Made by a program: the position numbers and the translations under genes
Part shown: positions 1 through 64,000 of the stretch, piece after piece
How positions within the stretch are numbered: position 1 is the stretch's first letter
How the letters are laid out: each line of letters begins with the position of its first letter
Sequence record: MT133560.1
Direction: 5' to 3' (one strand)
DNA length: 64,000 nucleotides
Notes under the pieces: generated by a model
What the model saw: the letters and a program-made list of their open reading frames with translations, nothing else
Databases searched by the model: none
What the model was told of the DNA's origin: nothing

Positions 1-168
1 GGGTTACAGCTATATAGTCCAATATCGTTCTACCGTGCTATTTAAGAGCTTTAAACAATAACCCGCTATGTACCCTTAGGTTTTATTTTATCAGCAATAT
101 AGCTTAAAATAGAAATATACCTAAGTGCTTTTTACTATACTACTATTATTTATCGGAGTTAATTAAGA

Positions 169-558
169 ATGTCTTTTTATCTACTGAGACACACCGATCC
201 AATTGAAGCAATCGAATGGAAAAAGAACGGTGATATACCTGGTGATGGCGTTATCAATAATATCAACCAAGGTGCTATTGTTGGTTATGCTATACCTACT
301 AAAGAGTCTACTCTTAGTAATGCTATCTGTCCATTATGTAATCTAACTGAATCTAGTCATGGTATTTTACGTGTGGGTTCAGATAAAGATAAAATTGTCT
401 GTCCGGGTGATTTTATTATTTTAATTCGTAAAAATAATGGGCGTATATTAGATTACAAATTAATGCGTCAACATGAATTTAATAAACTTTATCAACTGGT
501 AACAAAAGAGGAAGCTAAACAATGGGCAATGATGTTGGATCCAGAAAAGAAGGACTAA
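169..558 (+). CDS. hypothetical protein (phiKZ gp1-like position)
   Basis: 129-aa ORF with GGAG RBS upstream; no recognisable motif. Confidence 0.7.
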   Translation: MSFYLLRHTDPIEAIEWKKNGDIPGDGVINNINQGAIVGYAIPTKESTLSNAICPLCNLTESSHGILRVGSDKDKIVCPGDFIILIRKNNGRILDYKLMRQHEFNKLYQLVTKEEAKQWAMMLDPEKKD

Positions 559-1106
559 AGTTATATGAAGCTTTAGTTGAGGATATAATCATCACCAATG
601 ATCTTGGTACTGGTCTTCGACCATCTCTTAATATAACCACTAGTGATGGTGTAACTAGAAATGTTACATTTGATCAACTTGAGAATTTTATTAAAGTTAT
701 AAAAGCCACGCACGATACACAAACTGTTGGCACTCCACTACAATGGTGTATTTACAGGTATGCTCCTAATTTAGTTAAAGCTCGGTATATTGCAACTAAC
801 TGGAAAATAACTGTAGACCATGTTAAAAAGACTTTGAATTTTCAAGGTACTTTAAAGCATGAAGGTACTGTAGTTGATCATCCTAACTATGATCCAGATA
901 TTACCGCAAGAGAACTAATGTTTGATGAAACTATCACTGATTTTAGTCGATTTGAACAAATTGCTCTGTCTGGAAATATCGCTAACTTTAAAGAAGAATT
1001 CAAAATGATGAAATATAGTTTTGACTTTAGTTACATTATTGAAGTTAGCAATGGCATGACTAGACTCAAGGAGTTAACTAATGATCAAACTGGACTATCA
1101 GATTAA
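522..1106 (+). CDS. conserved jumbo-phage protein, possibly shell-associated ChmB (gp2 position)
   Basis: 194-aa ORF two genes upstream of DHFR (gp4 in phiKZ); the ChmB call rests on gene order from memory only. Confidence 0.45.
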   Translation: MGNDVGSRKEGLKLYEALVEDIIITNDLGTGLRPSLNITTSDGVTRNVTFDQLENFIKVIKATHDTQTVGTPLQWCIYRYAPNLVKARYIATNWKITVDHVKKTLNFQGTLKHEGTVVDHPNYDPDITARELMFDETITDFSRFEQIALSGNIANFKEEFKMMKYSFDFSYIIEVSNGMTRLKELTNDQTGLSD

Positions 1107-1587
1107 ATCAGAAGTCAATCATCTATTAAATAGGTTATTAGTTAAAAACTTAGATGGTACTATTTATTTTAGAACAACTATTAAAGAAGACGATTTAAAA
1201 GACTTACCTGTTAATCTGATTAGCCTACAAGTACTTATAAATCTATTGATAGGTTATGAAGGACTAGATATTACAACTAGTATTGAGGAATTCACACAAC
1301 AGATTAGTCTGATTCTTTGGGACATGCCTATACTAGAAAAAGGCGAAGTGGAATACCTCTATATTGAACAAGATATTAAGTTGAATGAATTAGTTATTAA
1401 ACATAAAAGACCTGGTGTATTGATTGATGAGAAAGTATATGGTGAATTAACGCTATTACAAATGGCTCAAATTAATTACCTATTAGCGTCTACATTTAAG
1501 TTTAAAACTAATTTCACTTGCTGTAGTTGGGCTATTGAATTTAAAGATAATGAAGTATCTTGTAAATTCTGGCCTAAGGAAAATTAA
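1081..1587 (+). CDS. hypothetical protein
   Basis: 168-aa ORF overlapping both neighbours (TAATG junction with DHFR). Confidence 0.7.
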   Translation: MIKLDYQIKSEVNHLLNRLLVKNLDGTIYFRTTIKEDDLKDLPVNLISLQVLINLLIGYEGLDITTSIEEFTQQISLILWDMPILEKGEVEYLYIEQDIKLNELVIKHKRPGVLIDEKVYGELTLLQMAQINYLLASTFKFKTNFTCCSWAIEFKDNEVSCKFWPKEN

Positions 1588-2108
1588 TGGCTATTAAATT
1601 AATCGTTGCCCATGACCTAAATGGTGTCATTGGATATAATAATCTATTACCTTGGCATATACCTGAGGATTTAGCTTTCTTTAAAGAAATGACAACTGGT
1701 TGCTGTGTTATCATGGGTAAAAATACTTTCTTATCCTTAGGTAGTAAACCGTTACCTAATCGTAATAACATTGTTGTATCATCAAGTTTATATCGTAACG
1801 GTAATTATCCAGTAGCCTATGATAATAAATTAGGTGTACTCCCTAATCTAAGTGCAGCTATTGTTTATGCCACTCATTTCAATAAAGAAACTGGAAAGGA
1901 TGTATGGATCATTGGCGGTTCTCAACTTTATAAAGAAGTCATTGAAAAGGATATTTTAGACGAAATGTACATTACTACTGTCAAGATGGAAATAGATAAT
2001 AGTAGTTGTGTTTATTTCCCTAAAGAAATCATTAAATGGGATAAATGGAAATCAACCATTATTAAAGAAACTGACCTATGTACATATACCCATTGGATTA
2101 AAACATAA
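1587..2108 (+). CDS. dfr: dihydrofolate reductase
   Basis: LIVAHDLNGVIG, LPWHIPEDLAFFKEMT, IMGKNTF, KPLPNRNNIVVS and IIGGSQLY motifs. Confidence 0.97.
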   Translation: MAIKLIVAHDLNGVIGYNNLLPWHIPEDLAFFKEMTTGCCVIMGKNTFLSLGSKPLPNRNNIVVSSSLYRNGNYPVAYDNKLGVLPNLSAAIVYATHFNKETGKDVWIIGGSQLYKEVIEKDILDEMYITTVKMEIDNSSCVYFPKEIIKWDKWKSTIIKETDLCTYTHWIKT

Positions 2109-2112
2109 TAAT

Positions 2113-2137
2113 AGCCTTCCCCCAGGGGAAGGCTTTA
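2113..2137 (+). terminator. intrinsic terminator
   Basis: agccttccc-cca-ggggaaggct hairpin followed by T residues, after DHFR. Confidence 0.75.
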
Positions 2138-2144
2138 TGTCATG

Positions 2145-2186
2145 TATTCAAACATATTTAAACAGTATATTACAAAGGTGAATTAA
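2145..2186 (+). promoter_or_regulatory. phage early promoter (TATATTAC at 2166-2173)
   Basis: matches the phiKZ early promoter core; the flanking ttcaaac..tttaaacag context recurs at 2649 and 4121. Confidence 0.85.
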
Positions 2187-2224
2187 ATATAGATTATTCT
2201 ATTTATTATTGAGGAGTGCAGTCC

Positions 2225-2629
2225 ATGAAAAACTCTAAGAAAACAACTTATAATGCAATCGATCTAAGTAAATTAAGTAAAGATATGTTCAGTGGTGGTA
2301 GAACCTGGGCAGCGGTTGAGTTTGCAATAAATTGTGCAAATGAGTTAATGGAGTTAAATAGTAAAGGAAATACTATTTTATTTGATGACGATATTGTCGA
2401 CAAAGTTGAATTTGAACTTAAGATCTATGATTGGTGTGATGCACCACATGGCTGTTATCTTTATAGATCTTTATGGAAGAATACTCAGGAAATTGTCTTT
2501 GGTGATAATGTAAATAAAGATGGAAGACTTGTATTGACTAAAGAAGAAGTACGTGAATACTTTTCAAGATTCAAAATTTTCCGTAGTGTCATGTACTTAT
2601 CCAACAGTATTAAAAAGTTAAAAGGGTAA
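2225..2629 (+). CDS. hypothetical early protein
   Basis: ORF with GAGGAG RBS; ATG at 2225 preferred over the track start. Confidence 0.75.
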   Translation: MKNSKKTTYNAIDLSKLSKDMFSGGRTWAAVEFAINCANELMELNSKGNTILFDDDIVDKVEFELKIYDWCDAPHGCYLYRSLWKNTQEIVFGDNVNKDGRLVLTKEEVREYFSRFKIFRSVMYLSNSIKKLKG

Positions 2630-2648
2630 CCCTCCCCTACTGATAATA

Positions 2649-2694
2649 CATTCAAACCATTTTAAAGCGTATATTACAAACTTGATATTAAACC
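2649..2694 (+). promoter_or_regulatory. phage early promoter (TATATTAC at 2670-2677)
   Basis: core motif plus repeated upstream context. Confidence 0.85.
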
Positions 2695-2723
2695 TTTAAT
2701 TAATGTAAAAAGGAATCTATACC

Positions 2724-3239
2724 ATGTTCGAAATTAAATTTGCTAAAAAAGAACAATTTCCTGGCCGTGGTCACTGCATCGAACTTTATGGTGATTATGT
2801 CACCGAGCGTGTATGGCATGCAGTGAAACAAATGGTTGAATGCAACATCACCAATCACGAGTTTTATAAAGCAAAAGAAGGTTTCAGTGTATTCTTCCAG
2901 GGTGGACATGATAACCCTCATGGGAAATGGATCCTTCTGGAATTCTGGGTAGATGATATCGAAAAGACCCGTGAGTTCGTTCGTCTCTTGACCGTCACTA
3001 TTAATCGAGTATTGGTGGAGCGCTTTACTCAAATCTGCATTAACCCTAATCAAATGGGTTATGCAGATGGGGCAGGTGCGTATGTTGCACTTGGTGAAAT
3101 CCATAAAGAAACTGGATGTCGTGTTAATTGGGGTAGTCCGACTACACTTATTACCTTCTATCCTGAAAATAACCTAGAACATCGGAAGGTACTCGACTTG
3201 TGTGAAACCTTCGAACTCCCTGTAACTAGCTGGGAATGA
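2724..3239 (+). CDS. hypothetical early protein
   Basis: 171-aa ORF with AAGGA RBS, downstream of an early promoter. Confidence 0.8.
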   Translation: MFEIKFAKKEQFPGRGHCIELYGDYVTERVWHAVKQMVECNITNHEFYKAKEGFSVFFQGGHDNPHGKWILLEFWVDDIEKTREFVRLLTVTINRVLVERFTQICINPNQMGYADGAGAYVALGEIHKETGCRVNWGSPTTLITFYPENNLEHRKVLDLCETFELPVTSWE

Positions 3240-3493
3240 ATGGAGAATTAAATACCATGTATATAGTTATCCACAGAGACGAGTCTGAAAGACATGAACT
3301 GACTGTAGGTAATCCTAAAGATCTTATCGCAATCTTAGTCATTCTGGAAAATAGCGATAAAGTCATCGAATATAAAGTTATCGATTCAGATGCTGGTGTA
3401 GTCAAGGACTTTAGATACTCGTTTGGTTGGGGTGACGGGTTCTTCACTAAAAATGCAAAAGATAATTTTAACTGGAATAAATCGAGTAAATAA
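3236..3493 (+). CDS. hypothetical protein
   Basis: 85-aa ORF with ATGA overlap. Confidence 0.7.
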   Translation: MNGELNTMYIVIHRDESERHELTVGNPKDLIAILVILENSDKVIEYKVIDSDAGVVKDFRYSFGWGDGFFTKNAKDNFNWNKSSK

Positions 3494-3495
3494 TA

Positions 3496-3705
3496 ATGAC
3501 TGAGCAAAAGATTAGTAGTGAAGCTGTATCTGCATTTATACGTTCTCGGGGCGATCATGTTTGTTCCATTCGTGATACGATGCACGTTTATGTCGAATCT
3601 GATGAGGTGATAGTCAAGATTATAGATAATAACTCAGGTGGTTCAGCAACACACTACTCAGGTTGTGATGTAAACAACTTTGAAAGAATGTATGGTTCCG
3701 CCTAA
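3496..3705 (+). CDS. hypothetical protein
   Basis: 69-aa ORF followed by a terminator. Confidence 0.7.
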   Translation: MTEQKISSEAVSAFIRSRGDHVCSIRDTMHVYVESDEVIVKIIDNNSGGSATHYSGCDVNNFERMYGSA

Positions 3706-3714
3706 TGAAATACA

Positions 3715-3739
3715 CCCTCCCTTCGGGGAGGGCTTTATT
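3715..3739 (+). terminator. intrinsic terminator
   Basis: ccctccc-TTCG-gggaggg followed by ctttatt. Confidence 0.8.
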
Positions 3740-3783
3740 ATTAATACGCACATATTTTTTTAATATAGTAATTGGAGTTTATA

Positions 3784-4116
3784 ATGTTTAATAAGAACTT
3801 TATCAATGGTATTCAAATTCTTGTAACCGCCACCACTGTTACCACTGCTATAATTAAATTAGTAGAGGCATATGACAAGTTAAGTGAAGAAAGAGCTGCT
3901 ACAGATGCATGTAAAAAAATACATGTAGAGATTCAAAAACTAACCAGCACGTTTATCGAACAAGATATACCCAATGAAGAACGTTGTGTTAAACTGCGCA
4001 AGGCTGTTGATTCACTAATTAATAAACATTGTTCTAAATTGACAGGTCGTAGGCGACTACGTGCTGTTGCTGAAATCACTCGACATGTAGATGACTATTG
4101 TCGGATATGGAAATAA
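3784..4116 (+). CDS. putative membrane-anchored helical protein (paralogue of 5405..5803)
   Basis: N-terminal hydrophobic segment; GGAG RBS before ATG 3784. Confidence 0.7.
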   Translation: MFNKNFINGIQILVTATTVTTAIIKLVEAYDKLSEERAATDACKKIHVEIQKLTSTFIEQDIPNEERCVKLRKAVDSLINKHCSKLTGRRRLRAVAEITRHVDDYCRIWK

Positions 4117-4120
4117 AAAA

Positions 4121-4168
4121 TACATTCAAACCTATTTAAACAGTATATTACAAAAGTGTAATTAAACC
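4121..4168 (+). promoter_or_regulatory. phage early promoter (TATATTAC at 4144-4151)
   Basis: core motif plus repeated context. Confidence 0.85.
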
Positions 4169-4196
4169 TATTAAATTAGTAAAAAGGAATCAAACC

Positions 4197-4457
4197 ATGG
4201 CAACTTTCCTGACTTTCAAATCTGACGAAGACTTGGAGAAAGAAGCAATCCGCCGTGCACGTGCTATCATGGGTTTCCGTGGTGACCGTGATGCAGCTAC
4301 TCGTCAGGTATGCATCAATCCTGTACGAGGTCAAGATTACCGTAACTGGTTGTCCCATAGTGCTACTTGGAAAGATGGTAACATTGTTGTTGATGAAGAT
4401 AGTCTCATTGAGCTAGCCCGTGCCATCGTTGATGAGACCTATCTGCACGATATGTAA
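4197..4457 (+). CDS. hypothetical early protein
   Basis: 86-aa ORF with AAGGA RBS. Confidence 0.8.
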   Translation: MATFLTFKSDEDLEKEAIRRARAIMGFRGDRDAATRQVCINPVRGQDYRNWLSHSATWKDGNIVVDEDSLIELARAIVDETYLHDM

Positions 4458-4510
4458 TACCGATAGCTTATCTCAATAACCTCGAAGCAGTCTAATCAAA
4501 GGAAATCATC

Positions 4511-4666
4511 ATGAAAGCAATTGCCCTGGTTGTCGTTGGTATGGTATTCGGTGGTCTGTTCATCAATGCCAACTATGACAATGGTTCTAAGACTACTGCT
4601 CAAGAAGAAGTTGTACTGGGTCATCGCATCGCCCCTAATGGCGTTGAAATTCTCGTTACCAAATAA
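4511..4666 (+). CDS. small membrane or secreted protein (51 aa, not in ORF track)
   Basis: manual translation MKAIALVVVGMVFGGLFINANYDNG...EILVTK; AAGGA RBS. Confidence 0.7.
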   Translation: MKAIALVVVGMVFGGLFINANYDNGSKTTAQEEVVLGHRIAPNGVEILVTK

Positions 4667-4692
4667 TCACCGCTATTAAATGGAGAATAATT

Positions 4693-5043
4693 ATGCTTAA
4701 AGATAATGTAGTCATCCTCGTCTGCGATCTTGTTGAAGAAAATGGCAAAACTGTACGTGAGAATAATTTGGCTAAAAACCATAATATCGCTATTGGTGAG
4801 TTGGTAGAAGATGTACATTCAGGCACCCGTCTTTATGTTTTTGGGTATGGACGTGATTGCGACGGCACACCATTATATCACCTTACTGCCGATAGAGATA
4901 TTATTGGTGAAGAAATAAATCAGGGTATTCCAGATCTTAAGAAAGAACATATTGAAATATGGTTAGATGGAATTACCTATGGTAAAATTCTTTGGAACTA
5001 TTCTTCTGAAGATAATCTGCGTGTTGTAAATTATTTAGTGTAA
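4693..5043 (+). CDS. conserved phage protein of unknown function
   Basis: HNIAIGELVE...RLYV...RDCDGTPLY pattern, which I recall from diverse phage hypothetical proteins. Confidence 0.75.
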   Translation: MLKDNVVILVCDLVEENGKTVRENNLAKNHNIAIGELVEDVHSGTRLYVFGYGRDCDGTPLYHLTADRDIIGEEINQGIPDLKKEHIEIWLDGITYGKILWNYSSEDNLRVVNYLV

Positions 5044-5057
5044 ATAAGGGTATAAAA

Positions 5058-5399
5058 ATGGAAGAGTCCGTAGCAATTAAAGTAGTCGACGACTTGCGCC
5101 GTCCGAATATCGTTGCTCGCATGAATGGTAAACTAGTCTACCATGCTCGTAACGTAGAAATAGTAGAAGGTAAGGATCTATGGCCGAACCGCACTGACGT
5201 AGATGGTGTTCGTGTACTGGTCGGCGAAACCTTCCTTAACGGTGAATGGGTACCCATGCGTAGTTCTAGTCTGGTTAACGTAGATACTGTTACCGGTGTA
5301 TACGAAACCCTCAACTCCGTTTACCTTGCTCCGGATCTTCTGGGAAGTCTCTCGGTTGGTCCCGATGTCTTCAATTCGGATGCTACTCTGAAAGGGTAA
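5058..5399 (+). CDS. hypothetical protein
   Basis: 113-aa ORF with AAGGG RBS; C-terminal RSSSLV...YETLNSVY pattern. Confidence 0.8.
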   Translation: MEESVAIKVVDDLRRPNIVARMNGKLVYHARNVEIVEGKDLWPNRTDVDGVRVLVGETFLNGEWVPMRSSSLVNVDTVTGVYETLNSVYLAPDLLGSLSVGPDVFNSDATLKG

Positions 5400-5404
5400 T
5401 AATC

Positions 5405-5803
5405 ATGAACTTCATTAAAGAAAATGCACTGGGACTCGGTCTCATTGTAGTTGCTGTTACCTCTACCGCAGTAGCAGCTATTCTGGCAGTAAAGGCAACT
5501 TACAAAGAGGAAGGCCCGACCGAAGTACAACAGATCGAAAACAGTATCTCGGACATCCTGATCGATAAGATCACCGAATACCGTAACAGTGAGCAACATC
5601 GCGAGCTGGTGAATCGGCTCAGGCGTGATATCGGATTGGATGTCGCAGAATTCATCTCGCAGATCCAATTGGATATCTCACTCAACGTCATTCCAGAGGT
5701 AGAAGTACTTCTGGAATCTCATCGTGATCAGCTGACCGAGGAAGAGTTCAATCGGCTGGTTGCAAATCTCCAACATTTCGTACAACGGATCATCGCTAAG
5801 TGA
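5405..5803 (+). CDS. putative membrane-anchored helical protein
   Basis: N-terminal TM-like segment GLGLIVVAVTSTAVAAILAV. Confidence 0.8.
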   Translation: MNFIKENALGLGLIVVAVTSTAVAAILAVKATYKEEGPTEVQQIENSISDILIDKITEYRNSEQHRELVNRLRRDIGLDVAEFISQIQLDISLNVIPEVEVLLESHRDQLTEEEFNRLVANLQHFVQRIIAK

Positions 5804-5976
5804 AAACCAAAATAGTGGTAGGTTTTCTTGCAATTCTGATCGGCTTCTCGATGGCAGTTGGTGAGTTCTATTACGGACTCACTAAGCCTGAAGGTAAAGT
5901 TTCAGAGAAATGGTGTCAGCATCCCGCTAAACCGAAATGTACTATGTTTGCATTCACTGTAAATGAGGATAAATAA
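5800..5976 (+). CDS. small membrane protein (58 aa, GTG start, not in ORF track)
   Basis: manual translation MKTKIVVGFLAILIGFSMAVGEFYYG...NEDK; fills the gap exactly, with GTGA and TAAATG junctions. Confidence 0.65.
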   Translation: MKTKIVVGFLAILIGFSMAVGEFYYGLTKPEGKVSEKWCQHPAKPKCTMFAFTVNEDK

Positions 5977-6579
5977 ATGGATAGTCGTCTGTCGAAAGTC
6001 TTCCAAAACGTGGACCATGTGTTCACCCAAGAGCAGACCAATGAACTGGTCAATCGTCGTAATGAAGACATGATGTTGACCGTAAAGGTTGACGCTATGC
6101 TGGCGTTGATCAAAAACGATGCGGTTAAGTTCAAAGATCTGGAAACGTTGATCATTAATGATGCAATCGATTTCATTACAGCTGAACGTGCATCTGATAT
6201 CGCACTGGGCCTTTTCAACAAAATGGTTTACCAGGATGTTGGACCAGATGCAGTCGGCTTGTTGGAATATGCCAAAGCCGCCGAGTACATGTGCACGCAC
6301 GTGGATGAATCCTGTGCATGGGTCAATACGTACCGTGATAAGCTGAAGTCTTTCATGGTCACTTTCACCTCTCAGTGCATTGGCAATGCTCTGGTTCGTT
6401 CTGAGCTGAGAACTCTTCAAGCTCAAAACTACAACATCGCCAAGCAAAACTTTCGCAACATGAGTAAACCTGCCCCTGAAGGCACCGTAAAGGAACTGGC
6501 TGCAAAATACGGTAAGTCCATTTCGGAAATCCGCCGTATGAAAGCTGAAGGTCGTCTTGGGGAACTGACCCAGGAATAA
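5977..6579 (+). CDS. hypothetical protein with C-terminal HTH-like segment
   Basis: 200-aa ORF ending VKELAAKYGKSISEIRRMKAEGRL; GAGG RBS. Confidence 0.8.
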   Translation: MDSRLSKVFQNVDHVFTQEQTNELVNRRNEDMMLTVKVDAMLALIKNDAVKFKDLETLIINDAIDFITAERASDIALGLFNKMVYQDVGPDAVGLLEYAKAAEYMCTHVDESCAWVNTYRDKLKSFMVTFTSQCIGNALVRSELRTLQAQNYNIAKQNFRNMSKPAPEGTVKELAAKYGKSISEIRRMKAEGRLGELTQE

Positions 6580-6674
6580 TAGATGGGTCTCTTCGGAGAC
6601 CCCATCTCAATATGTCTTGGAAAGGATGCATTGAGATGTACTCAACTAAACCCAAATGTAAAAAGGAAATTACC

Positions 6675-7793
6675 ATGAAACAATATCGCGAACCCACCAC
6701 CCGTCTGACCAAAGAAAAACTGGAATGGGTTATCGAACGTCGCAAGGAACGTAAAGCCGAGAGCCCCTTCGGCCGCGCTCATTTCCCTGCTGGTACCCGT
6801 GCAATCTTCGAGTCCTGTTCTCTCCGTTTCCTGGACGAAAATGAACGCGTGTATCCCGGTCAGCGTTATGAAACCTTCGAAGCTACCGTTCTTGGTATCG
6901 TGGCCAATGGTCATGACAGCTATGTCGCTGTTCTGGATAAACCCTGCAACTTGATCGAAGGACGCAAGTACAGCATCAACATTAGCTGGTGTAAAAAGAT
7001 CCTCGAACGTGGCGAAGGTAACTTCACCTGGTTCAAAGAAGAACCGACTGAGTACGATCGTGCGCATGGTTGGAACATCCGTGAGAAACATCCGACTGTT
7101 CGTTGGGTAGAAGGTCCTCGCCCTACTAAGGTTCGCAACCTGACCTGGGCTGAGGAGTTCGACTACCATCGTCATACCGATCCGGTCTACGTCGAGATCA
7201 ACAAGCACCACAACCAGTACTTCATCACTGACATGCGTACGTTCGTGATGTTCGCTCTCCAAGAGCATCCTGCATATACCAACCCTTCGAAGGATCATCT
7301 GTACGATCTGGAGAAACTGGTAGCAGCGATGTATGCTGATCCGACTATCAAGGCAGCTGAAGTAAAACTGTCTCGTTATTTCGGTAGCTGGCTGATCAGC
7401 AAGAAGAAGTTCCATAAAGTCCTGCAACGCCTGCTGCCGTTCTACAAGACTTCTCGTCGTAAGGCGCAGGAAGAAGATAACAAAGCAATGTCCGAAATGT
7501 ACGAAAAAGAAATGGAACATGACTTCGATGAAATGTATGGTGAGTCTTCGGATTCTTCTGATGAATCGTGCTACTCCATGGAAGACTCGTACTACGACTC
7601 TGGTTTGGATGACGACATCGAGATGACTGACATGTATGAAGATTCGGCATGTTCTCGTGAAATCAGTGATGATGTTCAACCCAAAACTATTGGTGAACTC
7701 CTGCGTGAAGCAATGGGGAACCCTGAAGAAGAGAAATCCAAATTAGTTATTGGAAGTATGGAAACTCTTTCTAAAGCGGTTATCATCAAATAG
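6675..7793 (+). CDS. early protein, probable phiKZ014-like ribosome-binding factor
   Basis: AAGGA RBS before ATG 6675 (372 aa); basic N-terminus and acidic D/E/S tail; name inferred from position and size recalled for gp14. Confidence 0.6.
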   Translation: MKQYREPTTRLTKEKLEWVIERRKERKAESPFGRAHFPAGTRAIFESCSLRFLDENERVYPGQRYETFEATVLGIVANGHDSYVAVLDKPCNLIEGRKYSINISWCKKILERGEGNFTWFKEEPTEYDRAHGWNIREKHPTVRWVEGPRPTKVRNLTWAEEFDYHRHTDPVYVEINKHHNQYFITDMRTFVMFALQEHPAYTNPSKDHLYDLEKLVAAMYADPTIKAAEVKLSRYFGSWLISKKKFHKVLQRLLPFYKTSRRKAQEEDNKAMSEMYEKEMEHDFDEMYGESSDSSDESCYSMEDSYYDSGLDDDIEMTDMYEDSACSREISDDVQPKTIGELLREAMGNPEEEKSKLVIGSMETLSKAVIIK

Positions 7794-7808
7794 ATTACAC
7801 GCAATAAT

Positions 7809-7836
7809 GGGAGTCTTCGGACTCCCTTTTATTTTC
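7809..7836 (+). terminator. intrinsic terminator
   Basis: gggagtc-TTCG-gactccc followed by a T-tract. Confidence 0.85.
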
Positions 7837-7897
7837 TACATCGTAATATTTTTTTATTTAGCAATATATTCATAAACTGTAAAAAGGAAGATATCTC

Positions 7898-8899
7898 ATG
7901 ATCATCAATGCAACCATCACTCGCGCAATGTTGAGTGCTCAAACTACAGAATCATCGCTTCTGTTTATTCTGACACACCTACATGGCAGTCCAGATGCTA
8001 CTTCGTCGGATATGAACGACACCAAGCGCATTCTCGCCTCTAACGATCCTCTAAGTACCCTGTGGCAATGTGGTTGCCATTTGGTCGTATCGGAAGACGA
8101 ACGCTGGTTCATTTCTCCATTCGGTGATACTGTACGCCTGGCATACCAGCACAAAGTACGTGGTAGCTGGATTACTTTCGGCATAGACCTGTTCGATCCG
8201 GAAGAATCCGAATCGGTACTATTGGCTATCCGTAGGCGGCTCCGCACCGGTTTCCCAGCAGATGAACTTGAAGTTAACTGTGGTATCAAAGGTTACCTCG
8301 AAGAAAGTTACGAGGTCAACGGGACCGGTTTGTGGAACGTAGGTCGGATCATTCTGGCTCTACATCCCACCAGCCCTTTCCGTTTTGCTGCTCTGGAACG
8401 TTTGTACGAGATTGCTAAGTTCCATAAGAACTACGCTGACATCGTGGATAATGTCGGGATCAATCATGATCGTAATTACCTGAATAACATCGTTGATGGA
8501 AAATGGGTGGTCGAAGAGAAAGATGCTCAAGCTGTATTGAACAGCTACTTCACTTCGATGCTGAAGTTATTCTTCGACCGTGGTTTCTACTATCAGGACA
8601 CTATCGATGGCGGTAGGATCGATGTTCGTAGCAATGAAGGATCGTACTACCTCATTGGTGGTAATGCCACTGTAAATACCATCAATATCACTTACCTCAG
8701 TGCTAACAAAATAGAGATTCGTGATGGAGAATGGGAGTTTGCTTGGGACTGCAACAATACCGAATACTTCCCCATTGAAAATCCGGTAGATGCTCTGCTT
8801 GGTTTCCACAAGCGTGTAGGCCAGGAACATATCTACATGGCTTCTGGTCTGGGTACTAGCCTGGAAGACATCCACAAGGTCCAACATACTCTAAAATAA
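7898..8899 (+). CDS. hypothetical protein
   Basis: 333-aa ORF with AAGGA RBS. Confidence 0.8.
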   Translation: MIINATITRAMLSAQTTESSLLFILTHLHGSPDATSSDMNDTKRILASNDPLSTLWQCGCHLVVSEDERWFISPFGDTVRLAYQHKVRGSWITFGIDLFDPEESESVLLAIRRRLRTGFPADELEVNCGIKGYLEESYEVNGTGLWNVGRIILALHPTSPFRFAALERLYEIAKFHKNYADIVDNVGINHDRNYLNNIVDGKWVVEEKDAQAVLNSYFTSMLKLFFDRGFYYQDTIDGGRIDVRSNEGSYYLIGGNATVNTINITYLSANKIEIRDGEWEFAWDCNNTEYFPIENPVDALLGFHKRVGQEHIYMASGLGTSLEDIHKVQHTLK

Positions 8900-8911
8900 G
8901 GAAAATTAATT

Positions 8912-9391
8912 ATGTCGTATAGCTTAGGTATTGTCACTCGCAATAAGTCGGCACTGATTGTCACCAATGATTACAAATATGATGAGTTCGTTCTACTAAA
9001 ACCGACCAGTGGTCTCAAGGTAGAAGGTCAGTTGGTGCAATTGGTCTGTATCTGTTTCGGTGACAAGGAAAAGCGTTCTCTGACTCACAAGATCATGACC
9101 AATGCTGAACAAGCAGATTACACCAAGGAAGACATCCTGGCTATGATGAAGGAACACGGTGTAGAACTGCGAGTGATCACTGATAAAGCAGTTCATGTAT
9201 TTCAGTACATTCGTGATGTGGCTATCCATGGTGTGGTTGATTCCAATAACACCACCTTCTGGTTCGGCGACACGGAACACCGAAAATTGTTTTATCCGTA
9301 TTGCGGTATTGAAGGTAAATCTTTTCATCATGCCCATCGTGATAAAGAATTGTGTCGGGTATTTGAGTTTGTCGCTGTAATCAATTGGTAA
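8912..9391 (+). CDS. hypothetical protein
   Basis: 159-aa ORF with AAGGA RBS. Confidence 0.8.
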   Translation: MSYSLGIVTRNKSALIVTNDYKYDEFVLLKPTSGLKVEGQLVQLVCICFGDKEKRSLTHKIMTNAEQADYTKEDILAMMKEHGVELRVITDKAVHVFQYIRDVAIHGVVDSNNTTFWFGDTEHRKLFYPYCGIEGKSFHHAHRDKELCRVFEFVAVINW

Positions 9392-9397
9392 CGATAT

Positions 9398-9428
9398 AAA
9401 TACCCTCCTTCGGGAGGGTATTTATTTT
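9398..9428 (+). terminator. intrinsic terminator
   Basis: aaataccctcc-TTCG-ggagggtattt. Confidence 0.85.
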
Positions 9429-9447
9429 GTGATTAGAGGAATAAAAA

Positions 9448-9591
9448 ATGGTAGGTTATCGTATTATTGCTTTTAATGGTACTCAGTGGGAATCTCCGAG
9501 TGGGTACACCATTCAGCAAGCGGTGAATGAGTTCCTAAAGAAATATGATTTACATGAATTAGATATTCGCAGTATTACCGCATTACACTAA
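9448..9591 (+). CDS. small hypothetical protein (47 aa, not in ORF track)
   Basis: manual translation MVGYRIIAFNGTQWESPSGY...ITALH; AGAGGA RBS. Confidence 0.65.
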   Translation: MVGYRIIAFNGTQWESPSGYTIQQAVNEFLKKYDLHELDIRSITALH

Positions 9592-9619
9592 ATCCAATTT
9601 TAAATAGGAATACGTATTA

Positions 9620-10012
9620 ATGAATTATAATGCAGAGAAATATGCCGCACTGCTAGTTTCAATTGCAGCAAACATTGACACTGTAAATAAACTCACCAAA
9701 GAAATTTTATCGTCTTCTGATAATAGGGATTTTCTCTATGATGTGCATCAAATGACTGACATGTCCCTCGCCAGTCTTCATACGCATCTAACTAAAGAAG
9801 TCGAAAAGTTGGTAGAAACAATGGATCTAGTTAAAGATGGTCTATATGTCCAGGATGTTGAACTCATTAAGGGTAAGGGAAACTGGCGACATATCGCGGA
9901 TAATGAACCTACCATCAACGCTATTAAAGCACTGCGTAAACACATTGGCGAAATCAGTGCATTAGAAGCTAGAACTGTTGTTAAAGGTTACAAGGCAGGT
10001 GTCTTAAAATAA
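9620..10012 (+). CDS. protein with C-terminal ribosomal L7/L12-CTD-like motif
   Basis: PTINAIKALRKHIGEISALEARTVV resembles bL12 [23 protein letters not shown]; judged by eye only. Confidence 0.55.
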   Translation: MNYNAEKYAALLVSIAANIDTVNKLTKEILSSSDNRDFLYDVHQMTDMSLASLHTHLTKEVEKLVETMDLVKDGLYVQDVELIKGKGNWRHIADNEPTINAIKALRKHIGEISALEARTVVKGYKAGVLK

Positions 10013-10074
10013 CATCGAATAGTATTAAGTCTATCTTCTAGGAGGTATACTTAATAAATCATGAGGAAAATATA

Positions 10075-10404
10075 ATGTCCAATATGAAAAAATCTAGTTT
10101 GAAAGAATTCTTCGAACATATCACTCAGGCTGATCCATTTAATCCTTATTCCTTCATCTACTCCAGACCTATACAATACATTGGTGAAGATAGCGAGTAC
10201 GCACTACATGTTACGTATGTGCATGGTGCAGCTTACATTGAAGGTCTTGTTGGCCATGAAGGAATCAGAATCAATGTATTCTACAATAAACTCCAAGGTA
10301 TTCAACTTTGGACATACTTTGATAACGAACCTCGTGTTGATTCATGGCCGTATTATCAAGTTGATGCAGCTTTAGAAGAAATCATCCGCCTAACTAAACT
10401 ATAA
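10075..10404 (+). CDS. hypothetical protein
   Basis: 109-aa ORF with GAGGA RBS. Confidence 0.75.
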   Translation: MSNMKKSSLKEFFEHITQADPFNPYSFIYSRPIQYIGEDSEYALHVTYVHGAAYIEGLVGHEGIRINVFYNKLQGIQLWTYFDNEPRVDSWPYYQVDAALEEIIRLTKL

Positions 10405-10424
10405 ACTCTATTTATAAAAAATAG

Positions 10425-10643
10425 GTGAAGAAAATGATCTATCTGGGATGGTTTACCATTATCTTTGTTACAATGAGTCTATGTCTGTTTTATGTATTTT
10501 GTCACCGTAGTATTCGTGAATCACACCCAGGTGTAATAGAAAAACAGACTACTCGAAAAATTGTTATTTGGGCTGGTATTCTATTGGCACTCGCTTACTT
10601 AAATGAAATCAGCCGAGTCTATATAGAACAGATGGTAACCTAA
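10425..10643 (+). CDS. small two-TM membrane protein
   Basis: two hydrophobic segments; GTG start after AGGT. Confidence 0.65.
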   Translation: MKKMIYLGWFTIIFVTMSLCLFYVFCHRSIRESHPGVIEKQTTRKIVIWAGILLALAYLNEISRVYIEQMVT

Positions 10644-10700
10644 ATATTCAATAACTCCGAAATAATCAAAACTATTTAATATATCAAAAGGAATATTTCA

Positions 10701-10988
10701 ATGTTCGAAACTCAAGTCGCTCTTACTGATGAACTCAAACAGACTTTTGATCAGATGACTCAAGAATTCATCCGTGAAAAAGGTTACATCACTTGTGAAT
10801 TCTCGATTCAACAAAAATACCTCGTGGCAGCGCACGACTACGTTTATGTGAAAAACCGCGAGCTGCCTTCGTATGGAATGTGGCGTATCTTCAAATGCGA
10901 GGCATGTATCAGCCATAATGTGGATCATCCTTATCATGTCGAAATCTTGGCACTGGCGGCCATCGATACGAAGGAACACAATATCTAA
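10701..10988 (+). CDS. hypothetical protein
   Basis: 95-aa ORF with AAGGA RBS. Confidence 0.75.
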   Translation: MFETQVALTDELKQTFDQMTQEFIREKGYITCEFSIQQKYLVAAHDYVYVKNRELPSYGMWRIFKCEACISHNVDHPYHVEILALAAIDTKEHNI

Positions 10989-11038
10989 CAACTGGAAGAT
11001 AATCATAATGTCCAACATACTAAATGTGAGCCCACCGT

Positions 11039-11344
11039 GTGGGAACAAGAGAAGTGATTAACATTAATCATGATCTACCTATCTGGATATTACTACTGTT
11101 AAGTACAGCTACATCATTCATCTACGCCTTTGTAAAAACCTTTCAACAAAGAAACATCTTTCATGGGTACAAAAAAGCTGCTTTCTTCACCTCATGGGGT
11201 ATCAGTACCCTTGAGTTGACCACCATTGGACTATTTGTAATAGTGGGTCTTCCTGCTATCATATCCAGCGGTCTAGGTGGTTCGATAGGCGTCGTGTTGG
11301 CAATGACGTTCCATGATAAGATTTTTCGTAAAACAACAGAATAG
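11039..11344 (+). CDS. small multi-TM membrane protein
   Basis: three hydrophobic helices including a GLGGSIG motif; start uncertain. Confidence 0.7.
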   Translation: MGTREVININHDLPIWILLLLSTATSFIYAFVKTFQQRNIFHGYKKAAFFTSWGISTLELTTIGLFVIVGLPAIISSGLGGSIGVVLAMTFHDKIFRKTTE

Positions 11345-11355
11345 GAAAAAACATA

Positions 11356-11694
11356 ATGTCTAGGAAACTTGGAAAGAAACATCCTCGCAATCATCACGAA
11401 GATGCAAAGAAATACGAAACTCGGCTACGTACCGAGAAAGCTGAGTTGGCTAACTGCCGGCTTGGTCAACTGTACTCGGTTCGAATCCTGAATGATAACT
11501 GCTTCTTGCGTAATCGATTCATGTGTCAGGAACAAGATATGTTCGATCCTCTTCGCTTGACCCGTGCTAAACGAGAACGTTATTTCAAAGGGGAGCGTTA
11601 CTGGCTAAATGCCAACGGCGCTAAGTTCATCCGTTCCGATTATGAAAAGAACTGGGCCAAAAACAAACGTAAGGAGATGGCCAATGAGCAGTAG
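11356..11694 (+). CDS. basic hypothetical protein
   Basis: 112-aa K/R-rich ORF with AGGA RBS. Confidence 0.75.
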   Translation: MSRKLGKKHPRNHHEDAKKYETRLRTEKAELANCRLGQLYSVRILNDNCFLRNRFMCQEQDMFDPLRLTRAKRERYFKGERYWLNANGAKFIRSDYEKNWAKNKRKEMANEQ

Positions 11695-11824
11695 TTATAA
11701 TCCACCGGTGGACACCGTTGATGTCCTCCATATCGACTGCGAGTATGAAAAGTTCTCGTTTGGCAAGTTGTTCCAACGAATGATCGATCATTTCGGTGTT
11801 CGAAACTCAAGGCGTTCTTACTGA
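11684..11824 (+). CDS. small hypothetical protein (46 aa)
   Basis: MSSSYNPPVD... start after AAGGAG; TGATG junction with the next gene. Confidence 0.6.
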   Translation: MSSSYNPPVDTVDVLHIDCEYEKFSFGKLFQRMIDHFGVRNSRRSY

Positions 11825-12081
11825 TGAACTCTAACAAGCTACGAGGGATACTGACTGACCTCGGTATACTCCCACCTCGCTTTGTTGAGAGCACCGATAT
11901 CCGTGTCGGCAACTTCCGATTTCAGCGCTGGAAAACCCAGGTCCTCAAACCTGCTGCTCCTGGTTATCGGAAGTGGATTGACGTGGGTAGGTTAGAATGG
12001 GTGGAGGTTAAATACCACCTCAACAAATTACTTAAAGAGAATAATCTCAATATCCAAGAAGAAAGTAATCGGTCTGGATAA
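11824..12081 (+). CDS. hypothetical protein
   Basis: 85-aa ORF, translationally coupled. Confidence 0.7.
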   Translation: MNSNKLRGILTDLGILPPRFVESTDIRVGNFRFQRWKTQVLKPAAPGYRKWIDVGRLEWVEVKYHLNKLLKENNLNIQEESNRSG

Positions 12082-12227
12082 CCTCCGGAAGCTCCTGTCA
12101 GATCAACTCAACCCGCCACGTCAGTTAACAGACGCTGTACGCGAGAAAAATCTTCACAGCAAGTAACGATATAAGGCCCCTCCCTTCGGGTAGGGATTGT
12201 CTATTCATTTCTTAACAGGAAATTCTA

Positions 12228-12563
12228 ATGGAAGACTTCAAAGAAATCGAGATTTACAGTATGACGTTCATCGACCATTCGGAAAATGCTTCTCGTGTAG
12301 TGATTGCACAGATCACTACTTTGGATGATCGTACTGTTTACGGGGTAATGGAGGTCAATGGTTTCGGCGGTCAGGCCACTACTAATCTGCGTCGATTCGA
12401 ACAGAACCGTCAACACGCTCGTTACTTCTTCACCAAGTCGGTAGCCACTGCTCACGCCGAGGCTTACGTCAAGTACCTGAATGACGACATGGTCGAACAA
12501 GACTACCTCGACATGAATACTGGCTATAACTACGCCGAATTCATGAACATGGTAAATATCTGA
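12228..12563 (+). CDS. hypothetical protein
   Basis: 111-aa ORF with AGGA RBS. Confidence 0.75.
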   Translation: MEDFKEIEIYSMTFIDHSENASRVVIAQITTLDDRTVYGVMEVNGFGGQATTNLRRFEQNRQHARYFFTKSVATAHAEAYVKYLNDDMVEQDYLDMNTGYNYAEFMNMVNI

Positions 12564-12640
12564 GGTCATCATGGACAAGATGCATTCAATCTTCGAGTTC
12601 AGTAACAAGACCATTTGTAGCTGTTAAAGGAAATTAACTC

Positions 12641-12856
12641 ATGTCAATGAAAATGTATAATGGTCCTTATGGTAATTATAAGGCTGGTACTTATGGAGCC
12701 GTATTAAATGCATTGGCCGAACAAGAAGGTCGACCACTGACGTGGATCGACCAACATGTACTTGGTCAGGGTAAGCTGTTGAAGCGGAGTGATGAATCTA
12801 TCATTGTGGCCACCTGGGAATGGCATGATAATGAAATCGTTTTCAATTTTTCCTAA
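12641..12856 (+). CDS. hypothetical protein
   Basis: 71-aa ORF with AAGGA RBS. Confidence 0.7.
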   Translation: MSMKMYNGPYGNYKAGTYGAVLNALAEQEGRPLTWIDQHVLGQGKLLKRSDESIIVATWEWHDNEIVFNFS

Positions 12857-13139
12857 ACTCAGTAAAGAAGGTCGAGACGGCATAAAAGGAATTCCCACTG
12901 GCCGCTAAACCAGTGGGGTTCCAAACAGCGCATTCGCGACTACACTGTCAGTAGGTATCATCCAAGAGAACTGCGGATTAGCTACTTACCTATCATGGGT
13001 ATTTTCGCTAGCAGTATTATAACAACACCGTACGTTCTGAAAAGATTAGCCCTCCTGTCGCACCAGGAGGGCTATATGTCGTCAAGTTTAAGCTTGACAT
13101 TTTTGCCCAAAATGGGCTTTCTTGCAGAGGAGACTTCGA

Positions 13140-13406
13140 ATGAAAGTCTTTGAAACAAGTTCCAGACCTGATCCAATTTATGGATACATGTCTGGTTTAG
13201 AAGTAACAGCATTCAATGGTAAGCCACTAGTCTACGGACGAAATGAGCTAATCAAAATTGCTGTATATGATAATAAAACTTTCCTAGGTTACATTGGCGA
13301 TGGTCAGCTTGTAAACAAGATTTCCGATGCTAAATGGATTGACGGATCGTCTAACTATCATATTAATTCTAACTCCAGTAATCTTTTGTTCGCTAGAGTT
13401 GCTTAA
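13140..13406 (+). CDS. hypothetical protein
   Basis: GAGGAG RBS before ATG 13140. Confidence 0.7.
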   Translation: MKVFETSSRPDPIYGYMSGLEVTAFNGKPLVYGRNELIKIAVYDNKTFLGYIGDGQLVNKISDAKWIDGSSNYHINSNSSNLLFARVA

Positions 13407-13413
13407 CTTCAAA

Positions 13414-13458
13414 TACCCTCTTCATTGCGAAGAGGGTAACGTATTATTATTTTTTTTT
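13414..13458. terminator. bidirectional terminator between convergent genes
   Basis: taccctcttc-attgc-gaagagggta plus a T-rich tract. Confidence 0.75.
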
Positions 13459-13460
13459 GT

Positions 13461-15623
13461 TTAATACCAACTATTTCTAGAATATCTGTTAATACGCACT
13501 CTACGTGTACGCTCTGCACGAGCTTGATTTAACATGGCATCAATACCTACACCACTGCTATCATCAATATTAACACGTTTAGACAATTGTTTCAAACGCA
13601 TTTCTAATTTAGCTGCAATCATCGGGTTCTTTTCACCGCGAAGCTGCTCAATTATCTCTTCAAATTCTTTGCGACCTTGCTGTTCTTTCTCTTCATGATA
13701 TTTTTCAAGTTGACTTGGTTCTTTATCACGTAATTTTGATTTACCTAAGATGGGAACATTGATACCATAATAAGATAAATTCTTACCTTGTATTAATAAC
13801 CAGTGGGCTAATAATAATGATACCACTAAGTCGTCATGGTTCCCCTTAGCATGGTCAATTCTACCATTACGGATAGTAAGTGCTAATAACTCCGTGCTAA
13901 GTGGTTTATCATAGATGGTCCTTACCCCATAATGCATTGCTGATGGTAATGCCACCTTAAATAGATTATCACGAGAATACTCACCAGTACCTGACGTTGC
14001 ATAACCAAAATAACGTTTAAACCTATCATAGAACGATGGTTGTCTTGCTGATAGCGGAGTCTGAATGTCTCTGAAATCATTTTCTCTTTCTGATGATTCA
14101 TTGACAATTCTGTTAAAGATACGCCGGAATGGATCTACTCCTTTAGTATGTAGAATCAAGATAACATGGTCAATTAACGATATACCTATTGATTTACGTT
14201 CTGGTATCCAAAGAATATTAGGATATCTCAATAGCATTGTTGCAAAGAAATTACCCATTGATGGCACTGATGATTCATTGTATCTACCAACACACATAAC
14301 CTCATGTGTTTCTACGTCAACTACAACTGTGCCGGTGGCGTCATTATCTTCACCAAGAAGTTCAGATGGGTCGGTACCCATAACGAACCTACCTTTCATC
14401 ATCCGTGAGGCTACTTCTTCTTTTGGTATATACCAACGAAGTGTGTAACCATCATCCGTGATTTCTGTCCAGCTTGGCTCACGCATATTGTTTTTAAGTT
14501 TATCTTTCTCATCTGATGATAAGGGTGAACCTTCACCACCAACTGTCCAAATATTGAAGAAGTCCCTATCGGCAATTTCACCGAATGAACCTGATTCACG
14601 AAGTGTGTTATATAACCACTCATCGGTACGTCCTAATTGACGGTGGTTAAATGCACCATAAACTAGAGGTTTCTTTCCAGTAGTGCCTTTTTCTACAACA
14701 CGATGTAGAGTTTTCTGATCTGGTAGATCAAAGAATTCCTCTGACCATGGGCAGCCACCTGTTAAGAAGTGATATGCAAATTCACCATCACGGGTAGTGA
14801 TGTTACCAGCTGTAGTTGTATAGATGTTACCATAAGGCTGGTTCTCACGGCGAGCTTCATCACGAGCTGCTGAACCTGACGCAAGTGCAACAGGTAGTGA
14901 AACACCAATTAAATTAATATATGCAAGTTCGTCAAAGTGCATATTTGGTACTGTAAGACCACGACCTAATTTATCAGCTGCGTTAACATCATTTCGACCA
15001 ACAGCTGTTAGATACCTATTACCTAATCTAATACATGTCATCAATTCGGAGTTATCCGCATCTAATGGATCAGTATAGTGGATATACTCTGGTAACAAAT
15101 CACGCATTACTTTTAGACGCTCGATGTTAGCATTGCGTAGTTTGTTATCTTTAGTAATAAGGTTAATCTTAGTGTTCTCACCCCAGATATACATCATGCC
15201 TGTATTGAGCACGTCAGTTGATACGGACTTACCTGTCTGACGAGGCTGTAATAAACCAAAATCTACGTGATTGAAATAACACCAGAATAAAGCAATATTA
15301 CCACGGTTAGCTTGGAATGGAATTGGGTTATTACCCGAGTTAGGGGGGATTCTTGCCACTTCCCTAAAAAAATACCAAGGATTATATTTGCATTCCATGT
15401 TAATACGGAACTTCATTTCTTCGCTAAGATTAGGGTCATATGGATCCACCCCAATTAAACCTTGGTCCAATATAGCTAGTATAAATTTGTAATTTTTAAT
15501 ACCCATCTTTTTATAAGTCAAGGCTAACTTTATAAAAGATTTATTTTTAGTAGTAAGATCAACACTAGCGCTGTAGTATTTATCCCAATCACTATTGAAA
15601 AGTATAACGTCACGTCCATACAC
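13461..15623 (-). CDS. terL: terminase large subunit (gp25-like)
   Basis: Walker A PRQTGKS, Walker B MHFDE, C-terminal nuclease with GTDPS and NHDDLV. Confidence 0.95.
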   Translation of the reverse strand: MYGRDVILFNSDWDKYYSASVDLTTKNKSFIKLALTYKKMGIKNYKFILAILDQGLIGVDPYDPNLSEEMKFRINMECKYNPWYFFREVARIPPNSGNNPIPFQANRGNIALFWCYFNHVDFGLLQPRQTGKSVSTDVLNTGMMYIWGENTKINLITKDNKLRNANIERLKVMRDLLPEYIHYTDPLDADNSELMTCIRLGNRYLTAVGRNDVNAADKLGRGLTVPNMHFDELAYINLIGVSLPVALASGSAARDEARRENQPYGNIYTTTAGNITTRDGEFAYHFLTGGCPWSEEFFDLPDQKTLHRVVEKGTTGKKPLVYGAFNHRQLGRTDEWLYNTLRESGSFGEIADRDFFNIWTVGGEGSPLSSDEKDKLKNNMREPSWTEITDDGYTLRWYIPKEEVASRMMKGRFVMGTDPSELLGEDNDATGTVVVDVETHEVMCVGRYNESSVPSMGNFFATMLLRYPNILWIPERKSIGISLIDHVILILHTKGVDPFRRIFNRIVNESSERENDFRDIQTPLSARQPSFYDRFKRYFGYATSGTGEYSRDNLFKVALPSAMHYGVRTIYDKPLSTELLALTIRNGRIDHAKGNHDDLVVSLLLAHWLLIQGKNLSYYGINVPILGKSKLRDKEPSQLEKYHEEKEQQGRKEFEEIIEQLRGEKNPMIAAKLEMRLKQLSKRVNIDDSSGVGIDAMLNQARAERTRRVRINRYSRNSWY

Positions 15624-15720
15624 TGCCCTTTAAGGTACTTATTTTAATGTGCCATAATAAAGCCGTATTGAACGGCAATTGTAAAGTATAGTCTCATATG
15701 GATAATGTGTTAAAAGACGT

Positions 15721-15757
15721 TATAAAGCCCCCTAGGTGGTTCCTAGGGGGCTTTATA
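15721..15757. terminator. terminator hairpin
   Basis: perfect 16-bp stem tataaagccccctagg/cctagggggctttata. Confidence 0.8.
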
Positions 15758-15758
15758 T

Positions 15759-21089
<5,331 letters not shown>

Positions 21090-21166
21090 TACCGCTACTC
21101 CTTAAATGGATAGTAAAAAATAACTAGTATGGTCAACTATGATTAATATCTATGATTGACTGTTAG

Positions 21167-23305
<2,139 letters not shown>

Positions 23306-23333
23306 GTGAGTGGCTTTCAGAATGAGGAAAAGT

Positions 23334-24217
<884 letters not shown>

Positions 24218-24218
<1 letters not shown>

Positions 24219-24400
24219 TGGCAAAAGTATATCCGATGGTCCCACCTGGGAAGACTCGCAACCAAGATCAGAACTTTGATATCAATGCATTCTTTTCTCC
24301 CGATGTAGTTGCGGCTGGCAATGGTCTGGTTAGTCAACTTCGGCGAAATGCTCAAACTGAAAAGAATGAGCAGACTGTCGGTACTAACCAAAAAAGCTAA
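24218..24400 (+). CDS. small hypothetical protein coupled to the tube gene
   Basis: TAATG overlap, followed by a terminator. Confidence 0.65.
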
Positions 24401-24408
24401 AGCATATC

Positions 24409-24434
24409 GCCTCCCTTCGGGGAGGCTTTATGTT
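24409..24434 (+). terminator. intrinsic terminator
   Basis: gcctccc-TTCG-gggaggc followed by ttt. Confidence 0.8.
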
Positions 24435-24449
24435 GTTAAAAACTATGCT

Positions 24450-24477
24450 AAAAAATAATTAAGATATATATTACATG
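24450..24477 (+). promoter_or_regulatory. phage promoter (TATATTAC at 24467-24474)
   Basis: aaaaataattaaga context plus core motif. Confidence 0.7.
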
Positions 24478-24527
24478 TTTGCTTATTCAATAAGTAAAAC
24501 TAGATTGTAAATTTTAGAGAGGTTAAA

Positions 24528-25724
24528 ATGAAAATTAATGAACTTACAAATACTGATTTATTATTAGAAAACCACACTATTAATAAAATTGATTGTTTAC
24601 TAGGATTACTTTATAAACATAACTTCGATAAAGAATTTACATCTAAAATTAATTTTGGTATTCTAACGCAAATGACATATCAGAAGGATGATGTCAGTTT
24701 CGTAGTGAAGCCTAGCTTTGAACAAGGTTTTATTAATATCACTTTTAGTAATGATACATCATGGAATGTTAATTTTGCACTCATCGATGGTAAACCTAAA
24801 TACATTGGTTATACTGATCAAGAAGTGACAATTGAAGAGCCGCATAGCAGGGAATATTACACTCTAACAAGTGAGAGTATTCGGCAATTAACAATTCAAG
24901 TATTAATTAATACATGGTATCAAGTAAATAATATTCCAAGCGAAGTATACGAATATCAACATCACTGGAAACTGGATAAAAATATTCTTAACGATGATGA
25001 TATTATTCGATACTATTATCGTTTCATTTTAGCTACCTATTGGGGAATGCCAACACCTGATAGACAAGCTACATTTGAAAAGTGGTTAGAAAATGACATT
25101 GCAAATGGGGAAGGTGATGACACAACTAATAGTCATTTAAAATGGCTATTCAAACAGGATCATTCTAATATTACTGAAACAACTAATGTTAGAGATGAAA
25201 TTAATGCATGTAGCATCCACCACATTTATCCGTCAGGCAATATTACGTGTGTTTTAACTGATAATAAGAAACCCACACGTTGGCGAGAATATGTAATGCA
25301 TGCCTTCTATAAAACCATTGGGTATACTTGGGTTAATCCAATTGAACTATATTGGCATAAAGGTACTTCTGTGGAGTATGTTAGTTTAGAAACGGTTAAT
25401 ACCAACCTTTTACTAGCTGCAAATATTTTCACTGTATACAGTAATTGGAATATTACGGAAAATAGCCATACTTCAGATAACTCTGTATCTATCCCAGCTA
25501 TTAACCTATTTTGCATCAATAGTGAAAATAGTCAATATGCAGTATCCTTTAAGAATAAAAATAATAACTCTTATGAATTATTTGATTCATTATCCTTAAG
25601 TGGAAATCAAATAATTTCATACACTGAAACCGCTATTGAGAAATCTAATTGTTCTGGTCCATTGAAATTTGTAAGTGATCACGTTATCAAGTTTATTTGT
25701 AAGGAACTAACAACGTGTCGATGA
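24528..25724 (+). CDS. AT-rich hypothetical protein
   Basis: 398-aa ORF with GAGG RBS. Confidence 0.8.
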   Translation: MKINELTNTDLLLENHTINKIDCLLGLLYKHNFDKEFTSKINFGILTQMTYQKDDVSFVVKPSFEQGFINITFSNDTSWNVNFALIDGKPKYIGYTDQEVTIEEPHSREYYTLTSESIRQLTIQVLINTWYQVNNIPSEVYEYQHHWKLDKNILNDDDIIRYYYRFILATYWGMPTPDRQATFEKWLENDIANGEGDDTTNSHLKWLFKQDHSNITETTNVRDEINACSIHHIYPSGNITCVLTDNKKPTRWREYVMHAFYKTIGYTWVNPIELYWHKGTSVEYVSLETVNTNLLLAANIFTVYSNWNITENSHTSDNSVSIPAINLFCINSENSQYAVSFKNKNNNSYELFDSLSLSGNQIISYTETAIEKSNCSGPLKFVSDHVIKFICKELTTCR

Positions 25725-26077
25725 AGAATGAAATTGATAGTTTAACTAAAATTATTAATGATTTATTAAAAGAGCACTTTACTAATCGTAAAGAATTTAT
25801 TACGAAGATTGGTAATAAACGTATAGTCGTTCCGGGTGCTCTAGTTTTCTTCAAAAAGTTACGTGGAGAAATTACGGCTAAGGTTTATGCAAAGCGTAAA
25901 GTAGATGGTGGCTATCATGAGCCAGCTATTAGCACTGTATGTGTTAGTAATACAAATGTATCATGGGGTGGATTCAGTGGCACCCCACGTAAGGAAATTA
26001 AAGATAGTTTAACTATTTTTACTTATGTGGCTATTTACGATGCTCTGAAAAATTTATGTAATGATCAATCTAGCTGA
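25715..26077 (+). CDS. hypothetical protein
   Basis: 120-aa ORF with AAGGA RBS. Confidence 0.65.
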   Translation: MSMKNEIDSLTKIINDLLKEHFTNRKEFITKIGNKRIVVPGALVFFKKLRGEITAKVYAKRKVDGGYHEPAISTVCVSNTNVSWGGFSGTPRKEIKDSLTIFTYVAIYDALKNLCNDQSS

Positions 26078-26095
26078 TGTTACTTAACAGCATAA

Positions 26096-26116
26096 GCCCT
26101 CCCATTACGGGAGGGC
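26096..26116. terminator. bidirectional terminator
   Basis: gccctccc/gggagggc hairpin between convergent genes. Confidence 0.75.
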
Positions 26117-26123
26117 ATTATGT

Positions 26124-27398
26124 TTATTTTGTTTTTGTATAGTAATTCTTAGTCATAGCACGTAGAATTAAATACAACATCAACCCAGTCCTAGTTGCCG
26201 CGATATATGCAGGTACCCTAGAATTAGTCGCATCCCTAACTAACTTCTCACCTTCTTCACGCATGAAAATAACTTGAGCATTTTCTGTTTTAGATGCCAT
26301 TATCTTTGCTCGTATTTTTACAAGCAATGTTTGTAGATCATTATTTCTAGCAACCATTGTACGTAATGACTGCATATAATCGAAAGCATACAGTAAGCAC
26401 TCATCCACGAGTTTCTCAAGCTTTTGTGCCCTAGGTTGGCCGATGTTACGGGAAAGGTGTCTAAGTGTCGCCATGAACATTTCTGGTGGCATTGTGGGCA
26501 TTATCTTTTCAATAATACCAACTAGCTCAGGTCTAATGAAATTTTGTTCTTGTTGCGCAACTTGATGGATGTAAGTAAGATATGAACGATACCCGGTAGA
26601 CTTATCACGTAGAATCTGTTCACCATCGGAATTGACAGCCATGTCTGATGAAATAACTAATTTACCACCTGATTGCAGTGTTCTGATATAAACATCATAG
26701 TACTTGTTGATTAATTCACGTAGACGTGTTTGAGTATCAGATACCACACGGCCAGACCAATAATCCAGTTCTTGTGTTTTACCAGTTAAGAAAGGTGCAT
26801 AAATAGAATCAGGTGCAATAATACCTTCGGCCCGTTGCCTAAATAGTTTCTCCCATGACCCAATTGTCTTAATGTCAAATCGATAATTAAGCGCGGCGAA
26901 TGCAGCTTCGGCTACTTCTTTACGTGCAGGATATTTAAAGCGTGGTACAAGTAAAGATGTTAGATATTTAAAATGCAATACCATGAAACAACTAACCATT
27001 GCTTCATGCCTAATATTCAAAGGAACATTAGTTGTTTTCAATAACCTAGAACAAATATAGGCAGGAAGGTGATTGAATACATCTGACATCACACGATGGT
27101 TGGGATCAATAAATTCAACAGACTTAAAATCTTGAACTAACAATGCTTCGTCGATTCGTAAAACATCATCATACCAGATCTCGCGATCCGTATCGAAGAA
27201 TCTGACTTGTTGCACACCTAGTAATACACCGCCAAAGAAAGCAGAATGATCGGCATTCCTATTCATAAAACTAATGGTAAAGTCAATAATTCTTTTACAT
27301 AAATCTCGATCAAATTGAACATCCTTAAAATTTCTATCAAGGACTTCTTTAATAGTTGCCATTGGGAAAACCTCCTGGAGAATCAAATCATAAGTCAT
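26124..27398 (-). CDS. conserved virion protein (gp32-like)
   Basis: long helical ORF at a conserved position; true start may be MATIKEV. Confidence 0.75.
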   Translation of the reverse strand: MTYDLILQEVFPMATIKEVLDRNFKDVQFDRDLCKRIIDFTISFMNRNADHSAFFGGVLLGVQQVRFFDTDREIWYDDVLRIDEALLVQDFKSVEFIDPNHRVMSDVFNHLPAYICSRLLKTTNVPLNIRHEAMVSCFMVLHFKYLTSLLVPRFKYPARKEVAEAAFAALNYRFDIKTIGSWEKLFRQRAEGIIAPDSIYAPFLTGKTQELDYWSGRVVSDTQTRLRELINKYYDVYIRTLQSGGKLVISSDMAVNSDGEQILRDKSTGYRSYLTYIHQVAQQEQNFIRPELVGIIEKIMPTMPPEMFMATLRHLSRNIGQPRAQKLEKLVDECLLYAFDYMQSLRTMVARNNDLQTLLVKIRAKIMASKTENAQVIFMREEGEKLVRDATNSRVPAYIAATRTGLMLYLILRAMTKNYYTKTK

Positions 27399-27452
27399 AA
27401 AAGTACTTATGTTATTTATTCCATGTAATTACATAAATTAGAGGATAATAAA

Positions 27453-28322
27453 ATGGTTTATAAAATGATTAGTTTATTAAACCTAGCTAACCCTAGTTTA
27501 ATTCAGCAATTAAGTCAATTGGTATCTAATGAAAATGATCTAGAAAATCTTAGAACTAGTGGTTGGCTAAAAGATGATCTTAATAATAATGTGTTTTTCA
27601 TTTATTCTGAAACATCTTCTGATATTCTAGCTAGTCTAAGGATTTTTTTAAATATTGACCCATGGGTAGATAGTGGTAGTAACTATCAGAAACTAGATGT
27701 TAGTCAAGTTAGTCGATACATGACAACTGCACTTGCTTGTACTAATAATGATTATGAAGTTAATGTTATTAAAACTATTTCTAAACTATTATTATCATTT
27801 ATTAATAATCAAATATGTTCAGTTAATAATATTAAGTTTAACAATAGTGGTAATGAGACTCAACTATCAATTGGTTTAATACATGATTCTTACACACTGG
27901 ACATAGATTTAAATATTGGGATGAAATCATTTATTGATAATAAAACTATTATTGATAAATATAAATTATTTGAAACATCGTTAAGTAAAACTAAGAGTGA
28001 ATTTAATTTTTCTATAGTCACTAATGACAAAGTTAATAAAGTTGCATCCATATACAAGACCGCAGCTACATGCGAATATGATGATGCAATTCTATTTAAC
28101 AAAGATTCGCTAGTAAGTATAAAACCATTTATTGATGGACATTCACTTATTACTAATGAGCTTATTGAATCGCTTATCAAAGAAATTCAAAATAAAGAAA
28201 CTAAAAAATTAAAGTTAATCAAAGTTATGTGTTCCAATCATTATCAAAGAACTCATAGAGATTTAATCACAATTGTCTTATGCAGTCCTGTTAATATTTG
28301 GTCCATAACTATCCATGTATAG
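27453..28322 (+). CDS. AT-rich hypothetical protein
   Basis: 289-aa ORF with GAGGA RBS. Confidence 0.75.
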   Translation: MVYKMISLLNLANPSLIQQLSQLVSNENDLENLRTSGWLKDDLNNNVFFIYSETSSDILASLRIFLNIDPWVDSGSNYQKLDVSQVSRYMTTALACTNNDYEVNVIKTISKLLLSFINNQICSVNNIKFNNSGNETQLSIGLIHDSYTLDIDLNIGMKSFIDNKTIIDKYKLFETSLSKTKSEFNFSIVTNDKVNKVASIYKTAATCEYDDAILFNKDSLVSIKPFIDGHSLITNELIESLIKEIQNKETKKLKLIKVMCSNHYQRTHRDLITIVLCSPVNIWSITIHV

Positions 28323-28329
28323 GTAACAT

Positions 28330-28533
28330 ATGGATTTAAATCCTCATGACATCGATAATCAAGCAATATTTAATTATTTAGAAATGCTGCCATCTACTTT
28401 TAAGATAACTGAATCTACTTTTATTGCTGCTGATTTTGATAGTAATGGCGATGTCATCATACAACTAGAGCAATCATTAATTTATACTGGCTGCTCATTA
28501 TCTAAATTTAATGCGTGTTTTAACACTATGTAA
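28330..28533 (+). CDS. hypothetical protein
   Basis: 67-aa ORF followed by a hairpin terminator at 28541-28562. Confidence 0.6.
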   Translation: MDLNPHDIDNQAIFNYLEMLPSTFKITESTFIAADFDSNGDVIIQLEQSLIYTGCSLSKFNACFNTM

Positions 28534-28619
28534 ATATAATGCCCTCTCCATAAGGAGAGGGCTTATGATGTATTTTCTCTTTTATCATCTGTAGTACAAT
28601 AACTCAAATATAATTGTAG

Positions 28620-29399
<780 letters not shown>

Positions 29400-29408
29400 G
29401 GTACAACC

Positions 29409-30224
29409 ATGGCTAAACGAAAAGCTCGCGCAGTAAGTGCACCAGTAACATTATCAGAAATTAGTGAAATCCCTAATGAAGTAACTAATGCAGAGGATAG
29501 TGTCAATGAACTTGAAACCACTCCTACTGAAATTGTTTCTACTGAATCAAGTGAAAATGAAAATACCACTGCCGATTCAGAAAACACAGCCGCAACTGAC
29601 TCGACAACAGATGAAGAATCAGAAGACACGTCTTCTACTGAAGCAAATGGAGATGGGGAATCAGAAGAGCCCGATCTATCGGAGAATCAGGAAGATCCGA
29701 AGGAGCCTATAGAAACGCCTGAGGAGCCCGTTGAAGATGATGATGGTTCAGGTGACCCTGATGGTGGCACATCTGAAGAAAAGCCAACAGAAGGCGATCC
29801 AGAGGATCCTGAAGAGCCAACTGAACCTACTGACCCTGAAGAACCCACTGATCCAGTTGATCCGGTGGAACCACCACCTGAAGAACCTAAAGCATTCCAA
29901 TTAAACTTAGCTACAGTGAAATCACAGTTTGGTGATTTACCAATGTATTGGGCTATTGAGTTAATTAAACGTTATTTCAGTGCACCGCCTGCTATCTATA
30001 TCCCAGATGTAGTCGATAACCCTGATTTCAAAATAATGGTTCAACAGGTGAAATTCTTTGGTAATGGACTACGCCCGATATATAACTCTAAGAACATGAT
30101 TACTTTCACCACTATGTTAGAAGGTGCAAGTGAAGCAACAATCTTAGAGGATATGAAGAAACAACAACCGGCATTACTAAGTTTATTACCTTGGTATGAC
30201 CCAAACGCTGAAATAGATAAATGA
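29409..30224 (+). CDS. virion protein with acidic Pro/Glu-rich linker (gp35-like capsid decoration)
   Basis: E/T/P low-complexity N-terminal 160 aa with PEEPT/DP repeats and a folded C-terminus; assigned by position. Confidence 0.7.
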   Translation: MAKRKARAVSAPVTLSEISEIPNEVTNAEDSVNELETTPTEIVSTESSENENTTADSENTAATDSTTDEESEDTSSTEANGDGESEEPDLSENQEDPKEPIETPEEPVEDDDGSGDPDGGTSEEKPTEGDPEDPEEPTEPTDPEEPTDPVDPVEPPPEEPKAFQLNLATVKSQFGDLPMYWAIELIKRYFSAPPAIYIPDVVDNPDFKIMVQQVKFFGNGLRPIYNSKNMITFTTMLEGASEATILEDMKKQQPALLSLLPWYDPNAEIDK

Positions 30225-30231
30225 ACATATT

Positions 30232-30253
30232 GCCTCCCCTAGGGGAGGCTTTA
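30232..30253 (+). terminator. intrinsic terminator
   Basis: gcctcccc-ta-ggggaggc followed by ttt. Confidence 0.75.
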
Positions 30254-30262
30254 TGCTGAGTT

Positions 30263-30290
30263 AAAAAAAGTTTAAGATCTATATTACTAA
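30263..30290 (+). promoter_or_regulatory. phage promoter (TATATTAC at 30280-30287)
   Basis: A-tract + aagatc + TATATTAC + taa. Confidence 0.8.
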
Positions 30291-30327
30291 TTTGCAATAA
30301 TAACCAATATTCAAATAGGTATCAATA

Positions 30328-31143
30328 ATGACTGAATCAACTACTTTTAGTTTTACCCCTAATCCACATCTAAAAGTAATATACGATAATTTCAAGAATA
30401 AATATCCTAAAAACAGTGTAATCTACGGTTGGATAAATAAAGAAAATAATACATGGGGAATTACTGGTAATACGAAATATAATTCAATTAAAGGTACTGG
30501 TCATAATGCTCAATACATTAATCATCTAATTTCTAGACTACTAGAAGAAGAACAGCATTTTGAGAATACACGTATTGAAAGAGCATGGCTTAATTTAATT
30601 GAGTCATATGAAAATAGTTATAAAAGTGATGTATCTCACTATACTAATCTGCCATTAAAAGCCACCTTACCAATTGGTAAGCTCAATGTATTTCAAATCG
30701 GAAGAGCACACTCAGATGAACTAGGCATGGTTACACTAAAATCTGCCAATGTATCAGAAATCATCATTGAGTCTAAATCAGCTCTTGATGAAGCTCTTGA
30801 TTCTATTGATTGCATTATTCATGAAAACATTAAAACTGATTTTAAAGTACTAATGCATGAATTTTATAAAAATGAACCATATAGACCTGATTGGTTAAAA
30901 GAAAATGGTACATGCAAATTTATTCAATTAACCTTTAACATTGGTTCATCATTTGATTTAATTTACTATGGATGGAAGTGGGAAGGTGTAACCAGAATTA
31001 AAACAAGTGATCGAGATGCAGCTGATATGCTGTATTCTGGTATTATTATTAATACATCAAAATTAGTTAATGATCCAGATAATGAACCGTTATTTGAACA
31101 ATTAGTTAATGTATGTGAAGTATCAACTGCTAAAGTAAAATAA
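30328..31143 (+). CDS. hypothetical protein (gp36-like)
   Basis: 271-aa ORF downstream of a promoter. Confidence 0.8.
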   Translation: MTESTTFSFTPNPHLKVIYDNFKNKYPKNSVIYGWINKENNTWGITGNTKYNSIKGTGHNAQYINHLISRLLEEEQHFENTRIERAWLNLIESYENSYKSDVSHYTNLPLKATLPIGKLNVFQIGRAHSDELGMVTLKSANVSEIIIESKSALDEALDSIDCIIHENIKTDFKVLMHEFYKNEPYRPDWLKENGTCKFIQLTFNIGSSFDLIYYGWKWEGVTRIKTSDRDAADMLYSGIIINTSKLVNDPDNEPLFEQLVNVCEVSTAKVK

Positions 31144-31179
31144 GTGTATTATTTTTAATAAATGAAGAGGTTAGAAAAA

Positions 31180-32001
31180 ATGACTCAATTTAACATCACC
31201 TGGGAAGAACAACTCCAAGCCCTATCTAAGCTAGATGGTTTACATCATCCACATAAATTAGAGGATATCTCCGTTCATTGGGTATTTAATCCAGTAGATA
31301 TTTCAGTTTTTGTTACATGTGCGACCATGAGTAGTCATAACACCCACTATACTTTTAAACCGCAGTCAAGTCCAGATGATGCCATGGTGCGAGAATATGT
31401 ACTATCTCGCATTATTGCCGATAATCTGAAATATGTTGATAATTTATATCTAGCGGCTGGTGCCGTTATTTGCGGTAATGACGAATACATTAGTGATGGT
31501 AATGTGGTTGGCATTCATATAGCTGATGGCGTAGGAGGTAACAAGCTTATTCTACCAGTCATTGAATTTATGCCAGGTGTTCATGTTGATGATATCAGTG
31601 ATAAACTAATCAAGTCGTCATCCTATCAAGGTATTTTCAAAACAGATAACCTTGAAGAGTTTGAATTCCTTGTTGATAAGAAGAATGCAAATAATGTAAA
31701 AGAATTAATTCTAGCCTATACTGATTATTTCGCTAATAAGTTGGCCTTTAAAGATCCAGCTGAACCAGCTGTAGAAATGTATCAGTTTATTGATCGGACT
31801 GAAGTATATTTTAGTTTTGAAGGATGTCATCCAGATGTTGAGGAAGTTCTATTTACCATTAAGATCGTACGTTACAATCAACCACTCAATTCAACTGCAA
31901 TGCAGGTATTTTTGAAAAACCCACTACTCTCGCACATCCGGACAGTTGTCCGGCAGGACCTTCCGGCGAAATTTGTGGGCGGTGTACTATTTAATTTTTG
32001 A
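31180..32001 (+). CDS. dip: degradosome-interacting protein Dip (gp37-like RNase E inhibitor)
   Basis: MTQFNITWEEQLQALSKLDG... recalled as Dip; two genes upstream of PhuZ (gp39). Confidence 0.85.
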   Translation: MTQFNITWEEQLQALSKLDGLHHPHKLEDISVHWVFNPVDISVFVTCATMSSHNTHYTFKPQSSPDDAMVREYVLSRIIADNLKYVDNLYLAAGAVICGNDEYISDGNVVGIHIADGVGGNKLILPVIEFMPGVHVDDISDKLIKSSSYQGIFKTDNLEEFEFLVDKKNANNVKELILAYTDYFANKLAFKDPAEPAVEMYQFIDRTEVYFSFEGCHPDVEEVLFTIKIVRYNQPLNSTAMQVFLKNPLLSHIRTVVRQDLPAKFVGGVLFNF

Positions 32002-32249
32002 GAAATTCATTACTTTAATAGACTGTATTTCTCTTATTTATCTCTTTTCTTCTAAAAAGAAAATTATATAAATAGTATATTATGTGGGGGGGACCCTTTG
32101 GGGGGGGCCCCATATAATATTCCTTATTATTAGAGATGGGGTATAACCTATCCTTAGTTCGAGAATCTAATACTTTTAGTAATAAGGGATTGGCTATAAA
32201 GAGCCAATACCGTTTAATTTGAAAATAGAAAAATTGGAAAAAATGAAAA

Positions 32250-32762
32250 ATGTCTGAACAGAAAGATTACACTCTAGTACGTACTCCACTAACTCATGAT
32301 GAGCTAAAGAAAGCATTTAAAGAAGATAACATTCATGCATCTGATGTTCAACTAGATAGGTTAGTTAAGTTATCTGAAGAAGTATGTAGTGCTAAAGGCA
32401 ATTACAACATTCGTCCTTTAGCTAACTCAAAAGGAATGGTATTTGAATTCACCAACAAAGATGGTGAGATCATTGCACTAATTCCTTTTGATATTTCAAA
32501 AGAACGTAAAAATGCCAAAATCCCAAAAACGAAATGGCTTACTGAACTTCTAAACGTTTATCGTTATAAAGTTAGTAAGATTGAAGTTAAGAATGTACTT
32601 AACATGATTATTGATTGTGTTAAGTCTGGTGGTACTTGGCAAACATACATGTGTCGAGATAAGATGGTAATCGAATTTAAATCTGATACTGGTAAAGTGA
32701 TTAGTGAATTAACTGTTCATCAAGAACGAACTCATGAAGAGATCGTTACTTTTAAGCACTGA
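32250..32762 (+). CDS. hypothetical protein with internal two-fold repeat
   Basis: GMVFEFTNKDGEII and KMVIEFKSDTGKVI repeat units. Confidence 0.8.
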   Translation: MSEQKDYTLVRTPLTHDELKKAFKEDNIHASDVQLDRLVKLSEEVCSAKGNYNIRPLANSKGMVFEFTNKDGEIIALIPFDISKERKNAKIPKTKWLTELLNVYRYKVSKIEVKNVLNMIIDCVKSGGTWQTYMCRDKMVIEFKSDTGKVISELTVHQERTHEEIVTFKH

Positions 32763-32812
32763 TACCATTTACAAGTTGGTATATGAAATTATATTAATCA
32801 CAATGAGGTGTA

Positions 32813-33796
32813 ATGATGTCTAAAGTAAAAACTCGAATTTACTTTTGTGGTGGTGCTGGTTTCCGTATTGGTGAACTATTCCATGGTTATCATGAGGATG
32901 TTTGCTACATTGATACCAGTGTACAGAATAAACACAAACACAATACTGACGATAATACGATCATTATTGAAGCGGATACTAAGCTAGCTGACCAGACTGC
33001 ACGTAAACGTGCTATCGGTATGGGTAAAGATCGTAAGGCAGCCGCAGAACTAATCTCTGCACATATTCCTGCCATTGCCCATCATTTCCCAGCAGGGGAT
33101 GCTAACATTGTAGTGTATTCAATGGGTGGTGCTTCTGGTTCAACTATTGGTCCTTCCCTTGTCAGTCATCTACAACAACAAGGTGAAGTAGTTGTAAGTG
33201 TGGTCATTGGATCTTACGACAGTGATATTAGTCTTCGTAATAGCAGTGGTAGCCTTAAGACTTTTGAAGGGGTTTCCTCTGTTAGTAAAGTTCCGATGAT
33301 TATTAACTATCATGAGAATGTTGAAGGTATACCGCAATCAATGGTGAACCAAAACATTCTTGAAGTACTAAATGCACTAGTAATTCTATTTAATCAAGAA
33401 CACCAAAGTCTTGATCTAATGGATATCACTAACTGGGCACACTTCCATAAGCACCATGATGTACCTGTACAGACTGTCCAATTACACGTGTGTTTCGATC
33501 GTCAAGAAGCTCAGGCTATTCTGGATCCAATTTCTATTGCTTCACTATACACTGATCCTGATCGCGATGTATCAATTAGTACAGTTCTAACTCGTACTAC
33601 TGGTTATGCTGATCCTGAAAAATATGATTTCGATCAAATGCATTTTGTGATCAATGGCCTATCTATTGAAGATATTCGTAAGCGATTAGAAGAACGTCGT
33701 GAAATGATGAATCGAGCCAAAGCTAATATGCGTAAGCGTCAGTCTACTCTAGATGTGGATGACCAAGCAACTAGTAGTGGTCTTGTATTCGATTAA
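32813..33796 (+). CDS. phuZ: phage tubulin PhuZ
   Basis: FCGGAG, tubulin signature GGASGSTIG, C-terminal SGLVFD tail. Confidence 0.97.
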   Translation: MMSKVKTRIYFCGGAGFRIGELFHGYHEDVCYIDTSVQNKHKHNTDDNTIIIEADTKLADQTARKRAIGMGKDRKAAAELISAHIPAIAHHFPAGDANIVVYSMGGASGSTIGPSLVSHLQQQGEVVVSVVIGSYDSDISLRNSSGSLKTFEGVSSVSKVPMIINYHENVEGIPQSMVNQNILEVLNALVILFNQEHQSLDLMDITNWAHFHKHHDVPVQTVQLHVCFDRQEAQAILDPISIASLYTDPDRDVSISTVLTRTTGYADPEKYDFDQMHFVINGLSIEDIRKRLEERREMMNRAKANMRKRQSTLDVDDQATSSGLVFD

Positions 33797-33804
33797 CTTA
33801 TACT

Positions 33805-33836
33805 GGAGCCCTTCGGGGCTCCTTTTATTTTTTTTG
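33805..33836 (+). terminator. intrinsic terminator
   Basis: ggagccc-TTCG-gggctcc followed by a long T-tract. Confidence 0.9.
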
Positions 33837-33850
33837 TAACGAGGTGTAAT

Positions 33851-34333
33851 ATGAAACCAGTAAATACAGTTACTTATATTCCTTTGCATGTAGCTGAATC
33901 ATTTTATTCCCCTAGAAATATGATCTGTCTACTGGAGAAAGGTAGAGTCCCACTTTATTCAGCAAAACATCTTAATTATTTACGTATCAATGTTGATGAC
34001 ATTGAGGATTATGTTGATTCTTCTTATGATCTATTTGATCATCGGCATGCACAACGTATTATTTCCTTCTGTGAAGCTCTTGGTAAGGGTCAACACCTAT
34101 TCGTACACTGTGAGGCAGGTATTAGCCGATCGGCTGCTGTAGCTAAGTTTCTGTGCGATAAAATGGGATTCATTCATGTACCGCATAATCCATCTTTATT
34201 TAATTTTGATGGTTACAATGGTCACATTTATGGAGTTTTATGTAATGCTAAAGCAGGGAAGCTTTATTATGACGATAGAGCCGATGGTATTTTTATGGGT
34301 AAAGTAAATCAGAATTTTGCAGATATTAAATAA
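33851..34333 (+). CDS. Cys-dependent (PTP/dual-specificity-like) phosphatase
   Basis: intact P-loop VHCEAGISRSAAVA (HCxxGxxRS). Confidence 0.85.
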   Translation: MKPVNTVTYIPLHVAESFYSPRNMICLLEKGRVPLYSAKHLNYLRINVDDIEDYVDSSYDLFDHRHAQRIISFCEALGKGQHLFVHCEAGISRSAAVAKFLCDKMGFIHVPHNPSLFNFDGYNGHIYGVLCNAKAGKLYYDDRADGIFMGKVNQNFADIK

Positions 34334-34372
34334 CTAGCGATAATTAATAATCTGTATATTAGGAGATAACCG

Positions 34373-34846
34373 ATGGCAAAGAACACTGCTAAAAAGCTCG
34401 ACGAGCAAATGGCAGCTGAACTTGATCTGACGTTATCTCCGTTTACTATGGTTCTGAAACACGTAGTTCGTCTCCCCAACATAGTTGAGGGATTTATCTT
34501 TGTAATGGTTAAGGATGGAATTATTAGCTATGACCGGGTAGACAAATGGGCTGAAGTAAACGGGATGCGTTTGCGAGTTCCTCGTTTCAAATCGCATTCG
34601 GTTATTGAGAAGCGGTTAAACGATAAGCTGTATAGGCGTTGGTATGTTTGGGGGAATGGTATTTTATATCCATTACAAACATCCAAGGTTGAAGATTTAA
34701 AAGATAATTTCTATTTCAAGATTGACAGTAACCCCCACTGTTGTACCATCCACATTCCAAATATTGATGCAGACAGTATACGAAATAATACATTACCATT
34801 TTTCGAAAGAGTCCACCCTGGATGGGGTGTTATATTAACTAATTGA
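34373..34846 (+). CDS. hypothetical protein
   Basis: 157-aa ORF with AGGAG RBS. Confidence 0.8.
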   Translation: MAKNTAKKLDEQMAAELDLTLSPFTMVLKHVVRLPNIVEGFIFVMVKDGIISYDRVDKWAEVNGMRLRVPRFKSHSVIEKRLNDKLYRRWYVWGNGILYPLQTSKVEDLKDNFYFKIDSNPHCCTIHIPNIDADSIRNNTLPFFERVHPGWGVILTN

Positions 34847-35175
34847 GATTTACGTATATGCTATTATTGATTGATTATCCTGAGGTTAAGGAACTGGCAG
34901 ATTATGTAATGTCTGAATTTGAACAATATCCTAAATTAGTTAGTGGTTCTATTCTTTCACTTGAACACCACACTAAAGGATCATTTGATTTTATCTGGAG
35001 ATATGACGGATGTGTTGATATTAGATATAAAAATCATATCTGTGGGACTATTACATTTATGGGTTCATATCCAACTTATTTAACTTATAAAAATGTTATT
35101 ACCATCAATGTCCAAGATATGATTATTTCATTAACAGATATCGAGAAATCATTATGTCAACAGTTGCTCAGTTAA
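34843..35175 (+). CDS. hypothetical protein
   Basis: 110-aa ORF; start uncertain. Confidence 0.6.
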   Translation: MRFTYMLLLIDYPEVKELADYVMSEFEQYPKLVSGSILSLEHHTKGSFDFIWRYDGCVDIRYKNHICGTITFMGSYPTYLTYKNVITINVQDMIISLTDIEKSLCQQLLS

Positions 35176-35441
35176 GTATTTATGTAAAACAGTTTGTTCG
35201 TCTTAATCTTAAAGATGAGGATGTTATTTTAGCCGATGGCGAGAAATGGAATATTTTTGTTTTAAATAAAAATAAACTATTGATCCGTGATAGTGATCGA
35301 ATAGCAGTTACAACTATCGATTATGATTCATTCGGTAAGATTATTAAGATTGATCATTCTGATTTTGTCAATAGTTCCATGGCAACTGATAAGGCATATG
35401 AGGTATTAAAAACATATATAGCTCATCGCTATGGGGTTTAA
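35154..35441 (+). CDS. hypothetical protein
   Basis: 95-aa ORF. Confidence 0.6.
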   Translation: MSTVAQLSIYVKQFVRLNLKDEDVILADGEKWNIFVLNKNKLLIRDSDRIAVTTIDYDSFGKIIKIDHSDFVNSSMATDKAYEVLKTYIAHRYGV

Positions 35442-35444
35442 TAA

Positions 35445-35480
35445 ATATTTAAATACATTTAAAGGCTATATTACAAACAT
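35445..35480 (+). promoter_or_regulatory. phage early promoter (TATATTAC at 35467-35474)
   Basis: tttaaaggc-TATATTAC-aaa, same class as 2166, 2670 and 4144. Confidence 0.75.
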
Positions 35481-35508
35481 GATAATAATCCATGTTAAAG
35501 GAATAATC

Positions 35509-35736
35509 ATGAATAGCCTTGCATATAAAACAACTGTTGTATTCGGTAAGACATATCGCGTAACAGGTAACAAAGCATTTATATCCATTCTAGATTCACG
35601 TGGCAATATTTGCTTTGAATTAAATATCGTTGAAAAGAAAGCATGTCAACCGTGTAATAACTTTAGACGGTATTGTTCAGGTATTGGTATTGCACCTGGT
35701 GATCTCATCAAAAAGATTCTCAACAGTATTAATTGA
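35509..35736 (+). CDS. hypothetical protein
   Basis: AAGGA RBS before ATG 35509, downstream of the promoter. Confidence 0.65.
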   Translation: MNSLAYKTTVVFGKTYRVTGNKAFISILDSRGNICFELNIVEKKACQPCNNFRRYCSGIGIAPGDLIKKILNSIN

Positions 35737-35799
35737 TGATGGGTTATACCAGTATGTTTTTAAATATAGTGTTATTTAGATATTATCTTAATGGCATAA

Positions 35800-35820
35800 G
35801 CCCTCCCGCAATGGGAGGGC
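35800..35820. terminator. bidirectional terminator
   Basis: gccctccc/gggagggc between convergent genes, with a T-tract. Confidence 0.8.
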
Positions 35821-35845
35821 ATTATGTCTTTTTTTTTATTTTTTT

Positions 35846-36655
<810 letters not shown>

Positions 36656-36782
36656 CTATAATGCGCTGTACGCGTTTTTTCGATGGAGATAATACCCAAC
36701 TAAGGTATAATATACATCGGCTTACCACGAACAGATTTGACTAAAAATATTTTTAGATCTATATCATGTTCCTGAACATTTA

Positions 36783-37211
36783 ATGAGAGATTGTACTGTG
36801 ACTACTCCCCAAGTAGCTGACCTGTATGTAATAGATGTAACGAGGGTGATAGCCAAGTTAGTACCAAGATCGCCAAAAGAGCTAATAAATGCGCGTTTAG
36901 CAATTAGGTGCCAAAGCTTTGGAATACATCCAGATGACTATGGTACATTAGAGCATATATTTAAATCAGTAGAGGACAGCTTAATTGATGACTTCTTTAA
37001 ATACTCTATTGACTCTTTTGAATTCATGTATACTACTGGATATAGCCCAATAAATAACACCCCTCAGGAAATCCAATGGTTTCATGATAATCATGAAGCC
37101 GCATCTGATCTTTGGGATATATTAAAAATTATACCTAGAGTAAATGCAGGTAAGTTTGTAATATTCTATCGATTAAAGAACACAGTTTGGATCGCCATTC
37201 CAAAAAATTAA
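36783..37211 (+). CDS. hypothetical protein (small-gene array)
   Basis: 142-aa ORF. Confidence 0.7.
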   Translation: MRDCTVTTPQVADLYVIDVTRVIAKLVPRSPKELINARLAIRCQSFGIHPDDYGTLEHIFKSVEDSLIDDFFKYSIDSFEFMYTTGYSPINNTPQEIQWFHDNHEAASDLWDILKIIPRVNAGKFVIFYRLKNTVWIAIPKN

Positions 37212-37224
37212 TTGGAGAAATATA

Positions 37225-38298
37225 ATGTCGAATAAGCTCATTGTACTTGATACGCGCCACCAAGAAAAAGCAATATACGATTTACTAGGTCAGCTTACAG
37301 CTTCAGCTTCAATTGATGAAGCGATTGGGGTGAAATTGAGTAAAGATGTGGCTCAACAGTTTTTACATCTAATGGTTGAAAATATAGTAGAGAGTTTAGT
37401 TTCATATAAAACAGCCAAAGACCAGTACACCAATCTTAAGATGGCAGCAGCTATTTTTAATTGTGCTGTAACTGACGTAGATAGTAATAAAGTTGCTTGG
37501 GTAGAAAATCTAATGAAACTACCTTATCTAGAAACTATCTATCTAGATATCTATAAACAAGTAGCTAAATATATCGATAGTGGTACATGGATCCAATGGG
37601 ATGTAGTTAAAGCTGGTTCAGTTATAACTTTAATCAGTGGCAAAGATTATCGTATCGCGGAATATGATCGTGTCCATGGGATTGATAATGGTGATGATCA
37701 TGCAGTGGTATCACTTAACCTACTGAACCCATTAAACTATTTATTTAGTGAATTTCTCCGTACATTCTTCCATGGCTTTGACAGAATTAATTTACAAACA
37801 CTAGGTTATAGTATCTACGAATCTAGGCGTAAAACTCAGCTATCTCTTGCTAATGGTGGTAGCTATACTTTAAATAAAGACCACATCACCACTAACCATG
37901 CATATAACATCGCAGTAGAATATATTCAAGAACAGTTAACTGCATTACTTATTGGTGTAATTGTTAAACAATATAGTAATATTAAAGTATCTTATCTAAT
38001 ACCTAAGGTTAACCATGATTTCTTTGCAAGTTTAGGACTTGATAATTTATTACTATTTGAAGAGAAATATATTAGCCCTCTAGTTAGTTCTATTAACATG
38101 GCATATTTTTCAACCAGAATTGAGCATGACGTTAAGTATGAACTAGAGTATCATAGCTATGTAATTTCTGTATACAAGAATAAGAATGCAACTTATCCTA
38201 TTGAGAAATTAGTATTTGAATATCAACGTGGTGATTATTTACCTGATGATCAGCGAGCGCAAGCTGAGCGATACATTTTAGAAAATAATCTATACTAA
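37225..38298 (+). CDS. hypothetical protein (small-gene array, possibly two-domain)
   Basis: 357-aa ORF with GGAG RBS. Confidence 0.8.
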   Translation: MSNKLIVLDTRHQEKAIYDLLGQLTASASIDEAIGVKLSKDVAQQFLHLMVENIVESLVSYKTAKDQYTNLKMAAAIFNCAVTDVDSNKVAWVENLMKLPYLETIYLDIYKQVAKYIDSGTWIQWDVVKAGSVITLISGKDYRIAEYDRVHGIDNGDDHAVVSLNLLNPLNYLFSEFLRTFFHGFDRINLQTLGYSIYESRRKTQLSLANGGSYTLNKDHITTNHAYNIAVEYIQEQLTALLIGVIVKQYSNIKVSYLIPKVNHDFFASLGLDNLLLFEEKYISPLVSSINMAYFSTRIEHDVKYELEYHSYVISVYKNKNATYPIEKLVFEYQRGDYLPDDQRAQAERYILENNLY

Positions 38299-38347
38299 AT
38301 AAAGCCCTCCTTATGGGGGGCTTTATACCGATTATAAGGTTTTTATA

Positions 38348-38737
38348 ATGAACATATCTAATGATAAAGACACATCAATGTGTATCAGAATGGAAGTAAG
38401 ATCTTTTGTACAAGATCAACATTCTGATATTTGGAAATCTATAAAAAATAGTATTGGTGCAGAATATGCATTAACAATTGTATTGGCAGCAGCGTCTGAG
38501 AGGGCATCGGGTAGCACATCTAATGATGTCATAGAACTAATTAATCAGATGCTGGGTTATAGGGATATTTGTGATATTGATTTAACAACTTATCTGTATA
38601 ATTGTTCTAACCGGGTAGTTCTACCATCAGCTGGTAACATCCAGTTAAATAGGGTTATTTATGATACTGAGAAACCAGAAGATCTATACGTCACCATTAC
38701 CCACACCACAACCTCGTTTTTTACTAAGAGCGACTAA
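38348..38737 (+). CDS. hypothetical protein (small-gene array)
   Basis: 129-aa ORF. Confidence 0.7.
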   Translation: MNISNDKDTSMCIRMEVRSFVQDQHSDIWKSIKNSIGAEYALTIVLAAASERASGSTSNDVIELINQMLGYRDICDIDLTTYLYNCSNRVVLPSAGNIQLNRVIYDTEKPEDLYVTITHTTTSFFTKSD

Positions 38738-39113
38738 AAGTAAACTTATTAAAGATGATAACTATCTAAGATTTGTATTGGACTTTTTAGATATTAGTTA
38801 TATCGAAGCAATGCATTTGCTTGTTGCATTGGCAGAACAGAAGCTTATGCAAATGGTCGTTAAAGAAGAAATGTTCTATGAATATGCTAAAGACATTCAT
38901 TTCATGCATAAACTAATAGAACTTCTCGATGAGGGTGCTGAGCAGATCATGCACCTCATTCCAACAAATACTAAGGAACTGTGGTATGAAACAGAAGCAC
39001 GAGATGGATTGTACATCGGAGGAAGTACAACGTCTGGTATATGTATTGCCAATCGAAGTGGTATTCCCACAATTAATCACATTGATAAAGAAATTTACTT
39101 ACCTAACAAATAA
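38661..39113 (+). CDS. hypothetical protein (small-gene array)
   Basis: 150-aa ORF overlapping both neighbours. Confidence 0.65.
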   Translation: MILRNQKIYTSPLPTPQPRFLLRATKSKLIKDDNYLRFVLDFLDISYIEAMHLLVALAEQKLMQMVVKEEMFYEYAKDIHFMHKLIELLDEGAEQIMHLIPTNTKELWYETEARDGLYIGGSTTSGICIANRSGIPTINHIDKEIYLPNK

Positions 39114-39444
39114 AGATGAAGCTACAGTCATCGTCTTATTAACTCAATGGGTTGTTAAGATGATGTCTAAATTACAACAGGATAATACGGTTATTCCTTT
39201 TGTGGATATATCAATACAACTAGGAAATGGTCCAGATTGGGATGAGTTCATTAATTTGTTCTATACAACTGGAATCCAATTACTACATAGAACACCGAAG
39301 AATTTAATAGACTATAAGTTCATTAGTGTAATAGATAACAAAGTTGTTCTATTAACTATAGTCACTGGTAAAGAGTGGAGTCAATATGCAATTGTTGCTA
39401 ATTTTGAAACCGCGTTCTTTTACGGAAGAGCTAGGTGTAGATGA
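39004..39444 (+). CDS. hypothetical protein (small-gene array)
   Basis: in-frame ATG 39004 preferred over the track start 38929. Confidence 0.6.
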   Translation: MDCTSEEVQRLVYVLPIEVVFPQLITLIKKFTYLTNKDEATVIVLLTQWVVKMMSKLQQDNTVIPFVDISIQLGNGPDWDEFINLFYTTGIQLLHRTPKNLIDYKFISVIDNKVVLLTIVTGKEWSQYAIVANFETAFFYGRARCR

Positions 39445-39820
39445 ACCGACTGACTTTGTACTGTGGTGTATCAATAGACTTCTAGCAGCATATGTAGAAT
39501 ACTTTAACCACTGGCAGAGATTAGATTGGCCTACCTTTTTAGAGCAATGGTTAGAAGATTACTTAAGCGATACCTATATAGAACCAGATAGACCGATGAG
39601 CATGATGGTATTTGATCATCAGGGAAATCCTAATACTATCAATTGGCACTTAAGATCTGCTGAGATTATCGAAAGGGTATTGGATTTATTTGGAACTGAT
39701 TTCTTAGAGATAATCCAAAAACAAGTTATTCAAGCAGGTAATCTTATTACTAGTCTTAAATGTATAGAAGTAGATAAATATAAGATGGTAACTAAATTAG
39801 TTATGAGGTCTCAAACATGA
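39386..39820 (+). CDS. hypothetical protein (small-gene array)
   Basis: 144-aa ORF. Confidence 0.7.
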   Translation: MQLLLILKPRSFTEELGVDEPTDFVLWCINRLLAAYVEYFNHWQRLDWPTFLEQWLEDYLSDTYIEPDRPMSMMVFDHQGNPNTINWHLRSAEIIERVLDLFGTDFLEIIQKQVIQAGNLITSLKCIEVDKYKMVTKLVMRSQT

Positions 39821-40353
39821 TGCATCCACTTCTTTATAGACAACAAGAAATGCAGCGGATAAATGATGCTAATAACATAACTCCAGGCCAACAAGGAATG
39901 ACGAGTTTCGTAGTTATTAACATCAGTGATATCTGGCCCATTGTTAATAAAATGGCTGATGTAGTTGTCAATAAGTCTTACAATACTCCTTACCCATATA
40001 CTGAACACCAATCTATAGAACAGTTATGGTATCAGGCGATTAATGCATATATTGAATTTCTAGCACAACAGCCTACTCAACCAATTATAGGGGTTGACTA
40101 TTATTTACAAGAATACTTTCCATCAGTAGCGCCTGTGATTATGCAAGATAAATATGCATTGAGTATTCTTAATATGTGGTTTGCAGCTGTGTGTAAAACA
40201 CTGGCTAGTAAACTACAATCTGAAATAGCGTATCTTTATCAGAATGGATATGGTGTAGAAAGAATCCAATCAATAGCAGTTGATCAACATAATCAAGGTT
40301 ATATTCTAGAAGGTGAAGACTTTGGTATGGACTGCTACAATGATGTGGATTAA
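39817..40353 (+). CDS. hypothetical protein (gp47 position, possible nuclear-import accessory factor)
   Basis: 178-aa ORF; positional inference only. Confidence 0.7.
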   Translation: MMHPLLYRQQEMQRINDANNITPGQQGMTSFVVINISDIWPIVNKMADVVVNKSYNTPYPYTEHQSIEQLWYQAINAYIEFLAQQPTQPIIGVDYYLQEYFPSVAPVIMQDKYALSILNMWFAAVCKTLASKLQSEIAYLYQNGYGVERIQSIAVDQHNQGYILEGEDFGMDCYNDVD

Positions 40354-40425
40354 GTGACACATATTAACAATTGACGTAAATAGGAAAGCCTATCGGTTCA
40401 CATAGGCTTCCTACTAGGAACCGAT

Positions 40426-40809
40426 ATGGAAAAACGAGTATTTATCGTATTTAAATCTAAAGAGTCAGAAATATATTCGCAACATTTGCTTCGTGAATAT
40501 ACAAAACGAATGATATATCCAGATTGTCCAACACCACTTGATTTATTTGAAGAATCACGTAAGTTAAGTTATATGGATACGCTTAATAATGACATATATA
40601 TCCATATGCTGATGTATGGACATGACTCATTTGATGATCCTGACGAAGATATTGAGTTAGAGAATTATTCTACTAAAGGATATGTTATTGAATATTGTAC
40701 CGACTTTATCAATAGCTTTAAAGAAAAATATCCAAATGGACATGTATTAATTACAGTGCCAATGGATACAAAAGGTCTGTTTGGTGTAGTTGTATTACTA
40801 GATGAGTAA
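40426..40809 (+). CDS. hypothetical protein (gp48 position, possible nuclear-import accessory factor)
   Basis: 127-aa ORF; positional inference only. Confidence 0.7.
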   Translation: MEKRVFIVFKSKESEIYSQHLLREYTKRMIYPDCPTPLDLFEESRKLSYMDTLNNDIYIHMLMYGHDSFDDPDEDIELENYSTKGYVIEYCTDFINSFKEKYPNGHVLITVPMDTKGLFGVVVLLDE

Positions 40810-40834
40810 TACCCTATGTAACCAACTATTTTAG

Positions 40835-41260
<426 letters not shown>

Positions 41261-41264
41261 CTAT

Positions 41265-41290
41265 AAAGGAGCCATTATGGCTCCTTTTAT
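41265..41290 (+). terminator. intrinsic terminator
   Basis: aaaggagcca-tta-tggctccttt. Confidence 0.8.
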
Positions 41291-41460
41291 GTTGTATTAT
41301 TTTTACTTGCTTACATCATCTAATGTGAATGTAAGTTGATGTGCTACCTCTCAATTTAGGGTGCCCGTATAGGGTACCCATTCTTTCCTTTTCTTTTTTA
41401 GTTAAAGAGAGAGAAATCATTCACTATAATTAAAAATAAGTATACTGAGAGATATGTGAA

Positions 41461-43656
41461 ATGACCGCATTTGCCCAACCAAATCCGTTTTTAAAAGATG
41501 TCAATGATTACCATCGTGATATTGATATCATTAATGCATGTCTTGATGATAATGCCAAATATATTCAATTAATGACAAAAGATGAATTAAATATTAGTTT
41601 AGAAGAATGTAAAGAATTTGTTAAAGAACAATTACGTCAAAATGGCGAATATGCACTTCGTAATCCATTAGCAACTATTCTAGATAAAAATAAGTTTGGT
41701 GATAGGGAATTAAAGACGGTTTCATTTATGGCTTTTCTTAACCGTGTTAAGAAACAGAATCTATTATTATCTCCATCAATGACCGCATATTTACCAGAGT
41801 CTGTTAGACAGTCTACGCACTCCATCTATATTGCCGAAGGTGTGAAAAACCGTAAGCGTGTTAAAGGTGAACAGATGCAGGCTGAACGTGAAGCAGCTGC
41901 TTTCCTACAGGCCGGCGATAAAGAGAATTCACAAATTAAAACAGAACTTGCACAAGTACGTAAAGGCGAGCAAGAAAACTTCAAAATTAACAATAACTCA
42001 TATTCAGGCGGTACTGTATCTGCTGCCACTATTCTTTATTATAAGTCCACACACTCTAGTTTAACATCTACCTGTAGAACTGGTACCTCTTATGCTAACT
42101 CAAATAATGAAAAATTCATTATGGGTAATAGGCATTATTATACTCCAGAAATCACAAAAGCTAATTTAGTAAACACTATTAATGTAGCTGATATGGAGTT
42201 AATTCAAAAAGCAGTAACTAATTTTAATCTACATTGCCCAACGCCAGAAGAAGTAGTTGATATGGTTCTTTATTCAACTAAACACTATTGGCAAAATAAG
42301 TACTACACGGCGCAGATTTTAAAACTAGCTACTGGGATGACACCAGTCGAACGAGCAGCAGTTATGTACGTAGGTGATCTATATCACTTATATAAATACA
42401 ATAAAGAATTAATCAAGAGCTTTCTAATTAAATTAAGCCAGGTTGGAACAAAAGAACAAATCATCACTGAAGAAGAATATTCAACTTATGATGGTGATAT
42501 GGATCTATTGGCTAGCTTTATTTGCTTTGATACTGTTAAAGGTCGATCTAAAGCTAAACTAAAAGAGTCAGATCCAGATACATTAAACCAAGTTTATGCC
42601 ACTGGTCGAAATATCGCTGAAACTCTTAATGAATATCGTCTATTGATTGAAGCTTTCTTCTTGACTAAATGTGTACCATCAAGCATTCATGCTTTTCCAA
42701 CTGTGTATAGACGAGCTGCTGTTATTTCAGATACTGACTCCACTATGTTTACATTACAATGGTGGGTTGAGGAATTCTTTGGTAAAGTAACTTTTAGCAA
42801 TGAAGCTAAGCGACTAGTATTCGCACTAGTGTTTCTAGTGTCTGAAGTAGTTATGCATATCTTGGCGATTCAATCCGCTAATATGGGTGTATCTAAAGAT
42901 AAGCTTCGTCTATTTGCAATGAAGAACGAATATTATTTCGCAGTACTGGCCTTAACTACTCGTTCTAAACATTACTTTGCATCACAGGATGCCCAAGAAG
43001 GGGTAATGTTTAATGAGTCACGAATGGAGATCAAGGGTGTAGGACTAAGGGATAGTAAAGTACCTAAGAAGATTAATAGTCGTGCTAAAACACTCATGGA
43101 AGATATCATTAAAACTGTAAAGACTGAAGAGAAAATCGACTTGGCTTCAATTCTAAAAGAAGTTGGTGATATCGAAAGAGAAATTATTGAGTCTGTTAGA
43201 AGTGGTAAAGCTGAGTATCTGACAAGTGGTCAAACTAAACGACCTGAGTCTTATAAATCTGAAGATAACTCAACCCATAAAAAGGGATTAGTGTGGAAGA
43301 CTGTATTTGCTCCATCATTTGGTGACGCTGGTGATCCACCTTATTCACATGTAAAGATCTCAGTTACTCTTAATAATAAAACTGCGATCAAAGAATGGAT
43401 TGATGGTATCGAAGATAAGAAATTAGCTGCTCGTATTCAAGCATGGGTTACTGAAGAAAATAAAACCAGTATTGGTGATTTCCATATCCCGAGTACAGTA
43501 GTAGAAACTGGTCGTATTCCAGAAGTTATTACGCGTGTTGCTGACGTTAGAACTATCATTGGAAATACTATGGGTGTATTCTATCTAACCTTAGAGTCCC
43601 TAGGTATTTTCCTTATTGATAAAAATAACGATCGACTCATCTCCGACTTCTATTAA
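41461..43656 (+). CDS. family B DNA polymerase, polymerase-domain subunit of a split enzyme (gp50-like)
   Basis: motif B FKINNNSYSG and motif C ISDTDS; no exonuclease domain seen in this ORF. Confidence 0.9.
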   Translation: MTAFAQPNPFLKDVNDYHRDIDIINACLDDNAKYIQLMTKDELNISLEECKEFVKEQLRQNGEYALRNPLATILDKNKFGDRELKTVSFMAFLNRVKKQNLLLSPSMTAYLPESVRQSTHSIYIAEGVKNRKRVKGEQMQAEREAAAFLQAGDKENSQIKTELAQVRKGEQENFKINNNSYSGGTVSAATILYYKSTHSSLTSTCRTGTSYANSNNEKFIMGNRHYYTPEITKANLVNTINVADMELIQKAVTNFNLHCPTPEEVVDMVLYSTKHYWQNKYYTAQILKLATGMTPVERAAVMYVGDLYHLYKYNKELIKSFLIKLSQVGTKEQIITEEEYSTYDGDMDLLASFICFDTVKGRSKAKLKESDPDTLNQVYATGRNIAETLNEYRLLIEAFFLTKCVPSSIHAFPTVYRRAAVISDTDSTMFTLQWWVEEFFGKVTFSNEAKRLVFALVFLVSEVVMHILAIQSANMGVSKDKLRLFAMKNEYYFAVLALTTRSKHYFASQDAQEGVMFNESRMEIKGVGLRDSKVPKKINSRAKTLMEDIIKTVKTEEKIDLASILKEVGDIEREIIESVRSGKAEYLTSGQTKRPESYKSEDNSTHKKGLVWKTVFAPSFGDAGDPPYSHVKISVTLNNKTAIKEWIDGIEDKKLAARIQAWVTEENKTSIGDFHIPSTVVETGRIPEVITRVADVRTIIGNTMGVFYLTLESLGIFLIDKNNDRLISDFY

Positions 43657-43754
43657 GAAATATAGCCTCCCCTAGTGGGAAGCTTATATACTAAAAAATA
43701 ATTAAGATTTATATAGTCTGATTGCCAATTACTAACTTAATATGGTTCAATATA

Positions 43755-43931
43755 ATGACAAATCATACCGAATTTAATTTTGACTTAGATCGGATGAAGA
43801 AGGCAATTAATAGCGGCACTATCACATTACCAACAGTACCATCGGGATTAACTCGTGAAGAGAAACGAGCTTTTATCCGAAAATATATTAAAGATAAATT
43901 AAAAGAGGTAGATGATAATGGAAAAGACTAA
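43755..43931 (+). CDS. small conserved phage protein
   Basis: FDLDRMKKAINSG...GLTREEKRAFI pattern; ATG 43755 follows a promoter-like motif. Confidence 0.65.
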   Translation: MTNHTEFNFDLDRMKKAINSGTITLPTVPSGLTREEKRAFIRKYIKDKLKEVDDNGKD

Positions 43932-44637
43932 TGAAGTTCGTGTAATCACTTGGAATGATTATAGTAAATTAGTAAATGATAATCGTATTAGGATCCATGG
44001 ATTAGCCCCTGATGATTCCACCAAAGCAACAGCCTATGTTCTTTTGGATGATGGTACTGAGGAATTGGTATATGTAACTTATTCTAATGAATTAAAAGAA
44101 GCTGATGTTACTACTGAAACAACTGCAATTACTAGTGATAAAAGTTCACTAGATGATGTTCAACCAATTGGTTTAATTACCTCTAATAACGAACCACCAA
44201 AGTTAAATAGTCTAAATGACTATATCGATGAATTCAATTGGCACTCAAGTGCTGACAATGATTACAATAATGTCTCACTTGAATTAATGCTAAATACCCA
44301 TCATACAACTCTTTGGGAATGTGATAATATTCTAGTAAAAGACGTAACTATTAAACAAGCTCTTAAAGAAGGTGTTGATAAACAACTTATTAATACTGAT
44401 AGTTCATTCGATGAACTGGTTACGCATCTAAGGCTAACTGCTAAAACTATTATGGATCCATTAGATGAAATGGATAATGGAGTTAAAAGCAGTGACCAAG
44501 CTGTAGTTGATCAATTACTAAATCATGACCGTCGACCAGGTAAGTTTAGTAATAAAATGCTATTGCCAGCTATCCCAGGAATTAACCGAGCTGAACGTAG
44601 AAAATTACTTTCTAAAATGAAGAAAGGTAATTTCTAA
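43912..44637 (+). CDS. hypothetical protein
   Basis: 241-aa ORF with C-terminal NRAERR. Confidence 0.75.
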   Translation: MIMEKTNEVRVITWNDYSKLVNDNRIRIHGLAPDDSTKATAYVLLDDGTEELVYVTYSNELKEADVTTETTAITSDKSSLDDVQPIGLITSNNEPPKLNSLNDYIDEFNWHSSADNDYNNVSLELMLNTHHTTLWECDNILVKDVTIKQALKEGVDKQLINTDSSFDELVTHLRLTAKTIMDPLDEMDNGVKSSDQAVVDQLLNHDRRPGKFSNKMLLPAIPGINRAERRKLLSKMKKGNF

Positions 44638-44648
44638 TAAAACGGCAT

Positions 44649-44679
44649 ATAACCCCCTCCAATTTAGGAGGGGGTTTAT
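44649..44679. terminator. bidirectional terminator
   Basis: aaccccctcc/ggagggggtt between convergent genes. Confidence 0.75.
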
Positions 44680-44680
44680 G

Positions 44681-45772
44681 TCACATTTCTTTTCTTTTAA
44701 GTGCATCTATCATCCAATCAACTTGTGCCTGTTGAGCTTTTACAAACTCGCTATTTGCTTGTTGCTTAAATGCTTGATCATTAGATGCTTCTATAAGATC
44801 AATTAATACAGCGTTAACAGAAGATTGATCATAACCAGTGTTCTTTAAAAGCTGTCCTACAAGATACTTAATGAAGGGTGTGCGAGCCAATACATAAGCC
44901 CATTCATTATTCCTATTAATAGGTTCTCGTGGGAGTCGCATCATATCGAACAAATTAGATTGTACGATAGCTGGTGTTATCCATGATAAACCTTCCATGT
45001 CTACACCCTTTAATATGGATTCTCTATTGATAGTTGTACATAGTTTATCAATACGTGGATTCATATCAGTGATGTAAAATGGATGCGGTATAGGGAATGT
45101 TGGATTTTTAATATCTAAAGCATTCCTTGCTAACCTGTTAAAGAAAGAAATATCTAAATAAGAGTCAACCATATTTGGCAATACAAATGATCCTATAAAC
45201 CTATATGTATCTTCAACTTCATCAGGATTCTTCTCAACTTGCCATCGATACCAGTAACGGTACATCACAAGAAGCATTGGTATATTTACTAGAGTTACAC
45301 CATAGCCTCTACCCTGCGTGGTATTGTTCATGATAGGTAAATTAGTATCAGTACGTGTATGATACAGATACGTAACAGGGGAAAGTTTATACCATGTTTT
45401 ATTTAGATCTTTTAGATCAAAGCTCTCTGATGTGGATACTAAAACTTCTTCAGTCTGAGGGCCAAGTGTAACACCACCTACATGAACCTTACCTTTATTT
45501 AAAGATGATGTAATACCAAATGAACGAATAATAGCACGTGAACGATCGTCCACGTTCTTTATAAAAGTAGCATCATCACTTAGTAACTCTACGTTAAAAT
45601 GTCGAATCATTTGTGCTAATATATTTTTAGATTCAACATACTTCGGTGCCCGTCTATAATAACTTTTAACGTCCCTAATTTGCTCAGCGTAGATTCGTCG
45701 GATATAATGGATGTTAGGATCAACCACCTGCCCCAATTTACGTGACGGAGCATTCTTAAATAAATTATACAT
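44681..45772 (-). CDS. conserved virion protein (gp52-like)
   Basis: 363-aa ORF at a conserved position. Confidence 0.75.
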   Translation of the reverse strand: MYNLFKNAPSRKLGQVVDPNIHYIRRIYAEQIRDVKSYYRRAPKYVESKNILAQMIRHFNVELLSDDATFIKNVDDRSRAIIRSFGITSSLNKGKVHVGGVTLGPQTEEVLVSTSESFDLKDLNKTWYKLSPVTYLYHTRTDTNLPIMNNTTQGRGYGVTLVNIPMLLVMYRYWYRWQVEKNPDEVEDTYRFIGSFVLPNMVDSYLDISFFNRLARNALDIKNPTFPIPHPFYITDMNPRIDKLCTTINRESILKGVDMEGLSWITPAIVQSNLFDMMRLPREPINRNNEWAYVLARTPFIKYLVGQLLKNTGYDQSSVNAVLIDLIEASNDQAFKQQANSEFVKAQQAQVDWMIDALKRKEM

Positions 45773-45853
45773 GGTTATTATCCGATTAAAAATTAATTGA
45801 GATCTATATCATAGTTTGGTAACAACAGTAGTAATTACAAATAGGAATATACA

Positions 45854-46219
45854 ATGGCTAAAAATAATGTTGAAGACCCGCCACTATATTTAGGTAATAA
45901 CAAAGATCTTACCGTATACATGACTAGCAAAGAAATTGTAGTTAACTTTTTCAATGTAGAGCGTAGAGTTAAGATAGATCCTAATGACCCCAATCCATTA
46001 GCAACTGCTACTAAACTCCATGAGGAATTAGTTAAGCTATTAGTCGCGCATCGATTTGGTAGTGTAGTTAAAGTAAATGAAACATCTGCTTCAGCACATT
46101 CACCATTTGTTGCTAAATTTGACACAACTGATAATAATAAAGTTGATCCAGTTAGTAAACTATACAAACTGTACCATTCTCTTTTTGGAACAGTTCGTAA
46201 ATATATGCAAAGTAAATGA
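45854..46219 (+). CDS. hypothetical protein (gp53-like)
   Basis: 121-aa ORF with AGGA RBS. Confidence 0.75.
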   Translation: MAKNNVEDPPLYLGNNKDLTVYMTSKEIVVNFFNVERRVKIDPNDPNPLATATKLHEELVKLLVAHRFGSVVKVNETSASAHSPFVAKFDTTDNNKVDPVSKLYKLYHSLFGTVRKYMQSK

Positions 46220-46435
46220 TAACTGCATTTTATAAAAATACTGATAGTTATTATTTAATACAGGACTGACGTAAATTAGTTTCTGGATTCAAACTTTATA
46301 CCCATAAACTCAAAAAAGAAGATATGGAAATTGTAAAATGAAAAATAAATAATACTCAGATTGTAATAATATGTAGTGAACATAGTGTTCGTTACGATCT
46401 GCTGATAGCAGATTATAGCGTCTATGTTGTAATGA

Positions 46436-46462
46436 AAAAAATTTGAGATTTATATTACTAAA
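46436..46462 (+). promoter_or_regulatory. chimallin promoter (TATATTAC at 46451-46458)
   Basis: aaaaaaatttgagatt-TATATTAC-taa, nearly identical to 60247-60274. Confidence 0.85.
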
Positions 46463-46530
46463 TTGAATCTAGTATACTAAGTACTTAGGTTCTTCTTGAT
46501 CAAGAAACCATAATCGTAAAGGTATTTAAA

Positions 46531-48411
46531 ATGGCTGTTAACGAAAACGAAATCGGCACCGTTCAAACTCAAGCTACTGCTCCTGCTCCGCAACCCACTG
46601 CACAGCGTCAAGCTCAACGTCCTACTGGCGCGCCTGGGTCTACTACTGGCATTAACCATCTAATGCGTCGCTCTGGTCGACTAGATGGCTCTGATGCTCG
46701 TTCAGCAGATGCCCTACAAGTATTCACTAAAGTAAAAGAAGAAGCAATCCGCCATCAGGACCTACCTGATGACTTCGATATCCATCGTTTCGATCGTGAT
46801 GCGCAACAAGTTGGTATGGCTGGTCTACTCATTGTTAAACTAGCTAAAGATATCAATGGTTCCATGAAGGCATTCGTTCGTACTCTAGTACTCGATAACC
46901 TACCTGGTACTCGCATCCGTCCCCGTACCCACAAAATCAACAATGGTCTAACCGACGACATCATTGAAGAGAAGGTACTACCGCGTGATGTATTCACTGC
47001 TCAATACTGGAGCAAGATCGGCGAGTTCCTACGGAACCGTTACAACATCCCTGGTCTAGAAGTACTATCTGCCGGTCCCCGTGCAGTGTATGCTGACTTC
47101 GACTTCAAAGATGAACTAGCTGTTAAGAACCTACTAGTTGAATCTGTTAACATCTGTGAAGATGCTATTGCACGTCGTAACAATGAGACTCCGTTCTCTA
47201 TTGCGACCCACATCAAAGCAGAAAACGAACAGCTTACCTGCAACCTAGACTACAATGGTATTCCGGTTAAAGATAGCTGTGGTAATCCGATCCGTTCTGA
47301 CATGGTCATCTCCACTAGCCGTGGTAAGAAAACCAACGTACCTGAGAACGAGTTCTATGATACCGATAGCCAGCTAAACCAAGTTAGTCTATTCGTAGAT
47401 CTACATTGGACTCCGACCACTGGCCAGCAACAAGGTATGTTTGGCGTAACTCTACCTGGTGCAGCTCTACCTCCGCAGTTCACTCCTTACATCGTTATCA
47501 CTGACGTTCGTAAGGCATCCTGGATCCAAGCATGGACTCTAGAAATGTGGCTGTTCGCGCTTGGTAACGCGTATCGTGCAACTGCATCTCAGGCATGGGC
47601 TCGTACTCTAATGCCGAAGATCGCTACTAGTAAGATGCGTGATATTGGTGCACTTGGTTATTACTCAGAGCTAGGTAAAGCGATTGAAACTCGCACCGAA
47701 GCATTCATGGCAGACGACAGCAACTTCGTAATGCTAATGAACAAGATGGTTAACCAGAACCCTGCATTCCAGATCGATATCGATCCAATGGGCGACAACT
47801 CAGCTATTGAGCAAGTCATCCTAGATGCAGCTGGTGGCGTAAACCAAGCTCGTGCAGTTAGCCTGATCTTCCAAGCTCTAACTAACCTATACGGCACTGA
47901 TTTCCGTCAGTTCTATAACCTAGCTGAAGCTGGTCCGATTATCTTTGACAACCATCATGAAGTAGACCTCGGTCACTACACTGATGAGCATGGCGAACTA
48001 AGCGACCGTCGTGATCTTGACGTTCTAGGTGCCATGAACATGTCTGAAGGTAATGACCAAGAGTGGAAGACCTGGTATGCTACTCAGGTAGGTAATGACC
48101 ACATTGTGCGTCGTATGAATAACAGTAAAGGCTTCGACAAGATGTACCTAGGTAACGTTACCTATACTGGTCGTGCTCGTCGTCTAACCTTTAACCCGAA
48201 ATTCATCACCGCAATGGATGCCGCAGCAGCAGCCGCTGGTGTAACTGTAACCATGGAAAACCTAATTACCAACTTCGGTCAACAGCGCTTCGCTGGTTAC
48301 ACCGGTATGGGTAACATGGCTGTTTCTGGTAGTGCACAAGTTGGTATGGCTGGCAGCATGGGTCAAACTTACGGCGCTCCTTCCTATAATGCACCGGGTA
48401 CCTGGTACTAA
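46531..48411 (+). CDS. chmA: chimallin, major phage-nucleus shell protein (gp54-like)
   Basis: 626 aa; sequence recalled as phiKZ chimallin; disordered termini; directly upstream of nvRNAP beta'. Confidence 0.93.
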
Positions 48412-48419
48412 TAGGAAAT

Positions 48420-48735
48420 ACCTCGGTAGATAGGGATGTTAAATAAGTAACATCCCGATTCTAATACTGCGACCCTGGTTCACTTCGGTGATAACGGTTA
48501 GGAGTAGGTTCCGTGAAGTAATCGACTAGTGGACTTAGTCTAGGTCGACCTATCACTACACGAGGATGATAGATCACTTAACCGAAAGGAGTTACTCAAA
48601 AGGTGACGTGTGATCAAAAACTACAATGGATGGTAAATGATACTAGTGCCGGTATGCTACAGAGAAGAGCGGAGGTTAAGCTTTGTAGATGACGCTAGGA
48701 TCGGGCCAGGCTCCGTTGGTGGTCCATTGTAAAAA
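48420..48735 (+). ncRNA. candidate structured non-coding RNA or structured 3' UTR
   Basis: no ORF; contiguous stems including UUCG and GAAA tetraloop hairpins and a long-range tacaatgga/tccattgta helix. Confidence 0.6.
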
Positions 48736-48737
48736 CT

Positions 48738-48780
48738 GATATAGCGGCTCCTTCGGGGGCCGCTTATATCTCCTTTTTTT
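48738..48780 (+). terminator. intrinsic terminator
   Basis: gatatagcggctcc-TTCG-ggggccgcttatatc followed by a T-tract. Confidence 0.9.
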
Positions 48781-48805
48781 GTTAATCGATAAATAGGAGT
48801 TTGGT

Positions 48806-49942
48806 ATGGGTCTTTATGCCAAAGTTGTTGATCATAATGAAGTTCATGATCAATTTACGGGTAAACGAATTTATGCCAATGATTACAATACGAGTAACTC
48901 AGATGAGAAAGAAGAATTTGATAGACATTTCTATTCTCATTTCCAAGATTCAGAAGCAATTGAAAGTAGTGTAAGCTGTGATTGTCGAGCAATCGAAGAC
49001 GCACATAAACTCGGAGTAATCTGTGATATTTGTAATACTCCAGTTGTCAATACTTCTAGCCGCCCTATCGAACCATCAATGTGGGTTCGTACACCAAAAC
49101 ATGTACGTAGCCTAATTAACCCACGTTTAATCATTATGCTAACCGGATATCTAGTAACTAAAGAATTCGATTTCTTAGCATATCTAACTGATACTTCTTA
49201 TCGATACGATGTAGAATCTATTGGTTCTAAGGAAACACGCAGGAAAGTAGATAGGCTACTGCATCGAGGATTTGAAAGAGGATTAAATCACTTCATTGAT
49301 AATTTCAATGAGATCTTCCAATTCCTACTAGATGCAAATATTATCTCTAATAATAAATCCGAATTCGCTCAATTCGTTGCTCAGAATAAAGATAAGTTAT
49401 TCCCTAAATATTTACCAGTTCCTTCTAAACTCTGTTTCGTAGCAGAATCAACCACATCTGGTACTTACTTAGATAAACCAATTGAAGCAGCAATTGATGC
49501 TACCTTAACCTTCGCTAGTATTGATGCATCATCTGTACCACTTAGTCCAATTAAAGCTCAGAATAGGACTATGCGAGGACTAAGACTATATGGCCAGTTC
49601 TACGAGATCTACGCAAAATCACGAATTGCTCAAAAGCCTGGTCTTGCTCGGCGTCACATGTTTGGTGCTCGTCTCAACGCTACGGCACGTGCAGTAATCA
49701 CTTCTATTAGTGACCCGCATGATTATGATGAACTACATATCCCTTGGGGGGTAGGTTGTCAATTATTAAAGTATCATCTAACCAATAAACTAAAAGCAAA
49801 GTTTAACATGACAACTCGTGAAGCATTCTCATTTGTATATGAGAATGTACTTCAATATAACCAAATCATTGCAGATCTATTTAAAGAGCTAATTGCAGAA
49901 GCAGCCCCTTATAAAGGGATGGGTTGTACTTTTCACCGAAAT
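48806..49942 (+). CDS. non-virion RNA polymerase beta' N-terminal subunit, exon 1 (gp55-like)
   Basis: Zn-binding CDC...CDIC; GLARRHMFGARLNATARAVIT resembles beta' GKRVDYSGRSVI; ends at HRN just before the PTL motif. Confidence 0.93.
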
Positions 49943-51186
49943 TAATCTATTAAGTTAAAGCGCTACAGATTCTGGGTGTGGTAACCAGGAATCTCTAATG
50001 AGGAATTATGAATGAAGAAATAAGATGGCGTAAAATACCTGGTTTCAATAATTACGAAGTCAGTGATCATGGTCAAGTTAGGAACCTTAAAGGCGAATTA
50101 ATCTCACAACACGAGAATAAGACAACTAAAGGTACTTACCTTACCGTTAACATCCACAATGATGACGGTATTAGAAAGATTCGTTATGTTCATCGTTTTG
50201 TGTGCATGGCGTTTCATGGGTTACCTGAAAACTTTAATGAGTTGGACGTTAACCACAAAGATACCATTAAGCATAATAATCATTACCTTAACCTAGAGTG
50301 GGAAACTCGTAGCGGTAATGTTAAGCATGCATTTATAACCGGTGCCAATAAACATGCACTCGCTGTTAAATGTACAAACATTCTGACTGGTGAAGTAAAT
50401 AACTTCATCTCGATGAAAGAAGTAGCCGAGTTCCTAGAGCTTGGTCACAATAAAGGGTTACATGTCGTATTGGGTCATTTAGTTAAACCATTCAGAGGTA
50501 AATATGTATTCGAAGTAAGTGGGGATTATCACCCACAGAAGCGTAAGAATGCAATTGAAGTTTATTGCATAGACTTCAAGACCAACACCTTTGGACGATA
50601 TGTAAACCTAACGCAGTTACAACTTAGAACCGGGTTAATTAAAGGGTCAGTGCAGGACATTTTAAAGAAACCAGATCTAAGATTATTCAACGGTGTTGTT
50701 ATCTGTAGGGTCGATGATAAGGAACGGCTATTCGAATACGTTTCTAACCTAACCCAAGAAATGGTTAACAAATCCATTGATGATTACAATAGATACAAAG
50801 CGCGTAGAGAGAAGCTACATACCACCTAAGCAATTAGTGTAGCGACTTAACTTAATATGGGTTTCCTTGTATCAGAAATGATACTCGACAAAACTTCTTG
50901 AATTGCTGGAACAACTCGTTAGGTCAGTTAGCTACAATAGTTCCGAAAGGTTCTATGAATGCTTAAGAATAACTGAATAGAGTCAATCAGCAGCTAAGAT
51001 CCTAACCCGAAAGGTATGGATAAAGTTCAACGACTAGTGCATTGGCACGTAGGGTCCAAGTGGACTCGAAGTGGGAAGCACCTTACTGGGTAAAGCCAAA
51101 GGTGAAGATATAGTCTCAACGTCTAGCGAGAGCTAGAGCTGCACGTAATGGTGCGGGTTAGCCTAACGAACTAACTGAAGATATTG
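49943..51186 (+). other. group I intron 1 (IA-like) with HNH ORF in the P1 loop
   Basis: P aattgctggaa 50901, Q aatcagcagc 50985, R gttcaacgacta 51025, S aagatatagtct 51105; exon ends in U and intron ends in G; IGS gtttc 50861-50865 pairs with exon gaaau. Confidence 0.92.
50008..50829 (+). CDS. intron-encoded HNH homing endonuclease (NUMOD4-HNH-NUMOD1-like)
   Basis: WRKIPGFNNYEVSDHGQVR, VHRFVCMAF, VNHKDTIKHNNHYLNLEW; GAGGA RBS. Confidence 0.92.
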   Translation: MNEEIRWRKIPGFNNYEVSDHGQVRNLKGELISQHENKTTKGTYLTVNIHNDDGIRKIRYVHRFVCMAFHGLPENFNELDVNHKDTIKHNNHYLNLEWETRSGNVKHAFITGANKHALAVKCTNILTGEVNNFISMKEVAEFLELGHNKGLHVVLGHLVKPFRGKYVFEVSGDYHPQKRKNAIEVYCIDFKTNTFGRYVNLTQLQLRTGLIKGSVQDILKKPDLRLFNGVVICRVDDKERLFEYVSNLTQEMVNKSIDDYNRYKARREKLHTT

Positions 51187-51312
51187 CCAACGCTTCAACG
51201 TGGATCTACGCAGCAGTTCTTTATTACTAAAGTAAAAGATGACATTAATGATAATTCTATCAGCATGTCAGTTTTATGCCTTAAGGCTCCAAACGCAGAT
51301 TTCGACGGAGAT
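51187..51312 (+). CDS. nvRNAP beta' subunit exon 2 (catalytic loop; absent from ORF track)
   Basis: manual translation PTLQRGSTQQFFITKVKDDINDNSISMSVLCLKAPNADFDGD; 126 nt, in frame with both flanking exons. Confidence 0.95.
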
Positions 51313-52836
51313 TTTAATTGGTCTCCTAACCTTCTTAATTGCTGGAACCTCCTTAGAGCCTAACTACCAAAGCAGATAGCGAAAGCTAAAATGTAACGGT
51401 TTGAAAAGTGTTAGGATTGGACAATCAGCAGCGAAGCTTCTACGTATTGCCGTGAGGCGAGATAGGAAGAACGTTCAACGACTATCGAAACCACTGCGAA
51501 AGCAGCCAAGGGAGTAGAGTAGGGCCAAGTGGTCCGAAATAGAAGGCTTCCCTCTGGGAAGAAGATATAGTCTCACCATCTAGTGAAAGCTAGAGCAGTT
51601 ACTTAATGTCGGGAGATATTAAGTGGACGGTACAGCAGCGACATGTCTTCCAATGGAGGATATGTGTTTATTTACAGTCGTATACCCAAATCGAGAGAAA
51701 TTGTGATTCCCGGTACATTCGGGCGTTATAGACTGACTCTGGATGGGTTAGTCTATGATCGATTTTTGGATAAATTGATAGATCCAATAAACCGACATTA
51801 CGTTCTTGAATTACCATGGCATAGACTACCCATTCATGTTACTAAGTTGATAGCAGTGTGTTTTAAAGGCTGGCATGCGCCATTAGAGTTTGTTAGCCGC
51901 TGCGAAATATTGTTTTCTGATGGAGATGAAGACAATATTCATCCTAGAAACTTGATTTGGAAATTCCCGGAAGAAGGATTGGAGGTTCCCACCTTCCCAG
52001 GATATTATTTCATCCCTAGTTTTACCTGCTATGCAATCAATGATGAACTCAAGGTCATAAGTCTTTTTGAAGGTTCAGCTAAATTAACAAGTTTGGCGAC
52101 AACTGGATACAGAGATCTTGGATTGCGTCGAGATGATGGCACCTATGTAGGAACGAATTTACACCGTGTAGCTGCACTGACATTTATTGAATACGATAAC
52201 ACCATCAATGAGAAAGTGGTCAACCACATAGATGGTGATCGTGACAATACAGTACCCGATAACCTAGAATGGGTAACCCAGAGTGAAAATGTGTTGCATG
52301 GAAATGCAATCAAAACCGGTTATATTGGATCAGCAAAGAATACCGCGATCATGAGAATGTTGAAAAATCGCGGAATTAACACGGACGGAATTGTTCTTGA
52401 GCACGACGGTATTGAGATAAAGGATATCGTTACGGGTGAAATCAGGAAATATGACTCGCAAAAGAAAGCAAGTGAGGCGATAGGGGTTAGTGTAGGTACG
52501 ATTTCTTTGAAAGTTAGCGGACATGCAATTTATCCAGTCATTATGGATAGGTACATTGTACGTCGGGTTGGTTCAGAATGGCCAACCTGGGATGAATCCA
52601 TTGAGTATAGTCAGGCTAAAAATAAGACCACACTTGTGAAAAATGTGGAAACTGGCGAGATTTTGAAATACAAATCAGCCAAGCAGGCATATCTCGATCT
52701 TGGATTATCAAAGAAAGTAGTAACTAGCAAACTCAAAAAGAAAGACCGTCGACCAATTAATGGGTTCATTTTTAAATATGAAAATGACCCAGATGATTTT
52801 TAGACATGTCGCTGACGATGCTGTATGAAGATAGTG
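51313..52836 (+). other. group I intron 2 (IA-like) with HNH ORF in the P9 region
   Basis: P 51337, Q 51423, R 51473, S 51562; IGS gtctcc 51321-51326 pairs with exon ggagau; terminal G at 52836. Confidence 0.93.
51643..52803 (+). CDS. intron-encoded HNH homing endonuclease (gp56-like)
   Basis: NLHRVAALTF, VVNHIDGDRDNTVPDNLEWVTQSEN; degenerate N-terminal HNH copy; two NUMOD1-like repeats. Confidence 0.92.
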   Translation: MSSNGGYVFIYSRIPKSREIVIPGTFGRYRLTLDGLVYDRFLDKLIDPINRHYVLELPWHRLPIHVTKLIAVCFKGWHAPLEFVSRCEILFSDGDEDNIHPRNLIWKFPEEGLEVPTFPGYYFIPSFTCYAINDELKVISLFEGSAKLTSLATTGYRDLGLRRDDGTYVGTNLHRVAALTFIEYDNTINEKVVNHIDGDRDNTVPDNLEWVTQSENVLHGNAIKTGYIGSAKNTAIMRMLKNRGINTDGIVLEHDGIEIKDIVTGEIRKYDSQKKASEAIGVSVGTISLKVSGHAIYPVIMDRYIVRRVGSEWPTWDESIEYSQAKNKTTLVKNVETGEILKYKSAKQAYLDLGLSKKVVTSKLKKKDRRPINGFIFKYENDPDDF

Positions 52837-53040
52837 CAACTTAATTTAACATTAATGCCCGATGTGTATTTAACCAAAGCAACTGAACGCATCGCGCCAC
52901 ATACGTGGGTTCTATCTATTGATGAACCGCATGAAATCTCAGGAAACCTTGAGCTACAAGGTCCTGTTGTAGAAACAATCATTAATTGGGCGCATGAGAA
53001 ATATTTACCACCACTAGAAGAGTGGTTAAAAGCAAAATAA
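52837..53040 (+). CDS. nvRNAP beta' subunit exon 3 (gp56.1-like)
   Basis: QLNLTLMPD completes NADFDGD-Q; spliced ORF is 1467 nt, 488 aa. Confidence 0.92.
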   Translation, partial: QLNLTLMPDVYLTKATERIAPHTWVLSIDEPHEISGNLELQGPVVETIINWAHEKYLPPLEEWLKAK

Positions 53041-53043
53041 ATT

Positions 53044-53075
53044 AATAGGGGAGTCTAACTCCCCTATTATTTCTT
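53044..53075 (+). terminator. intrinsic terminator
   Basis: aataggggagt-cta-actcccctatt. Confidence 0.85.
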
Positions 53076-53088
53076 TGAGGTTAGTAAT

Positions 53089-53472
53089 ATGCGCGATCTA
53101 GTTATTTATTGGAAAAAGTATGATGGTTACTATATACGAGATGAGCATGGTGAACATCCTGTAACTTTCCAATTATCAGAAATTAATTGGAATTTCACCG
53201 GAGCTTATGAATACGGTGGTTCTGAATTGATTGATGGTCATTTAAGATTTGGTATAGATTTCAAAATACGAAATATTAAGTGGTGCATTAGGTTTAACCT
53301 AGACGGTAAGTTTACTTTTTACAATATGTCAAATAATGATCGGGATGATACCCTTGTAATTCCAGCTACTTCAAAATTTGCACAATTCTTTAAAAAGACA
53401 GGTAAACATGTAATTACTAATGAAGTTATCACTATCCCAATTAATTGCTCTTTTGATAAGCAAATTTATTAA
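53089..53472 (+). CDS. hypothetical protein
   Basis: 127-aa ORF with GAGG RBS. Confidence 0.75.
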   Translation: MRDLVIYWKKYDGYYIRDEHGEHPVTFQLSEINWNFTGAYEYGGSELIDGHLRFGIDFKIRNIKWCIRFNLDGKFTFYNMSNNDRDDTLVIPATSKFAQFFKKTGKHVITNEVITIPINCSFDKQIY

Positions 53473-53484
53473 AGGTAAATAAGG

Positions 53485-53910
53485 ATGAATAGTAAATGTA
53501 ATGAATGTACTAAGCAAATCGATAATTCCCATGATGTACCAAAAACACTTGGTATCTGTCATAAGCATCATCGGTTCAATGTATTTGGGGATAATGGTTT
53601 ACTTAAAGATTCAGATAAACTAGTTACATTTAAACTTAATAAAGAAACTAATCTATTTGAATGTATTCTAGAAAATACTAAAGGTGAGTATGCGGGATTC
53701 CATCATCCTAAGTTTGGATTTCGTATTAAACATGATGATCCAATCACTATTGTGGTGACTGCACCTGAACATGACATCCATGTTGAATTAACTGTAACTG
53801 TTGAAGGTGTTACAAAAGCTATCAATTGGATCGGTCAGGAACTAGACACATTTAACCTACCTATACAACATCCGTTTAATCTATGTTGGTCATATACAGC
53901 CAATAACTGA
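53485..53910 (+). CDS. hypothetical protein with N-terminal CxxC...CxxH putative Zn motif
   Basis: CNEC...CHKHH; AAGG RBS. Confidence 0.75.
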   Translation: MNSKCNECTKQIDNSHDVPKTLGICHKHHRFNVFGDNGLLKDSDKLVTFKLNKETNLFECILENTKGEYAGFHHPKFGFRIKHDDPITIVVTAPEHDIHVELTVTVEGVTKAINWIGQELDTFNLPIQHPFNLCWSYTANN

Positions 53911-53978
53911 AGTGTATAATGATTATAGACGCCCATGGTGTGGATCTCTTGAACAGCTGTGCCGTGAAGTTACACTGA
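53854..53978 (+). repeat. diverged direct repeat, copy A (gene end plus truncated start of the 54285 gene)
   Basis: encodes IQHPFNLCWSY..* and MIIDAHGVDLLNSCA..*; similar to copy B. Confidence 0.85.
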
Positions 53979-53980
53979 AT

Positions 53981-54004
53981 TCAATTTCAGATTTATATCA
54001 CTAA
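53981..54004 (+). promoter_or_regulatory. promoter-like motif of the chimallin class (TATATCAC)
   Basis: aatttcagatttatatcactaa versus aatttgagatttatattactaa. Confidence 0.6.
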
Positions 54005-54032
54005 GGTGCAATAGTGATAAGGGGAATATCCA

Positions 54033-54215
54033 ATGTCTAATATTCGTGAAATTATTCGACGTAACCCGGAACGTTTATCACAAGCCGAACGAGATGAACG
54101 TGAAGCCAGATCGGTAGCTATATTAACTGGGAGATATATCACTCGTGGGAATGGTGATGTAGTGGTAAACAGAAGGTTTGTCGATGCATATGTCGAAATG
54201 ATCTCTAAGCTTTAA
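54033..54215 (+). CDS. small inserted hypothetical protein (60 aa)
   Basis: AAGGGG RBS; lies between the two repeat copies. Confidence 0.7.
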   Translation: MSNIREIIRRNPERLSQAERDEREARSVAILTGRYITRGNGDVVVNRRFVDAYVEMISKL

Positions 54216-54220
54216 GAGGT

Positions 54221-54345
54221 AACCTATTATGCAACGTCTATTTAATCTGTGCTGGGTATATGAGTACAGTATCTGAGGTGAATAATGATTGTAGATGCAC
54301 ATGGTGTAGACCTCTTGGACATCTGTGCAGGTGGCCATCTTACAC
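54221..54345 (+). repeat. diverged direct repeat, copy B
   Basis: encodes MQRLFNLCWVY..* and MIVDAHGVDLLDICA. Confidence 0.85.
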
Positions 54346-54896
54346 AGCAAACAACCCAATGGTTGGGTGAGCGTAGTCAGGCACTGCGTTCAACTATGTC
54401 AACTGCTGCTGCTAGCTTTTTCAATACTGCACAAAATATGTACAGTATGATTAGTGAATCAGCTGCTGTTCAAGCACTGCGGAATCTAACCACAAAGAAA
54501 GATAATTTATGGCAGTCGAACAACATTGTGTATCTTGAGACTTTAGCTGAACTACAAACAGCTGGTCCGATTATGCAACGTTGGGTTATGGCGCATGAGC
54601 GTCTAAGAGCTATGTATCTTAATAATGAAGTTGATGGATATAGTGGTTCTTATAATAACATCCAAGGTGATGCAGTAGGTGAACGACAGTTTGATTATCG
54701 TCGCGTGATGGATGGAGTTATGTATACCGATAAGAAAGAATTCGGTTATAAAAACTATCACGAAGATATCAAGAGTGATCGTAAACTTAGTCTGCATGAA
54801 AAAGTTGACATCATCCGTATGTGGAATGCTATTGATGGGCATCTGGACGCAGGTGAAGAAGATCCAACTTCAGTCGTAGGTAATCTTCTAGGTTAA
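54285..54896 (+). CDS. conserved phiKZ-like protein (gp59 position; possibly Imp3)
   Basis: 203-aa ORF with GAGGTG RBS; Imp3 call is positional and from memory. Confidence 0.75.
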   Translation: MIVDAHGVDLLDICAGGHLTQQTTQWLGERSQALRSTMSTAAASFFNTAQNMYSMISESAAVQALRNLTTKKDNLWQSNNIVYLETLAELQTAGPIMQRWVMAHERLRAMYLNNEVDGYSGSYNNIQGDAVGERQFDYRRVMDGVMYTDKKEFGYKNYHEDIKSDRKLSLHEKVDIIRMWNAIDGHLDAGEEDPTSVVGNLLG

Positions 54897-54947
54897 ATAA
54901 ATGAGAGTCCCGTACAGGGGCTCTCTTCTATCGTTTAGGAGAGATCT

Positions 54948-55283
54948 ATGTCAATTGATCTACTCGTACCAAATAAACTAAAGATGTTTCAAAAAAGTCC
55001 AGATGGTACGGGATATATGTATTTTAATAGTACAGATGGAATAGAACTTAAACACGATAATCAAACACGACTATTGTATCTTCCTGATAATGACTATGTA
55101 ACTGGTGATTATGTTTCACCTGATACTAAATTTATTTTTACAGTTATTGAAGGTGAAGTGGTCTCTGTTAAATTAGATACTGGCGAGGAAATACATAGTT
55201 ATAGTTTTTGTGATGAGAGTCCATTGTGGAACCATCCACATATTGCTTATTACGTTAAGGAAAATACCGATGCTATTAATTAA
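54948..55283 (+). CDS. hypothetical protein
   Basis: 111-aa ORF with AGGAG RBS. Confidence 0.75.
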   Translation: MSIDLLVPNKLKMFQKSPDGTGYMYFNSTDGIELKHDNQTRLLYLPDNDYVTGDYVSPDTKFIFTVIEGEVVSVKLDTGEEIHSYSFCDESPLWNHPHIAYYVKENTDAIN

Positions 55284-55722
55284 GCACAATAACCCATCAA
55301 TGCCACTGCACCCTATTCTTAAATTAACTACTGCTGTAGTTGATTCAACTCGTTTTAATCTTGAAGAATATTCTTATCTTAAAGAAGCATTTAAGAATGG
55401 CACTCTACGTATCTATGTGACTGGATATGACTATGCTTACCCATCTGAAGATGGTCATCTTGTTATTAAAGACGAATATCCTAAGGTGGCTAGCAGGCCA
55501 CCATTTGTACATGTTGGTAGGGATCCAAATGGGTTAATTGATGATACCCAGTTATATGTAGCTACAACTCATTTTTCAGGGGCAGGTGCCGAGATTGCTA
55601 CCAGACCCATTAGTGTACACGCATGTGTTACTGAACACGATATCGTTTTAACAAGTACACTCAAGAAAAAAGAAGGTACTGTTATCGTATACCACATTGA
55701 ATTAATTGCAAGTAAATATTAG
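55270..55722 (+). CDS. hypothetical protein
   Basis: AAGGA RBS before ATG 55270. Confidence 0.7.
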   Translation: MLLIKHNNPSMPLHPILKLTTAVVDSTRFNLEEYSYLKEAFKNGTLRIYVTGYDYAYPSEDGHLVIKDEYPKVASRPPFVHVGRDPNGLIDDTQLYVATTHFSGAGAEIATRPISVHACVTEHDIVLTSTLKKKEGTVIVYHIELIASKY

Positions 55723-55795
55723 TACACTAGTTAATATAAGTATTTAACTGTATGTATCAAGTAATATAAAGGGAGCCATTTGGCTCCCATCTTAA

Positions 55796-56239
<444 letters not shown>

Positions 56240-56797
56240 ATGACTAGTGAAGTTGAACAAAATGAAAGCGAAGCTATGAACTCCATGCTATTAAAACGAA
56301 TTCATATGCTAGAAGTAACAGTTAGGAATCTAACGAAACATGCTAAAGTTATAGATGAGTCTTTCCAACAATTGGTAAAAGTTAAAGCTGAAGAAACTGC
56401 AACATTTAATATTCGCGTTAGTCGAGTTCTTGCAGATATTCTTTGCAATATGGGTGAAAGTATTCGGCGTGAAGTTGATGACGCAATGCGAGCTATCAAT
56501 GGTGATACTAAACCAGTATTCTCACTAGTTGAAGTAGATGGAGTTAATCAGAAAGAACATATGGACTCGGTCATTGTTCGTAAAGGCGGTGATAAAGGTT
56601 ATATGTTTGCTACTGTTGGAACACCTAATAAGTTCACTACTGAAAACTGCGATGCGTTGATTGATTACCTAAATAGTAATCCTCAACTAATGGAAAACAA
56701 AGAAGAAGCTCGTTTTAATATCATCACTACTCTGACTAAACAACAGATTGAACAAGTTATGGGTAAAGAAGATGGCAACTCCGGAACCGAACACTAG
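56240..56797 (+). CDS. hypothetical coiled-coil protein
   Basis: 185-aa ORF with TAAATG junction. Confidence 0.75.
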   Translation: MTSEVEQNESEAMNSMLLKRIHMLEVTVRNLTKHAKVIDESFQQLVKVKAEETATFNIRVSRVLADILCNMGESIRREVDDAMRAINGDTKPVFSLVEVDGVNQKEHMDSVIVRKGGDKGYMFATVGTPNKFTTENCDALIDYLNSNPQLMENKEEARFNIITTLTKQQIEQVMGKEDGNSGTEH

Positions 56798-57380
56798 AGT
56801 TACAGATAGCGATAACATGATCATGGATGCAATGCAAGCCATGGTTAGCATTCATCAGAAAGAGATACCTATTGTCCATGAGGACGTTTTTGTAAAGAAT
56901 ATATTACCGTTACTTGAATGTCCATGGGCACCAGGTGCATTAGATGAATATCGTAAATATGTTCATGAGCTATCAAATCCATTACGTGTAGCAAGTGTTA
57001 ATACCAAAGAAGCAGTTGTACTTTTTACAGTTCCAGCACTTTATCCTCGTCCAAGTGTTGCAATCTCATCTGGTGAGAATGTTGCTAGTATTTCTAATGT
57101 AATGGATTATTATAATAAAGAACATAATCGCAATCCACGTGGTGGGTTTGCTAAAGAAGCGGCTCAATTCCTAGAGCGGTGTATTTATAATGAACCATTA
57201 GAAAAACAACTTCTACAAGTGTTAATCCAAATCTTAGCAGCATATGGTCGGGTATTAAAAAATACTGATGGTACTCCGTTATATGAGTTACCGAATGCAT
57301 CTTCATCTAAATCTGGAGGTGTGCAAGTAGATACACCTGAGAATGATGAATGTGTTTACGGTGACGAATATGAAGACTGA
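56772..57380 (+). CDS. conserved hypothetical protein
   Basis: start MATPEPN preferred; acidic C-terminus. Confidence 0.75.
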   Translation: MATPEPNTRVTDSDNMIMDAMQAMVSIHQKEIPIVHEDVFVKNILPLLECPWAPGALDEYRKYVHELSNPLRVASVNTKEAVVLFTVPALYPRPSVAISSGENVASISNVMDYYNKEHNRNPRGGFAKEAAQFLERCIYNEPLEKQLLQVLIQILAAYGRVLKNTDGTPLYELPNASSSKSGGVQVDTPENDECVYGDEYED

Positions 57381-58509
57381 TAAAACAAAGAAACCTGGCA
57401 TATTTCGATATTTAACAGTAGGCGATGTCCACATGGGGCATCGCCAAACCCCTACTGAACTAATCATCAATAACTTTTGGAAAACTGTCCCTGATACAAT
57501 TTTAAAAGATATTGATATGCTGATTATTACAGGGGATTTATTTGATCGCCAATTAAACAATGGCGATCCAGCTGCATACGCAATTGATAGATTTATTACA
57601 ATACTTCTCTACAAATGTGAAATGTATAATGTAATGATCCGTATTGTTGAAGGGACCCCATCACATGACCGTGGGCAAATGCAGTTTTTCGTAGAACAAA
57701 AAAATAATGCTAATATTAAAGTTGATTTGCATTATTCAAAGATTCTCGATATTGAGTATATTGAGAAACTAGATGCATATTTCCTTTATGTCCCTGATAA
57801 ATGGAATCCATCCACATCAGAGACTTTAAATCAAGTAAAAGATTTAATGCATAAGAAAGGTATATCTCAAGTTGACTTTACTATTTTACATGGTGCATTT
57901 AAACACCAGCTACCAAGTATTGTTGAAGAGCCAACACATGATCCAGATGAATATTTAGCATTAACTAAATATATGATCAATGGTGGACATGTCCATGAGA
58001 TGTCTATCTATGAACGCATTTTAGCTGCCGGCGGATTTGACCGATTAAGTCACAACGATGAAATTCCAAAAGGATTATTTGATGTTGTGGTAAAAGAAAA
58101 TGGTGAATGGACCGCTACATTCCTTGAGAATAAGGGTGCGCGTAGATATGATACTTTGAATGTCCATGGAATGGATACTAAGCAACTTAATTACACTGTT
58201 AAAGAACATATCAAGACACTACCAACTAACTCTGCAATTAGGTTAAGATGTAATCCAGGTGATGTAGCTACTGGTGATCTCGATACATTTCAAAATGAAT
58301 ATCCTAATTTTTCATGGAGTATCTTAATTGAAAAAGTTACTACAAAGAAAAATACTGTGTCAGATAGCCTAAAGAATTTTGATTTATCAGAATTTTTGGA
58401 TATAACTCCAGAAAGTATTTCTGATTTAATTATTCCAGATATTGAAAAATTTACAGCGGACGCTGCTCAGATCCAGCGGGTATTGGGATTATTGACAGAG
58501 TTCAAATAA
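57370..58509 (+). CDS. sbcD: SbcD/Mre11-like metallophosphoesterase nuclease
   Basis: GDVHMGH, GDLFD, EGTPSHD, HGAF and GGHVH motifs. Confidence 0.9.
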   Translation: MKTDKTKKPGIFRYLTVGDVHMGHRQTPTELIINNFWKTVPDTILKDIDMLIITGDLFDRQLNNGDPAAYAIDRFITILLYKCEMYNVMIRIVEGTPSHDRGQMQFFVEQKNNANIKVDLHYSKILDIEYIEKLDAYFLYVPDKWNPSTSETLNQVKDLMHKKGISQVDFTILHGAFKHQLPSIVEEPTHDPDEYLALTKYMINGGHVHEMSIYERILAAGGFDRLSHNDEIPKGLFDVVVKENGEWTATFLENKGARRYDTLNVHGMDTKQLNYTVKEHIKTLPTNSAIRLRCNPGDVATGDLDTFQNEYPNFSWSILIEKVTTKKNTVSDSLKNFDLSEFLDITPESISDLIIPDIEKFTADAAQIQRVLGLLTEFK

Positions 58510-58521
58510 AAGGCAATAATA

Positions 58522-59352
58522 ATGGATATTATCGAGAGAGATGTAGGTGCTAATATTCCGATTAGCATTGGAACTTCTTTTGCTCTCGAAGGGCTTATAG
58601 GAACACATCCACAAAAGCCTAGACAACCAACTGATGTTAAGTCTATTAAAGAAATATGGATTAATGTCCGTACTCTTGCAAGAAATATGTGGCAGGCTAT
58701 GAAGTCTGAACAACAAACTAATATTAACTTGGTTGCAGCAGTCGATGTTTTATTTCAAGAAGCACAAACAATCCCGGTTGCTTTACGGCAATCGGGGATA
58801 AAAGCAACTGTAAAATATTACATTACTGGTCGAGATGCAGTGAAGTGGTTATTCCCTAAAGCTACATTTAAAGTATCACGAACACCGCAACAATTAGCTT
58901 ATGATGTTTATGAACGATTTGTATCAATTGAACTATACCAGAAGTTAAAAGATACAGATTTAACTACAATGGAAATATCTAATAAACCTCCAAAGGTTGA
59001 AGGTACTGTTTTACTATTAACCCATTTCCCACATGAACTATTATGGAAACCCCATTTTAATAGACTTCTTTTATTGGAATCCCATACGGGTAAAATAAAG
59101 ACATACAACATGTGGTATACTAAACTAAATGGTTTAAAAGAAGATACTCCATTTCCTTTTACATCATTTGCTATACAGATATTTGGCGATAAACAATTAC
59201 TTGAACCACAAGACAAAGCTATTCGTGCGCAATTAAAACAATTGGCACAATCTAGAAAATGGACAGGATTAACAACACCAGATAAAGTTCATCATGACAT
59301 TACTGCTTATGGTTCTAAAGAGTTAAAAGAAGCATACAAGAAATTCAAATAG
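58522..59352 (+). CDS. conserved protein, possibly a degenerate FEN/RNase H-like 5' nuclease fold
   Basis: 276 aa; IWINVRTLARN, LLLTHFPHEL and IFGD fall at FEN-like positions; tentative. Confidence 0.55.
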   Translation: MDIIERDVGANIPISIGTSFALEGLIGTHPQKPRQPTDVKSIKEIWINVRTLARNMWQAMKSEQQTNINLVAAVDVLFQEAQTIPVALRQSGIKATVKYYITGRDAVKWLFPKATFKVSRTPQQLAYDVYERFVSIELYQKLKDTDLTTMEISNKPPKVEGTVLLLTHFPHELLWKPHFNRLLLLESHTGKIKTYNMWYTKLNGLKEDTPFPFTSFAIQIFGDKQLLEPQDKAIRAQLKQLAQSRKWTGLTTPDKVHHDITAYGSKELKEAYKKFK

Positions 59353-59438
59353 AAGAAATACTTGTTGCGATAATATTACGTAGAAATCATTTCCCATCTA
59401 GTTAAAAGAATCTAGTTTTAATTTGGAGTTATCACATC

Positions 59439-60179
59439 ATGTCACAACAGCAGCCTAATGCACCCGTAGTTAACCCTTTTAACGTAATGAATACTTGGCT
59501 ACATGCCAAACCATGTGAGGGTTCTCAAAAACGACCGACGCTGCGTTTTGGTCTGTTTAAAAACCAACCACGGGTTACTGTTCGTACTAATGTACCTGGT
59601 GATAAAGACCATGGTAAAATTGAGTTCAATACTGACCTAGCAACCTTTGCATGTTTCATTAAGTTTGCAATGGACTTAATTGAAGGTAAAACTGAAGATA
59701 CTGAACGCGTCTTTGTTTACCGCAATAACTTCGTAGCTGGTAAAAAGCGTGATAATTTTATTGAGCTTTCTAAGCTACATGTTGGCCGTGCACAAGATGG
59801 TCGAATTTACATCGCAGTGCTGAGCACTCAACCTGATCGTCCAAAGATCAAATTCTTCTTTGGCCCGTCCCAATTCCATGATATCCGCAAAGCAGATGGT
59901 AGTCAGCTATCACCTAAGGAAATGTCTGATGCTTATGCATACGGTTTCCTAGACCCCGCATATAAACTAGTAATGCATCTTCTAGTAACTGAATTCGATC
60001 CAGATGCTAAAGGTGTATCTAACCCTGCTAATTTCAATCAGGGTAATGGTAATAGCGGTGGTTACAATAACGGTGGTCAGCGCAATAACTATAACAACGG
60101 TGGCAATAATAGTTATGCTAAGCCGGCTAATAATAGTTATAATGACTCAGCTTTTGATGAGGATATGCCTTCCTTCTAA
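59439..60179 (+). CDS. chmC: ChmC-like nucleus-associated RNA-binding protein (gp67 position)
   Basis: folded N-terminus plus N/G/Y-rich tail ending DEDMPSF; directly upstream of the gp68-like gene. Confidence 0.75.
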   Translation: MSQQQPNAPVVNPFNVMNTWLHAKPCEGSQKRPTLRFGLFKNQPRVTVRTNVPGDKDHGKIEFNTDLATFACFIKFAMDLIEGKTEDTERVFVYRNNFVAGKKRDNFIELSKLHVGRAQDGRIYIAVLSTQPDRPKIKFFFGPSQFHDIRKADGSQLSPKEMSDAYAYGFLDPAYKLVMHLLVTEFDPDAKGVSNPANFNQGNGNSGGYNNGGQRNNYNNGGNNSYAKPANNSYNDSAFDEDMPSF

Positions 60180-60188
60180 AACATATTT

Positions 60189-60215
60189 CGGTGCTTACTC
60201 TCGAAGTAGGCACCG
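60189..60215 (+). terminator. terminator-like hairpin
   Basis: cggtgcttact-ctcga-agtaggcaccg. Confidence 0.6.
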
Positions 60216-60246
60216 ATATGCCCTCAGTACTAAATACCGTTATACT

Positions 60247-60274
60247 AAAAAAAATTTGAGATCTATATTACTAA
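60247..60274 (+). promoter_or_regulatory. phage promoter (TATATTAC at 60264-60271)
   Basis: aaaaaaaatttgagatc-TATATTAC-taa. Confidence 0.85.
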
Positions 60275-60304
60275 CATGTATCTACATTGGTAAAAGAGGT
60301 TAAA

Positions 60305-61870
60305 ATGCAAATCATCGTTACAGGAGTTCAAGGTACTGGTTTTACTGAAGTGGCTACAGAACACAATGGTAAACGTTTAACTTGGACAACTACGGCTTAT
60401 AGTAAAATCCGTGTACAAGATCAACAACGCGTATTCCAAGAAATCAATGATTATTGGAGTGGCCTAAGTGCTGAGACACAACAACATATCTGGAATTGTT
60501 ATGTAGAAATTCGTAAGATCATGGATATGGCTATGGATCCGATGAGGATTGCAATGAGTCTATCCTATTACATCAAAGAGATGTATAAAGCCATGCCGAT
60601 GAACAGTTTTCGGCGATGGCTACTAACTATTGGTAAACTTTATATTCCAGTAGATATTGAAGAAGTTATCACTGATGATTCACGATATAATCGACCAGAT
60701 CAAACATATCTGAAACATGACTATATTAACCTTGCATCTGTATCACTAGCTCTTCGTCCTTTAGTACCTATTTGGGGCGAGTTTATTGATCAGGGCACTT
60801 CTCAGGAAATGCATAAAGAGTGTGAAGTAATCAGCCTCATCTCGGATTGTGAAGTTAACCATTGGCCTGTTGATGAGATATCAATTGATGGAACTCCAGT
60901 AGAAACAGCTTATGATAAGCTAAGTGCATATGTTAAGTTTTGTGTAGAAGATGAAGCACCCACCTTAGCCAACCTTTATAGGGGTATGAGTTCAGCTGAA
61001 GTGCCAGATATCTTACAGGCTAAAGTTATGGTTAGGCGATTAACCATTCTACCATTAAACGATGCCACCTCACATTCCATCGTTTCAAATATGTTTAGAT
61101 ATGTTAAGTCAAATCTAAACCCTGCGGAACGATCAACTGCTGACCGGGTTAATGATAAACGGCCAGATAAAGGTGGTATTGATGATGATGATAAAACATC
61201 ATTTATCGAATCGCATAAAACTAAACAGCGAGTTACTCCTGGTGATATCGTAGCTTATAACTTAGATGCTCTTGATGTAGTTAAACTTGTTCACAAAATC
61301 GATGACACTGTCCCACTAGAGTTAATTCAGGAATGTCTAGATTGCGTTGCAGTTACAGCTACTAAAGATATCTATCCACACCAGATATTACTTGCGCAAT
61401 GGGTAATGCACAAAGCTTTTCCTGCAAGAGCATTCAGCCACATTAATAAGAATGCAGTTAACCATTTGTTGGCAGCAGCTCAGTCACTAATGTGGCATTG
61501 GGGTTTCCAACAAGTTGCTGTATTTATGCAAGTAGAATTGTATTATAGTGGTGATCATGCAATGTCCATTCAACCACGTAATAGTACACGTATTCAAATT
61601 AAATATAAGGATGTGATGGATGAACTTTATCCACATCAGCGACAACAACGAGCTATTAACGGTGTTCCAGTAGCACCTGTAAATATTGCGGGCATTGCTG
61701 TGCAATCTGCACATGCATCCATTAGATCTAGTAACTGGATCTATCATGGACCCGATCGTTTATTCAAAGAAGCAGAACAGGTAACTCAGAATAAAGTCCT
61801 TGTTGTACCGGCCACAATTAAGTCGGTGATCACCGAACTGGTAATTCATCTGGGTAAACTTAATCAGTAA
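60305..61870 (+). CDS. nvRNAP promoter-specificity (sigma-like) subunit (gp68-like)
   Basis: about 521 aa from ATG 60305 with GAGG RBS; recalled sequence and position. Confidence 0.85.
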   Translation: MQIIVTGVQGTGFTEVATEHNGKRLTWTTTAYSKIRVQDQQRVFQEINDYWSGLSAETQQHIWNCYVEIRKIMDMAMDPMRIAMSLSYYIKEMYKAMPMNSFRRWLLTIGKLYIPVDIEEVITDDSRYNRPDQTYLKHDYINLASVSLALRPLVPIWGEFIDQGTSQEMHKECEVISLISDCEVNHWPVDEISIDGTPVETAYDKLSAYVKFCVEDEAPTLANLYRGMSSAEVPDILQAKVMVRRLTILPLNDATSHSIVSNMFRYVKSNLNPAERSTADRVNDKRPDKGGIDDDDKTSFIESHKTKQRVTPGDIVAYNLDALDVVKLVHKIDDTVPLELIQECLDCVAVTATKDIYPHQILLAQWVMHKAFPARAFSHINKNAVNHLLAAAQSLMWHWGFQQVAVFMQVELYYSGDHAMSIQPRNSTRIQIKYKDVMDELYPHQRQQRAINGVPVAPVNIAGIAVQSAHASIRSSNWIYHGPDRLFKEAEQVTQNKVLVVPATIKSVITELVIHLGKLNQ

Positions 61871-61886
61871 TAATTGAGGTAGTTCT

Positions 61887-63560
61887 ATGTTAGGTTTTAA
61901 TAATTCAGCAATGGGCGGTAATACTGAAGTACAGATTGAATCATTCATTCTAGTACAAACTGGTACTTATCAACCTGAACATGTTCGACCATTTACTGTA
62001 GAGGTCACTGAGAACTCTATTGAACGTTTAAAAGAAGCAACTAATGATGGTCGTAATCTAGGTGTTGCAGCTGTACAGCAAATTGCAGCTGATGTGATCG
62101 CACCACGTGCTCAAACTCAAGGCGAAGTCCCTATCGTCAATGGTTGGGGTGAACGCCGGTTTAGGTTCATGATGAAAGTATGGGAGAATAACCGTTTCTT
62201 TGGTAATACCCGTACTTGCCGGATTCTATTTGGTTGCTCTGACCATTGCTCTATTAGTCCGCTTAGCAATAGTCTAGATCCTAACATGCGTATCTATTTT
62301 AATAGTGAAACTGTTATTGTAGAGCGTCAACGACCAACTGAGTTTGGTGTGGTTAAACAAGCACATATCTTAGGTTCTAACCAGATCCTTGCACCCGTCG
62401 ATATCATGAGTGATATTACTATCCCTCAGAACGGGTTTAGCATGTATACTGGAACTTCATCATATCTCCAACGGCCAGAAGATGTTTTCCAAATTCAGCA
62501 AACGATGCAAGTAGCTAAACGCATTGAATCAACTGGACTACATCAAGGCGTATTTGACCGGATCATTGACCAACGCTCCAGTGTTGGTGAAGCAGGCACT
62601 TTCCAATATTCAAATCGCCGTGATACTTCTCCTACTCGTTATCTATCTAGTACTCTTAATGCATGGCAGCATTCTGTTAAAGAAGCTGAGATGGCTAATA
62701 ATGATAACGATAATATCTTTGGAGGTGTCTCTGATGAAGTGATGCTAGGCGATGCATCTGCTGTACTTCGAAATCAAGATATCCATTCCAATATGTTCAT
62801 GCGCATTCTAAAAGAACGCTGCAATTACATGGAACGTGGCTTTGTTACACTGGCTGACCTACAACGAGTATTCCCTGAACTACTGGTTGATGGTGTAGTT
62901 AAAGCTGGTATGGATAATGGTAATTCTCAACGCTTCGTTAACCGAGCAGAGCATTCCATGCATTGGGGTGGTGCAGATCATCACACTGTTGCAGCATCTC
63001 TACTTGCACAAGTAGTTCCAGCAATCATGATGGATAACTATTTCCGGGTAACCTCCTTTGCAATTACAAATGGACATGGAGCGAATAACTATCTATTCGA
63101 AATGCATCCAAATGGTACCAGGAGTATCATGGATGGAATTGATATGACTCCACAGATTAATGACTTTGAACGTCGTCTTATTACCGATGCGATTAACAGT
63201 ATCTCTTATGGTAACCAGATTCCGTTTAAAATTTCCATGCACTCTGACTTAGCTGGTGATACTGTTATTGATATCAGTCTAAATCATGAATCGGTAGAAC
63301 GATTTATTGCACCGACTTTCATTGATAGTCTGTTCAGTCCGGTTATTACTCGGGATGCTTCTGCACCAGCGATGATCTCCAATGACCTTACCTATCTTGT
63401 TAAGAATGTTATCCCCACTAAGACTCAACAAAACATTCTAAACAGTAGTGGTCAGCCGATTAACATGCAACCGTATCAGCACCCTGTGGCTCAACCTGCT
63501 CAAATCAATCCTAAATTTGGTGATAACAATGCCTACGATTTCTCTTTCCAAGTTCTATAG
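61887..63560 (+). CDS. picA: phage-nucleus protein import factor PicA/Imp1 (gp69-like)
   Basis: 557-aa ORF immediately after the gp68-like gene; Q/P-rich tail; conserved position. Confidence 0.8.
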   Translation: MLGFNNSAMGGNTEVQIESFILVQTGTYQPEHVRPFTVEVTENSIERLKEATNDGRNLGVAAVQQIAADVIAPRAQTQGEVPIVNGWGERRFRFMMKVWENNRFFGNTRTCRILFGCSDHCSISPLSNSLDPNMRIYFNSETVIVERQRPTEFGVVKQAHILGSNQILAPVDIMSDITIPQNGFSMYTGTSSYLQRPEDVFQIQQTMQVAKRIESTGLHQGVFDRIIDQRSSVGEAGTFQYSNRRDTSPTRYLSSTLNAWQHSVKEAEMANNDNDNIFGGVSDEVMLGDASAVLRNQDIHSNMFMRILKERCNYMERGFVTLADLQRVFPELLVDGVVKAGMDNGNSQRFVNRAEHSMHWGGADHHTVAASLLAQVVPAIMMDNYFRVTSFAITNGHGANNYLFEMHPNGTRSIMDGIDMTPQINDFERRLITDAINSISYGNQIPFKISMHSDLAGDTVIDISLNHESVERFIAPTFIDSLFSPVITRDASAPAMISNDLTYLVKNVIPTKTQQNILNSSGQPINMQPYQHPVAQPAQINPKFGDNNAYDFSFQVL

Positions 63561-64000
63561 TGATCAAGTATTACCTGCTTTCCGATACAAAGTAGGTGAA
63601 GAGGATATGATCAGTATTCTCGATCCACTTGGTCGACCAGCACCTGCAAAGGTAGATGGTAAGCGACTAGTAGTACCTACTAAAGATTGGCTTCGTAAAG
63701 GGCTTGGCGATGATTACATCGCCTTCCACCCGCTATCTGAAAAGATCTCTCGGCTAGGTACTTCTCAAGTACTACAGCATATGCAGCGTCAAGTTAAGGC
63801 TAACCTAATGTTTACTGTGAAGTATCTTACTTCACGTATTTTAGAAGTAGCTGCCGACTCTACTCTGCATAAAGACATTCCACCAGAATGTTCAGACTTC
63901 CTAAAGAAACTATCCGGTGCTAAGCCAGATACCATTGAGTGGTTTAATAAGGTTGTCAAAGCTGCTGAAAAACGTTCACGTTTTGTAAGCGTGTATCTAA
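63529..64000 (+). CDS. conserved protein (gp70-like), 3' truncated by the window
   Basis: manual translation MPTISLSKFYSDQVLPAFRYKVGEEDMISILDP...; open to the window end. Confidence 0.75.
   Translation, partial: MPTISLSKFYSDQVLPAFRYKVGEEDMISILDPLGRPAPAKVDGKRLVVPTKDWLRKGLGDDYIAFHPLSEKISRLGTSQVLQHMQRQVKANLMFTVKYLTSRILEVAADSTLHKDIPPECSDFLKKLSGAKPDTIEWFNKVVKAAEKRSRFVSVYL

Follow-up and report, generated by a model that had tools for sequence, protein, structure and literature searches.

A structured RNA with a conserved three-way junction in the 3' untranslated region of the chimallin gene of phiKZ-like phages

phiKZ is the main model of the nucleus-forming jumbo phages and chmA, which encodes chimallin, is its best-known gene; the question raised by the locus described here is what stands directly behind this gene, in a gap that appears to encode nothing. 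The DNA analysed (the window) covers the first 64 kb of Pseudomonas phage fnug (MT133560.1). This close relative of phiKZ has a ChmA 100% identical to PHIKZ054, the annotated nuclear shell protein; phiKZ coordinates are obtained by subtracting 883 from those of the window. Between chmA and the first nvRNAP gene, gp55, lies a gap of 394 nt (48412-48805), and an earlier note, made from the sequence alone, had described it as ORF-free, GC-rich for its surroundings and densely structured. The coordinates given there are correct: the chmA ORF ends at 48411 and gp55 starts at 48806. Only two short ORFs overlap the gap, neither of which is conserved among relatives. The ATG of the plus-strand ORF (48637-48732) is confined to fnug and phiKZ, and its frame is shifted in PS119XW; the minus-strand ORF (48461-48577) is broken in PA7 and in every Pawinskivirus copy. 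A small protein gene was rejected, since both ORFs lose start or frame among relatives. At 43-46% G+C the gap is indeed richer than the downstream gp55 (34-38%), but not richer than chmA (45-50%). The structured element that fills most of the gap is approximately 360 nt long and begins directly 3' of the chmA stop codon; the gp55 ATG follows 25 nt 3' of its terminal U-tract, and two HNH-encoding group I introns (87.5 and 74.8 bits with the Rfam model) are located in gp55 about 1.1-2 kb downstream. The features are listed in Table 1.

Table 1. Genes and RNA features of the chmA-gp55 region, in window coordinates
Feature	Position	Strand	Remarks
chmA (chimallin; phiKZ gp54 orthologue)	46531..48411	+	626 aa; ORF list
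Whole structured element (chmA 3'UTR and chmA-gp55 intercistronic RNA, terminator included)	48412..48782	+	fold, pairs, PA1C island
Domain 1	48422..48564	+	closed by long-range CUCG (48422-48425) / CGAG (48561-48564)
Domain 1, helix 2	48427-30 with 48460-63	+	
Domain 1, H1	48433-41 with 48448-56	+	
Domain 1, helix 4	48465-74 with 48496-506	+	
Domain 1, UUCG hairpin	48480-83 with 48488-91	+	
Domain 1, helix 6	48513-18 with 48550-56	+	
Domain 1, helix 7 hairpin	48522-34 with 48538-48	+	
Domain 2, three-way junction	48572..48615	+	44 nt; most widely conserved part
Domain 3, multibranch	48622..48731	+	closed by ACAAUGGA/UCCAUUGU
Domain 3, helix 12	48639-48 with 48693-702	+	
Domain 3, helix 13	48657-64 with 48681-88	+	
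Domain 3, helix 14	48668-70 with 48675-77	+	
Domain 3, helix 15	48705-09 with 48716-20	+	
Intrinsic-terminator-like hairpin	48738..48780	+	stem 48738-51 with 48756-70, UUCG loop, 3-nt spacer, U7 48774-48780
gp55 exon 1 (nvRNAP beta' N-terminal subunit)	48806..49945	+	ORF list; tblastn with intron-less PA1C orthologue

The dense folding previously read from the letters is borne out by computation: the plus strand has a minimum free energy of -122.4 kcal/mol (z = -4.1), which none of 100 dinucleotide shuffles equalled, and the minus strand of the gap has a folding z of -2.6. Ten distinct copies, six from Phikzvirus and four from Pawinskivirus, were aligned, and RNAalifold yielded a consensus of 16 helices and 108 pairs, with 99.5% of the 1079 cells (108 predicted pairs in ten copies) paired. 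Both sides have changed in eight pairs, compared with 0-1 when the partner is slid by 1-3 columns, and the observed covariation score was reached by 0 of 500 shuffles. Five of these eight pairs separate Phikzvirus from Pawinskivirus as blocks, so that the covariation of the full element rests on few independent events; the remaining three are independent single-lineage changes, located in helix 7 of W10-2, the junction of HPP-Temi and helix 12 of phiKZ. Seven of the eight stems listed in the earlier note recur in the consensus, and gggatgtta/taacatccc, the UUCG-capped hairpin, tcgac..gtcga, the gatcac..gtgatc arm with its cc-GAAA-gg, tacaatgga/tccattgta and ctacagag/ctttgtag are each backed by covariation or full conservation, and so is the terminator hairpin. 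The eighth, ctatca/tgatag, is not supported: its 5' arm pairs instead with 48513-48518 (helix 6, one compensatory change), a strand of the long-range helix 1 falls within its loop, and the alignment, read by eye, shows the hairpin disrupted in HPP-Temi and W10-2.

That the gap is a signal at the level of DNA, such as a gp55 promoter or a replication or packaging site, or a small protein gene, appears very improbable. A-rich strings followed by TACT-like or CTGATA-like motifs do occur at 48463-48468 and 48732-48745, loosely resembling the middle-promoter feature described for phiKZ (PMC8244752) and a string at 46235-46248. The G-U pairs and the strand asymmetry of folding, however, indicate a plus-strand RNA, no origin-type repeats were found in the gap, and the coding alternative fails on the lack of conservation of the small ORFs. 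A scan for sigma-70-type promoters was at chance level, and the sigma-70 model is not relevant to the phiKZ polymerases.

A search of positions 48300-48900 against Rfam 15 gave nothing at gathering score, the best matches at E<=10 reaching 12-18 bits against thresholds of 42-55, and at E<=5 there was none in the homologous UTRs of phiPA3, phiHQ, Psa21, 201phi2-1, Phabio and Viktualia. ARAGORN predicted no tRNA or tmRNA gene within 48000-49000. The element resembles group I introns (RF00028) in its size, its GNRA and UUCG tetraloops, its multi-branch fold and its intron-rich locus. Unlike the true introns of the window, which score 75-88 bits, it is not matched by RF00028 even at E<=10, and it begins after the chmA stop codon and interrupts no gene; an intron or intron remnant was rejected on these grounds. 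With GOLLD and ROOL, which are both in Rfam, it shares a phage-borne, complex, multi-domain architecture supported by covariation and the lack of a known function; it differs from them in having no Rfam match, in its smaller size, in its fixed site within the 3'UTR of one mRNA and in its confinement to one clade of Pseudomonas chimalliviruses. The element is a plus-strand structured RNA of three domains and a terminator hairpin, with no conserved ORF and belonging to no known family. The earlier suggestion of a candidate noncoding RNA is thereby upheld as far as a genuine, conserved structure is concerned, conservation and covariation both being present in relatives (ten copies of the full element, and five genera for the junction).

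The three domains differ in how far they can be followed. In domain 1, compensatory changes are seen in helices 1, 2, 3, 6 and 7 (RNAalifold and pair counts). phiPA3 retains the skeleton of this domain with helices 4, 5 and 6 differing in sequence (sequence, alignment and fold read by eye), and carries in place of the helix 7 hairpin of fnug a branched insertion of ~190 nt (also read by eye). In domain 3 the compensatory changes fall in helices 11 and 12, and one of them, from U-A to G-C in phiKZ, arose independently. Two of its loops, CGGAG (48670-74) and CUCCG (48711-15), are both invariant in the aligned copies and complementary to each other, and judged from their sequences a loop-loop pairing is possible. 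Domain 3 is not recognisable in phiPA3, where a model of domains 2 and 3 aligned the junction alone; the phiPA3 counterpart is either too diverged or not homologous.

Domain 2 is the conserved core. It consists of a closing stem GAUCAC/GUGAUC, a joiner UUAA, a mini-hairpin CC-GAAA-GG, a joiner A, a hairpin GUUACU..GGUGAC and a joiner GU. A covariance model (R2) built from the Phikzvirus and Pawinskivirus copies finds a single copy in the 64-kb window (78.6 bits), and orthologous junctions in phiPA3 (E 9e-5) and in the chmA 3'UTR of Phabio (E 0.02-0.07). A second model (R3), seeded with these four genera and without 201phi2-1, gives as its best new match in 76 kb of relatives' DNA a junction in the chmA 3'UTR of 201phi2-1 (E 0.022). 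In the model-fitted alignment 7 of the 14 pairs covary, against 0-1 in slid controls, and a manual alignment is concordant. Hardly any variation is seen in the joiners (UUAA, A, and GU/UU) or in the inner pairs of the closing stem, and the general pattern can be written as a closing stem RAYCRC/GUGRUY, a 5' joiner UUAA (UUUA in Phabio), two hairpins and a 3' joiner GU/UU. The junction occupies the same place in all five genera (Phikzvirus, Pawinskivirus, Miltoncavirus, Phabiovirus and Serwervirus), 3' of the chmA stop codon and 5' of the chmA terminator. On the basis of these data the chmA 3'UTR three-way junction is proposed as a new RNA family. The 201phi2-1 copy had been spotted by eye before the R3 search was run.

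Beyond these genera, R2 and R3 found no junction in Psa21, D6, Noxifer, Viktualia or six sampled chimalliviruses outside the clade, and the 64-kb window holds no paralogue of the junction or of the full element. In IMG/VR a junction pattern of 17-20 bases matched only phiPA3 and PA7 themselves. Another 64 metagenome and 30 bacterial-genome matches to the pattern were set aside as chance, none being found by nhmmer with the full element; one pattern match, L070, is an RBS-plus-ATG context. As the pattern matched no Pseudomonas genome, nothing points to the junction having come from a host.

The strong terminator that the earlier note had placed after the element is recognisable as a G+C-rich hairpin followed by U7, has the sequence features of an intrinsic terminator and is invariant in relatives; a simple terminator scan missed it because 3 nt separate the extended stem from U7. 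It is near-identical in all P. aeruginosa chimalliviruses, 83-87% identical between three lineages, and weakly recognisable 3' of chmA in 201phi2-1, Viktualia and D6. The element is situated between the chmA stop codon and the chmA terminator, in keeping with its earlier placement on the chmA transcript. In phiKZ, a dRNA-seq study reports an early and a middle promoter upstream of PHIKZ054, a member of a six-gene operon (PMC8244752), and a long-read study reports many transcription units that include it (PMC10914365). Co-transcription of chmA with the downstream nvRNAP cistron PHIKZ055 is described in an antisense-oligomer (ASO) study, in which a block of chmA translation left nvRNAP synthesis and chmA mRNA unaffected, the ASO effects being cistron-specific (PMC12571901). 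Together with the conserved hairpin and U7, this co-transcription suggests partial termination. Transcripts of chmA alone would have their 3' end at the predicted terminator, which appears to be leaky; given the read-through, the element apparently serves also as a spacer within the chmA-nvRNAP operon.

The position of the element upstream of gp55 brings up a regulatory leader, which would set the read-through into gp55 and the later genes of the nvRNAP operon in the manner of a riboswitch, a protein-dependent attenuator or a processive antitermination signal. The order in fnug, where a structured RNA and its apparently read-through terminator (PMC12571901) are immediately followed by an RBS and, 25 nt on, an ATG, is that of transcription-attenuation leaders and recalls riboswitches and the HK022 put antitermination RNA. 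GGCUCC at 48709-48714 repeats part of the terminator 5' arm and could compete for the 3' arm, and AAAGGAG of the junction is complementary to CUCCUUU of the terminator tail. These candidate terminator/antiterminator pairings, however, are not conserved in phiPA3, Phabio or 201phi2-1, and no riboswitch, T-box or other leader family was matched at E<=10. Instead of forming the 5' leader of a regulated gene, the junction and terminator of 201phi2-1 and Phabio follow chmA, and in both phages another ORF intervenes between the chmA terminator and the RNAP gene, which ties the element to the 3' end of chmA and not to the polymerase gene. With two genera showing association with the upstream gene, and with no conserved antiterminator or family match found, a leader function is distinctly improbable. 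Pairing of the element with the chmA leader (5'UTR) or with the gp55 RBS was also considered and rejected, the complementarity not exceeding that of shuffles.

The distribution of the element among relatives is patchy. With blastn it is recovered from every phiKZ-group genome (96-100% identity) and, at ~85%, from the Pawinskivirus group, which includes PA1C, PS119XW and HPP-Temi; phiHQ has the 3' half alone, and phiPA3 gives a patchy match (blastn and alignment). The chmA-to-RNAP synteny is maintained across the family, and the gap is short in most other members: D6, Noxifer, DT01, Ea35-70, Eowyn, Goslar and RP12 have 85-118 nt with a hairpin terminator only, while LucasX has ~250 nt and an annotated terminator just 3' of chmA. 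Long gaps with different content are found in 201phi2-1, Phabio, Viktualia and Psa21, and the chmA 3'UTRs of several phages fold with low z against shuffles (201phi2-1 -6.3, Phabio -5.4, Psa21 -3.3, phiHQ -6.0). Absence extends to close relatives, as D6 lacks what Psa21 has and Viktualia lacks what 201phi2-1 has, and in the phages without the element (D6, Noxifer and others) chmA is full-length, its product has the same C-terminal end, and the RNAP gene is separate.

Comparison of fnug with PA1C in 60-nt windows reveals an island with sharp edges, the element being 80-98% identical, the end of chmA 32-65% and gp55 53-65%. The flanking proteins of PA1C are nearest to those of phiPA3 (ChmA 65%, RNAP 84%) and far from those of fnug (49% and 66%). 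The island is itself a mosaic: in PA1C, H1 and positions 48549-48571 are phiPA3-like (79% vs 62-67%), and the resemblance to fnug is 97% at 48457-48521 and 86-89% in helix 7, the junction and domain 3. Variants also cross the genus boundary individually, as four Phikzvirus phages (SL2, PA7, T2P and W10-2) bear the Pawinskivirus variant of helix 12 and HPP-Temi bears the Phikzvirus variant of one junction loop. In phiHQ, whose ChmA is identical to that of PA1C, domain 1 has been swapped for a module related to the Psa21 3'UTR. Purifying selection alone, even if very strong, is insufficient to account for an element that is incongruent with its flanks. The simplest reading of these comparisons suggests that the chmA 3'UTR is a recombination hotspot at which RNA modules are exchanged between phages sharing P. 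aeruginosa as host. Co-conversion by the neighbouring homing endonucleases was rejected as the cause of the island, the intervening gp55 exon 1 being only 53-65% identical to PA1C.

Such mobility could also mean that the element has no function of its own: it might be what is left of a mobile insertion, for instance an intron or other selfish DNA in decay, or a scar of recombination in a variable hotspot, and its similarity between genera would then be due only to recent transfer. The chmA-RNAP gap is indeed a hotspot with different inserts in different phages, the two HNH-encoding introns are close by, and the island-like identity and mosaicism indicate recent exchange. A functionless sequence would nevertheless be hard to reconcile with substitutions that are overwhelmingly pair-preserving and include three independent single-lineage compensatory events, or with a junction that persists, with covariation, between genera whose ChmA proteins share only 42-65% identity. 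Together with the missing group I intron signal and the fact that no gene is interrupted, these data make the absence of function very unlikely.

The explanation that we favour, with a probability of roughly 0.45, is that the element is the folded 3' untranslated tail of the chmA mRNA and the spacer to the first nvRNAP gene, and that it acts in cis by partitioning transcripts, protecting the 3' end and docking a protein or tertiary contact at the junction. The terminator would divide transcription into many chmA-only mRNAs and fewer read-through mRNAs, a split in keeping with the presumably far greater demand for a shell protein than for a polymerase subunit. Upstream of the terminator, the compact fold would shield the 3' end of the chmA mRNA from decay, and the invariant junction would most likely dock a protein or make a tertiary contact. 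The similarity between Phikzvirus and Pawinskivirus within diverged flanks would stem from recombinational exchange of modules, with P. aeruginosa as the common host. Comparable intercistronic stabilisers, combined with partial terminators and unequal expression within an operon, are the REP elements of malEFG and the hairpins of the puf operon. Like these, the element is a structured spacer between a gene presumably in high demand and one in low demand, for which co-transcription has been published (PMC12571901); unlike such simple hairpins, it has a complex fold with invariant unpaired nucleotides that goes far beyond what 3'-end protection needs. Partitioning and 3'-end protection leave the 330-nt multi-domain fold and its invariant unpaired nucleotides unexplained, as D6, Noxifer and the non-Pseudomonas chimalliviruses have a plain hairpin terminator. 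Since relatives cope with a bare terminator, the extra 330 nt probably does something further.

The leading alternative, serious though not probable, is that the tail, either cut from the chmA mRNA or ending at the shared terminator, accumulates as a stable noncoding RNA that acts in trans by binding and titrating a host or phage factor; RNA chaperones, nucleases, ribosomal components and defence proteins are suggested partners. Riding on a strongly expressed early transcript, such an RNA would gain early and high expression. The architecture is that of 3'UTR-derived small RNAs, which have the terminator and U-tail of the mRNA in common with it, and the element does end with the terminator of its parent mRNA. 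According to two surveys, phiKZ itself has a precedent in the 3'UTR-derived noncoding RNA at PHIKZ298 (Gerovac et al. 2021, PMC8545117; Putzeys et al. 2024, PMC10914365). Like that RNA and others of its kind, the element is structured and conserved in related phages, and it occupies, on a strongly expressed phage transcript, the stretch between the stop codon and the intrinsic terminator of its mRNA. The accessory-module behaviour, with absence in close relatives, a swap in phiHQ and mosaicism between genera, points in the same direction, and the invariance of unpaired stretches and of the junction joiners hints at a specific ligand.

The differences from such RNAs are equally clear. With three domains, 16 helices and ~360 nt, the element is far above the typical size of a 3'UTR-derived sRNA and contrasts with the roughly 100 nt and two stem-loops of 3'UTR_PHIKZ298, and its junction is conserved in five genera. 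The main text of the phiKZ Grad-seq study reports only two ncRNA candidates at 10 min, neither of them at the chmA-gp55 gap (PMC8545117), which fits a tail that remains on the mRNA early in infection, and that of the long-read survey likewise reports no ncRNA here (PMC10914365). Neither a target nor a partner can be inferred, and GGA motifs are not visibly enriched (rough count). A bolder and rather unlikely proposal treats the chmA 3'UTR as a carrier of interchangeable RNA 'cargo' modules, an RNA counterpart of moron genes, which are swapped by nucleus-forming Pseudomonas phages and expressed early and in bulk on the chimallin transcript, with the junction as the partner handle and the RNA acting beyond its own mRNA. 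If so, it might, for example, lure away a host factor (RNA-binding, nuclease or defence) as a decoy, or act as a zipcode that keeps the chmA mRNA at the nascent shell.

The kind of object described here, a structured 3'UTR or intercistronic RNA that ends in a terminator, is already known, and phiKZ has a smaller 3'UTR-derived RNA. What is new is the size and complexity of this one, the cross-genus junction and the modular exchange between phage genera. A structured RNA of 360 nt on chmA appears to be unannotated in Rfam and undiscussed, as no description of it was found in the main texts of the papers searched, among them the transcriptome studies of phiKZ and 201phi2-1, the Grad-seq study and the ASO study. 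A junction kept in five genera, within a 3'UTR that is otherwise freely swapped, offers a testable handle on the stabilisation and positioning of chimallin mRNA and its dosage relative to the polymerase genes, as well as on the use of large noncoding RNAs by jumbo phages against their hosts and on the movement of RNA modules between co-infecting phages. For phage engineering and antisense work it follows that edits or oligomers placed in this 'empty' gap would strike a conserved RNA. A minor observation concerns the string CUAA(A)UACUG, which is common to fnug and 201phi2-1: it is paired in one and looped in the other, was rejected as a shared motif, and by a rough estimate may be due to chance.

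The gene gp55, encoding the N-terminal subunit of the nvRNAP beta', occupies positions 48806-53028 and consists of three exons separated by two group I introns, each carrying an HNH/NUMOD homing-endonuclease ORF (see table). Alignment to the intron-less protein of the Pawinskivirus relative PA1C covers all three exons. The spliced product is predicted to comprise ~480 amino acids, which is consistent with the published 56 kDa of purified gp55 (PMC4666361). On blots, Gp55 runs as two bands (PMC10612078), and a long-read study saw no evidence of splicing for the predicted introns of phiKZ (PMC10914365).

Coordinates of gp55 features and of the inverted repeat upstream of the gene
Feature	Position in window
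gp55 exon 1	48806-c.49945
HNH/NUMOD homing-endonuclease ORF, first gp55 intron	50008-50829
First gp55 group I intron, Rfam core	50843-51138
gp55 exon 2	51187-51312
Second gp55 group I intron, Rfam core	51291-51595
HNH/NUMOD homing-endonuclease ORF, second gp55 intron	51643-52803
gp55 exon 3	c.52837-53028
Inverted repeat I5 (AAAGGAG / CUCCUUU)	48585-48594 and 48767-48776

Upstream of gp55, within the structured RNA that follows chmA, the three-way junction contains a Shine-Dalgarno-like AAAGGAG whose complement, CUCCUUU, lies in the terminator tail. This pairing is kept only in Phikzvirus and Pawinskivirus and could possibly form as a long-range or alternative interaction touching the U-tract. 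The A-rich linker 5' of the terminator (48732-48745, AAAAACTGATATAG) is similar to AAAAATACTGATAG, located upstream of the chmA region at 46235-46248; either string might conceivably be a phage promoter element.

Strong structure is also seen in the chmA 3'UTRs of phages 201phi2-1 (L005 5259-5483, z -6.3) and Phabio (L006 5253-5536, z -5.4), the first feature of both being a GAAA-capped GGGAU...UCCC hairpin whose position matches that of H1, a hairpin within domain 1 of the fnug element. In phiHQ, a different structured module of ~300 nt (L003 2694-3000) takes the place of domain 1, and a part of the chmA 3'UTR of Psa21 (L004 5256-5690) is homologous to this module (73%). The homologous region of Psa21 contains an annotated 89-aa reverse-strand ORF, MZD04_gp057; since phiHQ does not conserve this ORF, the region may represent a second family of RNA modules rather than a gene. 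The region bears a CUUAA-NN-GAAA-NN motif that recalls the fnug three-way junction.

The 5' leader of chmA contains a perfect 14-nt palindrome, TTCTTGATCAAGAA (46493-46506), immediately 5' of the ribosome-binding site. Farther upstream lie TATATTAC-type and TACT strings, where early and middle promoters have been mapped by dRNA-seq (PMC8244752).

Follow-up and report, generated by a model that had tools for sequence, protein, structure and literature searches.

Evidence that two group I introns, probably mobile, split the nvRNAP beta' subunit gene of Pseudomonas phage fnug

The window, meaning the whole 64,000-nt stretch analyzed, comes from Pseudomonas phage fnug (MT133560, Phikzvirus; phiKZ species), of which it forms the left 64 kb, and matches the record at 100% with the same coordinates. 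According to the GenBank record, the fnug isolate is viable and lytic on PAO1. Positions 48806–53040 were assigned with high confidence to a single gene, the orthologue of phiKZ gp55, split by two mobile group I introns; all features described below lie on the + strand. Exon 1 (48806–49942; 379 codons, ending in ...FHRN) encodes part of the beta' N-terminal subunit (PHROG 2987, E 8e-145; PDB 7OGP chain A, E 1e-261) and is directly followed by a TAA stop at the start of intron 1. Exon 2 (51187–51312; 42 codons, PTLQRGS...LKAPNADFDGD) matched PHROG 2987 at 1.7e-19 and, under the cut-off, Pfam RNA_pol_Rpb1_2 at 18.5 bits. It bears the beta' Mg-binding aspartate triad in the sole NADFDGD of the gene, and lacks both a start codon and a ribosome-binding site of its own. 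Exon 3 (52837–53040; 67 codons and the stop, QLNLTLMPDV...EEWLKAK) corresponds to phiKZ "gp56.1" and was matched by both PHROG 2987 and 7OGP chain A. A hairpin resembling a terminator, AGGGGAG-UCUAA-CUCCCCU, with a U-rich run after it (53047–53076), was read from the sequence just 3' of the gene; it is also present in phiKZ and KEN49.

The three exons are in frame with zero stops, and their joining gives a 1467-nt reading frame for 488 aa (379 + 42 + 67; computed mass 55.7 kDa), with the junction residues ...FHRN / PTLQRGS...APNADFDGD / QLNLTL.... Exons 1, 2, and 3 occupy positions 1–380, 381–422, and 423–477 of PHROG 2987 ("RNA polymerase beta subunit", 478 positions), and residues 21–399, 400–441, and 442–508 of 7OGP chain A (phiKZ "PHIKZ055, PHIKZ056.1"). 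The 488-aa nvRNAP beta' subunit proposed in an earlier note on this DNA was thus matched end to end. The protein of exons 2 and 3 is 100% identical to 7OGP chain A, the phiKZ subunit in the solved nvRNAP structures. In native phiKZ nvRNAP, gp55 is 56 kDa (PMC4666361); the annotated 420-aa phiKZ gp55 would be ~48 kDa, as against the 55.7 kDa of the joined fnug exons. The same note held that gene callers overlook the 126-nt catalytic exon, and GenBank MT133560 indeed has no CDS over exon 2. Exons 1 and 3 are entered there as separate genes, fnug_67 ("hypothetical protein" only) and fnug_70, the latter starting at ATG 52825, 12 nt inside intron 2.

Intron 1 ("site A", group I, 1244 nt; 49943–51186) was matched by the full Rfam model RF00028 at 50843–51138 on the + strand (87.5 bits, E 5.8e-21; cmscan, gathering score 50 bits). 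The 5' exon base is U49942 and the last intron base G51186. The internal guide sequence UGGGUUUC (50858–50865), read from the sequence, pairs through GUUUC with GAAAU of exon 1 in P1, including a U49942–G50861 wobble, and through UGG with CCA of exon 2 in P10; against the ligated junction GAAAU/CCA it forms 8 contiguous pairs (−9.8 kcal/mol). The catalytic core (50901–51136) was placed by pattern positions and the cmscan alignment, with P at 50901–50912, Q at 50985–50994, R at 51025–51036, S at 51105–51115, a P9 hairpin at 51123–51136, and GACUA/UAGUC as P7. ORF-A (50008–50829) encodes a 273-aa HNH homing endonuclease (NUMOD4 + HNH_3) and has a Shine-Dalgarno GAGGA at 50000–50004. It was identified by Pfam (PF07463 1.3e-9 and PF13392 1.1e-7, both over cut-offs), PHROG 59 (HNH endonuclease, 2.9e-39), and I-HmuI (PDB 1U3E, 2.2e-6, catalytic His aligned), and is 34% identical to phiKZ gp56. 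ORF-A is located in the loop of an extended P1, the 5' strands of which (49948–49967) pair at 49948–49958 with 50847–50857 and at 49961–49967 with 50838–50844 and so close the loop. With the ORF swapped for GAAA, RNAfold stacked these 11-bp and 7-bp helices on P1 (−23.5 kcal/mol). That P1 must form across an 822-nt ORF counts against the model.

Intron 2 ("site C", group I, 1524 nt; 51313–52836) was matched by the full RF00028 model at 51291–51595 on the + strand (74.8 bits, E 3.7e-17). Both introns, scoring over the threshold of 50 bits, stand where the earlier note had placed them. U51312 is the 5' exon base and G52836 the last intron base. The guide UUGGUCUCC (51318–51326), read from the sequence and from the P1 hairpin fold, pairs through GUCUCC with GGAGAU of exon 2 in P1, including a U51312–G51321 wobble, and through UUG with CAA of exon 3 in P10, giving 9 contiguous pairs (−13.5 kcal/mol) with the ligated junction GGAGAU/CAA. 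The P10 helices of both introns have just 3 bp each, a point against. In this intron the ribozyme comes first (core 51337–51593 from pattern positions and the cmscan alignment; P 51337–51348, Q 51423–51432, R 51473–51484, S 51562–51572, P9 hairpin 51580–51593), and ORF-C lies in the P9.2 loop. The loop is closed by a 5' strand CAGCGACAUGUC (51636–51647), a 12-bp perfect complement to the 3' strand GACAUGUCGCUG (52803–52814), and the P9 domain folded at −47.9 kcal/mol. The 5' strand includes an ORF-C start codon (51643–51645) and the 3' strand overlaps the ORF-C TAG stop. The palindromic 8-mer GACATGTC occurs first at 51640–51647 and again at 52803–52810, and an ORF-less intron of phage PS119XW has one GACATGTC at the ORF-C insertion point. 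ORF-C (51643–52803) encodes a 386-aa HNH homing endonuclease with HNH_3, NUMOD1, and I-HmuI NUMOD-like domains (PF13392 1e-10, PF07453 4e-9, PF22083 7e-7, all over cut-offs), and an additional degenerate HNH-like module at the N-terminus. It matched I-HmuI (1U3E) at 1.9e-9 over 168 residues and is 26% identical to gp56 and likewise to ORF-A. The position of its start codon is uncertain, the candidates being 51643 (in the stem, no clear Shine-Dalgarno), GTG 51664 after GGAGGA, and the GenBank start at 51703.

The junctions are exact by three independent tests: PHROG colinearity, the 7OGP chain A match, and guide pairing across the ligated junctions. The P/Q/R/S motifs, U-ended 5' exons, terminal G, and guide and P10 pairings that the earlier note had described were all found. 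Comparison of the A, A', B, and C introns showed compensatory changes in P3, P5, P6, P8, and P9, and 30 of the 56 predicted pairs keep pairing via changes on both sides. Each ribozyme would fold after transcription, its guide pairing with the last 5–6 exon bases and forming a U–G wobble at U49942 or U51312, and an external guanosine would attack the 5' splice site. The freed exon would then attack after G51186 or G52836, with the 3-bp P10 holding the next exon. If splicing failed, translation would end at the TAA of intron 1 and the product would lack the catalytic loop. All phiKZ non-early genes are transcribed by nvRNAP (PMC8287921), and since nvRNAP is indispensable, we infer that both introns must splice in vivo. 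A full-length ONT-cappable-seq survey did not see splicing of the phiKZ intron under its conditions (PMC10914365), and the case for in vivo splicing in the group is therefore an indirect one, built on the native gp55 size and on the catalytic loop being required.

The phiKZ intron, which carries gp56 within gene 55/56.1, goes back to a prediction of Mesyanzhinov et al. 2002 (cited through PMC10914365). It resembles those of fnug in its type (group I), in carrying an I-HmuI-like HNH ORF, and in interrupting the same gene, for the same mature protein (7OGP chain A). As in intron 1, the ORF is in the P1 loop, and the 3' ribozyme domains of these two are ~84% identical over ~110 nt; its site and guide sequence, however, are others. 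The earlier note placed it after NADFDGD, but it lies between APN and ADFDGD ("site B"), 108 nt past fnug intron 1 and 18 nt before intron 2, where the exon bases are CCT AAT/GCT in phiKZ and CCA AAC GCA in fnug. Identity with fnug intron 2 was ruled out by the site, the P1-loop ORF, the 26% identity of gp56 to ORF-C, and ribozymes ~60% identical (60–64% overall against the fnug ribozymes). The supposition that fnug carries the intron of phiKZ together with an additional one thus did not hold: both fnug introns differ from that of phiKZ, which fnug lacks. As the phiKZ intron is distinct in site and sequence, Phikzvirus uses three insertion sites (A, B, and C) within 126 bp. The annotation and literature search found no annotation or publication describing intron 1, but the intron itself is present in other phages.

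Introns of the fnug type were found in eight other genomes (RF00028, 74–90 bits), and the three sites are patchily occupied among genomes otherwise ~99% identical. fnug has sites A and C filled, and the arrangement is not an assembly artefact because the independent genome OMKO1 shares it. Site-A copies 98.5–100% identical occur in KTN4 (2016), ANB1, SL2, OMKO1, and fMGyn-Pae01, and site-C copies 99.9–100% identical in PA7, W10-2, Brmt, and OMKO1. In KEN49 all three sites are filled and ADFDGD forms an 18-nt micro-exon; the ORF-less site-A copy of this phage (350 nt) is 97.7% identical and scored 89.1 bits (RF00028), and its site-C copy, also ORF-less, is 96.7% identical. The ORF-less site-C copy of Pawinskivirus PS119XW is 91.7% identical, with exons only 67–75% identical to those of fnug. 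Near sites B and C, synonymous differences are concentrated, with 8 or more in ~40 nt, and between fnug and phiKZ exon 3 is 88% identical as against 98.8% for exon 1. Such a population pattern is typical of homing.

Several group I introns per essential gene, short internal exons, and coexisting ORF-containing and ORF-less forms are also features of Staphylococcus phage Twort (orf142 with three introns, nrdE with two; for nrdE, PMC113830 as cited in PMC12908238) and of the T4 td, nrdB, and nrdD introns, in other host genes and another phage lineage. The DNA-polymerase introns of SPO1 and SP82 encode I-HmuI and I-HmuII (Goodrich-Blair and Shub 1996; Landthaler et al. 2004; as cited in PMC12908238), the endonuclease family to which both fnug ORFs belong by their matches to 1U3E. 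There, too, related phages carry alternative introns or endonucleases at one essential polymerase locus, and flanking markers are excluded. SPO1 and SP82, however, have rival introns at one DNA polymerase site, whereas Phikzvirus has three RNA polymerase sites within 126 bp, up to three of them filled. In PhiPA3, the gp210 intron of the virion-RNAP beta subunit gene (Birkholz et al. 2024; PMC11620839) is likewise a group I intron with an HNH ORF that adjoins conserved catalytic aspartates in a multisubunit RNAP gene of a jumbo phage, and is polymorphic, with relatives lacking it. It differs in being a single intron in the virion polymerase, in another subunit and another phage genus, and in that its role in competition was shown experimentally.

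It is unlikely that the introns still splice while one or both endonucleases have lost activity or targets, the elements being fixed passengers heading to ORF loss rather than homing. ORF decay by deletion or nonsense is common, affecting all three sites (internal deletions of the B-ORF in SL2, 30-1, and Churi; a nonsense codon in KEN49, with its A and C introns ORF-less; a broken ORF-C in OMKO1), and one ORF-C start codon lies within the 12-bp stem. However, neither ORF-A (273 aa) nor ORF-C (386 aa) of fnug is truncated, and both are over Pfam cut-offs, with a His aligned with the I-HmuI catalytic His. ORF-A is 99.9–100% identical in KTN4, ANB1, and fnug, and ORF-C 100% in PA7 and W10-2, pointing to recent spread. 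Targets for site A exist, since the sequence flanking it does not differ between occupied and empty alleles.

Quite unlikely, in our estimate, is a double interruption serving as a regulatory gate (nvRNAP output depending on two GTP-dependent splicings, with transcription and translation physically separated) or endonucleases serving as weapons against co-infecting relatives. All three sites fall where this essential early gene is most conserved, and the B and C haplotypes seem to exclude each other unless both ORFs are dead. The intron HNH protein gp210 of PhiPA3, in an RNAP gene, confers a competitive advantage over phiKZ (PMC11620839; PMC12908238). Against a gate, no sequence feature requires regulation, and no single intron is needed for gene function, because related viable phages carry 0, 1, 2, or 3.

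A pseudogene or separate fragments, with one or both introns dead for splicing and polymerase function supplied from elsewhere, would fit the fragments in GenBank and the one transcriptome study that did not detect gp56-intron splicing (PMC10914365), but is highly improbable given that NADFDGD is found only on an exon that cannot start by itself, that the exons are intact and their protein is 100% or nearly identical to the functional phiKZ subunit, that ribozyme cores far over threshold show compensatory changes and guides matching the junctions, and that fnug is viable and lytic while in phiKZ every non-early gene is transcribed by nvRNAP (PMC8287921). Under the preferred reading of one gene split by two mobile introns, and by analogy with I-HmuI and PhiPA3 gp210, ORF-A and ORF-C would nick intron-less alleles of co-infecting relatives, and repair would then give the recipient a copy of the intron and of neighboring exon sequence (homing).

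The beta' gene adjoins the chimallin gene (nuclear-shell protein, 46531–48411; Pfam PF25677, 1121 bits), which lies directly upstream and therefore places the locus in the phiKZ gene 54–57 neighbourhood. The order chimallin, then beta' gene was common to phiKZ, KTN4, PA7, SL2, Churi, KEN49, and PS119XW. Positions 48400–53100 of the window were 100% identical to MT133560.1 (fnug) at the same coordinates; the GenBank record gives fnug as Phikzvirus phiKZ species, isolated on PAO1 from Danish wastewater. The three exons of the nvRNAP beta' N-terminal subunit (48806–49942, 51187–51312, and 52837–53040, + strand) were open and in frame, and together coded for 379 + 42 + 67 = 488 aa. Searched separately, they matched positions 1–380, 381–422, and 423–477 of PHROG 2987 (RNAP beta'-type, 478 positions), and residues 21–399, 400–441, and 442–508 of PDB 7OGP chain A ('PHIKZ055, PHIKZ056.1'), with no gaps or overlaps; the protein products of fnug exons 2 and 3 were 100% identical to that chain. 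Since no residue was lost or doubled at either junction, the splice sites were fixed without any RNA argument. The predicted ligated junctions read ...CACCGAAAT followed by CCAACG... (exons 1 and 2) and ...GGAGAT followed by CAACTT... (exons 2 and 3).

The catalytic NADFDGD loop of the double-psi beta-barrel was located at the end of exon 2 (...APNADFDGD), and this exon gave a weak Pfam RNA_pol_Rpb1_2 match (profile positions 107–144). The computed mass of the 488-aa protein was 55.7 kDa; for phiKZ gp55 in the nvRNAP purified from infected cells, 56 kDa has been reported (PMC4666361). In GenBank, exon 1 is fnug_67 ('hypothetical protein'), and exon 3 is contained in fnug_70 (52825–53040; 'non-virion RNAP subunit beta''), whose start ATG falls within intron 2, 12 nt short of the exon. 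The expectation that gene callers would miss the catalytic exon was borne out: exon 2 has no feature in the fnug record, and it is likewise missed in KTN4, OMKO1, and the rest of the genomes examined.

The chimallin and beta' genes are separated by a 394-nt non-coding stretch (window 48412–48790), which folded far more stably than shuffled controls (z −4.1; 0 of 100 shuffles were as stable) and matched no Rfam family at the gathering score. At its end is a strong terminator hairpin with a T-run near 48744–48790, and the chimallin–beta' spacing is the same in phiKZ.

Two group I introns had been proposed in this gene by the earlier note, and the covariance-model search agreed. With Rfam RF00028 (group I intron, gathering score 50), two matches, both full-length (model 1–253), were obtained on the + strand at 50843–51138 (87.5 bits) and 51291–51595 (74.8 bits). 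The proposed junctions also held, both by the colinearity of exons and protein (PHROG 2987, 7OGP_A) and by pairing of the internal guide sequence (IGS) across the ligated ends. Intron 1 (49943–51186, 1244 nt) is preceded by U49942 as the last base of exon 1 and ends with G51186 (omega-G); intron 2 (51313–52836, 1524 nt) is preceded by U51312 as the last base of exon 2 and ends with G52836 (omega-G). In fnug, the base that follows the 5' splice site is not the one that follows the 3' splice site, which makes the intron boundaries unambiguous. The IGS of intron 1, UGGGUUUC (50858–50865), pairs with GAAAU of exon 1 in P1 (GAAAU/GUUUC, including the U49942–G50861 wobble) and with CCA of exon 2 in P10 (CCA/UGG), i.e., 8 contiguous pairs with the ligated junction. 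The IGS of intron 2, UUGGUCUCC (51318–51326), pairs with GGAGAU in P1 (GGAGAU/GUCUCC, including the U51312–G51321 wobble) and with the following CAA in P10 (CAA/UUG), i.e., 9 contiguous pairs. P10 is short (3 bp) in both introns.

The P, Q, R, and S core motifs were placed by pattern at 50901, 50985, 51025, and 51105 in intron 1, and at 51337, 51423, 51473, and 51562 in intron 2, where the ribozyme precedes the ORF. The G-binding helix P7 is GACUA/UAGUC. ORF-A (822 nt) is situated in the P1 loop of intron 1, closed by helices of 11 and 7 bp (49948–49967 with 50838–50857), and ORF-C (1161 nt) is looped out of the P9.2 stem of intron 2, where in the fold a perfect 12-bp helix (51636–51647 with 52803–52814) buries the ORF-C ATG. 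The insertion sites were named A (after HRN; intron 1), B (after APN; the phiKZ intron with gp56), and C (after NADFDGD; intron 2). Six ribozymes of this gene from different phages (A, A' [the different ribozyme of Churi at site A], B twice, and C twice) were aligned for covariation, and compensatory changes were found in 30 of the 56 consensus pairs, including all 6 P3 pairs and most of P6 and P8.

Two group I introns with homing-endonuclease genes have very probably invaded the gene, and two autocatalytic splicing events would be needed to obtain the catalytic half of beta'. We infer that splicing takes place in vivo. G-dependent splicing is supported indirectly by the colinear mature protein and by native phiKZ gp55, a subunit of spliced size whose catalytic loop is likewise downstream of its intron; the chief reservation is the full-length ONT transcriptome of phiKZ, which gave no evidence of splicing at the predicted introns (PMC10914365).

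The earlier note had further placed the phiKZ intron after NADFDGD and had suggested that the upstream fnug intron may be an extra one added to it; both points had to be revised. The phiKZ exon reads ...GCG CCT AAT before the intron and GCT GAT TTT GAC GGC GAT CAA TTG... after it, so that the intron is actually between N and ADFDGD; relative to this position, fnug intron 1 is 108 nt upstream and fnug intron 2 is 18 nt downstream. The phiKZ gp56 intron differs from the fnug introns in ribozyme as well (60–64% identity to either) and has its ORF in the P1 loop. Sites A, B, and C are all within the 126-bp stretch coding for the beta' catalytic loop, B and C being 18 bp apart. A phiKZ boundary shifted by 1 nt (exon ending in AATG, intron in ACGG) would produce the same mRNA, but with G instead of U before the 5' splice site, and the canonical boundary after AAU was preferred.

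Occupancy of the three sites was compared across phages using intron lengths, with the introns confirmed by Rfam and the ANB1 data taken from BLAST. Introns at A and C and none at B were found in fnug (1244 and 1524 nt) and OMKO1 (1250 and 1524 nt, ORF-C broken). Sites A and B were occupied and C empty in KTN4 (1244 and 1372 nt), ANB1 (both present), and SL2 (1244 nt, and 481 nt with the ORF deleted). Only B was occupied in phiKZ (1372 nt) and 30-1 (480 nt, ORF deleted), and only C in PA7 (NC_042060; 1524 nt). Churi had A' (ribozyme and HNH) exactly at site A, an ORF-deleted intron at B, and none at C; site A has therefore been used by at least two intron lineages. All three sites were filled in KEN49: A by an ORF-less intron of 350 nt, B by 1373 nt with a nonsense codon in the ORF, and C by 388 nt with the ORF deleted. 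B-type sequence was present in about 40 of 55 matching database records, A-type in 7 genomes and KEN49, and C-type in 5 Phikzvirus genomes and KEN49. An assembly artefact in fnug was rejected, as OMKO1 independently has both A and C, and independent sequencing has yielded each intron in several genomes. The reading of the gene as a pseudogene was also rejected.

Several observations were made in the individual genomes. In KEN49 (vB_Pae3705-KEN49, PP456877.1; L004:1845–4081), the three group I introns scored 89.1, 76.1, and 76.1 bits in Rfam, all three endonuclease ORFs were deleted or broken, and an 18-nt exon, GCTGATTTTGACGGAGAT (L004:3676–3693), coding for ADFDGD, was found between introns B and C. 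This three-intron gene with its micro-exon comes from one genome and may be an assembly error. The A' ribozyme of Churi (OM718002.1, L011:1744–2939; 89.6 bits) has a shorter P5 region and a different HNH gene, and its guide AUGGUUUCC is shared with intron A. Candidate group I sequences in phiKZ (NC_004629.1, 186376–186509) and HPP-Temi (PP968062.1, 235640–235714 and 119741–119852) probably belong to the same intron family as well. Scanning IMG/VR with the intron-C 5' junction pattern gave no copy beyond PA7 itself. The intron-A IGS/P2 pattern gave one IMG/VR contig (L014), in which Rfam detected no intron and the context was unrelated; it was rejected as a chance match.

Both intron ORFs coded for putative homing endonucleases, with Pfam matches above the cut-offs: NUMOD4 (38.6 bits) and HNH_3 (31.8 bits) in ORF-A (50008–50829), and HNH_3 (41.5 bits), NUMOD1 (36.9 bits), and I-HmuI_NUMOD-like (29.2 bits) in ORF-C (51643–52803). 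Both also matched the nicking endonuclease I-HmuI (PDB 1U3E) with the HNH histidine aligned and the catalytic His/Asn motif of 1U3E conserved, the motif being '..vNHKD..NLEWeT..N' in ORF-A, '..vNHIDGDRDN..NLEWVTQSEN' in ORF-C, and '..vDHKDGNKDN..NLRWVTQKIN' in I-HmuI. Identity to phiKZ gp56 was 34% for ORF-A and 26% for ORF-C, and that between ORF-A and ORF-C was 26%. Of the genomes examined in the database, fnug alone had a full-length endonuclease ORF at each of two sites in this gene.

The N-terminal ~125 aa of ORF-C (window 51643–52020) resembled a second NUMOD4/HNH-like module without the catalytic His (a weak second BLAST segment against gp56) and could represent a tandem duplication in the endonuclease that has since degenerated. 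A palindromic 8-mer, GACATGTC, was present on both sides of ORF-C (51640–51647 and 52803–52810), the pair forming the stem that hides the start codon, and a single copy occurred at the corresponding point in the ORF-less intron C of PS119XW; ORF-C thus looks like a discrete cassette inside the intron. The deposited ORF-C (fnug_69, 51703–52803) passes over the first in-frame ATG and begins 60 nt further downstream, and the KEN49 deletion derivative retains an ATG at the position matching 51643. In OMKO1 (ON631220.1, L008:3572–4432), ORF-C is reduced to an ORF of 286 aa.

Homing is suggested by population signatures, namely patchy distribution, flank co-variation, and near-identity across genera. 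The Pawinskivirus PS119XW (NC_070882.1, L007:3501–3862) carries an ORF-less intron C of 362 nt at the same codon, and phiLBG22 gave the same BLAST match to intron C. Between fnug and PS119XW, intron C was 91.7% identical vs 67%, 75%, and 74% for the exons, which points to horizontal transfer of the intron between Phikzvirus and Pawinskivirus. The flanks of site A were identical in occupied and empty alleles, and phiKZ and PA7 therefore offer intron A a candidate homing site that is intact.

Alleles of the B type read AAA GCG CCT AAT before site B and GCT GAY TTT GAC GGC GAT CAA TTG AAT CTT after it; those of the C type read AAG GCT CCA AAC GCA GAT TTC GAC GGA GAT before site C and CAA CTT AAT TTA after it. 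They differ by clustered synonymous changes around sites B and C, and GGA (not GGC) at site C is what the intron-C guide needs for P1. Exon 3 was 88.2% identical between fnug and phiKZ, with no amino-acid changes, vs 98.8% for exon 1. As patterns in nucleotide sequence, the synonymous cluster and the exon 3 divergence look like co-conversion tracts and variation of homing-site targets. Introns B and C occurred together only in KEN49, with both endonuclease genes dead, among genomes that are closely related and not independent; B and C look like alternative, mutually excluding haplotypes with their own synonymous flanks. We propose tentatively, at somewhat below an even chance, that B and C are competing haplotypes, with at least four lineages (A, A', B, and C) at three sites in co-infecting phages and fnug as a two-site driver. 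If so, in mixed infections fnug could convert the nvRNAP gene of its phiKZ-type relatives or damage it, and the interference effect of PhiPA3 gp210 would have a natural counterpart within one species.

That phage polymerase genes can harbour HNH-bearing group I introns is textbook knowledge, and the present finding is therefore an incremental extension with no new principle; the site-A and site-C introns are unannotated additions to a well-known kind of element. In the phiKZ RNAP genes, such introns have been predicted since 2002 (gp56, gp72, and gp179; cited in PMC10914365), those of gp72 and gp179 also appearing in PMC12676376. The phiKZ-like phages have served as a model for intron endonucleases as weapons between co-infecting viruses, on the basis of a single intron (Birkholz 2024, PMC11620839), the PhiPA3 gp210 intron, for which a role in interference competition was demonstrated (PMC11620839; PMC12908238). 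The KTN4 paper merely notes that genomes differ in predicted HNH endonucleases, and gp55 introns are not mentioned in the reviews and nvRNAP structure papers. In the literature and annotations searched, no description of the site-A and site-C introns was found; the search of literature and annotations likewise gave none of the three-site polymorphism, the KEN49 micro-exon, or the cross-genus copy.

Phages fnug, OMKO1, KTN4, and related isolates are under study for therapy or as models. Their database entries split the essential nvRNAP beta' gene into two or three 'hypothetical' fragments and lack the catalytic exon. Because of this fragmentation, pangenome, essentiality, and protein-family analyses will see the gene as broken or split. 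With transcription and translation physically separated, it is also of interest how two or three ribozymes achieve correct splicing around exons as short as 126 or even 18 nt. With three sites, at least four lineages, forms with and without the ORF, and cross-genus transfer, the natural polymorphism offers ready-made, nearly isogenic strains for studying homing, marker exclusion, intron competition, and how endonucleases enter the phage nucleus.

Follow-up and report, generated by a model that had tools for sequence, protein, structure and literature searches.

A probable mobile group I intron with an HNH endonuclease gene in its P1 stem-loop in the non-virion RNA polymerase beta' gene of Pseudomonas phage fnug

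Described systems and the setting of the fnug intron

In the Physarum Pp.LSU3 intron, the open reading frame (ORF) of the endonuclease I-PpoI lies at the 5' end of a group I intron, in the P1 region. Splicing of Pp.LSU3 takes place in a nucleus free of ribosomes, and I-PpoI is translated from the intron RNA after export. I-PpoI is a His-Cys box enzyme from a eukaryotic rDNA intron, and its likeness to the intron of Pseudomonas phage fnug described here is an analogy of mechanism only. In the Bacillus phages SPO1 and SP82, the nicking HNH enzymes I-HmuI and I-HmuII (PDB 1U3E) are encoded in a group I intron of an essential phage polymerase gene, a setting that recurs in fnug; the host gene encodes a DNA polymerase in the Bacillus phages and an RNA polymerase (RNAP) in fnug, and the C-terminal DNA-binding part of the enzyme differs. 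I-HmuI and I-HmuII, the subject of work by Goodrich-Blair and Shub in 1996, are said to be the model for homing with exclusion of flanking markers between sister phages. For the intron nuclease gp210 of phage PhiPA3, activity, import and the effect on fitness have been shown experimentally (PMC11620839). Birkholz et al. (2024) attribute the interference exerted by gp210 either to separate nuclei or to poor recombinational rescue between two genomes that share about 60% identity at the locus; given sufficient homology, their expectation is that the intron spreads (PMC11620839). A sequence-only reading of the fnug locus had invoked gp210 as a precedent, and its statement that gp210 interferes with phiKZ is true; however, the target of gp210 is gp178, the beta gene of the virion RNAP (vRNAP), and not the gene of the non-virion RNAP (nvRNAP) (PMC11620839).

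The window analyzed here, a stretch of 64,000 nt, comprises bases 1-64000 of phage fnug (MT133560.1; species Phikzvirus phiKZ), and its positions 49700-51400 (1.7 kb) matched that record at 100% with the same coordinates. All features described below are located on the plus strand. The chimallin gene (PHIKZ054) occupies 46531-48411, and the ORF at 48806-49945 is annotated as the homolog of PHIKZ055, the N-terminal beta' subunit of the nvRNAP. Exon 1 of this gene (48806-49942; phiKZ gp55 homolog) ends in ...TFHRN, exon 2 (51187-51312, 126 nt) encodes PTLQRGS...NADFDGD, and group I intron 1 (49943-51186, 1244 nt) is inserted between them in phase 0, after the N codon and before the P codon (...TFHRN/PTLQRGS...). 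In phiKZ and PA7, the exons are contiguous, and the last 30 nt of exon 1 are fused directly to the first 30 nt of exon 2. Consequently, the insert is exactly 49943-51186, and its removal restores the uninterrupted host gene with the fusion point seen in phiKZ and PA7. This span had been proposed from the sequence alone and is confirmed by the exon fusion, and its identity as a group I intron by an Rfam match of 87.5 bits. Only the joined exons give an intact gene, and the intron must therefore splice itself out of the transcript. Similarly, the proposal that the invariant HRN/PTL codons of this essential nvRNAP subunit gene are the homing site is supported by the sequence comparisons.

Intron 2 (51313-52836) follows exon 2, and an Rfam scan placed a second group I core at 51291-51595. 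Two distinct intron sites are found at the catalytic loop (window 51282-51312; phiKZ locus 2744-2851 and 4224-4241): the phiKZ gp56 intron is inserted at KAPN/ADFDGD with its ORF 5' of the core, and fnug intron 2 is inserted 18 nt further, at ADFDGD/QLN, with its ORF 3' of the core. Contigs from phiKZ RNA libraries join the end of exon 2 (51312) straight to CAATTGAAT..., the start of the last exon, and these CAATTGAAT junction contigs are in vivo evidence that the phiKZ gp56 intron is spliced. In phage KEN49, the gp55 gene gives three Rfam group I matches (locus 2744-3093, 3202-4574, and 4593 onward) and, judging from these matches, appears to hold three group I introns, which leave a micro-exon of 18 nt (4575-4592) whose whole coding content is the catalytic aspartate loop, ADFDGD. 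When public RNA runs were searched for the fnug stretch, none contained half of its words, and four runs aligned to the stretch yielded nothing but transcripts of phiKZ and fragments from wastewater. In these runs, the 49942>51187 joint was rejected as evidence of splicing, as it carries phiKZ SNPs and represents the intron-less DNA of phiKZ.

The ribozyme core and the P1 extension that encloses the ORF

The Rfam group I model RF00028 matches 50843-51138 over its full length (model positions 1-253) at 87.5 bits, against a gathering score of 50, and the last intron base, directly before exon 2, is a G (G51186, the omega G), as is typical of group I introns. The ribozyme core extends from 50869 to 51186 and was delimited by the Rfam alignment, motif positions and sub-domain folds. 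It consists of P2 (50869-50884), P3 (50894-50900/51072-51078), P4 (50904-50909/50987-50992), P5 (50913-50918/50979-50983, with a long P5 extension), P6 (about 50993-51026), P7 (51032-51036/51111-51115), P8 (51079-51084/51099-51104), P9 (51122-51137) and P9.1 (51139-51156). In addition, two elements between P7 and the 3' strand of P3, namely P7.1 (51037-51048) and P7.2 (51053-51067), fold independently, and with P2-P9, P7.1 and P7.2 present, the core is IA2-like by its sequence. Another observation concerns intron 1 of OMKO1, which is identical to the fnug intron except that the P6 hairpin (window 50996-51024) is swapped for an unrelated sequence; this swap is a modular exchange within the ribozyme.

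The internal guide region lies at 50858-50866. Within it, GUUUC (50861-50865) pairs with the end of exon 1 to form P1, and P10, as read from the sequence, could form between UGG (50858-50860) and the CCA with which exon 2 begins. The guide motif GGTTTCC is invariant in all nine ORF-bearing lineages and in the three ORF-less copies compared. In the unconstrained minimum free energy (MFE) fold of 49925-50885, the last five nucleotides of exon 1 (G49938-U49942) form the exon strand of a 5-bp P1 with G50861-C50865, and U49942, the 5' splice-site U, forms the expected U.G pair with G50861. The fold continues from P1 straight into the helices of two complementary arms, which comprise 11 bp, a 2x2 internal loop and 7 bp. 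The P1 that Rfam draws at 50847-50866 was rejected as mis-paired, the true 5' strand being about 900 nt upstream, and the MFE fold was used instead.

The 5' arm (49948-49967) and the 3' arm (50838-50857) form the longest inverted repeat of the region (20 nt, 90% complementary), and their complementarity of 18/20 was reached in none of 100 dinucleotide shuffles, the best of which gave 17. The sequence-only reading had described such arms bracketing the ORF and had placed the ORF within P1, between the 5' splice site and the internal guide sequence; both claims hold. In each of the nine lineages with the ORF, the best pairing partner of the initial 45 nt of the intron is the 45 nt before the guide, ahead of 178-287 control windows, and the arm sequences themselves vary among these lineages. 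Independent proof of the location of the ORF comes from natural introns that have no ORF and carry a small hairpin at the same place. KEN49 has a 350-nt ORF-less intron at HRN/PTL with a core essentially identical to that of fnug, and a hairpin of 7 bp with a loop of 4 nt stands in place of the whole segment between TAAT and the guide (GGTTTCC). In KEN19 and LC, the ORF-less intron measures 305 nt and its core is of the Churi type, and its P1 hairpin is one base different from that of KEN49. As for the 3' limit of the ORF in metagenomic relatives, the stop codon of the HNH gene directly abuts the guide sequence in three contigs (L012, L017 and L018), and in a fourth (L015, 1906-3189) the called HNH ORF extends beyond the guide into P2-P5 of the core.

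The ORF within P1 (50008-50829) encodes a protein of 273 aa with Pfam matches above the cut-offs to NUMOD4 (residues 6-59) and HNH_3 (residues 59-105). Its best match is I-HmuI, by sequence (1U3E, E 2e-6) and by structure, the predicted model (mean pLDDT 85) matching 1u3e_M in Foldseek with an E value of 2.3e-10 and a probability of 1.00. This bears out the earlier assignment of the ORF as an HNH endonuclease gene. The residues H62, N82, H83, N91, N95 and N104 are invariant across 20 homologs, and the catalytic H83 aligns with H82 of gp210, the residue whose change to arginine abolishes nicking (PMC11620839). Among five short-form lineages, dN/dS is 0.06-0.09 with dS saturated, which indicates purifying selection on the HNH protein. 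In the C-terminal half, no NUMOD1 match was obtained from Pfam, even at an E value of 5; residues 113-245 align to the NUMOD1-repeat region of phiKZ gp56, and the model contains two strand-strand-helix-helix units, so that on the predicted structure this half appears to hold two diverged NUMOD1-like repeats. The proteins of the sister clade are 406-427 aa long, and the fnug type is without about 130 C-terminal residues of the 406-aa relatives, which correspond to two further DNA-binding repeats. Based on the sequence and predicted-fold matches, the product is most likely an I-HmuI-like NUMOD4-HNH nicking homing endonuclease.

The leader of the ORF contains a further conserved element. The small hairpin that had been noticed upstream of the ribosome binding site is real: it spans 49967-49994 (-11.5 kcal/mol, z -2.2), and equivalents exist in eight further lineages, i.e., in all nine that bear the ORF, with stems that differ around the invariant loop UGUGG (49977-49981). 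These hairpins were folded singly, because their differing bulges leave no common structure in an ungapped alignment. A Shine-Dalgarno-like GAGGA (50000-50004) stands 3 nt before the ATG at 50008, and relatives retain GAGG ahead of their conserved start, MNEEI. The sequence UACCAC (50820-50825), in the last codons of the ORF (CAU ACC ACC UAA), is the complement of the loop element GUGGUA (49978-49983). In each of the nine lineages, the GUGGNN loop element has exactly one perfect complement in the intron, and this complement is always located at homologous x-(T/A)-T codons (NTT/HTT/CAT) near the end of the HNH ORF. The two variable positions covary between loop and partner, being UA:UA in four lineages, CG:CG in two and UG:CA in three, and such changes occur in both protein clades. 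This covariation supports a long-range pairing of the loop with the end of the ORF, which would close the ORF together with the arms and whose role may be that of a folding aid, of translational control or of stability. The hairpin motif GGNTGTGGYRNCC occurs once in the 64-kb window and, in the other loci compared, only in copies of the same cassette; a general signal was thus rejected, the motif not being common to the other HNH genes.

Natural states of the site and candidate explanations

A census of 44 distinct P. aeruginosa Phikzvirus genomes, with counts taken from two combined sequence searches, found the intron with its ORF in 8, an ORF-less intron in 9 and no intron in 27. The ORF-bearing copies are about 99% identical in fnug, ANB1, OMKO1, KTN4, SL2 and fMGyn-Pae01, and about 77% identical in Churi and GUMS; of the nine ORF-less introns, those of KEN49, KEN19 and LC were read directly, and six were deduced from the match span. 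The fnug-type and Churi-type cores both occur in ORF-less and ORF-bearing versions. The paper on KTN4 names HNH genes as a visible difference from phiKZ and does not analyze them (PMC4908380). Among the 27 intron-less phages, an 80-nt target around the site is matched 80/80 in 19, and phiKZ matches 79/80; viewed as a 72-nt target, the match is 71-72/72 in phiKZ and PA7 (71/72 in phiKZ), and the site is invariant at the protein level. PA7, Brmt and W10-2 have exons 100% identical to those of fnug and yet have no intron, which implies that gain or loss has been recent and precise. The flanks around the site are 96-100% identical in P. aeruginosa Phikzviruses. Outside this group, HNH homologs with 52-79% identity are located at HRN/PTL, just after chimallin, in seven metagenomic chimallivirus contigs, and by these comparisons the nuclease lineage is stably tied to HRN/PTL. 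Relatives in Erwinia phages (33% identity) were set aside as uninformative on this site, as they are free-standing genes next to nrdB.

A separate allele is present in T2P and, by identity, in U1B, U5 and phi9_PA9. These phages are intron-less and have AAC rather than AAU as the last codon of exon 1, followed by CCG ACC. This allele therefore offers no U for the U.G pair at the splice site; it differs at three positions adjoining the junction and may be refractory to homing.

The flanking haplotypes are mosaic. A comparison of three-way SNPs among fnug, KTN4 and phiKZ and a haplotype table of ten phages revealed no clean co-conversion tract tied to the intron. KTN4 is fnug-like across the whole 11 kb upstream, the SNP patch at 49733-49918 in the ten-phage table is not linked to the state of the intron, and OMKO1 carries the intron and yet has the phiKZ-type patch. 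The genomes of fnug and phiKZ (window 49733-49918 and 51187-51281) differ at 11 positions within the final 210 nt of exon 1, compared with about 20 over the 5.5 kb that come before.

Based on the results presented above, 49943-51186 is probably a mobile IA2-like group I intron with an I-HmuI-type nicking homing endonuclease in P1. The intron would self-splice from the nvRNAP beta' transcript, and its P1 stem-loop would hold a self-contained cassette of arm, leader hairpin, ribosome binding site, HNH ORF and arm. The pairing of the arms, together with that of the loop with the end of the ORF, may hold the ends of the insert of about 900 nt together, so that the 5' splice site would meet the guide. 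If an intron-less Phikzvirus infected the same cell, the enzyme would nick the uninterrupted HRN/PTL site in its genome; the intron-bearing genome would then serve as the repair template, and the rival would acquire the intron together with some flanking markers, i.e., homing with marker exclusion.

An alternative that does not exclude homing is that the HNH protein serves as a weapon, which would enter the nucleus of a rival, nick its nvRNAP gene and lower its yield to the advantage of fnug-type phages; this is possible but doubtful. The precedent is that gp210 nicks phiKZ gp178 and, when imported, reduces the plating of phiKZ by about 5 logs, and that homing can become interference where the genomes are kept spatially apart (PMC11620839). 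The architecture of gp210, with the ORF 5' of the core, is alike, and an intact target is present in phages that share the host (19 at 80/80; 71/72 nt in phiKZ). On the other hand, flanks that are 96-100% identical between sisters are the situation in which the gp210 paper expects spread and not killing (PMC11620839), the diverged flanks that would limit rescue are not seen among P. aeruginosa Phikzviruses, and with such flanks ordinary homing is expected if the nucleus is shared. Interference would need a rival genome in a nucleus of its own that still imports the enzyme, which is conceivable. The presence of an ORF-less intron, which would destroy the site, in 9 of the 44 sister phages and of AAC instead of AAU at the junction in four phages is compatible with selection for resistance; however, ORF-less introns are equally predicted by a neutral homing cycle, and the AAC allele fits either. 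The fnug HNH protein is not an ortholog of gp210; the two share 26% identity over 140 aa and are encoded within different host genes. The weapon reading, resting as it does on the gp210 analogy, is plausible but unsupported.

Improbable, in turn, is a resident intron that is no longer mobile, whose HNH protein would have no site-specific activity, for instance through C-terminal truncation, and would be kept as a maturase-like helper or neutral passenger. The shortness of the protein (273 aa, compared with 406-427 aa in the sister clade), its want of two DNA-binding repeats, the lack of a passing NUMOD1 match in Pfam and the failure of the haplotype comparison to find a clean co-conversion tract would agree with this, but the low dN/dS between the five short-form lineages, the retention of all HNH motif residues, the confident I-HmuI-like model and the variation in intron presence between phages with 100% identical exons argue against it. 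It has also been considered that an HNH cassette entered the P1 loop of an older ORF-less intron as an independent invader, cuts elsewhere and does not mobilize the intron. The existence of both core types with and without the ORF is in line with such an entry, as are the P1 hairpins of the ORF-less introns, which are one base apart on the two cores and point to modular exchange, and the nearest relatives outside Pseudomonas phages, the free-standing genes next to nrdB; yet the HNH lineage is tied to HRN/PTL over nine diverged lineages and two core types, as expected if HRN/PTL is its target, and this origin is very improbable.

Beyond the preferred reading of a mobile intron, a broader and speculative proposal, which we consider unlikely, is that the cassette carries a conserved RNA device, the leader hairpin with its loop paired to codons near the end of the ORF, that couples the folding of P1 over the insert of about 900 nt with export of the excised intron and cytoplasmic translation of the nuclease, and that the nine ORF-less introns and the AAC allele are immunity alleles selected in an ongoing, endonuclease-driven contest over a gene with three intron sites in 150 nt.

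Comparison with the known introns

PhiPA3 gp210 and the fnug enzyme are alike in that each is encoded in a group I intron that interrupts the gene of a multisubunit RNAP in a Pseudomonas phage that forms a nucleus, with the HNH ORF 5' of the core and the insertion at invariant codons of the catalytic region, and each has an I-HmuI-like NUMOD4/HNH domain with the catalytic histidine aligned. The host genes differ, being the vRNAP beta gene (phiKZ gp178 homolog) for gp210 and the nvRNAP beta' gene (gp55) for fnug. The identity of 26% is confined to the nuclease domain, and the C-terminal halves are unrelated or rearranged. In addition, the potential victims are near-identical sisters for fnug, whereas for gp210 the victim is a relative about 60% identical at the locus. 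Compared at the level of sequence, gp210 is a fair architectural analogue. Similarly, the phiKZ gp56 intron (PHIKZ056) resides, like fnug intron 1, in gp55, roughly 100 nt further downstream, and its ORF likewise precedes the core. Its HNH protein is the closest paralog from a characterized genome (34% identity over 244 aa); it has 334 aa with three clear NUMOD1 repeats, and phiKZ, in which the intron interrupts KAPN/ADFDGD, is without fnug intron 1.

At one site in an essential gene, near-identical culturable phages of one host exhibit three natural states, namely, intron with nuclease, intron only and empty. This polymorphism is a natural test bed for the conditions under which a homing endonuclease spreads or kills, and it would test the interference idea drawn from gp210 in the commoner setting of closely related competitors. 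The covarying loop pairing is a small and directly mutable RNA element, which may show how P1 tolerates a large ORF and by what route a protein encoded in an intron comes to be made where splicing and translation are confined to separate compartments. In kind, the architecture of the intron is already known from the described systems; what fnug and its sisters add is the three-state natural polymorphism and the covarying pairing of the leader.
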